Shown here piece by piece: positions 1 to 35,421 of a stretch of 35,421 nucleotides of DNA. The notes under the pieces were generated by a model. The model was not told the DNA's origin. It was given only the letters and a program-made list of their open reading frames with translations, and did not search any database. Source of the DNA: Candidatus Omnitrophota bacterium (GTDB taxonomy: Bacteria > Omnitrophota > Gorgyraeia > Gygaellales > UBA12090); the NCBI GenBank assembly GCA_023247895.1, contig JAHFFP010000004.1, forward strand, positions 1 to 35,421, written 5' to 3'. How positions within the stretch are numbered: position 1 is the first letter of the stretch; every line of letters begins with the position of its first letter. Made by a program: the position numbers and the translations under genes.

Positions 1-73
1 CATTGTCTATCGTAAATCGTAAGTCAATTCCTGCCTGACGGCAGGCAGTTGCACACTCATTGAGGAGGTGGCT

Positions 74-589
74 ATGGCATTTAAAGACAAGCACAGACAG
101 GAGGAGGAAAAGATTCTCGATGTTGACGCTGCAATGTCAGGAAGCCTTACCTTTCGTGATCCCGTGAATTTAAGGATTAACGGAAAATTTGAAGGGACGC
201 TTGAAACTAAAGGCAGCCTTGTCATCGGACCGAACGCGACAGTCAATGCCTATATTATTGGCGATGAAATTGTGATTGCGGGTAGGATTAAAGGCGAGGT
301 GTTAGCCAAGCAAAAACTTATTCTTATGCCGACTGCGGTAGTAGAAGCCAAAGCGCGTACGTCAAAGTTAGTCGTCAACGAAGGCGCGGTGTTTGAAGGC
401 ACCTGCCATATGCTTCGTGAGCATTTTAGCATCGATGAATTAGCCAAGTATTTAGAGGTGGATTTGCCCTCAATAACAGAATGGGCAAGTAACGGGAAAG
501 TTCCGGCGATAAAAGAAGGGGAAGGCTGGAAATTTGAGCGCAAGGCAATTGATGAATGGCTTGCCTCGGGAAGAACGGGAAATGGCTGA
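74..589 (+). CDS. Bactofilin (CcmA-like polymer-forming) domain fused to a C-terminal excisionase/MerR-like HTH
   Basis: Beta-helix pattern (LRINGKFEGTL, LVIGPNATVNAYI, IVIAGRIKGEV, VNEGAVFEGTC), then FSIDELAKYLEV...WASNGKVPAIKEGEGWKF. SD GAGGAGG at 62-68 favours ATG 74. Confidence 0.8.
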   Translation: MAFKDKHRQEEEKILDVDAAMSGSLTFRDPVNLRINGKFEGTLETKGSLVIGPNATVNAYIIGDEIVIAGRIKGEVLAKQKLILMPTAVVEAKARTSKLVVNEGAVFEGTCHMLREHFSIDELAKYLEVDLPSITEWASNGKVPAIKEGEGWKFERKAIDEWLASGRTGNG

Positions 590-881
590 GAAGTTATTAA
601 CTATACGGGAAGTCGCGTATAGCCTGGGAGTGAGCGAAAAAGAGGTCATTGAGTTAGCGGAACACGGGGGCCTTCCCGCGTATAAAGTGGGGGGGCTATA
701 TCTGCGGTTTCGTAAGGATCAGATAGAGCAGTATAAGCATACTTTGCAAAGTGTTAAGTCTCATCCCAAGGTAGTTTCTTCAAATGTTGAGCGCGTGAAG
801 GATTTTTTCTACTTTTATGATTTTTACATTTTATCTGTAATTGTGATAATTGCATTGCTTGTAATTATTAGCAGGGGTTAA
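582..881 (+). CDS. Excisionase-like HTH protein with C-terminal transmembrane helix
   Basis: LLTIREVAYSLGVSEKEV...GGLPAYKVGGLYLRF HTH motif; hydrophobic C-terminus ILSVIVIIALLVII; ATG 582 overlaps the end of the upstream gene. Confidence 0.75.
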   Translation: MAEKLLTIREVAYSLGVSEKEVIELAEHGGLPAYKVGGLYLRFRKDQIEQYKHTLQSVKSHPKVVSSNVERVKDFFYFYDFYILSVIVIIALLVIISRG

Positions 882-946
882 ACTTCCACCCAAACCATTT
901 GAGTGTGGGGATGGATGCTATTAAGGATTTTGTGGTGTGGGGGTAG

Positions 947-1621
947 ATGCGTCACAAAAAGGGTTATTGCAAGCTTGGCGGCTTTGCTAAATTAGACATC
1001 GATAGGGCGAAACGGCGTGGTTTTCCTGAGGTAGTCTATGCTCCTGGCAAGACAGATGAGCAGATTCAGCATATTGCTTCAAGAATTCTTAAAAGCGGCC
1101 AGGTACTATTAATTACTAAGGCTAAAAAAACAACTTATACCTTCCTTAAGGAAGCCTTTCCTGCCTTACAGTACAATCCTCATGCCCAGATTATCTATCA
1201 AAAAACAAAGGCCTTTTCTCGGCCTAAAGGTTTTGTGTTAGTAGTAAGTGCGGGGACTTCCGATATCCCTGTGGCTGAAGAAGCAGCGCTTGTGTTAGAG
1301 GTAATGGGAGCTAAGGTAAAGAGGCTTTATGATGTAGGGGTTGCGGGGGTGCATAGAGTCATTGATAAAAAGAGTTTATTGCGCAAAGCAAAGGTTCTTA
1401 TCGTTGTAGCAGGTATGGAAGGGGCTTTGGCAAGCATGGTAAGCGGTTTAGTGGCAGTGCCTGTAGTGGCGGTTCCTACAAGTATTGGTTATGGGGCGAA
1501 CTTTAAAGGGCTCTCGGCACTTCTCACAATGCTTAACAGCTGTTCGCCGGGGGTTGCCGTAGTAAATATTGATAACGGCTTTGGTGCAGGATATTTAGCA
1601 GGAATGATAAATAGAAGTTAG
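947..1621 (+). CDS. larB: Nickel pincer cofactor biosynthesis protein LarB (AIR carboxylase-like)
   Basis: Motifs GFPEVVYAPGKT, AGTSDIPVAEEA, DVGVAGVHR, AGMEGAL, PTSIGYG, NIDNGFGA. Confidence 0.9.
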   Translation: MRHKKGYCKLGGFAKLDIDRAKRRGFPEVVYAPGKTDEQIQHIASRILKSGQVLLITKAKKTTYTFLKEAFPALQYNPHAQIIYQKTKAFSRPKGFVLVVSAGTSDIPVAEEAALVLEVMGAKVKRLYDVGVAGVHRVIDKKSLLRKAKVLIVVAGMEGALASMVSGLVAVPVVAVPTSIGYGANFKGLSALLTMLNSCSPGVAVVNIDNGFGAGYLAGMINRS

Positions 1622-1688
1622 AAGTTTCCGCCGAAGGCGCGTGCCTGTCTGCTCACAGGGATCCACCTATGGCGCAAGAGATTAGGGA

Positions 1689-2108
1689 ATGGAAAAGAAG
1701 AAGGTTTCTTTAAAGCAGGCGATTGGTTTTCATGGGCATTTAGGTCCCTATTTGGTTTTGGGGTTATTGATGGGCGAGTATGCGCTTGGCAAGATTAAAG
1801 CCAAGAGGCATTTTGGATTAGAAGTAAAAGCCTGGGGTGCAACGCAAAAACCAAAATCTTGCTTAATTGACGGCCTGCAGCTATCCACAGGATGTACCTA
1901 TGGCAAAGGAAATATAGCCAAATATAATGGTAAGGTTATAAAAGTAAGTTTTATAAATTGTGAAAATAAAAGAAACACTACTTTTGTCCTGCAAGATACG
2001 GTATTAAAAGAGTTAGCATTGGCTAATGATCATCAGAGTTCTGAAATGTTAGCACAAAAATTATATAAAACAAAACCGGAATATTTATTTTCCGCAAATA
2101 ATAGCTGA
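1689..2108 (+). CDS. FmdE/FwdE family protein
   Basis: FHGHLGPYLVLG and CLIDGLQLSTGCTYGKGNI motifs. Confidence 0.85.
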   Translation: MEKKKVSLKQAIGFHGHLGPYLVLGLLMGEYALGKIKAKRHFGLEVKAWGATQKPKSCLIDGLQLSTGCTYGKGNIAKYNGKVIKVSFINCENKRNTTFVLQDTVLKELALANDHQSSEMLAQKLYKTKPEYLFSANNS

Positions 2109-2161
2109 AAGCTTTCGCCTGCGGGGACAGCCGAAAGCTAAACATTTTAGTGAGGTAAAAA

Positions 2162-3496
2162 ATGGCATTATCAGGATTAGATATTTATAAGCTTCTTCCT
2201 AAAACCAATTGCCGTGAATGCGGCTTTCCTACTTGTCTTGCCTTTGCCCTTTCTTTGGCAAAGAAGGCGGTGGCCTTAGAGAAATGCCCGTATGTAAGCA
2301 AAGAGGCAAAGCAGGCGCTTGAGGCGCAATCCCAACCTCCTATACGCTTAATTTTGATTGGCGATGATAAGAATAAGGTTGAGGCGGGAAATGAGACCGT
2401 AATGTTCCGTCACGAAGAGAAATTTCATCATTCTACGGCTATAGGCTTTATTATTGAAGACAGTCTAGGGGATACCGATATAAAGCAGCGGGTAGATAAA
2501 ATCGGTAAGCTGCATTTCGAACGCGTGGGTCAACAACTAAAAACCGACCTTATTGCCATAAAACAGGCTAAGGATGCAGCGCGATTTATTGATACGGTTA
2601 AATTAATTTCAGGCTTAACGAATGCGGGGATTGTTTTGATGAGCGAGGACAAGGCTGCAGTATCAGGGGCTTTGAAGATTTTAGCAAATAGGAGGCCTCT
2701 TGTCTACGCGGCAAACAGCCAAAATATAACTGATTTGGCTGCGCTTGCGAAAGAAAATGCCGGTTCCTTAGCAGTAAGAGCAGAATCATTGGATATAGTG
2801 CTAGAATTGACCAAGAAGGCAAAAGAGTTGGGAGTTGAGGATATTGTTATTGACGTAAATACTAAAAATCAGGAAGCAAAAGTAATCGGGGAGTTTACTC
2901 AGATACGCCGGCAGGCCCTCAAAAAGGCGAACAGGCCATTAGGCTATCCCACGATTGCCGTAATGGATAAACTTAACTCTTATGAAGAGGTGATTAGGGC
3001 AGGAGACTATATCGCAAAATATGCCGGCATTATTTTGTTACATACCTTTGAGGAATGGGCGGTGCTGGCGCTGCTTACGTTACGGCAGAATATCTATACT
3101 GATCCGCAGAAACCATTGCAGATTGAGCCAAAACTCTATCCTATCGGCAATACCACGGAAAGTTCGCCAACGCTAGTTACTACAAATTTCTCTCTTACTT
3201 ATTATACAGTTTTAGGTGAGGTAGAAGCAAGCAAGGTGCCGACCTATATCTTAAGCGTTAATACCGAAGGGATGTCAGTATTGACTGCCTGGGCAGCGGA
3301 GAAATTCACTCCCGATAAAATTGCCGAGAGCCTGAAAAAATCAGGGGTGGAAGAAAAGATTACACACCGCAATCTTATCATTCCCGGCTATGTGGCGGTA
3401 ATGAGCGGGGACTTGGAAGAAAAAAGCGGGTGGAAGATTGTGGTCGGGCCAAAGGAAGCCGCAGGTATTCCGTCGTTCTTGAAGAATTTAGGCTAA
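2162..3496 (+). CDS. acsC: Corrinoid iron-sulfur protein large subunit (ACDS gamma)
   Basis: N-terminal LPKTNCRECGFPTCLAFA...CPY Fe-S motif; LRQNIYTDPQKP; TTNFSLTY; SVLTAWAA. Confidence 0.95.
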   Translation: MALSGLDIYKLLPKTNCRECGFPTCLAFALSLAKKAVALEKCPYVSKEAKQALEAQSQPPIRLILIGDDKNKVEAGNETVMFRHEEKFHHSTAIGFIIEDSLGDTDIKQRVDKIGKLHFERVGQQLKTDLIAIKQAKDAARFIDTVKLISGLTNAGIVLMSEDKAAVSGALKILANRRPLVYAANSQNITDLAALAKENAGSLAVRAESLDIVLELTKKAKELGVEDIVIDVNTKNQEAKVIGEFTQIRRQALKKANRPLGYPTIAVMDKLNSYEEVIRAGDYIAKYAGIILLHTFEEWAVLALLTLRQNIYTDPQKPLQIEPKLYPIGNTTESSPTLVTTNFSLTYYTVLGEVEASKVPTYILSVNTEGMSVLTAWAAEKFTPDKIAESLKKSGVEEKITHRNLIIPGYVAVMSGDLEEKSGWKIVVGPKEAAGIPSFLKNLG

Positions 3497-5431
3497 ATGG
3501 AAAAATTTAAGATTATCTTTTATCCGGATAACAAAACTATAGAGGCAGAAAAAGGAGTAACTATTCTTTCTGCGGCTATTTCAGCAGGCATTCATATTAA
3601 TTCAAGCTGCGGCGGAGACGGTGTCTGCGGAAGATGCAAGGTTATTTTGAAAAAAGGCCAAGCGGTAAGCCTTCCCACGGGACGGATTACTGCTGAAGAG
3701 AGAAAAAAGGGATATTACCTGTCCTGCTTAAGCGTTGCCCAAAGCGATATAGAAGTAGAGGTGCCTAAGGAATCACGCCTTGATTCAGAAACGATAAGCG
3801 ATGAAGATGCCTATATGCTCCGGCTTAAAGGTATCTTCTCAGAGCCGGTAGATATTGACCGGGGCGAGGCAATAATAAGTGAAGAGCTTTTTATCCACTC
3901 GCCTTTGGCAACCAAGCTTTACCTGGAATTGCCAAAGCCGAGTTTAGAAGATAAGATAAGTGATTTGGAAAGGATTTATCGGGCAATACGTGCTATTCAG
4001 GATACCCCTGTGCTTCAGACTGGAATTGCCAATATCAGGCGCTTGGGTGAGCTTTTACGTTCAAGCGGCTGGAAGGTAACGGTAACCTTAGGCAAGCGTA
4101 ACGGGACAACCGAGATTGTGATTATAGAGCCGGGGGATACTTCAGGCCGCAATTACGGTTTTGCCTTTGATATAGGAACCACTACTATTTCCGGGCAGCT
4201 CATTGACTTAAATTCCAAGAAAATTCTGGGCACTAAGGCAGCTTTTAACAAGCAGGCAACCTTTGGCTCTGACGTAATTACCCGTATTATTTTTGCCCAG
4301 GAGAAAGACGGCTTGGAAAAGTTGCACCACGCCGTAATTGATGAAATGAATGTTATGATTCAGGAGTTGACTCAGGAAAATAAGATAGACTTAAATGATG
4401 TGACCTGTTGTTTATGCGCAGGCAACACCACGATGATACATCTTTTGCTTCGGGTTGACCCTACCTATATCCGCCGTGACCCGTATGTGCCCACGGCAAA
4501 CTTTGTGCCGGTAATCCGGGCGCTAGAGGCGGGAATAAAAGTAAATCCGCGGGGGTTATTGGATTGTGTTCCGGGAATTTCAAGCTATGTGGGAGGGGAC
4601 ATCACCGCTGGAGTGCTTGCCTGCGGTATGGATAAAACAGATAAACTGAGCCTGCTTATTGATATAGGGACTAACGGTGAAATAGTCTTAGGCAATAAAG
4701 ACTGGATGATTTCCTCTGCGGCGTCCGCGGGCCCGTGTTTTGAGGGAAGCGGGGTTACCTGCGGTATGCGCGCGTCTAAAGGCGCAATTCAAAAGGTCAA
4801 AATTGACCCTAAAACCTTTACTGTGGAATATTCAACCATAGCGGATACTCAGGCATCGGGAATCTGCGGTTCAGGATATATTGACATTATCGCTGAGTTG
4901 TTGCGTTCAGGCATTATTGACCGGGGCGGGAAAATTGATCCTTCGCTTACTCACCGGCGCATCAGGGATGGCGAATACGGCAAAGAATTTACTATTGCCT
5001 TTAAGGAAGATGTGGGGACTGCCGCGGATATTGTGATAACAGAAACGGATATTGAGAATCTCAAGAGGGCAAAGGGGGCAATTTATGCCGCGGCCGCGAT
5101 GCTGGTGCGCCATATGGAATTAAGCTTTAACGACTTAGCGCAGATATTTATCGGCGGCGGTTTCGGTACGTACGTAGATATGCCCAATGCCGTTTTTATC
5201 GGCTTGCTGCCGGACTTACCAAAAGAAAAATTTGTCTTTGTGGGAAACAGCTCTTTAATAGGCGCGCGGCAGATTCTTTTATCCCACGACGCGATTCTGG
5301 ATGCCGAGGAAATAGCCAAAAAGATTACTTATTTTGAGCTTTCAGTTGAGCCGAATTATATGGATGAGTATGTGGCGTCGCTCTTTTTCCCGCATACGGA
5401 CTTATCTAAGTTCCCGAATGTAAAGATTTAA
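3497..5431 (+). CDS. acsV: Corrinoid reductive activator (RACo/AcsV, [2Fe-2S] + ASKHA ATPase)
   Basis: CGGDGVCGRC ferredoxin domain; DIGTTT, DIGTNGE, GICGSG, GGGFG motifs; position in the acs cluster. Confidence 0.9.
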   Translation: MEKFKIIFYPDNKTIEAEKGVTILSAAISAGIHINSSCGGDGVCGRCKVILKKGQAVSLPTGRITAEERKKGYYLSCLSVAQSDIEVEVPKESRLDSETISDEDAYMLRLKGIFSEPVDIDRGEAIISEELFIHSPLATKLYLELPKPSLEDKISDLERIYRAIRAIQDTPVLQTGIANIRRLGELLRSSGWKVTVTLGKRNGTTEIVIIEPGDTSGRNYGFAFDIGTTTISGQLIDLNSKKILGTKAAFNKQATFGSDVITRIIFAQEKDGLEKLHHAVIDEMNVMIQELTQENKIDLNDVTCCLCAGNTTMIHLLLRVDPTYIRRDPYVPTANFVPVIRALEAGIKVNPRGLLDCVPGISSYVGGDITAGVLACGMDKTDKLSLLIDIGTNGEIVLGNKDWMISSAASAGPCFEGSGVTCGMRASKGAIQKVKIDPKTFTVEYSTIADTQASGICGSGYIDIIAELLRSGIIDRGGKIDPSLTHRRIRDGEYGKEFTIAFKEDVGTAADIVITETDIENLKRAKGAIYAAAAMLVRHMELSFNDLAQIFIGGGFGTYVDMPNAVFIGLLPDLPKEKFVFVGNSSLIGARQILLSHDAILDAEEIAKKITYFELSVEPNYMDEYVASLFFPHTDLSKFPNVKI

Positions 5432-5440
5432 CAGTAAAAA

Positions 5441-6196
5441 ATGAGTTTTATCATCGCAGTCGCCGGAAAAGGCGGCACAGGCAAGACTACCGTTGCGTCG
5501 CTTCTTATTACCCTGCTCTCAAAGCGTAAAGATGGCGCTATCTTAGGAATTGACGCTGACCCCAATAGTAATCTTGCTGAATATTTTGGCCTGAAAGTCA
5601 AGGAGGATATTGGAAGCATTGTTGATTCTGTAGCCAAAAACTTAGGAAGTATCCCTGTGGGGATGACTAAAGACAGGTATATCGATTTTCGCATTCAAAC
5701 AAGTATTCTAGAGAGTGATGGCTTTGATATCCTGGCAATGGGCAGGCCAGAGGGGCCGGGGTGCTATTGCTATGTGAATAATCTTTTGCGCGGTTTAATC
5801 AGGAATTTGGCAGATGATTATAAATATATCGTCATTGACAATGAAGCCGGCTTTGAGCATTTATCGCGCCGGACTATGCGCCGGGCAGACAGGCTTTTAT
5901 TGGTTTCAGATTCATCTGAGGCAGGGCTTCGGGCAGCAAAGAGGATTATTGAGCTCATTAAAGAGCTTGCTATTGAGATTAAGAATATCGCCTTGATTTT
6001 GAATCGTGCGCCTGTAGGGACAGAACATTGTTCTGCCCCCGCAATAGCTGAGGTGGGCGTTGAGACAATTGGGGTAATCCCTGAGGATGAGGGCCTTTTG
6101 AATCTAAGCCGTCAGGGAAAGCCGATAACCTGTTTAGAGGAATCATCAAAGGCGTTTATCGAAGTTAAGAGGATATTGGATAAGATTTTAAGCTGA
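5441..6196 (+). CDS. cooC: CooC/AcsF nickel-insertion ATPase
   Basis: AGKGGTGKTT, IDADPNSNL, GPGCYC, DNEAGFEHLSR. Confidence 0.9.
   Translation: MSFIIAVAGKGGTGKTTVASLLITLLSKRKDGAILGIDADPNSNLAEYFGLKVKEDIGSIVDSVAKNLGSIPVGMTKDRYIDFRIQTSILESDGFDILAMGRPEGPGCYCYVNNLLRGLIRNLADDYKYIVIDNEAGFEHLSRRTMRRADRLLLVSDSSEAGLRAAKRIIELIKELAIEIKNIALILNRAPVGTEHCSAPAIAEVGVETIGVIPEDEGLLNLSRQGKPITCLEESSKAFIEVKRILDKILS
6013..6043. repeat. GTAG-type REP-like palindrome inside the cooC coding sequence
   Basis: TGTAGGGACAGAACA-T-TGTTCTGCCCCCGCA, imperfect inverted repeat. Confidence 0.6.
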
Positions 6197-6210
6197 TAGG
6201 GAGGAGTGCT

Positions 6211-7176
6211 ATGGCGCTTGAGCTGGTAAAAGATAAGTGGGTGAACGCGGTAAGCGTCTTGACTATTGGCGCGACTAAGGAAGAAGGCGGCAGCAGGGGA
6301 AGAATAGTGAAGTGTGGGGGAGAGGAGTCTTTGCCATTTTTATTTTCTGAAGGAAAAATCCCTCATCGCCCGGTAATCGCGATGGAGGTATTAGACGTTG
6401 AGCCTGATGATTGGCCGCGCACACTTACCTCTGCGATAGGCCCCGCAATCAAGAATCCTGTTGAGTGGGCGCAAAAGTGCGAAAGTGAATTCAAGGCGGA
6501 CCTGATTTGCCTGCGTTTGGCAGGAGCGCATCCTGATGCCCAGAACAAACCGGTTGACCAATTGGTAAAGGTAGTCAAAGATGTTTTAAAAGCGACTACT
6601 ATTCCTTTGATTATTGTCGGTTGCGGTGAAGATAAACGCGATAATGAAGTTTTGCCTCAGTGTTCTCAGGCGGCTAAAGGAGAAAAGGTTTTGATCGGTG
6701 AAGTGGTGCAGGAAAATTACAAGACCTTAACTGCAAGTGTCTTGGCGGATGGCCACAGCATCATTGCCCAATCGCCTATTGATATAAATATTGCCAAGCA
6801 GTTAAATATTTTGATTACGGATATGAGTATGCCTCTTGACCGGGTTGCCATTAATCCGACAGTGGGCGCGTTGGGCTATGGCTTGGAATATGCCTATTCC
6901 ATTATGGAGAGGGCGCGTTTGGCAGCGCTATCAGGAGATAAAATGCTGGCAATGCCTTTTATCTCTTTTGTGGGGTATGAGGCATGGAGGGCAAAAGAGG
7001 CAAAAGCTCTTGTTTTGGAATTCCCAAAATGGGGCAGCGAATTAGAGCGGGGTATAACTTGGGAAGCGCTTACTACAACCGCCTTTTTGCAGGCAGGCGC
7101 GGACATTATGGTAATGCGCCATCCCAAGAGCGTGGAACTGGTCAGAAATCATATTGAAGAGTTGATGAGAGGGTAA
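6211..7176 (+). CDS. acsD: Corrinoid iron-sulfur protein small subunit (ACDS delta)
   Basis: SPIDINIAKQLN, ALGYGLEYAYSIMER, AGADIMVMRHP. Confidence 0.95.
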   Translation: MALELVKDKWVNAVSVLTIGATKEEGGSRGRIVKCGGEESLPFLFSEGKIPHRPVIAMEVLDVEPDDWPRTLTSAIGPAIKNPVEWAQKCESEFKADLICLRLAGAHPDAQNKPVDQLVKVVKDVLKATTIPLIIVGCGEDKRDNEVLPQCSQAAKGEKVLIGEVVQENYKTLTASVLADGHSIIAQSPIDINIAKQLNILITDMSMPLDRVAINPTVGALGYGLEYAYSIMERARLAALSGDKMLAMPFISFVGYEAWRAKEAKALVLEFPKWGSELERGITWEALTTTAFLQAGADIMVMRHPKSVELVRNHIEELMRG

Positions 7177-7233
7177 GAAAAATAGAAGGGTCAATAGCCT
7201 ATAGGTGTTGACTTTTATTATAGGAGCGAGACG

Positions 7234-8022
7234 ATGTTTATAATCGGGGAATTAATTAACGGGATGTATAAGGATATAGGAAAGGCTATTCAAACTAAGG
7301 ATAAGAGCGTTATCCAGCAGAAGGCTCTTGAACAGATAAAAGCCGGCGCGGATGCCCTTGATGTGAATTGTGGCCCGGCATCAAAGGACCCGGTAAATGA
7401 TATTCAATGGTTGATTAATGCTATTCAGGAGGTAACAGATAAGCCTATTACCATTGATTCTAGTAAGCCTAAGGTAGTTGAGGCAGGATTAAAGGTTTTA
7501 AAGGGTAGGGCAATTATCAATTCTACCACCGCTGATGAGGAAAAACTTGAAGGGCTGGTGCCTCTTGCGATACAATATAATGCTAAACTTATCGGCTTAA
7601 CTATCAGTAAAAAGGGGATTCCTCAGAATAAAGACCAGCGCTTGGAATTGGCGGCAGGCATTATTGCTTTTGTTCAGGAGAAAGGTTTCCCCATAGAAGA
7701 TTTATATCTTGACCCCATCGTAATGCCGGTAAATGTCGCCCAGGCGCAGATGCGCGATATCCTGGAATCAATACATGATTTTAAGATAATTTCTGATCCT
7801 GCGCCTAAAACAGTGGTGGGCTTAAGCAATGTTTCTCAAGGCACCTGCCAGAGGAGCCTGGTGAATAAAACCTTTTTGATTATGGCAGTAGGCTTTGGGC
7901 TTGATGCGGCCATACTTGATCCCTTAGATAAGGACTTGGTTGACGGCGCTATTACTTCAGACTTGATTTTGAACAAGCATATTTATTGCGATTCCTATTT
8001 GGATGCCTATAGGAAAAAGTAG
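7234..8022 (+). CDS. acsE: Methyltetrahydrofolate:corrinoid protein methyltransferase
   Basis: IIGELING, LDVNCGP, IDS, IINST, YLDP, GLSNVSQ, AAILDP pterin-binding barrel motifs. Confidence 0.9.
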   Translation: MFIIGELINGMYKDIGKAIQTKDKSVIQQKALEQIKAGADALDVNCGPASKDPVNDIQWLINAIQEVTDKPITIDSSKPKVVEAGLKVLKGRAIINSTTADEEKLEGLVPLAIQYNAKLIGLTISKKGIPQNKDQRLELAAGIIAFVQEKGFPIEDLYLDPIVMPVNVAQAQMRDILESIHDFKIISDPAPKTVVGLSNVSQGTCQRSLVNKTFLIMAVGFGLDAAILDPLDKDLVDGAITSDLILNKHIYCDSYLDAYRKK

Positions 8023-8031
8023 ATAATATTT

Positions 8032-8105
8032 GGCGGGATAGCTCAGCCCGGTGGAGCAGACGGCTCATACCCGTTAGGTCGCTGGTTCAAATCCAGTTCC
8101 CGCCA
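8032..8105 (+). tRNA. tRNA-Met (CAT), probably elongator; CCA not encoded
   Basis: Acceptor stem GGCGGGA/TCCCGCC-A, anticodon arm GACGG-CTCATAC-CCGTT, T-loop GTTCAAATC. Confidence 0.9.
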
Positions 8106-8136
8106 CTAATTTTTCTTCTTAAAAGGATGTGCGGCA

Positions 8137-8625
8137 ATGGATTTTAATAAGGCTGGCCCCAACAAAAGAGTATGCGCCTTTTTTATTGATTCAATTTTAG
8201 GGCAGGTCGGCGGAGTATTGCTTTCTCTTGCGATCGGAAAAAATGTGAGCTGGTTTGGTTGGGCGGGGTATATTCTTCTTAAGGACTGTACGCAGGGACA
8301 GAGCGTGGGGAAACGTTTGATCGGAATACAGGTAATTGATGAAAATAATGACCCTGCGAATATTTCTAAAACGATACTTAGAAATATTTCCATGATTATT
8401 CCTGTTTTTCCTCTTATTGAGTATATTGTTATGCTCAGAGACAAGGCAGAGGGTAAAAGAATAGGGGATAGGCTTGTAAAAGCCAAAGTGTGTGATTTAA
8501 AACCTCAAGCACAGGATGGCGTTTTTCTTTGGATTTCTATTGTGCTTTTGATTGTGATTACTGTAATTCAAGTGGGCATAGTTTTTATGCTGGTGAAACA
8601 ACATCCTGAATTGCTAAGAAAATAA
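8137..8625 (+). CDS. RDD family membrane protein
   Basis: KRVCAFFIDS, GQSVGKRLIGIQV, RN, KRIGDRL motifs. Confidence 0.85.
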   Translation: MDFNKAGPNKRVCAFFIDSILGQVGGVLLSLAIGKNVSWFGWAGYILLKDCTQGQSVGKRLIGIQVIDENNDPANISKTILRNISMIIPVFPLIEYIVMLRDKAEGKRIGDRLVKAKVCDLKPQAQDGVFLWISIVLLIVITVIQVGIVFMLVKQHPELLRK

Positions 8626-9149
8626 TGATGAGGAAAGCGATAAGGATTATGAGGAAATCTTGCATATTTCTATCTTGTGCATTTCTTTTGATAGGCTGTG
8701 CGGTGCATAAGTTTCAAAAGTCAGAGAAACTCAGCGGATACGTCGTGGCGCGCTTTGGCTATGTTATCCCGGAGTATACGTCAGATATTGATAATAAAGC
8801 CCCGCAAAATTTGGAACTTGCCAAGCAAAGATATAAGAGGCGAAAAGATATGGTTGAGAAATTGTATATCAAAATGGGCCAGGTAGAAGATTATGTTACC
8901 AGATACGTAACTCATTTTCCTAAGATGATGTGGAGTATTTTTGCAAATACTTTAAAGATGCCGCTCCATATCATTTCCGAGTACAGATATGAGCATAATG
9001 AACAATACCGTAAACGCATTGATGAATTGGACGCTCGAACAGAGGCGAAAGAAGATGCCCGCATCAAGCAGTTCAAAGACCAGTTATACGAATTTATTAG
9101 GCAGGACATAGAAAAAGAAAAGCCAGCCCTTAATGCCTCTCCTCAGTAA
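8625..9149 (+). CDS. Hypothetical lipoprotein
   Basis: Basic N-terminus, hydrophobic stretch and lipobox LLIG-C; start uncertain. Confidence 0.65.
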   Translation: MMRKAIRIMRKSCIFLSCAFLLIGCAVHKFQKSEKLSGYVVARFGYVIPEYTSDIDNKAPQNLELAKQRYKRRKDMVEKLYIKMGQVEDYVTRYVTHFPKMMWSIFANTLKMPLHIISEYRYEHNEQYRKRIDELDARTEAKEDARIKQFKDQLYEFIRQDIEKEKPALNASPQ

Positions 9150-10131
9150 GTTCAAAGGAACCATTCAACGCTATAACCTCCTTAATAAAAACGATGCCCT
9201 TGTCGTAGGAGTTTCCGGTGGCCCGGATTCTGTATGTGTATTGTATCTTTTAAAGAGCATACAAAAAGAATTCAGGTTCTCGCTTCATGTCGCGCACTTG
9301 AATCATATGCTTAGAGGCAAGGAATCTCAGAAAGACGCGGATTTTGTTTTGTCATTAGCCAAAAAACTTAGCTTCCCCGTTACTATTAAAGCTTTAGAGG
9401 CAGGGGGCTTGAGTAACCAAGGTTCACTTGAAGAAGCTGCCCGAAAAGCACGGTTAGACTTTTTATTTGAGATAGCACGAAAAGTAAAGGCGAAAAAGAT
9501 TGTTCTCGGCCATAATTTGGATGATCAGGCAGAAACCGTGCTTATGCGTATTGTGCGCGGCAGCGGCCTTATGGGCTTATCCGGGATTTTGCCTAAGCGC
9601 TCCATGGGTAGAGTTACCATTATCAGGCCTTTACTTGAGATATCAAGAAATGAAATAGAGCGTTTCTTAAAGAAGAAAAAGATCGCGCCCAGAATAGATG
9701 CAACCAATGCGGTTGAAGTTTATTTCAGAAATAAAATCCGCCATAGGCTTCTGCCTCAGTTAAAAACATATAATCCTAATATCAAGAAAGTGCTGGCAAA
9801 TATGGCAGAGAATGTGGCTTTAGACTACGAGTATCTCTTGTCAAAGGCTTCAATCGTATTCGAGAAGTTAAAGGTGAGTAACACTAAGCCATTGTTAACG
9901 TTGAAGTTAGAGAAACTTCAAAAGCTGCATCCTGCGCTCTTAAATATGGTGCTGCGCCTCGCCTATGAAGCACGCAAGGGCGATACCCGCAGGCTTGCCT
10001 ATCAGCATATCAAAGAACTCAAAGAATTACTTTATCAGCGCCCTGATGGTGCGATTGTGGATTTGCCTTTTCTGATTTCAGTAAAGAAGCAGCTTCGATA
10101 TATTTACTTTTATAGACGCAGATTAGCGTGA
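9133..10131 (+). CDS. tilS: tRNA(Ile)-lysidine synthetase (short form)
   Basis: SGGPDS, HLNHMLRG, GHNLDDQAET, RPLL, RNKIR; lies before ftsH. Confidence 0.95.
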   Translation: MPLLSKFKGTIQRYNLLNKNDALVVGVSGGPDSVCVLYLLKSIQKEFRFSLHVAHLNHMLRGKESQKDADFVLSLAKKLSFPVTIKALEAGGLSNQGSLEEAARKARLDFLFEIARKVKAKKIVLGHNLDDQAETVLMRIVRGSGLMGLSGILPKRSMGRVTIIRPLLEISRNEIERFLKKKKIAPRIDATNAVEVYFRNKIRHRLLPQLKTYNPNIKKVLANMAENVALDYEYLLSKASIVFEKLKVSNTKPLLTLKLEKLQKLHPALLNMVLRLAYEARKGDTRRLAYQHIKELKELLYQRPDGAIVDLPFLISVKKQLRYIYFYRRRLA

Positions 10132-10167
10132 GCCTAAATTCGCGAATATTCGCGTTTACAAAATGGC

Positions 10168-10196
10168 TTGCTTTTATCCGCGTTTAGCCTTATAAT
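10168..10196 (+). promoter_or_regulatory. Sigma70-type promoter for ftsH
   Basis: TTGCTT-17 nt-TATAAT. Confidence 0.6.
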
Positions 10197-10221
10197 CCTT
10201 TTTTGGAAAGGAAACTAAATA

Positions 10222-12102
10222 ATGAATGGTAAACTGCCGAAGTTAAAAACAAAGCTTAATAATAAAATGAATGTCAAAAGGCCCAATATAATGTGGTTGT
10301 TAATTATTATTGGGATTCTTTATTTTTTTAATTATGTGAGTGTTAATTTGCCTGTTAAGGAAATTAAATACGGCGATTTTTATCGTATGCTCAAAGAAAA
10401 TCCCGCAACCGGCATGGTAGAGCACGTGGCAAAGATAGACAGCCGGCTTGAAGGAGAACTAAAGAACGGGGTGCGTTTTATCGTATTAATTCCTGAAGAT
10501 GACAAAGATATTATCGCGCTGTTGAGGGAGAATGTTTCTCATTTTGAAATCAAGACCCAGCCGCTTTTTATCTCTCTGATATTTTCTCTTGGCCCGGTGT
10601 TACTGCTTATACTTTTTTGGTGGCTGATGGCAGCAAGAGGGGAGCAGTTGGGAAACCGCATTATGGGTTTTGGCAAGATACGGGCAAAGGCAGTTGATGA
10701 AACTAAGACCCAGAAAATAACCTTTAATGATGTCGCGGGGGTTGATGAGGCAAAAGAAGAATTACAGGAAGTCATTGAGTTCCTGAAAGACCCTAAGAAA
10801 TTCCAAAAATTAGGCGGGAAAATTCCTAAAGGAGTGTTATTGGTGGGGCCTCCCGGTTGCGGCAAGACCTTAGTTGCCAAGGCAGTTGCCGGCGAGGCCG
10901 GAGTGCCTTTTTTCTCCATCAGCGGTTCGGATTTTGTTGAAATGTTTGTCGGCGTGGGAGCTTCCAGGGTAAGGGATTTATTTGAGCAGGGCAGAAAGGC
11001 GTCAAAGCTTTCCGGTAAGGGGGCGATAATCTTCATTGATGAAATTGATGCTGTAGGCCGGTTGCGTTTCGCGGGAATCGGAGGAGGCCACGATGAGCGC
11101 GAACAGACTCTGAATCAGCTTTTGGTTGAGATGGATGGTTTTGAAACCACCGAGGGACTAATCCTCATTGCGGCAACCAACCGCCCTGACACATTGGACC
11201 CTGCGCTTTTACGCCCGGGAAGATTTGACCGGCAGATTGTGATTCATCTCCCCGATATCGCAGGCCGGGAGGAAATACTCAAGGTGCATACCCGAAAAAT
11301 AAAATTAGACCCCAAAACTGATTTAAAAACAATTGCCCAGCAAACTTCGGGATTTTCCGGCGCGGATTTGGCTAACCTTTGCAATGAGGCAGCGCTTTTA
11401 GCAGCGAGGCGCAATAAGGAAACTGTGGAGCAATCAGAGTTAGAATCGGCTATTGAGCGCGTGATTATGGGGCCGGAAAAGAAAAGCCACGTCATGTCTA
11501 AGCACGAAAAGGAAGTGACCGCGTTTCACGAAGCAGGCCATGCGATCCTTTCATTATTAATTCCTGAGGTTGACCCGGTAAAAAAAGTTTCTATTATTCC
11601 CCGAGGGCTCGCGGGCGGCTACACCCTTACGCCTCCTACTGAGGACCGCCACTACTATACCAAAAAAGAGCTTGCCGGTAGGTTGATTATGGCCTTAGGC
11701 GGCAGGGCATCTGAAGAAGTGAACCTGGGTGAAGTGACTACGGGCGCGCAAAATGATTTAGAGTATGTTACTAATATGTCACGCCATATGGTCTGTGATT
11801 TAGGCATGAGCGAGCGGCTTGGCAATATTACCTTAGGCAGAAGGCACGGGCCTTTATTTTTAGGCAGGGATATCGTTGAAGAGAGAAACTATAGCGAAGA
11901 GACTGCCAAGTTAATCGACGAAGAGGTCAAACATATAGTTGATGAGTGCTACTTGCAGGCAAAACAGTTATTACAGAAGAATTTGGATAAATTGAAACTG
12001 CTCACCAATGTGTTATTGGAAAAAGAAGTTCTTAATGGTGAAGAAGTAAAACGTTTAATTGGACTTAACCCGCAAACCGCAGATACCCTACCTAAAACAT
12101 AA
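10222..12102 (+). CDS. ftsH: ATP-dependent zinc metalloprotease FtsH
   Basis: Two TM helices, [25 protein letters not shown]. Confidence 0.97.
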
Positions 12103-12110
12103 TTACTGCT

Positions 12111-13352
12111 ATGAATTTGAGCATTATTTCTTGCCATTCCCAGATTCAGGCAGAAGCCTTGATGAGGGAAATCGGGGTTGACCCCGTGGGCATAGAAATA
12201 ATGGCTCCCAAGACAGTCAGCCACTTAGTCAGAGTTAACCACTTGCCTGTGTTTGCCGCGCACATCCTTAAGCAGGAAGCCCTTTCCCTCGGCGGGGATA
12301 CCGCAGTCTCCCGTGAGGCCTTAACCGGCAAAAGTAAATATACCGATTGCCTGATTGTGGGGAATCTTATCCATATTAAGTGGCTTTGTGAGAAGCTAAA
12401 ACGCCAACCATATAAATTAGCTCAATTGGCAGTTGAGTTACAGAAGGCTATTGGCTGTTATCAGCGCAGTAACTTTGTTTTAGAATTAGGCAGCCATAGA
12501 TTAGATTTACATACACATACCCATATTATGGGGATTATAAATATGACCCCGGACTCTTTTAGCGGGGATGGACTTTTACGAAAGACGTCCGCCAATGCAG
12601 TGTGGCGGGCGAAAGACGAAAGACGAAAGGCGCAGGATGTAGGTGATTATGCCAAAAAACTAGTAGATGACGGCGCAGATATACTTGATATAGGAGGAGA
12701 GTCTTCGCGGCCCGGAGCAAAGGCTATTACCGTCAAGGAAGAATTGGCAAGAGTAATTCCCGCTATAAAGATGATAAGGAAGAAAGTAAAAGCACCTATT
12801 TCTGTTGATACCTACAAGGCAGAAGTAGCCCGCCAGGCGTTAGATAACGGCGCGCATATTGTAAACGATATTACCGCCCTTAGCGGCGATCCCAAAATGG
12901 CGGGCATCATCAAAAAGTATAAGGCTGCAGTAGTGTTGATGCATATGAAAGGCTCGCCCCGCACTATGCAAAAGAATCCTCACTATCGCAATATCATGCA
13001 GGAAATTGTAGCATATTTGCAGCATGCAACTACTGCCGCGGTGAGCGCAGGAATTGATCCCGAAAAGATTATTATTGATCCAGGGGTTGGTTTTGGCAAA
13101 AGAGTAACGCACAATCTGGAGATTATCAAGTCCCTTGGCCACTTGAGGGTAGTGGGGCGCCCTATTTTAGTGGGGGCATCGCGTAAATCCTTCATAGGGA
13201 ACATTCTTAATCAGGCAGCAAGCGGCCGTTTAGCCGGAACTATAAGCGCTAATTGTATCGCAGTGTATAACGGCGCAAAAATAGTACGGGTTCATGATGT
13301 GAAAGAATCCAAGCAGGCACTCACTGTTTTAGACAGTATCCTCAAATGTTAA
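12111..13352 (+). CDS. folP: Dihydropteroate synthase with N-terminal extension
   Basis: MGIINMTPDSFS, DIGGESSRPG, DPGVGFGK, SRKSF, RVHDV. Confidence 0.95.
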   Translation: MNLSIISCHSQIQAEALMREIGVDPVGIEIMAPKTVSHLVRVNHLPVFAAHILKQEALSLGGDTAVSREALTGKSKYTDCLIVGNLIHIKWLCEKLKRQPYKLAQLAVELQKAIGCYQRSNFVLELGSHRLDLHTHTHIMGIINMTPDSFSGDGLLRKTSANAVWRAKDERRKAQDVGDYAKKLVDDGADILDIGGESSRPGAKAITVKEELARVIPAIKMIRKKVKAPISVDTYKAEVARQALDNGAHIVNDITALSGDPKMAGIIKKYKAAVVLMHMKGSPRTMQKNPHYRNIMQEIVAYLQHATTAAVSAGIDPEKIIIDPGVGFGKRVTHNLEIIKSLGHLRVVGRPILVGASRKSFIGNILNQAASGRLAGTISANCIAVYNGAKIVRVHDVKESKQALTVLDSILKC

Positions 13353-14131
13353 AGAGCGTTATTCCTATTGATTGGAAAGTAGTGGTAGAGATTTCTATTC
13401 TATGGCTTGTTATCTATAGGATTATGCTGTTTTTTCAGGGCACACGGGCAATACAGGTATTGCGTGGCATTATCGTAGTAGTGTTTGCCTTCTTTATAGC
13501 GCAGATATTACGTTTAGAAACCCTTGATTGGCTCTTGACGCATTTGTTTGGTATTTCGGTAATTGCGATTATAATTATTTTTCAGCCGGAGATACGCCAA
13601 GGATTGGCCCGCCTGGGCCAGCAGAATATTTTTAAGGCATCCTTTCGTGAAGAGGAGTTTGATGAGATGCTAAAGGAGGTTATTGAGGCGGCGGAGGTAC
13701 TGAGTAAGAGCAAAATCGGCGCTTTAATTGCCATAGAAAATGAAGACAGCCTTAATGATTATATAGAAAGCGGAGTGAAAATTGACAGTAAAGTCACGGC
13801 AGAGTTGCTGCAGACCATTTTTACGCCCAACAGCCTTTTGCATGATGGAGGGGTTGTGATACAAGAGGGAAGAATTATTGCCGCAGGGTGTTTGTTTCCC
13901 TTAACTCAGAAGCCGGATTTAAATCGTCTTTTCGGCACGCGCCATAGGGCCGCTTTGGGATTAGTTGAGCAAACCGATTCTGTGGCAGTCACGGTCTCTG
14001 AAGAAACAGGGGATATTTCTTTATGTTATCACGGAAAGCTTTTGCGGGATTTAAGCCTGGATGAGCTGCTCGAAAATCTCAAAGCTCATTTTAGGCAGAA
14101 TAAGAACAAGAGAGCGTATAGGCAAAAATAG
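13346..14131 (+). CDS. cdaA: Membrane diadenylate cyclase CdaA/DacA
   Basis: Three N-terminal TM helices, FQPEIR, LHDGG, GTRHRAA. Confidence 0.95.
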   Translation: MLKSVIPIDWKVVVEISILWLVIYRIMLFFQGTRAIQVLRGIIVVVFAFFIAQILRLETLDWLLTHLFGISVIAIIIIFQPEIRQGLARLGQQNIFKASFREEEFDEMLKEVIEAAEVLSKSKIGALIAIENEDSLNDYIESGVKIDSKVTAELLQTIFTPNSLLHDGGVVIQEGRIIAAGCLFPLTQKPDLNRLFGTRHRAALGLVEQTDSVAVTVSEETGDISLCYHGKLLRDLSLDELLENLKAHFRQNKNKRAYRQK

Positions 14132-14140
14132 GAGATAAAG

Positions 14141-14254
14141 TTGAAGTTTTGGTTATTCCACAATTTCTGGCTTAAAACAATTTCCTTAGTTCTGGCTATT
14201 CTTACGTGGCTCTACGTAAAGGGCGAGATGACCAAGTTAGTGATACGTTTTTAA
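14141..14254 (+). CDS. 37-aa peptide equivalent to the N-terminal TM anchor of CdaR/YbbR (missed by the ORF track)
   Basis: GGAG SD at 14131, TTG start; MKFWLFHNFWLKTISLVLAILTWLYVKGEMTKLVIRF; fills the cdaA-pdxJ gap. Confidence 0.7.
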   Translation: MKFWLFHNFWLKTISLVLAILTWLYVKGEMTKLVIRF

Positions 14255-14255
14255 T

Positions 14256-14969
14256 ATGGCAAAGCTTGGGGTTAATGTTGACCATGTGGCTACCTTGCGA
14301 CAGGCAAGAAGAGGGGTATGCCCTGATCCTGTGCATGCCGCTTTTATTTGTGAAAAGGCAGGGTGTGATTCTATTGTCGCGCATTTACGCGAAGATAGAA
14401 GGCACATTAACGATGGGGATATCAAACGCCTTAAAGATACGGTAATAACACGGTTTAATTTGGAGATGTGCATTGCTCCTCGCATTGTGGGTATTGCCTG
14501 CAGGCTTAAGCCGCATCAGGCGACATTAGTGCCGGAGAGAAGGCAGGAGCTTACTACTGAAGGAGGCTTGGATATAATAGCCAATAGAAAAAGGCTCAAG
14601 GATGTAATTAAGCGATTAAGCGATAAAGGTATCGAAGTGAGCCTTTTTATTGATCCTGACAAGAAGCAAATAGCGGCTGTTCCCGAGGTAGGAGCCAAGA
14701 TTATAGAGCTGCATACGGGAAAATACGCGCACGCAAAGAACAAAATCCAGTCGCTTGAACGTTTAGAAGAAATAGCACAGGCGTTAAGGTACGCGAAAGG
14801 TTTTGGGCTTACGGTTAATGCCGGACATGGCCTTGATTACGATAATATTACCGCCATTGCCAAAGTCAAGGATATCTATGAGTTTAATATCGGCTATTCC
14901 ATAATTTGCCGAAGCCTTTTTGTGGGGCTTGAGAACGCGGTGAAAGAAATGGCGGCGCGGGTGAAATGA
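14256..14969 (+). CDS. pdxJ: Pyridoxine 5'-phosphate synthase
   Basis: LGVNVDHVATLRQAR, HLREDRRHI, TTEGGLD, NAGHGL. Confidence 0.97.
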   Translation: MAKLGVNVDHVATLRQARRGVCPDPVHAAFICEKAGCDSIVAHLREDRRHINDGDIKRLKDTVITRFNLEMCIAPRIVGIACRLKPHQATLVPERRQELTTEGGLDIIANRKRLKDVIKRLSDKGIEVSLFIDPDKKQIAAVPEVGAKIIELHTGKYAHAKNKIQSLERLEEIAQALRYAKGFGLTVNAGHGLDYDNITAIAKVKDIYEFNIGYSIICRSLFVGLENAVKEMAARVK

Positions 14970-15355
14970 TTATTGGGGTAGGGGTAGACATAGTTGAGAT
15001 TTCACGGATAAAGAGCGCAGTAAGCCGCTGGAAAGAGGCATTCTTAAAAAGAATATTTACCGAGAACGAGATACAGTATTCCCAAAATAAGAAATTTGTT
15101 TATCAGCATTTGGCGGCGCGTTTTGCCGCCAAAGAAGCGGTATTAAAGGCAATCGGTGATGCGTCTATACAGCGGATTGAATGGCATAACGTAGAGGTGT
15201 TAAATGACGAATTTGGCAAGCCCTATATTCGTCTCTCTGGCGAGGCCAAGAAGGTAAAAGAAGACAAAAATATCACCGATATCATTATCAGTATGTCGCA
15301 TACCCATAAAGTCGCGGTTGCCAATGCCATACTTATCAAGGATGGCAAAGAGTAG
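14966..15355 (+). CDS. acpS: Holo-ACP synthase
   Basis: GVGVDIVEI, RFAAKEAVLKA, GKP, SMSH. Confidence 0.95.
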   Translation: MIIGVGVDIVEISRIKSAVSRWKEAFLKRIFTENEIQYSQNKKFVYQHLAARFAAKEAVLKAIGDASIQRIEWHNVEVLNDEFGKPYIRLSGEAKKVKEDKNITDIIISMSHTHKVAVANAILIKDGKE

Positions 15356-16244
15356 CGTTCTTTCTCATAGAAAGCCACACACGCACAAAGGAGATTATGG
15401 CCATATTTTTGTCTTAGCCGGCTCAAGAGGATTAAGCGGCGCGGCTATCCTTTGCGCAGATAGCGCAATGCGCACAGGCGCAGGATTAGTTACTTTAGGG
15501 ATTCCTGAAAGCCTGTATCCGATTGTTGCAAGGAGAGTTTTCTTAGAGGTAATGGCTAAACCTTTGCCGGAAACAAAGGAGCAAGCCTTACATCAGAGTG
15601 CGTATAAGAAAATCTTTGATTTTGCGCAAAAAACAGATGTCTTAGCTATAGGCCCGGGATTATCCCGAAATCATTCAACCCAAAGGTTAATCCTTAAAAT
15701 TATATCTGCAATAGATAAACCTATGGTGATAGATGCCGATGGCCTAAATGCACTTGTAGGTCATTTGAATATTTTACGCACTACGCACTACGCACGGCGC
15801 ATGACGATATTAACTCCTCACCTGGGTGAATTTAGCCGTTTGATAGGGAAACCTGTTATAGAGGTAGAAAAAAACAGAGAAATACTTGCAAAAAAGTTTT
15901 CCTCTGATTATAATATTATCCTTGTTTTAAAAGGCCATAAGACGGTGGTTGTTTCTCCCGGTAAAAAAGTATATATAAATACCACGGGTAATCCCGGAAT
16001 GGCAACCGCAGGTTCGGGTGACGTTTTGACCGGGATGATAGCAGCGCTCTTGGCCCAAGGCTTACATGGATTTGAGGCAGCGAAATTAGGCGTGTATCTG
16101 CATGGTTTAGCCGGAGATTTAGCCGCTAGGGAAAAGACTCAAGCGGGCATGATTGCCTCTGACATAATAGAAAAGATACCCCAAGCGATTAAGCGAATTG
16201 ATTTTTGCCGGCGTAGCTCAGTTGGTAGAGCAATTGTTTTGTAA
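15342..16244 (+). CDS. nnrD: ADP-dependent NAD(P)HX dehydratase (YjeF C-terminal domain only)
   Basis: HKGDYG, GAGLV, IGPGL, IDADGLN, LTPHLGEF, MATAGSGDVL; no epimerase domain; start uncertain. Confidence 0.9.
   Translation: MAKSSVLSHRKPHTHKGDYGHIFVLAGSRGLSGAAILCADSAMRTGAGLVTLGIPESLYPIVARRVFLEVMAKPLPETKEQALHQSAYKKIFDFAQKTDVLAIGPGLSRNHSTQRLILKIISAIDKPMVIDADGLNALVGHLNILRTTHYARRMTILTPHLGEFSRLIGKPVIEVEKNREILAKKFSSDYNIILVLKGHKTVVVSPGKKVYINTTGNPGMATAGSGDVLTGMIAALLAQGLHGFEAAKLGVYLHGLAGDLAAREKTQAGMIASDIIEKIPQAIKRIDFCRRSSVGRAIVL
15886..15914 (+). promoter_or_regulatory. Putative internal sigma70 promoter in nnrD driving the tRNA-Thr/ORF/tRNA-Tyr unit
   Basis: TTGCAA-17 nt-TATAAT. Confidence 0.45.
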
Positions 16245-16279
16245 ACAATGGGTCGGGGGTTCGATTCCCTTCGCCGGCT
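16207..16279 (+). tRNA. tRNA-Thr (TGT)
   Basis: GCCGGCG/CGCCGGC acceptor stem; ATTGT-TTTGTAA-ACAAT anticodon arm; GTTCGATTC T-loop. Confidence 0.93.
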
Positions 16280-16294
16280 TTAAAATTTATTAAA

Positions 16295-16915
16295 ATGCAA
16301 AGATTACAACAGAGTATTTACTCAGCACCGTTAGATTTTACTGAGGTAAAGGCTTTATATTGGGATAAAGAATATACCATGCAGGAAATCGCAAACAAAT
16401 TTAACATTTCTTTATGGGCGCTTTACACTTTTATGAAAAAATACAAAATTGAGCGCAGGAATTTTTCTCAAGCAAACTATGTTGTTTCTAATAGGTTAAA
16501 GCCGCAATTTAAAATAAAACAAGAACTTTCATCTCTAGATGAAAAGTTAAAAGTCGCAGGAATTATGCTTTATTGGGCAGAAGGTACATTAAATAGAAAC
16601 ACGGTAGATTTTGTCAATAGCAACCCTCGTATGATAAAGGTATTCCTAAGGTTTTTAAGAGAAATTTGTGGAGTTAGTGAGAAAAGGCTGCGTTTGTATC
16701 TTTATGTGTATTCCTATCATAATGTAAGAACTATAATGGAATATTGGCATAAAGTAACAGCTATTCCCGTTAACCAATTCACAAAGCCATATGTGAGGAA
16801 AGGAAGTTTGAATAAAACGGAAAGAAAATTAGTTTACGGATTGGTGCATATTAGATATAATGATAAACGATTGTTACAAATAATTAAGGATTGGATTGAG
16901 GAATATATAAAATAG
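16295..16915 (+). CDS. HTH + single-motif LAGLIDADG-like homing-endonuclease-like protein
   Basis: N-terminal HTH (LYWDKEYTMQEIANKFNIS), LAGLIDADG-like helix VAGIMLYWAEG, then VDFVNSNPRMIKVFLRFL; AT-rich; sits between two tRNAs. Confidence 0.7.
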   Translation: MQRLQQSIYSAPLDFTEVKALYWDKEYTMQEIANKFNISLWALYTFMKKYKIERRNFSQANYVVSNRLKPQFKIKQELSSLDEKLKVAGIMLYWAEGTLNRNTVDFVNSNPRMIKVFLRFLREICGVSEKRLRLYLYVYSYHNVRTIMEYWHKVTAIPVNQFTKPYVRKGSLNKTERKLVYGLVHIRYNDKRLLQIIKDWIEEYIK

Positions 16916-16922
16916 TATATAT

Positions 16923-17252
16923 GGGCAGGTACCCAAGCGGCCAAAGGGGACAGACTGTGTAAACGCAGCGCCGGGGAGTAATCTTCGGTGTAAAAGCTGG
17001 TGAATTCAGGGAACCCCTTAGAGTAATATCTTAAGGGCAATCCTGAGCCAAGCCGTCAAAGTTGTATGACTGGAAGGTGCAGAGACTAAGCGCCAGCCGT
17101 CCCGGTTAAAAGGATGATGAGATAGTCCAAGCCTCAAGGTAACTTGAGGGCAGTCGCCACAAAGCGTTGGCGATTGTCCGCCACTAATTCTTTGGTGGAC
17201 ACTTGAAATCTGTTGCACCTGTGCTTCAGAGGTTCGAATCCTCTCCTGCCCA
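16923..17252 (+). tRNA. tRNA-Tyr (GTA), intron-containing; exons 16923-16958 and 17206-17252
   Basis: Spliced 83-nt cloverleaf: GGGCAGG/CCTGCCC-A, ACAGA-CT GT^A AA-TCTGT, long variable arm, AGAGG-TTCGAAT-CCTCT. Confidence 0.92.
16959..17205 (+). ncRNA. Group I self-splicing intron (IC3-like), 247 nt, no internal ORF
   Basis: Exon ends in U and intron ends in G; P1 CTGT/GCAG with U.G at the splice site; P3 GCTGG/CCAGC; P GAATTCAGGGAA; Q AATCCTGAGC; R GCAGAGACTA; S GAGATAGTCC (P7 GACTA/TAGTC); GTAA tetraloops on P2 and P9. Confidence 0.92.
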
Positions 17253-17259
17253 TTCTTCT

Positions 17260-17310
17260 TTAATTAGGGACAGACACTAATTAAATTAATTAGTGTCTGT
17301 CCCTAATTAA
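17260..17310. repeat. Perfect 25-bp-arm palindrome between convergent tRNA-Tyr and thpR; possible bidirectional terminator or REP-like element
   Basis: TTAATTAGGGACAGACACTAATTAA-A-TTAATTAGTGTCTGTCCCTAATTAA. Confidence 0.8.
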
Positions 17311-17864
17311 TTTGTTAAACCTATTTCGCTTAGTTTTTCGTAGATGGGGCCATGGGGGGTGAGGGTGCTTTTGAAGAGGGTGATTGATTTTACTTCTTGC
17401 GGTAGTGGGGAAAATTGAGCTTTGCTTAGTATTTGAGAGAAGGATTTCTTATCCTTAATATATTTTACCCTTCCTATGGTAAGATGGGATGAGAACTTTC
17501 TTGTCTCTTTTGGGAATTTCAATTTGACCAAAGTATCTTCAATAGAGGCAGCTAATTCGTGTAATCCTTCCTTCCCTTTTTCAATACCTACCCAGATAAC
17601 TCGCGGCGATTGTATAGTGGGGAAGCCTCCTATATTTTTGAGCTCCATCATAAATGGCTTAAAAATCCTTGAGACTTCTTTGAGGGATTGAATTATTCTG
17701 GGGATTTTTTGTTCTTCAACTTCACCTAAGAATTTTAAGGTCAAGTGAATATTCTCAGGCTCAACCCACTTTGCGTCTGCCGGAGCAGTTTTGAGTTCTG
17801 CTTGGAGTTTGGAGAGGGTTTCTTGAATTTCTTTGGTTATTTCAATAGCGATAAAAGCCCTCAT
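17307..17864 (-). CDS. thpR: RNA 2',3'-cyclic phosphodiesterase (2H family)
   Basis: MRAFIAI, HLTLKFLG, PRVIWVG, HLTIGR. Confidence 0.93.
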   Translation of the reverse strand: MRAFIAIEITKEIQETLSKLQAELKTAPADAKWVEPENIHLTLKFLGEVEEQKIPRIIQSLKEVSRIFKPFMMELKNIGGFPTIQSPRVIWVGIEKGKEGLHELAASIEDTLVKLKFPKETRKFSSHLTIGRVKYIKDKKSFSQILSKAQFSPLPQEVKSITLFKSTLTPHGPIYEKLSEIGLTN

Positions 17865-18328
17865 CGTAACGCTTCTAAAAGCATTTTAATTGCCTTATCA
17901 GTAGCTTTTCTTTTTACCTGCAGGCGGCTGCCTCTGAAAAGTGATTTTTTAACCAATACCTTCTTTTTTGAAGAAACAGCGATAAACACGGTTCCTGCCG
18001 GTTTAGTTTTAGTTCCGCCGTGTGGGCCTGCGATTCCGGTTATCCCTACGCTTATTGAGGCTTGGGCTATTTTTCGGATATTTAGCGCCATACGTTTTAC
18101 CACTTCTTCAGAAACAGCGCCATGCGTAACGATTATTTTCTTGGGAATTTTAAGGATTCTGGTTTTTGAATCGTTAGAATAGGTGACTATTCCTAAAAGA
18201 AATGCGTGAGAGCTTCCGGAGATATTGGTAATACGGTTTGAAAGTAGGCCTCCGGTGCAGGATTCGGCAATGGCAAGGGTAAGCCTTTTCTGAATGAGCT
18301 TATTTAGGAGAGTAACCTCTTTTAACAT
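17861..18328 (-). CDS. cinA: CinA C-terminal domain protein / NMN deamidase (PncC)
   Basis: AESCTGG, SGSS, YSN, HGAVS, GITGIAGP; ATG 18328 chosen from domain length and promoter position. Confidence 0.88.
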   Translation of the reverse strand: MLKEVTLLNKLIQKRLTLAIAESCTGGLLSNRITNISGSSHAFLLGIVTYSNDSKTRILKIPKKIIVTHGAVSEEVVKRMALNIRKIAQASISVGITGIAGPHGGTKTKPAGTVFIAVSSKKKVLVKKSLFRGSRLQVKRKATDKAIKMLLEALR

Positions 18329-18334
18329 AGAGAT

Positions 18335-18384
18335 ATTATAAACTAATACAAAAGCCTTGACAACCTTAAATTTAGTGATAAAAT
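18335..18384. promoter_or_regulatory. Overlapping divergent sigma70 promoters (rib operon on +, cinA on -)
   Basis: + strand: TTGACA 18357-62, 16 nt, TGaTAAAAT 18376-84. - strand: TTGTCA 18363-58, 17 nt, TATAAT 18340-35. Confidence 0.65.
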
Positions 18385-18390
18385 ACACCT

Positions 18391-18639
18391 AATCTTCGGG
18401 GCAGGGTGAAATTCCCGACCGGCGGTTGCGCTAAAAGCGCACACCAAACCATCAGATCGGTTTGGGTGTAGCGCAGAAGCGCACACCGGCGTTTCCAATA
18501 ACGCCGGGTGTAAAGTCCGCGAGTCTTGCGCGAAAGCGCGGACATGAACCGGTGAAAATCCGGTACCGATAGTTTGCGCTAAAGGCGCACACCAAACCAT
18601 CTGATTGGTTTGGGCCGAAAGTCTAGAGGGGAGAAGATT
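18391..18639 (+). promoter_or_regulatory. FMN (RFN) riboswitch with large insertions in L3 and L6
   Basis: AATCTTCGGGGCAGGGTGAAATTCCCGACCGGCGGT..AAAGTCCGCGA..CCGGTGAAAATCCGGTACCGATAGT..AAAGTCTAGAGGGGAGAAGATT, upstream of ribBA. Confidence 0.93.
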
Positions 18640-18721
18640 AAGAACGCGGATGGCGCGGATTTATAAAGAAAGTATCCTGCGCAGATTACGCGGATAAAGT
18701 AAAAAACTAAGTATATGTATG

Positions 18722-18750
18722 CCCCGGGATAAAACTCGGGGTTTTTGTTT
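18722..18750 (+). terminator. Intrinsic terminator of the riboswitch expression platform
   Basis: CCCCGGG-ATAAAA-CTCGGGG followed by TTTTTGTTT, just before ribBA. Confidence 0.7.
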
Positions 18751-18753
18751 GCC

Positions 18754-19971
18754 ATGTTTAATACCATTGAAGAAATAATTAAAGATATAGAATCCGGCAA
18801 GATGGTTATTGTTATTGATGATGAAAGCCGAGAAAATGAGGGTGACTTGGTAATGGCTGCATCCGGTGCCACCCAAGAAAAAATAAACTTTATGGCTAAG
18901 TTTGGCCGGGGGCTTGTTTGTGTGCCGATGACCCATGAACGGCTTGAGGTGTTAGGGTTGCATTTGATGATTAATTTTCTACCGCATGAGGCCCCCGGAG
19001 GCTATGAGGACAAGTTTCAGACTGCGTGGCGTATTTCTGTGGACGCGCGCAACGGCATAACTACGGGAATCTCTGCCGGCGACAGGGCGCATACTATTAA
19101 AGTTTTAATTGATGAAAAAAGCAAGCCCCAGGATTTAATTCGGCCAGGGCATATCTTTCCTTTAGCGGCAAAAGAAGGCGGCGTTTTGGTAAGGGCAGGC
19201 CATACCGAGGCTGCGGTGGATTTGGCGCGCCTTGCCGGGATGTATCCTGCGGGGGTGATTTGCGAGATTATGAATGATGACGGCACCATGGCACGCACCC
19301 CTGAGCTAAAGCAATTTGCTAAAACCCATAGCTTAAAGATTTGTACTATTGCCTCGTTAATAGAATATAGGCGTAGAAAAGAGCTCTTGGTAAAAAAGAT
19401 AGAAGAGACAAGGCTGCCAACAGCTTTTGGCGAATTTACCTTGTCTCTTTATCAATCTATGATTGACCAGTCCGACCATTTAGCCTTGGTTATGGGAGAT
19501 ATTAAAAAGGGTGAGCCGACTTTAGTGAGAGTGCATTCGTCTTGTTTAACCGGCGATATCTTTTCTTCTTTACGCTGCGACTGCGGTGAGCAGTTAGAAA
19601 GGGCATTGCAGCTGATTCAGTCTGAAGGAAAAGGGGTGCTTATTTATATGAATCAGGAAGGCCGGGGCATAGGACTGGTAAATAAAATCCATGCCTATGC
19701 TTTGCAGGATAAGGGAATGGATACTGTTGAGGCAAACGAGGCATTGGGGTTTCCCGCGGATTTACGCGATTATGGAATCGGCGCGCAGATTCTGGCTGAT
19801 TTAGGCATAAAAAAGATTCGGCTTCTTACCAATAATCCCCGTAAGATTATTGGCTTGGAAGGGTATGGTTTAGAGGTCGTAGAGAGAGTGGAGATACAGG
19901 TTAAGCCTACAAAGGTTAACAAGAAATATCTTAAGGCCAAGAAAGAAAAATTGGGGCATCTCTTGGCGTAA
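18754..19971 (+). CDS. ribBA: Bifunctional DHBP synthase / GTP cyclohydrolase II
   Basis: [49 protein letters not shown]. Confidence 0.97.
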
Positions 19972-20029
19972 CCGTATAACTGCAGATACAAACTCTGATT
20001 ATACGAGAATACTCATTGAGGAGGAAGAA

Positions 20030-20497
20030 ATGATCAAGACAATAGAAGGGCAGTTGATTGCGAAAGGAAAAAGTTTTGGTATTGTTGCCAGCCGTTTCAA
20101 TGATTTTATTACCAAGCAGCTTATTGAGGGATGTATTGACGCGCTTGTACGCCATGGAGCGGATAAGGAGAAGATAGAGTTAGCGCTTGTGCCGGGAGCC
20201 TTCGAAATTCCCCTCGCTGCGCAAAAGTTAGCAAAGAGCAAGCGTTTTGACGCCGTTATCTGTTTAGGCACGGTAATCCGCGGGGCAACGCCGCATTTTG
20301 ACTATATTGCCAGCGAAGTCTCTAAAGGCATTGCCAATGTTTGATTAGATACGGGCTTTCCTATTGTGTTTGGAGTAATTACCGCGGATACCATTGAGCA
20401 GGCGATTGAACGCGCGGGAACCAAAGACGGAAATAAGGGAAAAGACGCGGCGGTTACCGCGATTGAGATGGTCAATCTTTTAAAGGAGCTGAAGTAA
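20030..20497 (+). CDS. ribH: 6,7-dimethyl-8-ribityllumazine synthase with one in-frame TGA (20342-20344)
   Basis: [24 protein letters not shown]; homology continues in frame after the TGA ([31 protein letters not shown]) to TAA 20495-97, giving a normal length. Confidence 0.85.
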
Positions 20498-20520
20498 CGC
20501 TCCGAGCGAAGCGAGGGCAA

Positions 20521-20931
20521 ATGCGTAAACGTACCAAAGCCAGGGAATACGCTTTACAGCTGTTATACCGATACGATATCACTCAGGAAGCTCCTATCGA
20601 TTTTGGGCAATTTTGGCAGGAACAGGATGAGCAGGATAATGAGGTAAAGCTGTTTACGCAAGAACTGGTGTCAGGGGCATTGCAAAAACTCTCTGAGATA
20701 GATAAGAAGATATCCGGGTTTGCCGAGAATTGGGAATTAAACCGTATGGCAGTCGTAGATAGGAATGTGCTGCGTATGGGCAGTTTTGAGCTTCTTTATT
20801 TAAAGGATATTCCCTCAAAAGTTTCTATAAATGAAGCGGTGGATTTAGCCAAGAAATATTCAGGAGAGGAATCGGGAAAGTTTGTTAATGGAATCCTTGA
20901 TCGCATCAAGCAAGATTGTGGTAAAACCTAA
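20521..20931 (+). CDS. nusB: Transcription antitermination factor NusB
   Basis: RTKAREYALQ, VDRNVLR, INEAVDLAK, FVNGILD. Confidence 0.95.
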   Translation: MRKRTKAREYALQLLYRYDITQEAPIDFGQFWQEQDEQDNEVKLFTQELVSGALQKLSEIDKKISGFAENWELNRMAVVDRNVLRMGSFELLYLKDIPSKVSINEAVDLAKKYSGEESGKFVNGILDRIKQDCGKT

Positions 20932-21006
20932 TTTAATAGGTGCAGGAAGATATATCCCTGTGGATAATCTCTTTCCTAAGAGGCTCAGGAAGGACTATCA
21001 CTCTGG

Positions 21007-21825
21007 ATGATGAAGTATGCCGACCTGCACATTCATACCTGTTATTCAGACGGGACTTTTAGCCCTGCCCATATTATTACCTTAGCCAAAAAAGCAGGTA
21101 TACGTTGTATCAGTATTACCGACCATGATTCGGTTGATACCTATCTAAACCCTTTACCTTCCGAAGAAGATATTGAAATTATTCCGGGCGTGGAATTTAC
21201 CTCAAACTACAACAATATAGAAGTGCATATTTTAGGGTATTTTATTGATTATAGCGCAGCCTGGTTTCAAGAAAGGCTTAAAGCTATGTGCGAGGACCGA
21301 ATTAAACGGATGGAGGCAATGTGCCAAAAGCTTACAGGATTAGGTATGCCTTTAACTATAGAAGAGATATCAAAATTTGCAGGCCATTCTTGCGTGGGGA
21401 GGCTGCATTTGGCTCGAGTTATGGTACAAAAGGGTTTTGTCGCTTATCCTCAAGAGGCATTTAATAAATATATAAGCGATAGCGGCCCTGCCTATGTGTC
21501 TAATTTTAGGCTTACCCCCCGAGAAGTGATTGACGTAATTCTTAAGGCCAAGGGAGTGCCTGTATTGGCACATCCTTATAGCTTGCCTAACCAAGAGTTA
21601 ATCCCTGAGTTTGTTAAAACCGGGCTTATGGGCATAGAAGGTATTTATTCGGAGCATTCTCCTAAGCAAACAGCGCATTATAAAAAGTTAGCTCAAGAAT
21701 ATGATTTGCTTCTTACTGGAGGTTCTGATTTTCATGGAGATGCCAAGCCAGAGGTAAAAATCGGCATGGCTAAGATTCCCTATTTTTTTGTAGAAGCGCT
21801 TAAAAATGCCCGCATAAAGGTGTAA
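21007..21825 (+). CDS. PHP-domain phosphoesterase (YciV/TrpH-like)
   Basis: DLHIHT..SDG, ITDHD, VHILGY, LAHP, GGSDFHG. Confidence 0.9.
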   Translation: MMKYADLHIHTCYSDGTFSPAHIITLAKKAGIRCISITDHDSVDTYLNPLPSEEDIEIIPGVEFTSNYNNIEVHILGYFIDYSAAWFQERLKAMCEDRIKRMEAMCQKLTGLGMPLTIEEISKFAGHSCVGRLHLARVMVQKGFVAYPQEAFNKYISDSGPAYVSNFRLTPREVIDVILKAKGVPVLAHPYSLPNQELIPEFVKTGLMGIEGIYSEHSPKQTAHYKKLAQEYDLLLTGGSDFHGDAKPEVKIGMAKIPYFFVEALKNARIKV

Positions 21826-21840
21826 GCAGATTAGTCGAAT

Positions 21841-22938
21841 ATGAAAATTTCAAATGAATATTTTATGCAAAAGGCTCTTGCTTTGGCATTGAAAGCCAAA
21901 GGTCAAACGTTTCCTAATCCGCTTGTCGGTGCGCTGGTAGTTAAGGATGGTAGAATTATCGGCAAAGGCTATCATAAAAAAGCAGGCTTACCCCATGCCG
22001 AGGTAGAAGCTATTGAAGATGCCGGAAAAAAAGCAAAAGGTGCTATGCTTTATGTTAGCTTAGAGCCATGCACGCATTACGGCCGCACGCCTCCTTGTGT
22101 GGATAAGATATTGGAGTCTGGGATTAAAAAAGTATTTGCGGGCATGGTTGATCCTAATCCCTTAAATAACGGCAAGGGGATAAAATTACTGCAAGAGCAT
22201 GGCGTAGAAGTTGAAGTTGGTTTTTGTGAAGATAAGGCGCGAAAAATAAATCAGCCTTTTATGAAATGCATCACTAAGAAAATGCCGTTTATTACGGTAA
22301 AGGTAGGGCAGTCTTTGGATGGCAAGATTGCGACAAAAAACGGTGATTCAAAATGGATTACCTCAGATAAAACAAGGGCATTTGCTCATAGTTTACGCCG
22401 GTTTTACGATGGAGTAATGGTGGGAGTGAATACCGTAATTCGCGATGACCCCTTTTTAGTATCGGAATGCCCTGAGCATCCGATAACCAGGATTATTGCT
22501 GATAGCCACCTGAGCACGAGTGCGAAAGCTAATCTGTTTCAGAAGCCTGACCCGGTTATCATCGCTACGCTCAGGGAATCTTTGGGCCAGGAAACAGAGA
22601 ATAGGAATTTGTTAGCTCGGGAGGCAAAGATATTAGAAGTACGGGAAAATAACGGCCAGTTAAATCTCTATGATTTATTTAAAAAATTGGCACGCTTAGG
22701 GATAACTAATGTTTTAGTTGAAGGAGGAGGCTCTTTAATCGGCTCCCTATTTGATTGCAATTTGGTAGATAAAATTTTATTTTTTATTGCGCCTAAGATT
22801 ATCGGAGGTAAGGATTCCATAAGCTCAGTAATGGGTAAAGGGATATCCCGCATAGATCGGGCGGTTAAGTTAAAGGATGTCAGGATTCAGAAGATTGGAG
22901 AAGATATGCTGATTGAAGGCGCGGTTAAGGAATATTGA
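21841..22938 (+). CDS. ribD: Bifunctional pyrimidine deaminase/reductase
   Basis: PNPLVG, HAE, LEPCTHYGRTPPC, SLDGKIA, VEGGG. Confidence 0.97.
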   Translation: MKISNEYFMQKALALALKAKGQTFPNPLVGALVVKDGRIIGKGYHKKAGLPHAEVEAIEDAGKKAKGAMLYVSLEPCTHYGRTPPCVDKILESGIKKVFAGMVDPNPLNNGKGIKLLQEHGVEVEVGFCEDKARKINQPFMKCITKKMPFITVKVGQSLDGKIATKNGDSKWITSDKTRAFAHSLRRFYDGVMVGVNTVIRDDPFLVSECPEHPITRIIADSHLSTSAKANLFQKPDPVIIATLRESLGQETENRNLLAREAKILEVRENNGQLNLYDLFKKLARLGITNVLVEGGGSLIGSLFDCNLVDKILFFIAPKIIGGKDSISSVMGKGISRIDRAVKLKDVRIQKIGEDMLIEGAVKEY

Positions 22939-22987
22939 GTTTGGGAGCTTTGAGAGTTTAGGAGTTCAGGGAGTTTGGGGAGTTTAG
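22936..22987 (+). repeat. Degenerate tandem (G)GAGTTT-type repeats filling the intergenic gap
   Basis: GAGTTTGGGAGCTTTGAGAGTTTAGGAGTTCAGGGAGTTTGGGGAGTTTAG. Confidence 0.6.
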
Positions 22988-23563
22988 ATGTTTACGGGGA
23001 TTGTGGAAGAATTGGGAGTGGTGAAGAATATAGCCCATAAAGGCGCTATTATCGCTTTATCTATTCAAGCTGCCAAGTGCGTAGAAGGCACGAAACTAGG
23101 CGATAGTATTGCGGTTAACGGAGTTTGCCTTACCGTGGTGAAGGCGGAAAGTGGAGAACTAACTTTTGAACTCTTGGTTGAGACCTCAGGGCTTACCAAT
23201 TTAGGTAAGCTAAGAATAGGCCAGAAGGTTAATCTGGAGCGTTCTTTAAGAATAGGCGATAGGCTCTCAGGGCATTTTGTTGCCGGGCATATAGATTGCT
23301 TGGGTGTTATTCGTAATAAAAGCTATGTTGCAGGAAACCTTTGTTTTGAAATAGCGATACCTCAAGAGTGTATAAAATATATTGTTGCTAAGGGCTCTGT
23401 TGCAGTTGACGGCATAAGTTTGACGGTAGCGATCAGGCGTTCAAATATTTTTAGCGTATATATTATCCCCCATACTCTTCAAAATACCACCTTAAGCTTT
23501 AAAGGCCCCTCTGCCCTAGTCAATATAGAATGTGATATTCTTGCCAAATACCGAAAACAATAA
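22988..23563 (+). CDS. ribE: Riboflavin synthase alpha chain
   Basis: MFTGIVE, SIAVNGVCLTV, VNLE, GHID, GSVAVDGISLTV. Confidence 0.97.
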   Translation: MFTGIVEELGVVKNIAHKGAIIALSIQAAKCVEGTKLGDSIAVNGVCLTVVKAESGELTFELLVETSGLTNLGKLRIGQKVNLERSLRIGDRLSGHFVAGHIDCLGVIRNKSYVAGNLCFEIAIPQECIKYIVAKGSVAVDGISLTVAIRRSNIFSVYIIPHTLQNTTLSFKGPSALVNIECDILAKYRKQ

Positions 23564-23676
23564 TTCCTGGTAAAGTTAACCCCATCTTTCTTGAAAGTCT
23601 ATTCCTTTTAAAAGAAGGGCTTGACTGGTTAACATCGCTTATTGCTAAAGGTGTTTTTTTTTGGTATAGTATGAAA

Positions 23677-24057
23677 ATGGCAAGAATTTTATTAATATTA
23701 GCTGGAGGAGGTGTCGGCGCTTTGTTAAGGTATGGTTTGTCAGGGGCAATTTCTAAACATTACGCTACTTTTCCCTGGGGGACATTGGCAGTGAATCTAT
23801 CCGGTTCTTTGGCTGTTGGGTTTCTTTGGGGGCTATCTGAAAGGTTGGTTTTTTCAAGTAATCTGAAACCCTTTATATTTGTAGGTATCTTGGGTGGTTT
23901 TACCACCTTTTCCGCTTACGGCTTGGAATGTTTCAATCTATTGAGGGAGGGAGAAGTTTTGCCTGCCCTCGCCAATATTTTCTTAAGCAATAGTATAGGA
24001 ATAGGTTTGGTTTTTCTGGGGTTTGCTTTGTCTAAAGCATTGATCTGTTGGTTATGA
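23677..24057 (+). CDS. crcB: Fluoride channel Fluc/CrcB
   Basis: GGGVGALLRY, FPWGTLAVN, GGFTTFS; alternative start at 23671. Confidence 0.93.
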   Translation: MARILLILAGGGVGALLRYGLSGAISKHYATFPWGTLAVNLSGSLAVGFLWGLSERLVFSSNLKPFIFVGILGGFTTFSAYGLECFNLLREGEVLPALANIFLSNSIGIGLVFLGFALSKALICWL

Positions 24058-24102
24058 TGATATAGGAGATACAAATTCCATAAGGTTTTGGTGAGGGGCG
24101 TG

Positions 24103-24141
24103 CCCCGTACAAAACCCTCTGGAATTCCAAATAGTTTTGTA

Positions 24142-24146
<5 letters not shown>
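24103..24146. mobile_element. 44-bp MITE-like element with 13-bp IRs and 4-bp target duplication CGTG, overlapping the tRNA-Pro 5' end
   Basis: CGTG|CCCCGTACAAAAC...GTTTTGTACGGGG|CGTG. Confidence 0.65.
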
Positions 24147-24218
<72 letters not shown>

Positions 24219-24364
24219 AATCTAATAATACTCTTATAAAAATTGAGCAGGGAATTGCAAGGGAGCCCACTACTGCCACGGTCACAAAAATAGCTTCCGC
24301 CTTGGAGGTTTCTATTGATGAATTGGTAAAAGGAAGTAAGAATAATGAAAAGAGGAAATTATGA
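24219..24364 (+). pseudogene. 5'-truncated XRE-family HTH remnant abutting the tRNA 3' end
   Basis: NTLIKIEQGIAREPTTATVTKIASALEVSIDELV corresponds to XRE helices 3-5; no start codon or N-terminal helices. Confidence 0.7.
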
Positions 24365-24651
24365 GAGCTATTAATAATAAAGAGAAGTTACTCCAAACAT
24401 GCAGAAATAATGACATTGTATTCTTGGCGATATTCGGCTCTTTTGTAACAGGTGATTTTACGAAGAAAAGCGATATCGATCTTTTAGCTCGTTTTTCTAA
24501 GCCTAAGAGTTTGCTTGATCTTGTAAGGATTGAAAGAATGTTTTCAGATGTTTTGGGCAGAAAGACAGATTTATTAACCGAAGCCTCTATCAGCCCCTAT
24601 TTAAGAGACCGGATTAAAAATGAGATGGAGGTAGTTTATGAATCCCGTTAG
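24361..24651 (+). CDS. Minimal nucleotidyltransferase (MntA-type antitoxin)
   Basis: FGSFVTGDFTKKSDIDL (GSx10DxD), LGRKTDL. Confidence 0.88.
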   Translation: MRAINNKEKLLQTCRNNDIVFLAIFGSFVTGDFTKKSDIDLLARFSKPKSLLDLVRIERMFSDVLGRKTDLLTEASISPYLRDRIKNEMEVVYESR

Positions 24652-24913
24652 ACCTGGGTATTTTTATACATACGTTCTTACATCTGATAAAACAGGAACA
24701 TTTTATACCGGTGCTACAAATAATTTAGAGAGGAGATTAGAGCGACATAACAGTGGTAATGTATATTATACTAAAAATAAGCTTCCCGTGAGGCTGGTTT
24801 ATTTTGAAGCCTGTTTAAATAAAGACGATGCTTATCGTAGGGAAAGATATTTAAAGACTGGCATGGGTAAAAGATATCTTAAGAATCGGTTAAAAGGAGG
24901 TCTAACGGGATGA
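24638..24913 (+). CDS. Small GIY-YIG nuclease (UPF0213/SLX1-like)
   Basis: [40 protein letters not shown]. Confidence 0.88.
24643..24910. mobile_element. 268-bp GIY-YIG-encoding element with 13-bp terminal IRs and 4-bp target duplication TGAA
   Basis: TGAA|TCCCGTTAGACCT...AGGTCTAACGGGA|TGAA; removal restores an overlapping MNT-HEPN operon. Confidence 0.75.
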
Positions 24914-25254
24914 AAGAGCGGGATGATACAGTATACCTAAAGCATATTTTAGATGCGATTGCCAGAATTGAAGGATATCTTTCCGGGGTTAATCAGGAGA
25001 CTTTTACTAAGACCCCGCTTCTTCAAGATGGGGTCATTCGGCAGGTTGAAATCATTGGAGAAGCAGCTAAAAGGATTTCCTCTTGCCTGCGAAACAAATA
25101 CCCCAATATCCCATGGAAAGACATAGCAGGGATGCGAGACAAGCTTATTCATGATTACTTTGGAGTAGATATCAACGCAGTCTGGTCTACGACAAAAAAA
25201 GATATTCCAACGCTAAAAGCAGAGGTGCAACAAATTTTAAAGGACATTACATAG
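24910..25254 (+). CDS. HEPN (DUF86/HepT-type) RNase toxin
   Basis: [33 protein letters not shown] (Rx4HxY). Confidence 0.9.
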
Positions 25255-25400
25255 CGTCGCAAAATAACTTAAGATAAGTTATTCACAAGTTCTAAGACCG
25301 TTCAGATGTGGCGACGACGTTAAGGTATTATATACAGGTGTTTCCGGAAGATTTAGAAGAAACCGTATACATGTTGGCGGAAAGATAAGGAGGGTTAATC

Positions 25401-26090
25401 ATGATAGTTTTAAGAATAAGTGGCTTAGTTTTAATGATTTTATTTTTGGCAGTTGGTACATCTTGTTCTCAGACTATTGAAGAATACCTTGGTAAAGGTT
25501 TAGAGTATGGTGCTCAAGGAAAATTTGAGGAGGCAGAAAAAGAATTTAAAAAAACTTTAGAAATTGACCAATTCTATGAACAGGCAGAGGAATGTTTAAG
25601 ATTAATTGAAGATGTTTTAGAGAAAAGAGTAGAAAGTGAGGTTGTTATTCATTTATTTAAAGGGGGAACTTATCACGACAAAGGGATGATTGATGAAGCC
25701 ATCGCTGAATACAAGAAAGCCATTGCTATTGACCCTAACTATGTCTCAGCGCATCATCTTCTCGGGATAGCTTGTCACGACAAAGGGATGATTGATGAAG
25801 CCATCGCTGAATACAAGAAAGCCATTGCTATTGACCCTAACCATGTCTCAGCGCATCATAATCTCGGGATAGCTTATAGCAGTAAAGGGATGACTGATGA
25901 AGCCATCGCTGAATACAAGAAAGCCATTGCTATTGACCCTAAGGATGCCTCGGCGCATAATAACTTGGCTGTGAGATATTATATGCAAGGGCGATATGAT
26001 TTAGCCGTTAAACATTGTGATAAGGCAATTGAACTTGGATATAAAGTTAATCCTAGATTTTTAGAGGATTTAAAGCCATACAGAAAATAG
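25401..26090 (+). CDS. Secreted or lipoprotein TPR-repeat protein
   Basis: N-terminal signal peptide; repeated KGMIDEAIAEYKKAIAIDP TPR units; SD AAGGAGG. Confidence 0.88.
   Translation: MIVLRISGLVLMILFLAVGTSCSQTIEEYLGKGLEYGAQGKFEEAEKEFKKTLEIDQFYEQAEECLRLIEDVLEKRVESEVVIHLFKGGTYHDKGMIDEAIAEYKKAIAIDPNYVSAHHLLGIACHDKGMIDEAIAEYKKAIAIDPNHVSAHHNLGIAYSSKGMTDEAIAEYKKAIAIDPKDASAHNNLAVRYYMQGRYDLAVKHCDKAIELGYKVNPRFLEDLKPYRK
25673..25965 (+). repeat. About three near-identical 102-bp tandem units (one TPR each)
   Basis: AAAGGGATG recurs at 25680, 25782 and 25884 with near nucleotide identity. Confidence 0.85.
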
Positions 26091-26145
26091 GGCTATTCTT
26101 TTCCTATGAAACATATAACCAAAATTTTCTAACAACCCGAAGGGC

Positions 26146-26174
26146 AGAGTTCCACGGCCTGCCCGTGGAACTCT
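26146..26174 (+). terminator. Palindrome followed by a T-run (terminator or REP-like)
   Basis: AGAGTTCCACGG-CCTGC-CCGTGGAACTCT-ACTTTTTT. Confidence 0.6.
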
Positions 26175-26222
26175 ACTTTTTTCAGATAAAAAGGGGGAAT
26201 TAATCTTTATGGAGGTGTTTGA

Positions 26223-26492
26223 ATGGTACTATTAATGTTATTTGGCTTGTGGGTAATAATAACAGGGAAAGTTATCATTACAAAAAATATTAGTTTTGCT
26301 GGAAAAAAAGCTAGAATTTATGGTTTACTCTTAATAGCGCTATCTGTTCCTTGGAGCGTTGTCGTAAGTTATTTACTGCAGCTTGTATTGCCAGCATCTT
26401 TACTTGTCAATAGTTATGTGGAAATAATAATAAATGCTATTCTTATTATTTTGTTTGTTGTTCTGTTAGCAATTCCGTTTCGTGAACAATGA
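26223..26492 (+). CDS. Hypothetical 3-TM membrane protein
   Basis: SD GGAGGTG; three hydrophobic segments; AT-rich. Confidence 0.7.
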   Translation: MVLLMLFGLWVIITGKVIITKNISFAGKKARIYGLLLIALSVPWSVVVSYLLQLVLPASLLVNSYVEIIINAILIILFVVLLAIPFREQ

Positions 26493-26537
26493 AAAGAGCT
26501 TTTAACTCCCCGAGAACGCCTTTTAATAATTACGCTT

Positions 26538-26684
26538 TTATATATCCAAAACATCTACTATCCGTACTAAAGTATCTACAGAAACATTTTCATGGCCATT
26601 TTTAATTTTAGAAATATACCGCTGGATTATTCCCAAATTTTTGGCTATATCTTTTTGAGTATATCTAAGCGGAGATAAAAACAC
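26538..26684 (-). pseudogene. Truncated XRE/Cro HTH (antitoxin-like) remnant, missed by the ORF track
   Basis: Minus-strand translation RYTQKDIAKNLGIIQRYISKIKNGHENVSVDTLVRIVDVLDI*. Confidence 0.7.
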
Positions 26685-26704
26685 TCACGAAGTCAAATAT
26701 TTAA

Positions 26705-26770
26705 TCCTAACAAATTGCTCAGGAGGGACACGGCAAAAGACCGTTGCACCACCCAGCTTAGTTGTTAACC
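26705..26770 (+). other. Integron attC-like recombination site
   Basis: TCCTAAC-5 nt-GCT[C]AGG...CCCAGC-6 nt-GTTAACC, with a central ACGG/CCGT stem. Confidence 0.55.
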
Positions 26771-26799
26771 GTCGCAAAAGTCTTACTTTTGCGACGGTT
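26767..26799. repeat. Perfect 15-bp-arm palindrome (IS-end-like)
   Basis: AACCGTCGCAAAAGT-CTT-ACTTTTGCGACGGTT. Confidence 0.75.
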
Positions 26800-27331
26800 G
26801 GATAGGGAAGCAAGCACAAAATAAGGGGGATTTGCTGGAGTTTTGCGATATTCAAAGCAAAATTTTCCTGTTCTTTCTAAGGTTTAAATAGACCTGTTTT
26901 CATTGCAGGCAAAATTTTGCCCAGAGGCTTTGAAGCACTGCGCGAAAGAGGCTCTGCATGCCGCCTTCGTAGATTATTTAATTGTTGTAGGCGGTAAGCG
27001 GACGAACTCTTCTTATAAACAAATATTTTTAGCGTGTAAAAACAAGTTGGTGTGAGGACGCTGCGGCTGGCAGCTGCCCCCGCCCAGCTGCCAGCCGCAA
27101 GCAGAGCCGAACACGCATTGTATTAGCAAGAAAGCCGTCCCGAGACGGCCGCCCAGCGAGGCTTTGCCCCAGCAGAGCCAAAACGGAGCTCGGGAGATGT
27201 GGGAGCGCCATCGGCGCGGTGCCATAGATTAAATTTTAGTTGCTATTGTTTTAAAATGAGTTCGAGCAGCGTATAATAGCTGCGACTAAATGAGGAGCCA
27301 ACAGGATTTGTTTTGCAACCTGTCCATTACT

Positions 27332-27661
27332 GTGAAAACCGTCATTCTTCTTACCATCTCCAACATTTTTATGACCATTGCCTGGTATGGGCATCTTAAA
27401 TATAAAAACTCGCCCCTTTGGATGGCGATATTGATAAGCTGGTTGATTGCCTCTGTGGAATATTGTTTTCAGGTGCCGGCAAACAGGATCGGCCATTATC
27501 AGTTTTCGGCAGCCCAGCTCAAAACCATTCAGGAAGTTATCACCCTCATCGTCTTTTGCGTCTTTTCCGTCGTCTACCTCAAGGAAGGGCTTAAGTGGAA
27601 TTATATCGTTGGTTTTCTTATGATTGCCGGCGCGGTATTCTTTGTATTCAAGAAGTGGTAA
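27332..27661 (+). CDS. DMT family membrane protein (DUF486)
   Basis: SNIFMTIAWYGHLK, EYCFQVPANRIG, QLKTIQEVITL; GTG 27332 or ATG 27290 start. Confidence 0.88.
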   Translation: MKTVILLTISNIFMTIAWYGHLKYKNSPLWMAILISWLIASVEYCFQVPANRIGHYQFSAAQLKTIQEVITLIVFCVFSVVYLKEGLKWNYIVGFLMIAGAVFFVFKKW

Positions 27662-27712
27662 GCTATTTGAATTTTTGCACGCCTCGCCATCCCTTTGATA
27701 AGTCAGAAGATA

Positions 27713-27984
27713 ATGCGTAAACGGGTTGAGGTTTTTTATTCAGGCAGGGTGCAGGGGGTGGGGTTTCGTTTTACTGCCGAGAGCATTGCCGGTGAGTTAG
27801 GAGTATGCGGCTGGGTGAAGAACCTGCGAGATGGCAATGTCCAGCTTATGGCAGAAGCAGAAGAAGGCATACTAAAAGATTTTTTAAGCAAAATTAAAGA
27901 ATCTTTTTCCCCGTATATTGCTGATAGCGATATTACATGGCTTGAGGCAACAAGTGAGTTTCAAGGATTTGAAATAAGGTTCTG

Positions 27985-27985
<1 letters not shown>
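27713..27985 (+). CDS. acyP: Acylphosphatase
   Basis: GRVQGVGFR, GWVKNLRDGNV. Confidence 0.93.
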
Positions 27986-31271
<3,286 letters not shown>

Positions 31272-31272
<1 letters not shown>

Positions 31273-31919
31273 TGCATATTGATACTCTTTCGGTAGGCGA
31301 AATTCAGGCGAATTGTTATATCGTCTCAAGTATAATAACCAAAAACGCCATACTCATTGACCCTGGCGATGAGTACGCAAAAATAAAGGCCTTTTTAGAC
31401 AAGAAGAAGCTCACTGCGCAATTGATTGTGCATACCCATGGCCACATTGACCATATTCAGGCGGATAACGAGTTTAAGCTTCCGGTGTATGTGCATAAGT
31501 TAGACGCCGAGCTTTTAATGAGCCCGGATAAGAATCTTTCCCGTTTTTTGAGCCATCCTTTTAGCGTGAATGCCAAAATAAAGGCGGTAGATGATTTAGC
31601 GCATATAACGCTTGATGATATATCGCTTGAGGTGCTGCATACGCCGGGGCATACCCCGGGAGGCATATGCCTAAAGTCAGATAATGTTATTTTTACCGGT
31701 GATACCCTTTTTGCGGGAAGTGTGGGTAGAACGGATTTCCCCGGGGCATCCTGCGAACAGCTTATGCAATCAATTAGGCGGCGCTTGCTGGTGTTTCCTG
31801 ATGCGACGATTATTTATCCCGGCCACGGCCCGTACTCAACTATAGGGAAAGAAAAGAAATTAAATCCTTTTTTGGTAAGCCATAAGGATGGCGGCGATGT
31901 GGCTGCCTGTTCTCTATAG
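31272..31919 (+). CDS. MBL-fold metallo-hydrolase (glyoxalase II-like)
   Basis: THGHIDHI, HTPGHTPG, GDTLF, PGHG. Confidence 0.92.
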
Positions 31920-31954
31920 GCCACCATAGAGTTATTTGAAAAGAAGAAGCTTCT

Positions 31955-32845
31955 GTGCGTCAATTTATTGAAAGTTTTTTGAATTACCTGTCTGTAGAAA
32001 GGTCGCTGAGTAAGAATACGATTATTTCTTACCGGCGCGATCTGGGGAAATATATTGCCTACCTTGAAAATGCCCGTATCAGCTCTTTAGCCGCCACTTC
32101 CCGTAAAGACATCAGCGATTTTATGTTTAGCCTTAAGGATAAGGGGTTATCTGCGACTTCAATTGCAAGAAATTTAGTAGCGATAAAGGTGTTCTACCGT
32201 TTTTTGGTGAGGGAGAGGATTTTACCGGCAGATCCCTCGAGCCTTTTAGATTCACCTAAGTTATGGAAAAAAATACCCGATGCCCTTACCCTTGAAGAAG
32301 TGAACGCCTTGCTCCAATCGGTGAATCTCGCCACTATTCAGGGCATCCGGGATAAGGCGATTTTAGAGTTGATGTACGCGACAGGAGTAAGGGTTTCCGA
32401 GGCAGTGAGCCTTAAAATGCAGGATATAAATTTAGACGTGGGGTTTTTACGCTGTATCGGGAAGGGATCAAAAGAGAGGATTGTCCCTTTAGGGAAAGCA
32501 GCAATAGACGCGCTTAAGGTGTATCTAGAAAAGTCAAGAACAAAGCTGCTTAAGAATACATCCGGTGATTCAATATTATTCGTAAGCCGTTTAGGTAAGC
32601 GCATTTCCCGGCAATCCTTTTGGAAATTGATTAAAGCCTATGCAAAGAAGGCGCATATCACAAAGGATGTCAGGCCGCATACGCTCAGGCATTCTTTTGC
32701 TACCCATCTTTTGGAAAGGGGTGCGGATTTGCGAAGCGTGCAAGAGATGCTTGGCCACGCAGATATTTCCACCACGCAAATATATACGCATATTGATAAA
32801 AACAGGCTTAAATTGATACATAAAACCTATCATCCCCGGCCTTAA
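31955..32845 (+). CDS. xerD: Site-specific tyrosine recombinase XerD
   Basis: YATGVRVSE, GKGSKER, PHTLRHSFATH, LGHADISTTQIYTH. Confidence 0.92.
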   Translation: MRQFIESFLNYLSVERSLSKNTIISYRRDLGKYIAYLENARISSLAATSRKDISDFMFSLKDKGLSATSIARNLVAIKVFYRFLVRERILPADPSSLLDSPKLWKKIPDALTLEEVNALLQSVNLATIQGIRDKAILELMYATGVRVSEAVSLKMQDINLDVGFLRCIGKGSKERIVPLGKAAIDALKVYLEKSRTKLLKNTSGDSILFVSRLGKRISRQSFWKLIKAYAKKAHITKDVRPHTLRHSFATHLLERGADLRSVQEMLGHADISTTQIYTHIDKNRLKLIHKTYHPRP

Positions 32846-32880
32846 GAAGCGTGTAAGTGTAAAGTGTGTAAGGGATACTC

Positions 32881-34194
32881 ATGACAATGGAGAATGTAGC
32901 GAAAAGATTGCATACGCAGCCACAAGAGGTTTTGGCGCGCTTAAGGTTTATCGGTAACGTAGCGCAGGAATTAGGGTATCCTGTGTACGTGGTCGGCGGT
33001 TTTGTGCGCGATTTGCTGCTTGGTGTTGAAGATTACGACCTTGATATCGTGGTTGAAGGTGATGGCATACACTTTGCGAAAGAGTTAAGCAGCCGTTTAC
33101 ATGTCGGGTTTGTCAAGCATAAGCAATTTGGCACCGCAACCCTTATTACTCATGATAAAGTGAAAGTAGACGTGGCAACGGCACGCCAGGAAACGTACGA
33201 GTATCCCGCCAGCCTTCCTAAAGTAAAGCCGGGCTCCATAAAGGATGATTTGGCAAGGCGTGATTTTACCATTAATGCCTTGGCACTAGATATTTCTAGG
33301 AATAATTTCGGCGCCTTAGTAGACTTCTTTCACGGCAGGAAGGATTTAAATAAAAAGGCAATCAGGGCATTGTATGATATAAGCTTTATAGATGATCCCA
33401 CGAGAATCCTTAGGGCAATACGTTTTGAACAGCGATTCGGTTTTACCATAGAGCGCCATACGTTTACGCTTTTGAAGGATGCGCTAAAAAAACATATGCT
33501 TGAAGCGGTGCATAAGCATCGTTTACGCGATGAGTTTATTTTAATACTCAAAGAGTCTCAAGCCTTTAAATGCATAAAGAGGATTAATGGCTTGTGCGGC
33601 TTTGCTTTTATTGAGAAAAAGTTACGGCTCAAGAAGAAGGCGCTCAACACGCTTAAAAAAATTGAAGGGACATATACATGGTTTAGGGATAATTATCCTC
33701 ACAAACACAAAGTAGAAGTTTGGCTTTTGTATTTGATGGTACTCTTGGAACATTTGGATAGCATGCGGCTTAAGAAGGTGTTCAAGGAATTCGCCTTTCG
33801 TAGATCTGAAATGGATGCGGCCAGTATTTTTAAAGAAGAAAGCAGCGCGATGCTCTCCAGGTTAAAGGCGCCAATCGCGCCAAGCGTCATCTACAAGATT
33901 TTACAGCCTTTGCCATACGAGGTGCTTTTATGTGTTTTCATAAAGGCGCATGATAAAAAAGTAAAAGACAAGATCAGAGATTTCTTATTCACGTATAAAA
34001 GTATACAAATTCATCTAAATGGAGAAGAGCTTAAGGCTTTGGGTATGGCTCCAGGCCCTCAATTTAAGCGCATTTTACTCCAGCTTTTATACGCGAAGCT
34101 AGACGGAAAGTTTAAAACTAAGGAAGAGGAACTCATTTATTTAAGGCATAATATTTTAGCTAAAAGTTGCGCTAAAAATGGAGGCAAAGTATGA
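32881..34194 (+). CDS. cca: tRNA nucleotidyltransferase (CCA/A-adding, poly(A) polymerase family)
   Basis: VVGGFVRD, DLD, RRDFTINA, DDPTRILRAIRF. Confidence 0.88.
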   Translation: MTMENVAKRLHTQPQEVLARLRFIGNVAQELGYPVYVVGGFVRDLLLGVEDYDLDIVVEGDGIHFAKELSSRLHVGFVKHKQFGTATLITHDKVKVDVATARQETYEYPASLPKVKPGSIKDDLARRDFTINALALDISRNNFGALVDFFHGRKDLNKKAIRALYDISFIDDPTRILRAIRFEQRFGFTIERHTFTLLKDALKKHMLEAVHKHRLRDEFILILKESQAFKCIKRINGLCGFAFIEKKLRLKKKALNTLKKIEGTYTWFRDNYPHKHKVEVWLLYLMVLLEHLDSMRLKKVFKEFAFRRSEMDAASIFKEESSAMLSRLKAPIAPSVIYKILQPLPYEVLLCVFIKAHDKKVKDKIRDFLFTYKSIQIHLNGEELKALGMAPGPQFKRILLQLLYAKLDGKFKTKEEELIYLRHNILAKSCAKNGGKV

Positions 34195-34562
34195 GTAGAG
34201 TCGAGAAAGTCGCGGAAGAATTAAGAAAAGAAATAGGCGCGATTGTCCAGAATGAGCTTAGTGATCCGCGTGTAGGATTTATTACTATTATGCGCGTAGA
34301 AATAACAAAGGATTTGCAGCTTGCTAAGGTATATTTCAGCGTGATGGGTAACGACCTGCAGAAACATAAGGCTCAGGAAGCCTTGGAATCTGCCAAGGGG
34401 TTTATCCGCAGGCTTATCGGTCAGAGGCTCGCCTTGCGCCTTACCCCTGAAATAATCTTTAAATTAGATACGTCAGTTGAATACAGCATCGATATCACCT
34501 CAAAAATGGAAAGGATGAAAGATGAGCTTAAGAAAAGTAAGAGCGTTGATACAAAAACATAG
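34191..34562 (+). CDS. rbfA: Ribosome-binding factor A
   Basis: DPRVGFITI, DLQLAKVY, LRLTPEIIFKLD. Confidence 0.95.
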   Translation: MSRVEKVAEELRKEIGAIVQNELSDPRVGFITIMRVEITKDLQLAKVYFSVMGNDLQKHKAQEALESAKGFIRRLIGQRLALRLTPEIIFKLDTSVEYSIDITSKMERMKDELKKSKSVDTKT

Positions 34563-35421
34563 GGTATTCTTAATTGCCACGCATGTGAACCCTGAAGCAG
34601 ATGGTGTAGGGGCTGAGCTTGCATTTTTATACCTTTTAAGAAAATTAGGAAAAAAGGGGATTGTGGTGAATGAAAGCAAGGTTCCTTATGAATGTGTATT
34701 TTTACCCGGCGCTAACGCCGTTCAGCCTGTGGGAAGGAAAATAAAGGGGGTTGATTGCGCGGTATTCTTAGACTGTTCCGAAGCCAGCCGCGCGGGGAAG
34801 GTTTCCGGCTTACTCTGTGATGATACCGTTACCTTAAATATAGACCACCATTTTTCAAATACGCGCTTTGCGAAAGTTAATTGGGTGGATGCGAAGGCCT
34901 CGTGCACCTGCGAGATGGTCTATCAGCTTTGCCGCAGCTTTAAGGTGGCAATAGACGCGGATATGGCGCTGCAGCTTTATTCGGGAATTGTGGCAGATAC
35001 AGGAAATTTCCGTTACAGTAATGCCGGAGCCTCAAGCCATCGTATCGCTGCAGAGTTGATAAAAAGAGGAGTTAATCCCTCTAAGGTCTATAATAAGCTT
35101 TTTGAGAATAATCCTTTTGACGATATTAAATTATTAGGCAGCGTATTGTCTGCCATAGAGAAGGATGCTTCAGGGATGATTGTATGGGCGAGCATCTCGC
35201 ACAATGTCCTCAACCATAAATTTCCCTCAATAGATTTAGCGGAAGTAGTTTTGAGTTTATTGCGTTCGATTAAGGGCGTTGAATTGGCTATCATTTTTAA
35301 GGAAGTAAAAGATAAGAAGAATCAAGCGCGCCTTAATTTCCGCTCCCAGAATACGTTTGATTGCAACCAATTGGCTTCCTGTTTTGGCGGGGGAGGCCAT
35401 AGAAACGCAAGCGGGGCTACG
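34522..35421 (+). CDS. nrnA: DHH/DHHA1 phosphoesterase (NrnA-like), runs off the window end; missed by the ORF track
   Basis: ATG 34522: MSLRKVRALIQKHRVFLIATHVNPEADG..IDHH..DTGNF..GGGGHRNASG; the rbfA-nrnA order is common. Confidence 0.88.
   Translation, partial: MSLRKVRALIQKHRVFLIATHVNPEADGVGAELAFLYLLRKLGKKGIVVNESKVPYECVFLPGANAVQPVGRKIKGVDCAVFLDCSEASRAGKVSGLLCDDTVTLNIDHHFSNTRFAKVNWVDAKASCTCEMVYQLCRSFKVAIDADMALQLYSGIVADTGNFRYSNAGASSHRIAAELIKRGVNPSKVYNKLFENNPFDDIKLLGSVLSAIEKDASGMIVWASISHNVLNHKFPSIDLAEVVLSLLRSIKGVELAIIFKEVKDKKNQARLNFRSQNTFDCNQLASCFGGGGHRNASGAT

Follow-up and report, generated by a model that had tools for sequence, protein, structure and literature searches.

Collaborative homing has been proposed as a route by which mobile group I introns originate, and the available text of PMC6083498 and PMC3984707 documents it in two phage systems only. 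One such case comes from cyanophage S-PM2, in which the gene of the free-standing endonuclease F-CphI adjoins the ORF-less group I intron of psbA (Zeng, Bonocora & Shub 2009; PMC6083498, PMC3984707). There the intron probably blocks self-cleavage and the endonuclease gives the intron its mobility (PMC6083498). SegB of phage T4, a free-standing GIY-YIG homing endonuclease encoded in the T4 tRNA cluster, promotes inheritance of the tRNA region by "intronless homing" (PMC2330249), and trans homing is described for T4 mobE and the nrdB intron (PMC2790892).

In this study, we analysed a 35,421-nt stretch of DNA from a Candidatus Omnitrophota bacterium (hereafter the window). An earlier note had described a 206-aa ORF that starts 15 nt after tRNA-Thr(UGU) (gap 16280-16294) and stops 7 nt before tRNA-Tyr(GUA), with an ORF-less intron 43 nt downstream of the stop codon; these distances proved exact to the base. 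The G+C content of the ORF region was 32-36%, compared with about 41-47% in the flanks, in line with the AT-richness noted before. The features are listed in Table 1. Our reading, to which we give a probability of roughly 0.5, is that the ORF encodes a homing endonuclease in free-standing form, from a divergent family that lacks annotation and combines a helix-turn-helix (HTH) with a single LAGLIDADG domain, and that it takes part in collaborative homing with the tRNA-Tyr intron. The principle is known, and our sequence comparisons suggest that it also applies to bacterial-chromosome tRNA genes accompanied by this HTH-LAGLIDADG family. We infer nuclease activity, target site and immunity; the anatomy, fold class, family behaviour and comparative associations are reported below.

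Table 1. Features of the tRNA-Thr/tRNA-Tyr locus, in window coordinates
Feature	Position	Strand	Basis
tRNA-Thr(UGU), upstream neighbour, probable left homology arm	16207..16279	+	ARAGORN; Rfam tRNA 71.5 bits
206-aa free-standing ORF, HTH plus single LAGLIDADG-fold domain (predicted)	16295..16915	+	ORF list; stop TAG 16913-16915
N-terminal helix-turn-helix region, residues about 15-67	16337..16495	+	Model helices, Pfam HTH families, structural matches
LAGLIDADG-fold domain, residues about 76-206	16520..16912	+	Structural matches; motif helix = residues 80-96
Invariant Glu96 codon	16580-16582	+	Alignment of 59 relatives
tRNA-Tyr(GUA) 5' exon, 36 nt, last base U35 of anticodon	16923..16958	+	ARAGORN intron mode; BLAST against intron-less tRNA-Tyr, query positions 1-36
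Group I intron of 247 nt with no ORF, placed between positions 35 and 36 of the anticodon	16959..17205	+	RF00028 99.5 bits, E 4e-26
tRNA-Tyr 3' exon; CCA not encoded	17206..17252	+	Sequence, ARAGORN, BLAST half 17224-17252
Proposed endonuclease target, 5' half (anticodon arm ACAGACTGT)	16950..16958	.	Inferred from comparative pattern
Proposed endonuclease target, 3' half (AAATCTGT)	17206..17213	.	Inferred from comparative pattern
Perfect palindrome, 20-bp stem, in the interval between tRNA-Tyr and a convergent 2'-5' RNA-ligase-like gene	17262..17308	.	Terminator-like scan

The two halves of the proposed target are split by the intron. Promoter-like sites near the locus showed no excess (6, against a shuffle mean of 5.1), and the palindrome downstream of tRNA-Tyr is the probable end of the tRNA transcription unit. 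The same hairpin gives rise to spurious miRNA-type Rfam matches, and a default tRNA scan misses the tRNA-Tyr gene of the window, which is an annotation problem. Contigs of the best-matching DNA sequencing run spanned 16251-17252 in three exact or near-exact pieces; this run is probably the source sample and so does not support the locus independently. Another contig of a DNA run, in which 20 different letters separate Thr from Tyr, comes from the ORF-less locus of another organism.

The intron scored 99.5 bits with RF00028, whose gathering score is 50, and its sense strand held no ORF of at least 40 aa, confirming a group I intron that lacks an ORF. We set its limits with ARAGORN and the sequence, T16958 preceding the intron and G17205 closing it; the Rfam alignment puts the core at 16993-17149 and misplaces the ends. 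The intron-split gene was the sole tRNA-Tyr found in this 66%-complete genome, from which we argue that the intron is likely to splice. Two RNA runs yielded contigs only at the tRNA-like parts, 85-95% alike and from other organisms. One RNA-run contig skipped exactly 16959-17205; we rejected it as evidence of splicing because it may derive from another organism's intron-less gene. Other Omnitrophota tRNA introns contained PF11645 endonucleases (E 1e-28 to 1e-47), in genes that ARAGORN assigned to Leu(CAA), Met(CAU), Arg(UCU) and Ser(CGA). I-Ssp6803I and PF11645 represent endonucleases of the PD-(D/E)XK kind whose genes lie within group I introns of tRNA-fMet, and I-Ssp6803I with its tRNA-fMet intron was reportedly described by Bonocora and Shub in 2001.

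We then examined the protein encoded by the ORF. The AF2 model had a mean pLDDT of 93.4 with N-terminal helices at residues 15-24, 29-35, 40-49 and 57-67. The proposed N-terminal HTH was upheld: HTH_23 matched 13 of the 59 family members (other HTH families of Pfam matched 13 or fewer each), PDB profile matches fell on residues 7-54, and structural matches of the HTH domain covered residues 6-64 with Z 4.0-5.9. The helix with the motif VAGIMLYWAEG, also pointed out before, corresponds to residues 87-97, and E96, N108, W151 and G182 were invariant in all 59 aligned relatives. For the LAGLIDADG fold, which the earlier note had predicted and whose core runs alpha-beta-beta-alpha-beta-beta-alpha, structure and sequence gave different answers. 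In VIA-align, residues 70-206 best matched LAGLIDADG domains of intein and intron endonucleases (at least 10 of the top 36 rows), with Z 8.7 to 4.2, a span within the Z 4-9 that the tool describes as common among unrelated matches. The top match was 7qsu (Z 8.7, rmsd 2.8, 87 aligned residues), followed by I-DmoI (7.1), E-DreI (6.6) and WhiA (6.4 and 5.6), and by I-Tsp061I, PI-TkoII, I-Vdi141I, I-CeuI, I-MsoI and I-CreI at 5.6-4.3 (I-CreI 4.3); WhiA, a non-nuclease, thus scored on par with several endonucleases. Foldseek against PDB returned nothing at E<=0.001. Its top rows were OmpA-like domains (TM 0.28-0.30), which we judged meaningless, and LAGLIDADG inteins ranked only 20 and 42. No LAGLIDADG family matched the window protein in Pfam at E<=10, nor did one appear among the 25 listed of the 31 families to which the 59 members gave hits at E<=0.01, and sequence and profile searches of PDB recognised the HTH only.

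The homodimer model reached an ipSAE of 0.80, against 0.00 for the best control. This mark was attained by 20 of 30 proteins whose solved structures are pairs and by 1 of 23 with single-chain structures. The model runs showed 100% contact agreement with a partner pLDDT of at least 88, and the modelled interface was formed by residues 80-96, including 95-95 and 96-95 contacts of the two copies. Resemblance to LAGLIDADG dimers of known structure may account for this score. It is thus structure, and not sequence profiles, that supports a protein with an N-terminal HTH and one LAGLIDADG-fold domain, predicted to form an I-CreI-like homodimer.

The window protein had 457 relatives, and 2757 representative clusters matched at E<=0.001; wherever a family member bore a name, it was "hypothetical protein", and our literature search found no publication on this HTH plus single-LAGLIDADG family. 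Among 401 Omnitrophota genomes, 75 had family matches, often several each (63 of 281 genera), while the Thr-Tyr class occurred in 14. At all 30 loci examined, at least one flank of the gene had a tRNA gene no more than about 70 nt away. Beside tRNA-Tyr, the aligned protein end fell at -8 to +27 nt from the tRNA in nearly all rows, and the upstream distance ranged from 5 to over 600 nt. The earlier statement that Thr(UGU) and Tyr(GUA) are often adjacent agreed with 13 of 20 ORF-less relative loci, which had tRNA-Thr(UGU) in the fetched flank with a spacer of 8-262 nt. Paralogues occupied intron-free sites in Val(GAC), Pro/Arg(UCU), Gly(UCC)/Thr(GGU), Glu and Ser spacers. Decayed copies of the ORF were present in G233, from the genus of the window, and in G187, both of which retain the intron, and further remnants were found in G405, G408 and G441. 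Relatives 42-50% identical occurred in Patescibacteria records. Many "uncultured ..." records carry untrustworthy phylum labels: one locus labelled Patescibacteria (L174) was identical to one from an Omnitrophota genome (L007). A search of metagenome contigs gave three related loci.

This patchy, tRNA-adjoining and decaying distribution is, as judged from sequence, the behaviour of a free-standing homing-endonuclease gene. The same results bear on whether the protein could instead bind DNA without cutting it, as a domesticated descendant of LAGLIDADG proteins that regulates its tRNA operon in the manner of WhiA. WhiA structures do match the model (8dy9, Z 6.4; 3hyi and 3hyj, Z 5.6), WhiA likewise combines an HTH with the LAGLIDADG fold and is described as a co-opted endonuclease fold in the available part of PMC3984707, and the closest relatives of the window protein retain about 60% identity. 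A housekeeping regulator, however, would not be absent from most members of every family, nor would it be expected to show the remnants and pseudogenes described above or several paralogues per genome at different tRNA spacers. The acidic residue is also invariant at the catalytic position, and the predicted dimer juxtaposes both Glu96 residues. We consider such a regulator improbable.

To relate the ORF to the intron, we compared their occurrence across genomes. The arrangement of ORF plus ORF-less intron was found in 10 further genomes of the 401 and, in the de-duplicated set of tRNA-Tyr genes, at about 27 loci. In a sample of 151 genomes, 4 had ORF and intron, 2 the ORF without the intron, 4 the intron without the ORF and 72 neither (Fisher p=5.5e-4, a test that ignores relatedness). 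All four combinations therefore exist, and the two elements are separable. Family-wide, 46 rows beside tRNA-Tyr had an intron and 40 were intron-less (duplicates included), the latter mostly from Patescibacteria. Mapped on the ORF tree, whose inner branches are poorly supported, intron state changed 6 times over 86 rows, compared with a mean of 35.7 after shuffling and none of 500 shuffles as low; one clade of 33 rows was entirely intron-bearing. This clustering fits co-transfer, and it would also fit vertical descent with many losses. The weak inner branches led us to set aside a case for horizontal transfer within Omnitrophota built on the tree. The proposed two-part system may apply to the window locus, where ORF and intron occur together, but is too narrow for the family, given its intron-free paralogue spacers.

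The alternative role offered in the earlier note, a maturase acting in trans on the folding or splicing of the tRNA-Tyr intron or of other group I introns in the genome, fared poorly. Group I introns were present in 24 of 25 family-positive and 52 of 126 family-negative genomes of the 151-genome sample (p=2e-7, relatedness uncorrected), and some LAGLIDADG proteins are maturases, as for the Thermotoga 23S intron in the available text of PMC3984707. Nevertheless, four genomes (G125, G059, G015 and G012) had the tRNA-Tyr intron with no adjoining ORF and no other intact tRNA-Tyr match; G059, which is 95% complete, had three intron matches and no family member. No ORF remnant was detected in the four ORF-less intron-bearing spacers or in Pro/Arg(UCU) spacers at E<=0.01 in frames of at least 25 aa. 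The intron also persists next to a decayed ORF in G233 and G187, those 52 genomes have introns without a family member, and most family members adjoin intron-less tRNAs. We therefore regard a maturase role as very unlikely.

To characterise the candidate target, we compared the anticodon arms of de-duplicated Omnitrophota-group tRNA-Tyr genes, leaving out eight loci that carry the intron but were wrongly called Phe or Ser by ARAGORN; the consensus was CAGA-CTGTAAA-TCTG. The results showed that none of 12 intron-less tRNA-Tyr genes with an ORF or remnant had the consensus arm, compared with 58 of 87 ORF-less genes (p=8.5e-6, relatedness ignored), and that the 12 genes displayed 9 different variant stems. 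Among genes with the consensus arm, an intron was present in all 29 with an ORF or remnant and in 4 of 62 without an ORF (p=8e-20, relatedness ignored). In family f65 the ORF-bearing member, G128, had a variant stem and all four ORF-less relatives had the consensus. The pattern of 0/12 and 29/29 suggests that the anticodon-arm DNA is the target, shielded by the intron or by stem changes, which would amount to collaborative homing. It also matches what intron immunity predicts, and the collaborative-homing half of the earlier proposal therefore gains indirect support, with the cutting itself presumed. By raw counts across the family, partners without the intron were about as frequent as those with it, which speaks against the co-occurrence proposed at the same time; the intron-less partners in Omnitrophota, however, lack the consensus arm.

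Several observations temper this pattern. Arm uniformity in intron-bearing genes could reflect the pairing needs of the intron. G041 and G431 had the same variant stem as G121 without an ORF, and 16 of 17 ORF-less members of f41 and 8 of 13 of f18 had variant tRNA-Tyr stems. A lineage effect is possible, because f41 and f18, which hold the intron-less ORFs, have generally variable anticodon stems. The idea of an arms race drawn from the hypervariable tRNA-Tyr stems of these families was weakened by tRNA-Thr(UGU) stems, which were about as variable (diversity 0.33 and 0.51 in f41 and f18, against 0.54 and 0.43 for tRNA-Tyr). One ORF, L216, lay beside an uninterrupted consensus arm; it belongs to the Patescibacteria-like set, which comprises ORF-bearing loci only.

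A different target would account for part of these data. A homing endonuclease could have its site in the Thr/Tyr spacer when this is empty, or at the 5' end of tRNA-Tyr; its own insertion would destroy that site, and the intron would be co-converted passively. The constant feature of the family is indeed a position directly 5' of a tRNA gene and not an intron, paralogues occupy the intron-free spacers listed above, and about 30 Patescibacteria-like loci pair the ORF with an intron-less tRNA-Tyr. Co-conversion alone would cluster intron state on the ORF tree, and trans homing of this kind is described in the available part of PMC2790892. Left unexplained, however, is the absence of consensus arms from the intron-less ORF loci of Omnitrophota. 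Some conversion tracts should stop in the 43 nt that separate the ORF from the intron and give an ORF beside a consensus arm without an intron, and no such recombinant occurred among 41 Omnitrophota-group loci with an ORF or remnant. The remnant-free intron loci of G125, G059, G015 and G012 are also easier to reconcile with a break at the intron site than with one at the ORF site. A spacer target is thus rather unlikely in our judgement, though it deserves serious weight.

Under collaborative homing at the anticodon arm, the protein would dimerise through its LAGLIDADG-type helix, bringing the two Glu96 residues together, and the dimer would recognise the DNA encoding the tRNA-Tyr anticodon arm, an inverted repeat NCAGA-CTGTAAA-TCTGN. 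It would cut ORF-less, intron-less alleles there, and repair from an ORF-bearing copy would bring in the intron, situated at the break itself, and in most cases the ORF as well, at a distance of 43 nt. Within a carrier genome, the intron would split the site and prevent self-cutting, and its predicted self-splicing would keep the only tRNA-Tyr found functional. Related ORF lineages without the intron may be protected by compensatory changes in the anticodon stem, and once targets are exhausted the ORF would decay and leave intron-only loci. More tentatively, and with somewhat less confidence than in the reading as a whole, we suggest that an essential tRNA gene is the battleground here, from which genomes would escape either through an intron at the dyad or through compensatory rewriting of the anticodon stem.

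Hundreds of loci represent every stage, including the pair, the ORF alone with an altered target, the intron alone, the decayed ORF and the empty site, and this series would make the collaborative-homing model testable by comparison and simple cleavage assays. If the model is true, it would explain the persistence of ORF-less introns in bacterial tRNA genes: group I introns of these genes would persist as "vaccines" against free-standing endonucleases. An arms race would then have left its mark in the anticodon-stem diversity of some lineages of Omnitrophota and Patescibacteria, and the same logic may apply to the paralogue classes at other tRNAs. The compact, Pfam-invisible architecture of an HTH plus a single LAGLIDADG domain would also be of interest for endonuclease engineering, since its target would be short, defined and probably a palindrome.

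Compared with the described systems, the locus resembles the F-CphI pair in having a free-standing ORF next to a group I intron without an ORF. It differs in lying on a bacterial chromosome and not in a phage, and in its proposed target, a tRNA gene in place of a protein-coding gene. F-CphI has an Endo VII motif, whereas the window protein has a predicted LAGLIDADG-type fold and an HTH, and sister lineages here seem to use changes of the target stem in place of the intron. As with T4 SegB, an endonuclease-type gene is lodged between tRNA genes; SegB, however, is a GIY-YIG phage enzyme with no intron partner, whereas the present family occurs in cellular chromosomes of two phyla and its paralogue classes are tied to particular tRNAs.

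Like I-Ssp6803I, the proposed endonuclease would be aimed at the anticodon region of an intron-hosting tRNA gene, but the I-Ssp6803I gene lies inside the intron and encodes a restriction-enzyme fold, while the window gene lies outside and encodes a LAGLIDADG-type fold. I-CreI, I-MsoI, I-CeuI and I-DmoI match the model with Z 4.3-7.1 and share a motif helix ending in an acidic residue followed by Gly, and the symmetric dimer predicted through this helix is like that of the single-motif homodimers I-CreI, I-MsoI and I-CeuI. Unlike these four enzymes, the window protein lacks a sequence-profile match, has an extra N-terminal HTH and an extra helix between strands, and is encoded by a free-standing gene that is neither intron- nor intein-borne. 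WhiA (DUF199) shares the joining of a LAGLIDADG fold to an HTH (Z 5.6-6.4), but it is a conserved housekeeping regulator with two degenerate LAGLIDADG domains that lack catalytic residues, and with a C-terminal HTH. In the window family there is a single domain, the Glu is invariant, the HTH is N-terminal, and the distribution is patchy and decaying.

The 206-aa ORF lies on contig C23 of an Omnitrophota genome of 0.72 Mb that is 66% complete. The default tRNA scan called no tRNA downstream of tRNA-Thr(UGU), overlooking tRNA-Tyr(GUA) because a group I intron splits this gene. The intron scored 99.5 bits against Rfam RF00028 (gathering score 50) and was the sole RF00028 match in its 66%-complete genome. 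The spacings given in an earlier note on this DNA were exact (tRNA-Thr to ORF, 15 nt; ORF to tRNA-Tyr, 7 nt; ORF stop to intron, 43 nt), the ORF was AT-rich as described (32–36% G+C against 41–47% in its surroundings), and the intron, said to be ORF-less, contained no sense-strand ORF. That note's observation was confirmed, and its interpretation was partly supported.

Features of the tRNA-Thr/tRNA-Tyr locus in the window
Feature	Position	Strand	Description	Source
NAD(P)H-hydrate-dehydratase-like gene	15318-16244		308 aa; upstream
tRNA-Thr(UGU)	16207-16279			default tRNA scan
206-aa ORF	16295-16915	+		ORF list
tRNA-Tyr(GUA) 5' exon	16923-16958			ARAGORN intron mode, sequence, BLAST halves
Group I intron	16959-17205		247 nt; after U35 of anticodon, G at end	ARAGORN intron mode, sequence, BLAST halves
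tRNA-Tyr 3' exon	17206-17252			ARAGORN intron mode, sequence, BLAST halves
Perfect palindrome	17262-17308		20-bp stem, 3-7 nt loop; 3' of tRNA-Tyr, before convergent 2'-5' RNA-ligase-like gene

The palindrome, which produced spurious plant-miRNA matches in Rfam, is probably a two-way terminator. In most relatives a tRNA-Gly(UCC) follows tRNA-Tyr; in the window none does. The open frame of the dehydratase-like gene enters tRNA-Thr by 38 nt before its first stop, so its last 12 residues are read from tRNA sequence. The window ORF has its own TAG ahead of tRNA-Tyr; in many relatives (L014, L186, L192, L206, L224, L226–L228 and other loci) the ORF lacks its own stop, and its frame enters tRNA-Tyr by 34 nt and ends at a TAA made up of the final two anticodon bases and A37. 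Where such relatives bear the intron, this TAA is interrupted and the frame continues 69–120 nt into the intron.

We searched the window protein against Pfam, which returned only weak HTH matches, and against PDB sequences and profiles, where matches were confined to the N-terminal HTH. Structural comparison also matched HTH domains to residues 6–64, bearing out the HTH proposed earlier. An alignment of 59 relatives revealed four invariant residues, including E96 within the motif VAGIMLYWAEG. An AlphaFold2 model (mean pLDDT 93.4) was then compared exhaustively with known structures, and LAGLIDADG domains were the best matches to residues 70–206: the Thermococcus VMA intein endonuclease domain (Z 8.7, rmsd 2.8, 87 aligned), I-DmoI (Z 7.1), E-DreI (Z 6.6), WhiA (Z 6.4 and 5.6) and I-Tsp061I, PI-TkoII, I-Vdi141I, I-CeuI, I-MsoI and I-CreI (Z 5.6–4.3), all modest values, those under 8 being ones that the tool warns can be mere resemblance. 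We favour a LAGLIDADG-type fold because a single fold class fills this list; the earlier suggestion of this fold is supported by these matches. A Foldseek search gave no match at E≤0.001. Modelled as a homodimer, residues 70–206 reached an ipSAE of 0.80 in three runs, while the highest of three controls stood at 0.00; the 0.80 mark was attained by 20/30 proteins solved as pairs and 1/23 solved as single chains. All contacts agreed between runs, partner pLDDT was ≥88, and the modelled interface was the motif helix 80–96, with residues 95 and 96 of both copies in contact. The predicted dimer is an I-CreI-type arrangement; its score may stem from likeness to solved dimers and is no evidence of binding in the cell.

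In a 90%-identity collection the ORF has 457 relatives, whose only names are 'hypothetical protein' or 'YlxM-like', and an exhaustive search matched 2757 representative clusters at E≤0.001. A scan of public genome contigs found at least 544 loci, of which the best 80 were Omnitrophota (50–62% identity) and Patescibacteria-type records (42–50%). Matches occurred in 75/401 Omnitrophota species genomes and 63/281 genera, commonly in several copies, and the gene adjoined a tRNA gene in 30/30 loci examined. The closest relatives (41–62% identity) occupy the Thr(UGU)/Tyr(GUA) spacer; those further removed (30–45%) lie after Val(GAC), in Pro(UGG)/Arg(UCU) or Gly(UCC)/Thr(GGU) spacers, or next to Glu, Ser, Arg(CCU) or Ala/Leu(CAA). 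Decay was evident: about 40 C-terminal residues survive between Thr and an intron-bearing Tyr in G233, a genome of the window's genus, about 75 residues are left in G187, and other copies are broken by stops or frameshifts. This patchiness, the site-tied paralogue classes and the decayed copies indicate that the family is very probably a free-standing gene of the homing-endonuclease type and not a housekeeping regulator. A WhiA-like regulator, although WhiA is among the structural matches, is improbable, being hard to reconcile with the family's distribution and decay and with its invariant Glu.

One operon (G397:C78 and relatives; L010/L183, L180) carries two family classes in the order Thr(UGU)-ORF-Tyr(intron)-Gly(UCC)-ORF-Thr(GGU). 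Several public MAG records with this locus (L174, L163, L156, L166) bear the labels Patescibacteria, Saccharibacteria or Planctomycetes but are identical or nearest to Omnitrophota genomes, L174 being identical to L007 from such a genome; the taxon labels of such records look unreliable.

We compared ORF and intron across genomes. The tRNA-Tyr intron was present in all 11 closest loci (the window plus 10), and tRNA-Tyr was intron-less in 3 further loci. In a sample of 151 genomes, 4 ORF-bearing genomes had the intron and 2 did not, against 4 and 72 ORF-less genomes (Fisher p=5.5e-4, kinship ignored); these counts cover 82 of the 151 genomes, and intron-less means a near-full-length intron-less BLAST match (74 genomes; 60/60 fetched proved to be tRNA-Tyr). 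In a tree built from 112 family rows, of which 100 differ, intron state required 6 changes over 86 rows versus a mean of 35.7 when states were shuffled, with 0/500 shuffles as low. One 33-row Omnitrophota clade was wholly intron-bearing, and the Patescibacteria-type clade had 31 rows without and 3 with the intron. The tree and counts together indicate that ORF and intron can occur apart yet are by no means independent. Across the family, intron-less tRNA-Tyr partners were about as numerous as intron-bearing ones.

The alternative that the protein is a maturase for the intron draws on the presence of introns in 24/25 family-positive versus 52/126 family-negative genomes (kinship ignored), a pattern that two mobile elements flourishing in shared lineages would explain as well as a functional tie would. 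Against it, in four genomes the tRNA-Tyr intron has no adjoining ORF and the only tRNA-Tyr match is the split one; one of the four has no family member at all. In a further two, the intron persists next to a decayed ORF. The protein is therefore not required for the intron, a maturase role is highly unlikely, and the splicing half of the earlier proposal is not supported; its homing half gains indirect support from the anticodon-arm contrast.

For this contrast, mature tRNA-Tyr sequences were aligned with split exons joined, and the alignment was enlarged with 40 ORF-less genes from distant families and 37 from f41 and f18, the two families holding intron-less ORFs. The counts refer to de-duplicated Omnitrophota-group genes, leaving out eight intron-bearing loci mis-named by ARAGORN, with ORF-less genes chosen partly by BLAST rank and partly by family. 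With the intron, the consensus arm CAGA-CTGTAAA-TCTG was found in 27/27 genes beside an ORF, 2/2 beside a remnant (a decayed copy) and 4/4 beside neither; without it, the figures were 0/9, 0/3 and 58/87. Intron-less genes thus had the consensus in 0/12 with an ORF or remnant versus 58/87 without (p=8.5e-6, kinship ignored), the 12 showing nine different stems, and consensus-arm genes had the intron in 29/29 versus 4/62 (p=8e-20, kinship ignored). In family f65, the ORF-bearing genome had a variant stem and 4/4 ORF-less relatives the consensus.

This is the sequence pattern expected were anticodon-arm DNA recognised by the enzyme. The arm DNA forms an inverted repeat, as would suit a symmetric dimer, and the intron sits in the middle of the repeat. 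Were a dimeric enzyme to recognise this DNA, a carrier's one tRNA-Tyr gene would need shielding, by the intron or by compensatory stem changes. A break at the intron site would always convert the intron, and the ORF, 43 nt away, only with a long enough tract, which would explain the intron-only loci without remnants; the arm as target would likewise explain why no recombinant in the Omnitrophota group joins an ORF to an uninterrupted consensus arm. From these comparisons, we give collaborative homing with this target a probability of about 0.5.

A possible though clearly less probable reading keeps this type of gene but makes the intron merely a passenger. The anticodon-arm contrast itself may partly reflect lineage: anticodon stems in f41 and f18 are variable generally, the mean pairwise differences per site being 0.54 and 0.43 at tRNA-Tyr, and 0.33 and 0.51 at the adjacent tRNA-Thr(UGU); values in f60 were 0.04 and 0.17. 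Among the genes from L295–L335 (f41 and f18), f41 had 13 distinct tRNA-Tyr stems in 22 genes; nearly invariant f60 had 2 in 19. Stems of tRNA-Thr(UGU) differ between families in a similar way. Variant stems also occur in many ORF-less f41 and f18 members, two of which share the stem of ORF-bearing G121, and the uniform arm of intron-bearing genes might reflect an intron requirement. In the Patescibacteria set, which comprises no ORF-less background, one ORF (L216) adjoins an uninterrupted consensus arm.

Group I introns were widespread: RF00028 matched in 76/151 Omnitrophota genomes, over threshold in 59, with up to 7 matches in one genome. By ARAGORN name, unreliable where an insert precedes the anticodon, the hosts were mostly tRNA Asn(GUU), Leu(CAA), Met(CAU), Arg(UCU) and others including Tyr(GUA). 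Further introns adjoin Ile/Ala tRNAs of rRNA operons, and some tRNA arrays (G115:C28, G107:C34, G069:C14) hold three or four in succession. Long tRNA introns (450–650 nt; L063, L073, L084, L091, L140; L055, L068, L080, L100) carry their own endonuclease genes, with PF11645 PD-(D/E)XK matches (E 1e-28 to 1e-47), which we take to be of the I-Ssp6803I type, or weak HNH matches, one only above the Pfam cut-off. Intron-borne and free-standing tRNA-directed endonucleases therefore coexist in one phylum. At Pro(UGG)/Arg(UCU), a family paralogue fills the spacer in L030 and L149, and tRNA-Arg(UCU) bears an intron in L095, L096, L120 and L140, in one case together with a PD-(D/E)XK gene. Among the loci seen, paralogue and intron never occurred together, and the 230–270-nt spacers contained no ORF remnants.

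In full texts drawn largely from outside the subscription journals, and in passages of the database paper PMC11835236, we found no description of an Omnitrophota tRNA-Tyr group I intron or of this family. Collaborative homing is known from cyanophage S-PM2, between F-CphI and the psbA intron, where the intron blocks self-cleavage and the endonuclease supplies intron mobility (PMC6083498, PMC3984707); SegB is a free-standing endonuclease gene in the phage T4 tRNA cluster (PMC2330249). Unlike these phage systems, the present family resides in the chromosomes of ultra-small bacteria from two phyla, and its putative enzyme combines an HTH with one Pfam-invisible LAGLIDADG-type domain. Compared with F-CphI and psbA, it also appears to have two routes to immunity.

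Follow-up and report, generated by a model that had tools for sequence, protein, structure and literature searches.

Results

A tRNA-Tyr gene split within its anticodon

The locus lies in a Candidatus Omnitrophota MAG of 720 kb, which is 65.7% complete and in which 19 to 21 tRNA genes were found. The window is the whole stretch of this genome that was analysed, 35,421 nt long, and all features given here with coordinates are on its forward strand. A tRNA-Thr(UGU) gene at 16207-16279, called by ARAGORN and scoring 71.5 bits with the Rfam tRNA model, heads a conserved Thr-Tyr(-Gly) tRNA cluster and is kept as a neighbour in relatives. It is followed by a free-standing gene for a 206-aa protein (16295-16915, from the ORF listing), which fills the Thr-Tyr spacer and has its stop 7 nt ahead of the tRNA-Tyr gene. 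The latter comes in two pieces, exon 1 at 16923-16958 and exon 2 at 17206-17252. Beyond it, a terminator-like hairpin with a perfect 20-bp inverted repeat (17262-17308, terminator scan) separates tRNA-Tyr from a convergent thpR/ligT-like gene.

Exon 1 comprises the 5′ part of the acceptor, the D arm, the 5′ strand of the anticodon stem (ACAGA) and the loop nucleotides C-U-G34-U35. Exon 2 supplies A36, the remaining loop, the 3′ strand of the anticodon stem (UCUGU), a long variable arm, the T arm, the rest of the acceptor and the discriminator A; CCA is not encoded. The first exon shares 92-100% identity with the 5′ halves of relatives' intronless tRNA-Tyr genes, and the second matches their 3′ halves by sequence identity. 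When introns are allowed, ARAGORN reports both exons as a tRNA-Tyr(gta) of 85 bases (by its own count) interrupted by 247 nt, and gives the junction as 'actgt-Intron-aaatc'. The anticodon is split GU^A, between positions 35 and 36, with U35 closing exon 1 and A36 opening exon 2. Moving the junction by 1 base in either direction destroys the GUA anticodon.

A preliminary description, made from the sequence, had claimed a tRNA-Tyr(GUA) interrupted at this point by 247 nt, had predicted that default tRNA finders would miss the gene, and had proposed running ARAGORN with introns enabled. That run and a reading of the sequence bear out the split gene, which is also absent, as predicted, both from the default ARAGORN output and from the matches of the Rfam tRNA model.

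The intervening sequence is a group I intron

The 247-nt segment at 16959-17205 is identified as a group I intron by family match and by alignment. A covariance-model search, likewise proposed beforehand, returned Rfam family RF00028 (Intron_gpI) at 16863-17149 with 99.5 bits (E 8.3e-25), above the gathering score of 50. This is the single group I match in the whole 720-kb genome. The RF00028 model misplaces P1, setting it upstream of the real helix, but aligns the P3-P9 core correctly.

The drawn structure has the helices P1-P9 with a P3/P7 pseudoknot and no P5abc extension. In P1 (16955-16968), the exon end CUGU and the first intron nucleotide, G, pair with the internal guide CGCAG, which creates the splice-site wobble U16958.G16965. 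P2 (16969-16977/16982-16990) is capped by a GUAA loop. The core consists of P3 (16996-17002/17091-17097), P4 (17006-17011/17041-17046), P5 (17015-17019/17033-17037), P6 and P6a (within 17047-17078), P7 and P8 (17098-17102/17112-17116). P7 pairs 17082 and 17084-17088 with 17123-17128, and is made up of GACUA/UAGUC, one additional G-C pair and a bulged A (A17083). P9 (17132-17138/17143-17149) again has a GUAA loop, and the intron ends in the 3′ tail CACUUG (17200-17205), whose last nucleotide, G17205, is the omega-G. All the hallmarks claimed at the outset, namely the U.G pair in P1, P3, P4, the GACTA/TAGTC pairing of P7, the terminal G and the GNRA loops, are thus present. The ORF listing contains no plausible ORF inside the intron.

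The structure was examined across an alignment of 27 introns, the window's and 26 others, comprising 55 pairs and 1482 cells. In the P1-P9 structure 95.9% of the cells are paired, compared with no more than 48.2% after sliding the partners, a control in which the structure is favoured because it was drawn from the window's own sequence. Both sides change in 32 of the 55 pairs, and not one of 500 shuffles matches any of the observed pairing measures. The U.G wobble and the omega-G occur in all 27 introns. Four P1 pairs are likewise invariant throughout, and the fifth covaries (GC 11, AU 9, CG 2, GU 1, UA 1). P7 does not vary in the alignment and therefore offers no covariation evidence of its own. 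Judged by its sequence, what interrupts the tRNA-Tyr anticodon is a genuine group I intron of the self-splicing type.

Support from DNA contigs, and a foreign exon-exon joint

The MAG is fragmented into 28 contigs, and one might ask whether misassembly or misbinning joined two tRNA halves around unrelated sequence. We regard such an artefact as practically negligible. The covariation over 27 copies supports one folded RNA, and the same split architecture recurs in dozens of independent assemblies. In addition, Logan contigs of DNA run X1 span both exon-intron junctions and the extra hairpins described below, in pieces covering 16251-16948, 16929-16972, 16943-17138 and 17109-17252. X1 is probably the source sample and hence not independent of the MAG; the bridging contigs indicate that the arrangement is not restricted to one assembly.

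A single exon-exon joint that skips exactly from 16958 to 17206 was found in a 390-nt contig of RNA run X4. Its exons differ from ours by 2 letters each and its flanks are unlike the Omnitrophota locus, so the joint was rejected as a spliced product of the window's gene and attributed to an intronless gene, or a transcript, of another organism. RNA run X21, which shares its sample with the best DNA holder, yielded exon-like parts only. No spliced product attributable to the window's gene appeared among the RNA contigs searched.

A lineage-specific insertion after P9

Between P9 and the 3′ tail lies a two-hairpin insertion (17153-17199) of 47 or 49 nt, depending on the assignment of a CA dinucleotide at its edge. 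Without it the intron would measure about 198 nt, the introns of relatives being 181-290 nt long. The segment 17131-17205 folds with -34.8 kcal/mol (z -5.4), and the hairpins, which the preliminary description had taken for P9.1 and P9.2, do exist. Their assignment as part of the intron family did not survive comparison, because they are missing from all 26 other aligned introns and are specific to this lineage. The genome holds no second copy of the insertion, the next-best match being 16 nt. In the related genome G039, five sites are identical to 17152-17173 (22/22), and these sites form a tandem 57-nt two-hairpin repeat.

Occurrence of the intron among relatives

The intron is patchily distributed and confined in tRNA-Tyr to one site. 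It is found at the same tRNA-Tyr position in 9 of 60 related genomes, and most relatives have tRNA-Tyr without an intron; 11 ARAGORN-checked loci contain an intronless tRNA-Tyr within the same Thr-Tyr-Gly cluster. In a sample of 401 genomes of the phylum, the intron core was matched in 37, and inspection placed 25 of these in tRNA-Tyr. Four loci labelled Patescibacteria (L060, L063, L083 and L092) carry the intron at exactly the same tRNA-Tyr site, which fits the mention, in the preliminary description, of 35/36 insertions in that group. A related intron is found in tRNA-Asn genes.

ARAGORN labels some of these split genes wrongly: certain intron-bearing tRNA-Tyr genes appear as Ser(tga) or Phe(gaa), and two tRNA-Asn genes as Asp(gtc). 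Such calls were reassigned from exon sequences and junction motifs. On contig C9, a further call made with introns allowed named a 'tRNA-Ile(aat)' interrupted by a 279-nt intron; it was treated as false because Rfam shows no group I intron there.

In all eight intron-bearing relatives examined, five of which are 94-95% complete, BLAST matches to the tRNA-Tyr exons occur only at the split gene; removal of the intron would therefore be needed to provide tRNA-Tyr. The incompleteness of the MAG means that a second intact tRNA-Tyr is possible in the window's own genome. One could accordingly imagine a real intron that has lost splicing: the insertion, confined to the window's copy among the 27 aligned introns, would disable the ribozyme, the split gene would be a pseudogene, and a functional tRNA-Tyr would lie in the unassembled third of a genome with just 19 to 21 known tRNA genes. 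This is very improbable, however, given that the core helices, the U.G wobble and the omega-G are all intact in the window, that the insertion is peripheral and folds as two compact hairpins, and that none of the eight relatives has a second tRNA-Tyr-like sequence.

The neighbouring gene encodes a predicted LAGLIDADG-like protein

The 206-aa protein is predicted to consist of an N-terminal helix-turn-helix (HTH) and a single LAGLIDADG-like domain. Its homologues form at least 457 clusters, each either unnamed or labelled 'hypothetical', with names mostly from Omnitrophota. Pfam yields a weak HTH and scattered weak matches among 20 homologues and none for the window's own protein. No LAGLIDADG family was matched by the window's protein or appears among the 25 best-represented Pfam families listed for 20 members; no NCBIfam endonuclease matched, a PDB sequence search gave no match, and Foldseek found nothing in the PDB at E <= 0.001.

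For residues 70-206 of the AF2 model (pLDDT 78), the best VIA-align matches are LAGLIDADG domains, namely 7qsu (Z 7.2), WhiA (5.9), I-DmoI (5.5) and E-DreI (5.2); fold matches range from Z 7.2 to 4.0 over 76-87 aligned residues, all below Z 8. The motif LYWAEG does not vary among the 20 homologues, and in the model its E96-G97 ends the first helix. Modelled as a homodimer, the protein scores 0.81 against 0.00 for the best control, with an interface on helix 80-96, agreement between runs in 100% of contacts and a partner pLDDT of at least 88. Of 30 proteins whose solved structures are pairs of one chain, 20 reach this mark, as does 1 of 23 solved as single chains; the pass may reflect likeness to solved dimers. 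The models support a protein that would bind as a homodimer through its LAGLIDADG helices, and we consider the gene product probably a homing endonuclease. By analogy with WhiA, it could instead bind DNA without cutting.

Linkage of gene and intron

Within the phylum sample, 14 of 401 genomes have the gene, which always abuts a tRNA gene. A tRNA-Tyr intron lies directly downstream in 11 of these 14, compared with 14 of the 387 gene-less genomes; in the other three gene-bearing genomes the gene stands beside an intronless tRNA-Tyr. An intact gene copy is missing from 14 of the 25 intron-bearing genomes, and G001, G005 and G233 retain remnants of the gene upstream of the intron.

In a set of 80 gene loci, 31 lie 1-35 nt upstream of an intron-bearing tRNA-Tyr, and these include all 25 loci with at least 54% identity to the window's protein. 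A further 33 adjoin an intronless tRNA-Tyr, the usual arrangement of the homologue in Patescibacteria, and at least nine adjoin tRNA-Thr. These counts speak against the homing scheme set out in the Discussion: the gene can do without the intron, and the intron insertion site is unlikely to be its general target. For the same reason, and going by gene positions, the putative endonuclease would more probably aim at the 5′ flank of the tRNA, the situation in intronless homing, than at the point where the intron is inserted. Strict collaborative homing, in which the endonuclease would cut at the intron site and the intron would thereby protect its host, was set aside as a general rule because the gene so often stands beside an intronless tRNA-Tyr.

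Some organellar LAGLIDADG proteins act as maturases, and the tight linkage seen at the 31 intron-adjoining loci might be read as a sign that the adjacent protein assists splicing, instead of or besides acting as a homing endonuclease. We think this highly unlikely. In the phylum sample, an intact gene is missing from more than half of the genomes that carry the intron, and 33 gene loci have no adjoining intron; moreover, small IC3-type tRNA introns are efficient self-splicers.

Discussion

The sequences show the anatomy of the gene, its place in the intron family, a structure that is conserved and covaries, a patchy occurrence at a single site, and linkage to a neighbouring gene. In our judgement these are very probably best explained by a group I intron that splits the tRNA-Tyr anticodon; catalysis and splicing, endonuclease activity and the route of spread are inferred. 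The Thr-ORF-Tyr cluster would first be transcribed, and the intron would fold into P1-P9 with its P3/P7 pseudoknot. Pairing of the internal guide GCAG with the exon end CUGU would set the 5′ splice site at the U16958.G16965 wobble, and a free guanosine bound in the P7 site would attack after U16958. G17205 would then replace the guanosine, and the 3′-OH of U16958 would attack after G17205. Ligation would restore the anticodon loop CUGUAAA, the stem ACAGA/UCUGU holding the exons together, and RNase P, 3′ trimming and CCA addition would complete the tRNA.

Spread probably takes place by homing at the DNA level. In this scheme the LAGLIDADG-like gene product would cut loci that lack the gene, repair would copy the gene in, and the intron, 36 nt away, would follow by co-conversion. 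The related tRNA-Asn intron may have arisen by reverse splicing into another anticodon loop with CUGU. Taking these steps together, we tentatively suggest, as one possible reading, that this bacterial chromosomal tRNA operon harbours a selfish unit of two parts, the gene for the 206-aa protein and the intron, which has no ORF. A very divergent, unannotated endonuclease of LAGLIDADG type would cut at or near the 5′ edge of tRNA-Tyr, and repair would drag along the intron, which, with its guide GCAG reading CUGU, would also have jumped to tRNA-Asn(GUU). Such a unit would explain both the joint gain of the two elements and the earlier decay of the gene. If true, it would give a natural bacterial example of the way in which introns and free-standing endonucleases have been proposed to be first united.

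There are several implications. Standard pipelines would report the window's genome and about 6% of the sampled Omnitrophota as being without tRNA-Tyr, and a tRNA missed in this way distorts inferences on completeness and codon usage. The introns enlarge the range of small natural group I ribozymes by a set of 181-290 nt that is well supported, covaries, and occupies an anticodon position other than the classical ones. In Omnitrophota and Patescibacteria, two optional selfish elements, the intron and the endonuclease-like gene, share the tRNA-Tyr locus, and their joint occurrence offers a way to study the assembly of mobile introns. The understanding of how group I introns function is unchanged by this case.

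Comparison with known systems

Bacterial tRNA group I introns are already known as a kind, and the tRNA-Tyr intron is a further member. The classical IC3 types are those of tRNA-Leu(UAA) ('Leu.3Ug'), tRNA-fMet ('fMet.2Ug'), tRNA-Ile(CAU) ('Ile2.5Ug') and tRNA-Arg(CCU) ('Arg.5Ug'), and 17 further tRNA settings bring the total to 21 (Williams 2020, bioRxiv 10.1101/2020.01.27.920355); the preliminary description's list of four classic hosts is thus outdated. In that survey, cyanobacteria have the most intron-split tRNAs per genome, followed by metagenomic assemblies of unnamed phyla. Its approach, Rfam Intron_gpI and ARAGORN with introns allowed followed by a U(-1)/omega-G rule, follows the same logic as ours, and the window's tRNA-Tyr has both the U(-1) and the omega-G. 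'Tyr' is absent from the running text of Williams 2020, where the settings are tabulated in images (Table 1 and Fig. 3). The type name 'Tyr.4Ug' was not in use in the literature searched, and no described bacterial tRNA-Tyr group I intron was among the literature matches listed. For group I introns in Omnitrophota, the matches were unrelated as far as their titles tell; neither 'Tyr' nor 'anticodon' occurs in the accessible part of a 2025 group I intron database paper (PMC11835236); and group I introns in CPR tRNAs are mentioned in general terms in the accessible part of another article (PMC8172020).

The window's intron resembles the classical IC3 tRNA introns in being a small ORF-less group I ribozyme set in an anticodon loop and flanked by the anticodon stem, with a U.G pair at the 5′ splice site, a terminal G and GNRA-capped P2 and P9. 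It differs from them in its host tRNA, Tyr(GUA), in its location at 35/36 ('position 4' in Williams numbering) and in its phylum, Omnitrophota. The segment 17035-17051 (the 3′ strands of P5 and P4 and the 5′ strand of P6) is identical to a 17-mer that occurs in 81 papers; the matches listed, going by the portions of those sources available, use it as a metabarcoding primer at a conserved site of the plant trnL(UAA) intron. This links the core with the family of classical tRNA-Leu introns. This identity, the GNRA caps and the lack of P5abc point indirectly to kinship with the IC3 subgroup.

The 206-aa protein is set apart from LAGLIDADG enzymes by the lack of a sequence-profile match and by its extra N-terminal HTH. 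LAGLIDADG homing endonucleases have an alpha-beta-beta-alpha-beta-beta-alpha fold with an acidic residue where the first helix ends. The predicted fold of residues 70-206 finds its best matches, at the Z scores given above, among such domains, including I-DmoI, intein endonuclease domains and the LAGLIDADG-derived regulator WhiA. As in the single-motif enzymes I-CreI and I-MsoI, which are homodimers, a symmetric homodimer is predicted to form via the first helix, with an invariant Glu-Gly at the helix end.

An endonuclease gene within a tRNA cluster is known from phage, T4 SegB being the example. Homing by free-standing endonucleases, in its collaborative (trans) and intronless forms, is reviewed by Hausner et al. 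2014 (Mob DNA 5:8, PMC3984707). Unlike such pairs, the elements described here reside in a bacterial chromosomal tRNA operon rather than a phage protein gene, and, in contrast to collaborative homing, the endonuclease-like gene is also found beside intronless tRNA-Tyr and tRNA-Thr. As in those pairs, intron and gene are both optional among close relatives, they co-occur well above expectation, and decayed remnants of the gene persist beside surviving introns.

A split tRNA-Tyr gene

The tRNA-Tyr gene lies on the forward strand of the window, downstream of tRNA-Thr(UGU) (16207-16279) and a 206-codon ORF (16295-16915). It consists of a 5′ half (exon 1, 16923-16958), a structured intron RNA of 247 nt (16959-17205) and a 3′ half (exon 2, 17206-17252), followed by a terminator-like hairpin with a perfect 20-bp stem (17262-17308). 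The preliminary description had proposed a group I intron splitting the tRNA-Tyr(GUA) anticodon at 35/36, to be checked with ARAGORN and a group I covariance model, and both bear it out. Run with introns permitted, ARAGORN reports a tRNA-Tyr(gta) gene interrupted by 247 nt (junction 'actgt-Intron-aaatc'), and the group I model of Rfam, Intron_gpI, gives 99.5 bits (E 8.3e-25; gathering score 50). The Rfam alignment is correct for P3-P9 but puts P1 too far upstream. On reading the sequence, the last base of exon 1 is U35 and that of the intron is G, and shifting the junction by one base in either direction loses the GUA anticodon. The mature tRNA has G1-C72, discriminator A and a long variable arm; CCA is not encoded.

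As had been anticipated, default tRNA finders overlook the gene: ARAGORN in default mode and the Rfam tRNA model each report three tRNAs in the window, tRNA-Tyr not among them. A passage of the tRNAscan-SE 2.0 paper likewise states that such introns lead to missing tRNA calls, the program not being designed for their detection. The window's genome (720 kb, 28 contigs, 65.7% complete) yields 19 tRNA genes in a default search; neither ARAGORN nor BLAST found a second tRNA-Tyr in this 65.7% complete assembly, and the tRNA-Tyr intron is its sole Rfam group I match. A 'tRNA-Ile(aat)' with a 279-nt intron, called by ARAGORN on another contig of this genome (C9, 13401-13769, reverse strand), lacks a group I match and is probably a false call.

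In relatives tRNA-Gly(UCC) comes after tRNA-Tyr; the window differs, so synteny is broken at the 3′ side of tRNA-Tyr. Two reverse-strand genes converge on the terminator, a LigT/ThpR-type gene at 17307-17864 (2H phosphoesterase, '2'-5' RNA ligase' family, Pfam E 7.6e-37) and a CinA-domain gene at 17861-18388. Beyond them, an FMN riboswitch (Rfam RF00050, 75.7 bits; 18388-18642) lies upstream of a ribBA-like ORF (18745-19971), and is unusually long at 255 nt versus 138 model positions; two of its loops contain inserts, of 84 and 49 nt.

Structure and conservation of the intron

The intron was aligned with 26 same-site introns from related genomes, chosen short so that the alignment stayed below 400 columns. 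P1-P9 with the P3/P7 pseudoknot were drawn on the window's sequence, and pairs were then counted across all 27. Standard pairs occupy 95.9% of 1482 cells; sliding the 3′ partners 1-3 columns lowers this to 33.5-48.2%, a control biased in favour of the structure because the latter was derived from one of the aligned sequences. Compensatory changes are free of this bias: both sides have changed at 32 of 55 pairs (205 cells). None of 500 shuffles equalled any observed measure. Covariation is heavy in P2, P5, P8 and P9. P7, six pairs plus a bulged A, is invariant across the 27 introns and therefore supplies no covariation evidence itself. The splice-site U.G is present in 27/27 introns and omega-G is invariant, while the next P1 pair, formed by intron base 1 and the guide, is variously GC, AU, CG, GU or UA.

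The tRNA-Tyr intron is thus a real, conserved group I intron; the gene calls, the Rfam match and the covariation confirm the original observation and support its interpretation. To judge from its family membership and intact core it is almost certainly functional, and would splice by the standard two-step, guanosine-initiated pathway.

An insertion of hairpins after P9

The extra hairpins described earlier as P9.1/P9.2 are present, but do not belong to the intron family as such: all 26 other aligned introns lack them. In these, P9 is followed by a few bases and a short 3′ tail, mostly CACUUG. After P9 the window has 47 additional bases (17153-17199; 49 under the alternative assignment of a CA dinucleotide at the edge), which fold as two hairpins (-34.8 kcal/mol, z -5.4, for 17131-17205). 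One Logan contig of X1, a DNA run probably from the window's source sample and hence not independent, spans the insertion with a single difference (G>A at 17164). No further copy of 17153-17199 was found in the window's genome. The first hairpin (17152-17173) is identical at 22/22 positions to five sites on three contigs of a relative, G039, and the one site examined (locus L140, 419-589, on G039 contig C10) holds a tandem 57-nt two-hairpin repeat. Our interpretation of the extra hairpins is that a small repeat module inserted at a peripheral position where it is tolerated; it looks like a REP/MITE-like element able to land inside a ribozyme. Another Omnitrophota tRNA-Tyr intron, at locus L040, has a private insertion of ~33 nt just after the P7 5′ strand (alignment columns 191-223), which again suggests that introns of this small type can accommodate short inserts.

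Distribution of the intron and its relatives

A same-site intron occurs in 9 of 60 relatives of the same family and order (G001, G003, G005, G008, G034, G039, G042, G044 and G045), with called lengths of 195-282 nt; the G044 gene was miscalled Phe by ARAGORN and was placed by its junction in the alignment. The best match among them shares 80% identity with the first 230 of the 330 bases used as query, which comprise exon 1 and most of the intron. At 11 other loci with the same Thr-Tyr-Gly cluster, ARAGORN calls an uninterrupted tRNA-Tyr. In all eight listed intron-bearing relatives, five of them 94-95% complete, BLAST matches to the exons fall exclusively at the split gene, which is the best available argument for removal of the intron in vivo.

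BLAST with the intron core was run against 401 genomes sampled evenly across the phylum, and the matched places were then read. Core matches occur in 37 genomes, and 25 carry the tRNA-Tyr intron (one cut by a contig end, one found only via the neighbouring gene). In eight genomes of the sample (G257, G410, G262, G050, G310, G277, G391 and G345; loci L127-L129 and L131-L135) tRNA-Asn(GUU) is split by a related intron, likewise at 35/36 and after CUGU; two of these tRNAs, misnamed Asp by ARAGORN, were re-read from their exon ends. Related introns are also found in tRNA-Thr(UGU or CGU) in seven genomes (L118, L122-L126, L130) and in tRNA-Arg(UCG) in one (L120), with approximate boundaries taken from ARAGORN, and some genomes of the sample have two of these introns together. 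The Thr and Arg introns of Omnitrophota measure 188-620 nt; ORFs may be present in the long ones (541-620 nt). Four Patescibacteria-labelled contigs (L060, L063, L083, L092) carry a more divergent intron at the exact tRNA-Tyr site. The CUGU target and the GCAG guide common to the Tyr and Asn introns suggest that such introns may occasionally have jumped, by reverse splicing, between tRNAs of the G34-U35 family.

A putative endonuclease-like neighbour

The ORF upstream of exon 1 occupies the whole Thr-Tyr spacer, with its stop 7 nt before exon 1. Many homologues have annotated C-terminal tails that are translated tRNA-Tyr exon 1 and first intron bases, so the gene abuts the tRNA very tightly. 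Homologues of the 206-aa protein form at least 457 clusters, not one of which carries a functional name; those homologues that bear an organism name place the window's genome in Candidatus Omnitrophota. Sequence profiles give a weak N-terminal helix-turn-helix alone: no LAGLIDADG family is among the 25 best-represented Pfam families listed for 20 members or is hit by the window's protein, NCBIfam gave no endonuclease hit, and no PDB sequence matched. Foldseek with the AlphaFold model (pLDDT 78) found no match at E ≤0.001. When the model was compared with 48,161 chains by VIA-align, all matches fell below the tool's own caution line of Z 8; at that level residues 9-59 resemble helix-turn-helix domains, and LAGLIDADG domains top the list for residues 70-206: intein endonuclease 7qsu (Z 7.2; 87 residues, rmsd 2.8), WhiA (5.9), I-DmoI (5.5), E-DreI (5.2), I-Vdi141I (4.9), I-Tsp061I (4.8), I-CeuI (4.2) and I-MsoI (4.0). 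The first long helix ends in a motif, LYWAEG, that is invariant in 20/20 aligned members.

A two-copy model of residues 70-206 scores 0.81 (best control 0.00). Among proteins solved as pairs of one chain, 20 of 30 attain that value, and among those solved as single chains 1 of 23 does. Contacts coincide fully (100%) between runs, with partner pLDDT ≥88 and the interface on residues 80-96. The model supports homodimerisation, favouring binding without demonstrating it, and its result may reflect likeness to solved LAGLIDADG dimers. We consider the protein a putative, unproven endonuclease-like companion of the intron.

Linkage and spread

The gene stands at the tRNA-Tyr position in 14 of the 401 phylum genomes. 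In 11 of these the intron lies directly downstream, and in three (G174, G179, G310) tRNA-Tyr is intronless; the tRNA-Tyr intron is also found in 14 of the 387 genomes that lack the gene. These counts are given without a statistical test because related genomes are non-independent; the cases are distributed over many families. One role for the protein would be that of a maturase, which is unlikely because the gene is missing from 14 of the 25 intron-bearing genomes. Decayed 3′-end remnants of the gene persist immediately 5′ of the intron-bearing tRNA in G001 (40 aa) and G005 (18 aa), as does a remnant of 72-74 aa with a stop codon in G233.

Scanning one genome per species located the gene in 145 stretches; 80 loci were retained and classified by the feature that comes next. 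This is an intron-bearing tRNA-Tyr 1-35 nt downstream at 31 loci, an intronless tRNA-Tyr 5-62 nt downstream at 33 (mostly Patescibacteria-labelled), and tRNA-Thr at ten (adjacent at nine, 85 nt off at one); no call was made at five loci that reach a contig end and at one with 508 nt to the next called tRNA, tRNA-Gly. All 25 loci with ≥54% identity to the window's protein fall among the 31 intron-bearing ones. At locus L114 (1305-1856, on G418 contig C78), a 30%-identical paralogue lies directly upstream of tRNA-Thr(GGU), 1 kb from a copy abutting tRNA-Tyr. The gene family therefore sits against tRNA 5′ ends whether or not an intron is present, and the subclade of the window's copy travels together with the intron. 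Omnitrophota genomes contain many other dispersed paralogues, with identities of 28-45%.

Collaborative and intronless homing are treated in passages of the review by Hausner et al. 2014 (PMC3984707). Under strict collaborative homing the endonuclease would target the intron site; this is disfavoured, as the gene adjoins intronless tRNA-Tyr at 33 loci. The scenario that fits best is one in which a free-standing putative endonuclease would home into the tRNA-Tyr 5′ flank, a nearby intron would be carried along by co-conversion, and the gene would decay afterwards.

Comparison with known bacterial tRNA introns

An earlier intron database listed only four bacterial tRNA settings, all IC3; a survey of 80,413 genomes added 17, bringing the number to 21, with metagenomic assemblies from unnamed phyla second in frequency (Williams 2020, bioRxiv 10.1101/2020.01.27.920355). 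Among the papers found by the literature searches, none describes a bacterial tRNA-Tyr group I intron in its running text. Bases 17035-17051 are identical to a 17-mer present in 81 papers, which among the matches listed, to judge from excerpts, mostly concern the plant trnL(UAA) intron or plant DNA metabarcoding; the identity ties the intron core to the classical tRNA-Leu intron lineage. According to the same excerpts, the 17-mer is a primer for trnL(UAA)-intron metabarcoding of plants, and it could in principle prime bacterial tRNA introns of this family in environmental DNA. The window's intron adds to a known kind of bacterial tRNA intron, and its insertion of hairpins is lineage-specific.

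Follow-up and report, generated by a model that had tools for sequence, protein, structure and literature searches.

The closest described systems are the Ssn proteins (cd10448), single-domain GIY-YIG nucleases whose genes are flanked by hairpin repeats and which cleave single-stranded DNA site-specifically next to the hairpin (Chenal 2025, PMC11893778). The main text of that report puts forward an IS-like origin of the Ssn-hairpin systems as a hypothesis only, and its authors point out the IS-like arrangement and draw the analogy with RAYT proteins and REP sequences. GIY-YIG cores also occur on selfish DNA in I-TevI, the Seg proteins and the endonuclease domains of Penelope elements. The UPF0213 (YhbQ-like) and Slx1 proteins, in PMC1564403, are treated as vertically inherited housekeeping genes. 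Two further groups are relevant for their architecture, namely the RAYT/REP/REPIN and IS200/IS605 systems, in which a small single gene is tied to dispersed short palindromes and folded single-stranded DNA is likely to be recognized, as here, and the insertion sequences and MITEs, which, like the present family, have inverted repeats at their ends and a target duplication whose length is fixed and whose sequence varies between sites.

The window analyzed here is the whole 35,421-nucleotide stretch of contig JAHFFP010000004.1 from a Candidatus Omnitrophota bacterium. On its forward strand, an mntA-like nucleotidyltransferase antitoxin gene (24361..24651; 96-aa MNT ORF; Pfam NTP_transf_2, 1.4e-14, and Polbeta, 9.8e-15) is followed by an ORF for a 91-aa single-domain GIY-YIG nuclease (24638..24913; Pfam GIY-YIG, 1.5e-14) and by an intact hepT-like HEPN RNase toxin gene (24910..25254; 114 aa; Pfam HepT-like, 2.9e-29). 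The element proper, delimited by comparison with empty alleles and by contig joints, occupies 24643..24910 on the same strand (268 bp, TCCCG...CGGGA). It lies between two copies of a 4-bp target duplication, TGAA, at 24639..24642 and 24911..24914; as the preliminary description had pointed out, the direct repeat reads ATGAA when one base of the arm is included (24638-24642 and 24910-24914). The inverted repeat had been given there as 13 bp; its arms are indeed perfect, and their length is really 14 nt (ATCCCGTTAGACCT at 24642..24655, whose core recurs in the flanks of homologues, and AGGTCTAACGGGAT at 24898..24911). No other perfect repeat of more than 10 nt turned up in a scan of 1001 bases, and by our own arithmetic a 14-mer would face its complement at a preset position with a probability of about 4^-14.

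The coding sequences are fitted closely into these ends. The left arm encodes nuclease residues 2-6 (NPVRP) and also provides the final two codons and the stop codon of mntA (TAG, 24649-24651), and A24638 together with the left TGAA copy makes the ATG that opens the nuclease ORF. The right arm encodes the nuclease C-terminus (GLTG); A24910, the last base of the element, makes the hepT ATG together with the right TGAA copy, and the TGA in this copy is the nuclease stop, the start and the stop of the nuclease ORF thus both lying within the copies of the duplicated target. The new MNT stop, the nuclease start in the flank and the rebuilt hepT start had all been recognized before, as had the Shine-Dalgarno-like AAGGAGG within the element (24894..24900, 9 nt 5' of the rebuilt hepT ATG), which is a candidate ribosome-binding site for hepT. 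The insertion splits the start codon of hepT after its first base, with TGAA duplicated and both neighbouring genes unbroken.

The preliminary description had foreseen an empty mntA-hepT allele, to be sought in related genomes or reads, in which MNT would end in VVYERAG*. Such alleles were found in a related genome and in contigs of three sequencing runs. Contig C7 of the related genome G037 carries both genes without the element at 83-85% nucleotide identity (85% for hepT), in two BLAST pieces that share 5 nt; here ATGAA is present once, and the MNT C-terminus, EMEVVYERAR*, overlaps ATGAAAGAG of hepT. In addition, contigs of the sequencing runs X1, X4 and X19 join 24637 directly to 24910 and skip 272 bases, that is, the 268-bp element and one TGAA copy, with 5 ambiguous bases at the joint. 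One of these three runs holds 0.93 of the sampled words of the stretch, and the contigs of one sample contain the empty and the filled allele together. Filled and empty alleles of one site are also a feature of insertion sequences and MITEs. Loose contig ends occur at 24638 and 24914 (3 to 17 contigs per run), and contigs with the element in other contexts part from the window exactly before 24638 and behind 24914.

Of the 61 related genomes searched, 48 have homologues. The genome_contigs set yielded 599 candidate stretches, 566 of which were confirmed as family members, and the 80 homologues retained are from metagenome-assembled genomes labelled Omnitrophota, Planctomycetota, Patescibacteria, Bacteroidota, Nitrospirota and others. 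The termini common to the homologues read YCCCGTTAGA...TCTAACGGGR, and a repeat scoring at least 9 was found at the ORF ends in 97 of 114 copies. Matching 4-bp flanks border 36 of 47 metagenomic copies (29 TGAA, 5 TGAG, 1 TGCG and 1 TGGA), so the same arms do occur with varying duplications at unrelated loci, as had been proposed. The copies also reside almost exclusively at start codons: the right junction is ATG or GTG in 78 of the 79 copies with TG-type flanks, and a long host ORF opens in the junction frame in 74 of these, against 0 and 2 for the other two frames. Elements with 92-93% identity to one another are found in unrelated flanks, and ORF-less miniatures, nested copies and tandem copies, as known for insertion sequences and MITEs, are seen as well. 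From these data we conclude, with a probability of roughly 0.7, that positions 24643-24910 of the window are a copy of a miniature transposable family in which a GIY-YIG ORF of about 90 aa lies within a split terminal inverted repeat. Compared with insertion sequences, the element has no DDE, HUH, serine or tyrosine recombinase, its sole ORF being GIY-YIG; it measures only 268 bp as a whole, and the codons that open and close its ORF are borrowed from the target that it duplicated.

Part of the flank data is counted against this reading. Among the 85 copies anchored on the CCCG core for flank comparison, identical 4-mers stand on both sides in 35, and the flanks are not identical in 48, including 13 with TTCA...TAAA and 9 with TTTA...TGAA. 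For the TTYA...TRAA copies, no 4-bp duplication one step further out was seen by eye, and when an empty allele was sought for one Patescibacteria copy flanked by TTCA...TAAA, the matches in relatives were rearranged. Copy pairs more than 93% identical in unrelated flanks were not found, and a good number of the filled loci seem to be orthologues of one another, so that the elements may seldom move. On the same side stand the 11 broken ORFs among the 47 metagenomic copies, the window's own genome (66% complete), with its one full copy and no CCCGTTAGA hairpin, and the fact that GIY-YIG nucleases are not known to join DNA. With this query, 139 pattern matches in viral contigs gave no confirmed relative and no phage vector, and plasmids gave 8 distant matches only.

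Six copies from different genera of Bacteroidota, all at one identical site within a Bro-N gene, are likewise counted against the transposable family, as the empty site is not cleanly duplicated at their junctions. Together with the intact Bro-N alleles in relatives, and with the fact that GIY-YIG homing enzymes are well known (PMC1564403), they speak for a free-standing homing endonuclease gene that cuts its own empty site and is copied by repair, the repeats being incidental. We regard this as very improbable for the family, because dozens of unrelated host genes carry elements, the matching 4-bp flanks differ among sites, ORF-less hairpins have also spread, and the protein has no DNA-binding domain outside its 90-aa core. 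The window element also differs from the GIY-YIG homing and Penelope elements in having no DNA-binding module, no intron and no reverse transcriptase, and its family in occupying many unrelated target sites. As to the Bro-N copies themselves, the three ORFs stand in a common frame in only some of them, and we rejected an intron- or intein-like reading because, by our own reading, excision never restores intact codons.

The preliminary description had also guessed, from the window, a family of YCCCGT...ACGGGR palindromes, and palindrome scans showed such a family across genomes. ORF-less hairpins of 26-86 nt with the family termini were detected in 76 of 201 genomes of the order, with a maximum of 68 in one genome, and a control with the reversed pattern gave 0 hairpins in all genomes but one. 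Among 41 mini-hairpins, the 4-mers on the two sides agree in 19, with 11 different sequences represented, whereas the chance of such a match is 1/256 for each. A 53-nt hairpin is nested in the ORF of another element with CTTA on both sides, and two other copies of that element represent the empty site. Short forms of a second repeat type were found in 21 of the 201 genomes, including all 3 known to have its ORF form. In the contigs of the runs, joints from 24655 to 24895 with 16-35 other letters between them give at most a hint of hairpin-only forms in those runs, since their matched sides are only 18-20 nt long.

The hairpins raise the question of whether the termini belong to a transposase encoded elsewhere, either DDE or RAYT-like HUH, with the GIY-YIG ORF as cargo. 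This would explain the hairpins in genomes without a detectable match to the family profile (14 in G037, 11 in G020 and 2 in G012), which, like the 20 hairpins of G008 beside a broken nuclease copy only, we count against the main reading. Y1_Tnp genes are present in four of the five hairpin-rich genomes and in G020, G037, G008 and G003, an arm lies within 1.5 kb at 2 of the 16 Y1 loci fetched (L298 and L300), and several DDE families typically make a 4-bp duplication. At the other 14 Y1 loci, however, arms are absent, as are arms of either repeat type near all 8 DDE or rve loci; the transposase search covered three families in at most 10 genomes. HUH Y1 elements are not known to duplicate their target, unlike the present family, whose nuclease is moreover a GIY-YIG and not an HUH tyrosine enzyme. 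Genome G060 has 19 hairpins and a close GIY-YIG copy with no Y1 match. The window's genome, G000, also has no Y1_Tnp match, and there the 11-mer core is confined to the two arms of its one full copy. Finally, the first and last codons of the ORF are written within the arms, three repeat types each have their own GIY-YIG clade, and in the loci examined such arms never enclosed an ORF of another type. Considering both sides, we judge a transposase encoded elsewhere to be unlikely.

The nuclease itself is of the simplest kind. Pfam finds in the 91-aa protein GIY-YIG and a weak T5orf172 match only, residues Y12, Y23, G25, R33 and E69 are invariant (n = 61 sequences), and the predicted structure is a single alpha/beta core (pLDDT 85). 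NCBIfam gave no family at its cut-off for this protein, and the ESM Atlas gave generic GIY-YIG clusters only. The best solved relative by profile is the UPF0213 protein 1zg2 (1.3e-13), and in a fold search with the model, Slx1 (TM 0.63-0.65) and UPF0213 proteins ranked on top and I-TevI and UvrC far lower; Slx1 cuts branched DNA, according to the titles of its structure entries. The UPF0213 and Slx1 proteins are thus the best matches by sequence and fold. Whereas those are treated as vertically inherited, the nuclease gene of the window sits in a bounded, duplicated insertion.

The window protein also has 38% identity to an Azospirillum gene (E 2e-12; hhalign probability 98%) that is bracketed by four hairpins matching the published Ssn SRM motif, and on sequence comparison it is homologous to this Ssn-type gene. 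The likeness to the Ssn systems, as the main text of PMC11893778 presents them, extends to protein size (about 94 aa against 91 aa here, single-domain and without an accessory domain), to a gene between inverted repeats that recur as many short hairpins (NTS/SRM in Ssn) and to a stem that starts with YCCCG behind a TCA-like flank. The claim of an undescribed class in the preliminary description was therefore too strong, as small GIY-YIG genes, their link to hairpins and the RAYT/REP analogy are already in print there. The differences are nevertheless several. The window ORF lies inside one split hairpin, whereas Ssn genes, as described in that text, lie between complete hairpins; the published SRM motif, which has 4 matches around the Azospirillum gene, has none in the 35-kb window or in 148 kb of the hairpin-rich genome G027; and among solved structures the window protein has its nearest relatives in UPF0213. 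For the window family, the present data show duplications, alleles that lack the element, nested insertions and docking at start codons. In the main text of PMC11893778, the terms 'target site', 'duplication' and 'excis' are absent and neither start-codon docking nor empty sites are mentioned; in our literature search, this was the sole relevant paper, and duplications or mobility of such elements were not found described.

Alternatively, the gene could encode an Ssn-like nuclease that the host has domesticated and that works on its hairpin repeats in single-stranded DNA, for example to limit incoming DNA, the insertion being an old relic that no longer moves. Such a role has been shown for SsnA of N. 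meningitidis and domestication has been proposed (PMC11893778, main text). Related strains have kept filled loci (L174/L181/L173 and L198/L200/L205/L211 being examples), and the lack of closer pairs in unrelated flanks and the single full copy in the window's genome point the same way. On the other hand, this genome, which is 66% complete, contains no CCCGTTAGA hairpin as a substrate for the nuclease, empty and filled alleles occur in one sample, and the decay of the ORFs, broken in 11 of 47 metagenomic copies and with many stop-codon-bearing copies in G027, is selfish behaviour unlike that of a single kept host gene. We therefore consider an immobile, domesticated nuclease to be quite unlikely. 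Domestication is in itself compatible with a mobile origin.

For the transposable family, we favour, with somewhat less confidence than its existence, a scheme in which the encoded nuclease makes the breaks and would thus itself perform the transposition. When each strand is folded as single-stranded DNA, both the minimum-energy and the centroid structure have the two arms paired, and by homology to the Ssn nucleases the enzyme may bind this stem and cut at its base. Host ligation or repair would then finish the move, since GIY-YIG nucleases are, to our knowledge, hydrolases with no known DNA joining or strand transfer. Residence at start codons would probably result from a weak TRAA-like target preference and probably also from the survival only of those copies that gain an ATG and spare the host genes. 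The element would have no start or stop codon of its own and would take both from an ATGA-like target, the host gene gaining a new start. The fuller proposal, that an autonomous transposon family has no protein other than a GIY-YIG nuclease of 90 residues, using a new chemistry on a single-stranded stem and turning the duplication into borrowed start and stop codons, seems to us evenly balanced. Such a transposase chemistry would belong to none of the DDE, HUH, serine, tyrosine and Cas1 types.

If the nuclease drives movement, it would be a new enzyme class for transposition, and the element would be the smallest autonomous transposon known to us. The question of domesticated mobile elements raised for Ssn would also become testable; naturally occurring alleles with and without the element are now at hand, together with defined ends and a 4-bp footprint. 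Docking at start codons illustrates how a parasite can live in the operons of very small genomes, even between toxin and antitoxin, at near-zero cost. For annotation, many genes for a 'GIY-YIG nuclease family protein', together with the changes at the ends of adjacent genes, might be reinterpreted as insertions.

A second palindrome of this kind, 44 nt long and without an ORF, CCCCGTACAAAAC...GTTTTGTACGGGG, was detected in the window by the genome-wide palindrome scan at 24103..24146. Rfam reported tRNA only, plus a sub-threshold microRNA match on the hairpin on the tRNA side. No empty allele of this site was found; the tRNA-Pro(TGG) of G037, which agrees in its first 15 bases and lacks a hairpin, was rejected as an empty site because it is another isoacceptor. 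The palindrome is flanked by CGTG at 24099-24102 and 24147-24150 and occupies the 5' end of tRNA-Pro(CGG) (24142-24218), its terminal CGGGG and the right CGTG forming bases 1-9 of the tRNA. On the fuller proposal, the same use of the duplication may also let a hairpin derivative sit within a tRNA gene.

The + strand carries three ORFs in head-to-tail order: mntA, an MNT-type nucleotidyltransferase ORF of 96 aa (24361-24651; Pfam 1.4e-14), a GIY-YIG ORF of 91 aa (24638-24913; Pfam 1.5e-14), and hepT, a HepT-type HEPN ORF of 114 aa (24910-25254; Pfam 2.9e-29). The GIY-YIG ORF is bracketed by a perfect 14-nt inverted repeat (24642-24655 and 24898-24911), and ATGAA stands on either side (24638-24642 and 24910-24914); a scan of 1001 bases gave no other perfect inverted repeat exceeding 10 nt. 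The nuclease ORF begins ATG AAT CCC GTT AGA CCT and ends in the TGA that the right 4-mer provides. The ORF, Pfam and repeat checks agree with the coordinates and codon readings of the preliminary description, whose observation is hereby confirmed.

That description had read the element (here 268 bp, 24643-24910) as an insertion into a toxin-antitoxin operon, and an empty allele was indeed present in a genome of the same order (G037) and in contigs of three sequencing runs (X1, X4 and X19). In G037, mntA and hepT are 83% and 85% identical to the window at the nucleotide level, the two BLAST matches have a five-base overlap, ATGAA is single, and MNT ends EMEVVYERAR*, overlapping the hepT start. 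Among the four public runs compared, three (X1, X4 and X19) have contigs in which 24637 runs straight into 24910, with 272 bases missing and five ambiguous bases. X1 contains 0.93 of the sampled words of the window and may be the source sample; X19 is an RNA library, the contig of which (2-7% different from the window) may be carried-over DNA. The empty alleles are therefore attributed to close relatives and not, on this evidence, to the window's own strain. In these runs, the element is also matched by 3 to 17 contigs each, which part from the window exactly before 24638 and behind 24914, with a low consensus agreement that places these copies in other genomic contexts. The interpretation as a mobile element is supported, and we put the probability that the region is a transposon insertion at about 95%.

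Homologues were found in 48 of 61 related genomes, often several per genome; G027 alone has 17 matches, many with stop codons. The genome holding the window (G000; 0.72 Mb, 28 contigs, 66% complete) has the window copy and one distant copy (C4:28038-28238; minus strand at 1486-1680 of the fetched locus L002), which is 40% identical, is aligned only from query residue 19, has a longest ORF from a start codon of 64 aa, adjoins about 700 bases with only short overlapping ORFs, and shows no terminal repeat at its locus. In contigs taken from one genome per species, 566 of 599 candidate stretches were confirmed, and the best 80 of these 566 carry MAG labels (bin labels are fallible) of Omnitrophota, Planctomycetota, Patescibacteria, Bacteroidota, Nitrospirota, Desulfobacterota, Elusimicrobiota and one Woesearchaeota bin. 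For 97 of 114 copies, a script placed an inverted repeat with a score of 9 or more at the ends of the ORF. We anchored 85 of the 114 on the CC[CT][GA] core, leaving out 29 (17 without a repeat, and 12 with other-kind or chance repeats). The outer nine bases, YCCCGTTAGA, are conserved across phylum labels and the inner part differs by protein clade; more distant clades (44-53% identity) have CCCCGCCCTTCCT or CCCCGCACCTTCT instead.

The nuclease is apparently intact. Across 61 sequences, Y12, Y23, G25, R33 and E69 do not vary and H37 hardly does; we take these to be the catalytic positions of GIY-YIG nucleases. The AlphaFold model is a single GIY-YIG core (pLDDT 85, pTM 0.73). The nearest solved proteins by profile are UPF0213 1zg2 (1.3e-13) and 1ywl (1.7e-9), then Slx1 (7e-5); by fold, 1zg2 ranks first and Slx1 next (TM 0.63-0.65, rmsd about 2-4 A), with I-TevI and UvrC far lower (E 0.3-1).

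The footprint of the element is four bases long. When metagenome contigs were searched for exact matches to the arm pair of the window copy, 47 loci were obtained, several of which are one site in related strains and hence not independent events; identical 4-mers stand outside TCCCG/CCCCG...CGGGA/CGGGG in 36 of them (29 TGAA, 5 TGAG, 1 TGCG and 1 TGGA), ten have unequal flanks, mostly one base off, and one is cut by the contig end. In the genomic set, 35 of 85 copies have identical 4-bp flanks (28 TGAA, 3 TTTA, 2 TGAG, 1 TAAA and 1 TTGA). Another 22 of the 85 show TTCA...TAAA or TTTA...TGAA, the same asymmetric pair with the ORF in either orientation, and none shows TTCA...TGAA; these 22 do not fit a simple footprint. 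The cleanest single insertion event is in G027: a palindrome of 53 nt, sharing the element's termini but without an ORF, splits the GIY-YIG ORF of a different element and has CTTA at each side, the window and G024 copies being the uninterrupted references. At the right ends of two loci (L206 and L012) a second left arm directly follows the right 4-mer, giving tandem elements that share one 4-mer, which fits insertion into the ATGA-like junction made by an earlier copy. Three others (L040, L047 and L108) have the arms the other way round, right-type before the ORF and left-type after it, which points to neighbouring or nested copies. Upstream of a Parcubacteria copy lies a segment of about 29 nt (L075:1888-1916) that is repeated at 90-100% identity in many related small genomes.

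Copies with TG-initial flanks on both sides (79; 47 metagenomic and 32 genomic) dock on start codons. ATG or GTG stands at the right junction in 78 of the 79, and in 74 that frame opens a host ORF (at least 60 codons, or at least 30 if it reaches beyond the contig end), compared with 0 and 2 in the other two frames. A or G precedes the left 4-mer in most copies, so that the nuclease ORF uses the start codon of the host; in 49 of 79, this start has an SD-like purine run before it (a raw count by a loose pattern, without a control).

Hairpins with the element's termini and no ORF are its derivatives. The pattern CCCGTTAGA-N(4-70)-TCTAACGGG is present in 76 of 201 genomes of the order, with a maximum of 68 matches, overlapping and nested ones included, in G027 (1.1 Mb), and the reversed control gave 0 in all but one of the 201. 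Short forms of a second repeat type occur in 21 of the 201, including all three genomes where its ORF form was seen. Identical 4-bp flanks, of eleven different sequences, were found in 19 of 41 hairpins inspected (those in 20 whole G027 contigs and the first match from each of 30 other genomes). Because these duplications are diverse, survivorship looks to be at least part of why ORF-bearing copies are confined to TGNN at start codons. By a hand tally that may be off by one or two, hairpins occur in 25 of 36 genomes with a best profile match of 1e-29 or lower vs 51 of 165 others, and at least eight in 11 of 36 vs 9 of 165; as related genomes are not independent, this co-occurrence is only suggestive.

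A scan of G000 for CCCG...CGGG palindromes (10-nt stem, at most one mismatch, loop up to 320 nt) gave 28 (five shuffles: 1-6). Identical 4-bp flanks are seen in four of the 28: the element, C21:13872-14020 (TTCA; arm type CCCGCACCTTCT of a distant GIY-YIG clade), C26:11714-11811 (TTTA), and a 44-nt palindrome, CCCCGTACAAAAC...GTTTTGTACGGGG, at 24103-24146 of the window (24099-24150 with CGTG on both sides). The last, which is also the sub-threshold mir-1263 match of Rfam, overlaps the first five bases of tRNA-Pro(CGG), its terminal CGGGG and the right CGTG being tRNA bases 1-9. It looks like a hairpin element inserted in the tRNA gene with the 5' end rebuilt, much as in start-codon docking; a search for an empty allele of this tRNA-Pro(CGG) found none. 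An ORF beginning within the tRNA (24137-24364) matches HTH_3 only in its C-terminal part (profile positions 22-55 of 55), and between the tRNA and mntA, 24219-24364 looks like what is left of an XRE-type gene, as in a tRNA-integrated island. A G005 contig end is 96% identical to 24313-24417.

Chenal et al. (2025, PMC11893778) described SsnA of N. meningitidis, a 94-aa single-domain GIY-YIG protein that cleaves ssDNA adjoining the NTS hairpin, reported a hairpin near 71% of homologues and on both sides of 42%, noted of the layout that it 'is identical to' insertion sequences, and put forward a domesticated element on the lines of RAYT/REP; its main text contains none of the words 'target site', 'duplication' and 'excis'. 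Dunin-Horkawicz et al. (2006) took stand-alone prokaryotic proteins as vertically inherited Slx1 relatives. An Ssn-type GIY-YIG gene between sufB and sufC on an Azospirillum plasmid, flanked by four hairpins fitting the published motif, encodes a protein 38% identical to that of the window (E 2e-12; hhalign 98%); a search with this motif gave no match in the window and none in 148 kb of G027. The window element is therefore a relative of the Ssn systems that differs from them in repeat class and in layout, its ORF sitting inside one split hairpin. The Azospirillum lipoferum 4B locus (plasmid AZO_p3, L312:477-989), with two hairpins per side, is another in-operon insertion. Our literature search beyond PMC11893778 found nothing closer; this kind of system is partly published, and its mobility, footprint and start-codon docking appear not to be.

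Beneath the observed insertion, footprint, dispersal and derivatives, we are inclined to regard the nuclease as the mobilising enzyme. Like SsnA, it would recognise the stem and 5' flank in single-stranded DNA and would nick at the element boundary, and host enzymes would do the joining. The arms are paired in the minimum-energy and centroid ssDNA folds of both strands, and TTCA before the stem on the bottom strand of the window copy is similar to GTCA before the Ssn hairpin. Besides the asymmetric flank pairs, several observations fit this picture poorly. G037 (14), G020 (11) and G012 (2) have hairpins but no detectable family member, and G008 (20) has only a broken copy. Y1_Tnp genes are common in the order; in a search covering three transposase families, the arms were absent within 1.5 kb at 14 of 16 Y1_Tnp loci fetched and near all eight DDE or rve loci. 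Six Bacteroidota MAG copies (L054, L055, L063, L064, L082 and L106; about 2460-2760 in most) split a Bro-N domain gene, which is whole in relatives, at one identical codon (..ENLRDN / TNLELILNMLAE..); intact alleles read GAT AAT ATG ACC AAT, and the element junctions there are not a simple duplication. Homing-like spread among Bro-N gene copies is possible, and some of these copies have both gene halves and the nuclease ORF in one frame with single stops between.
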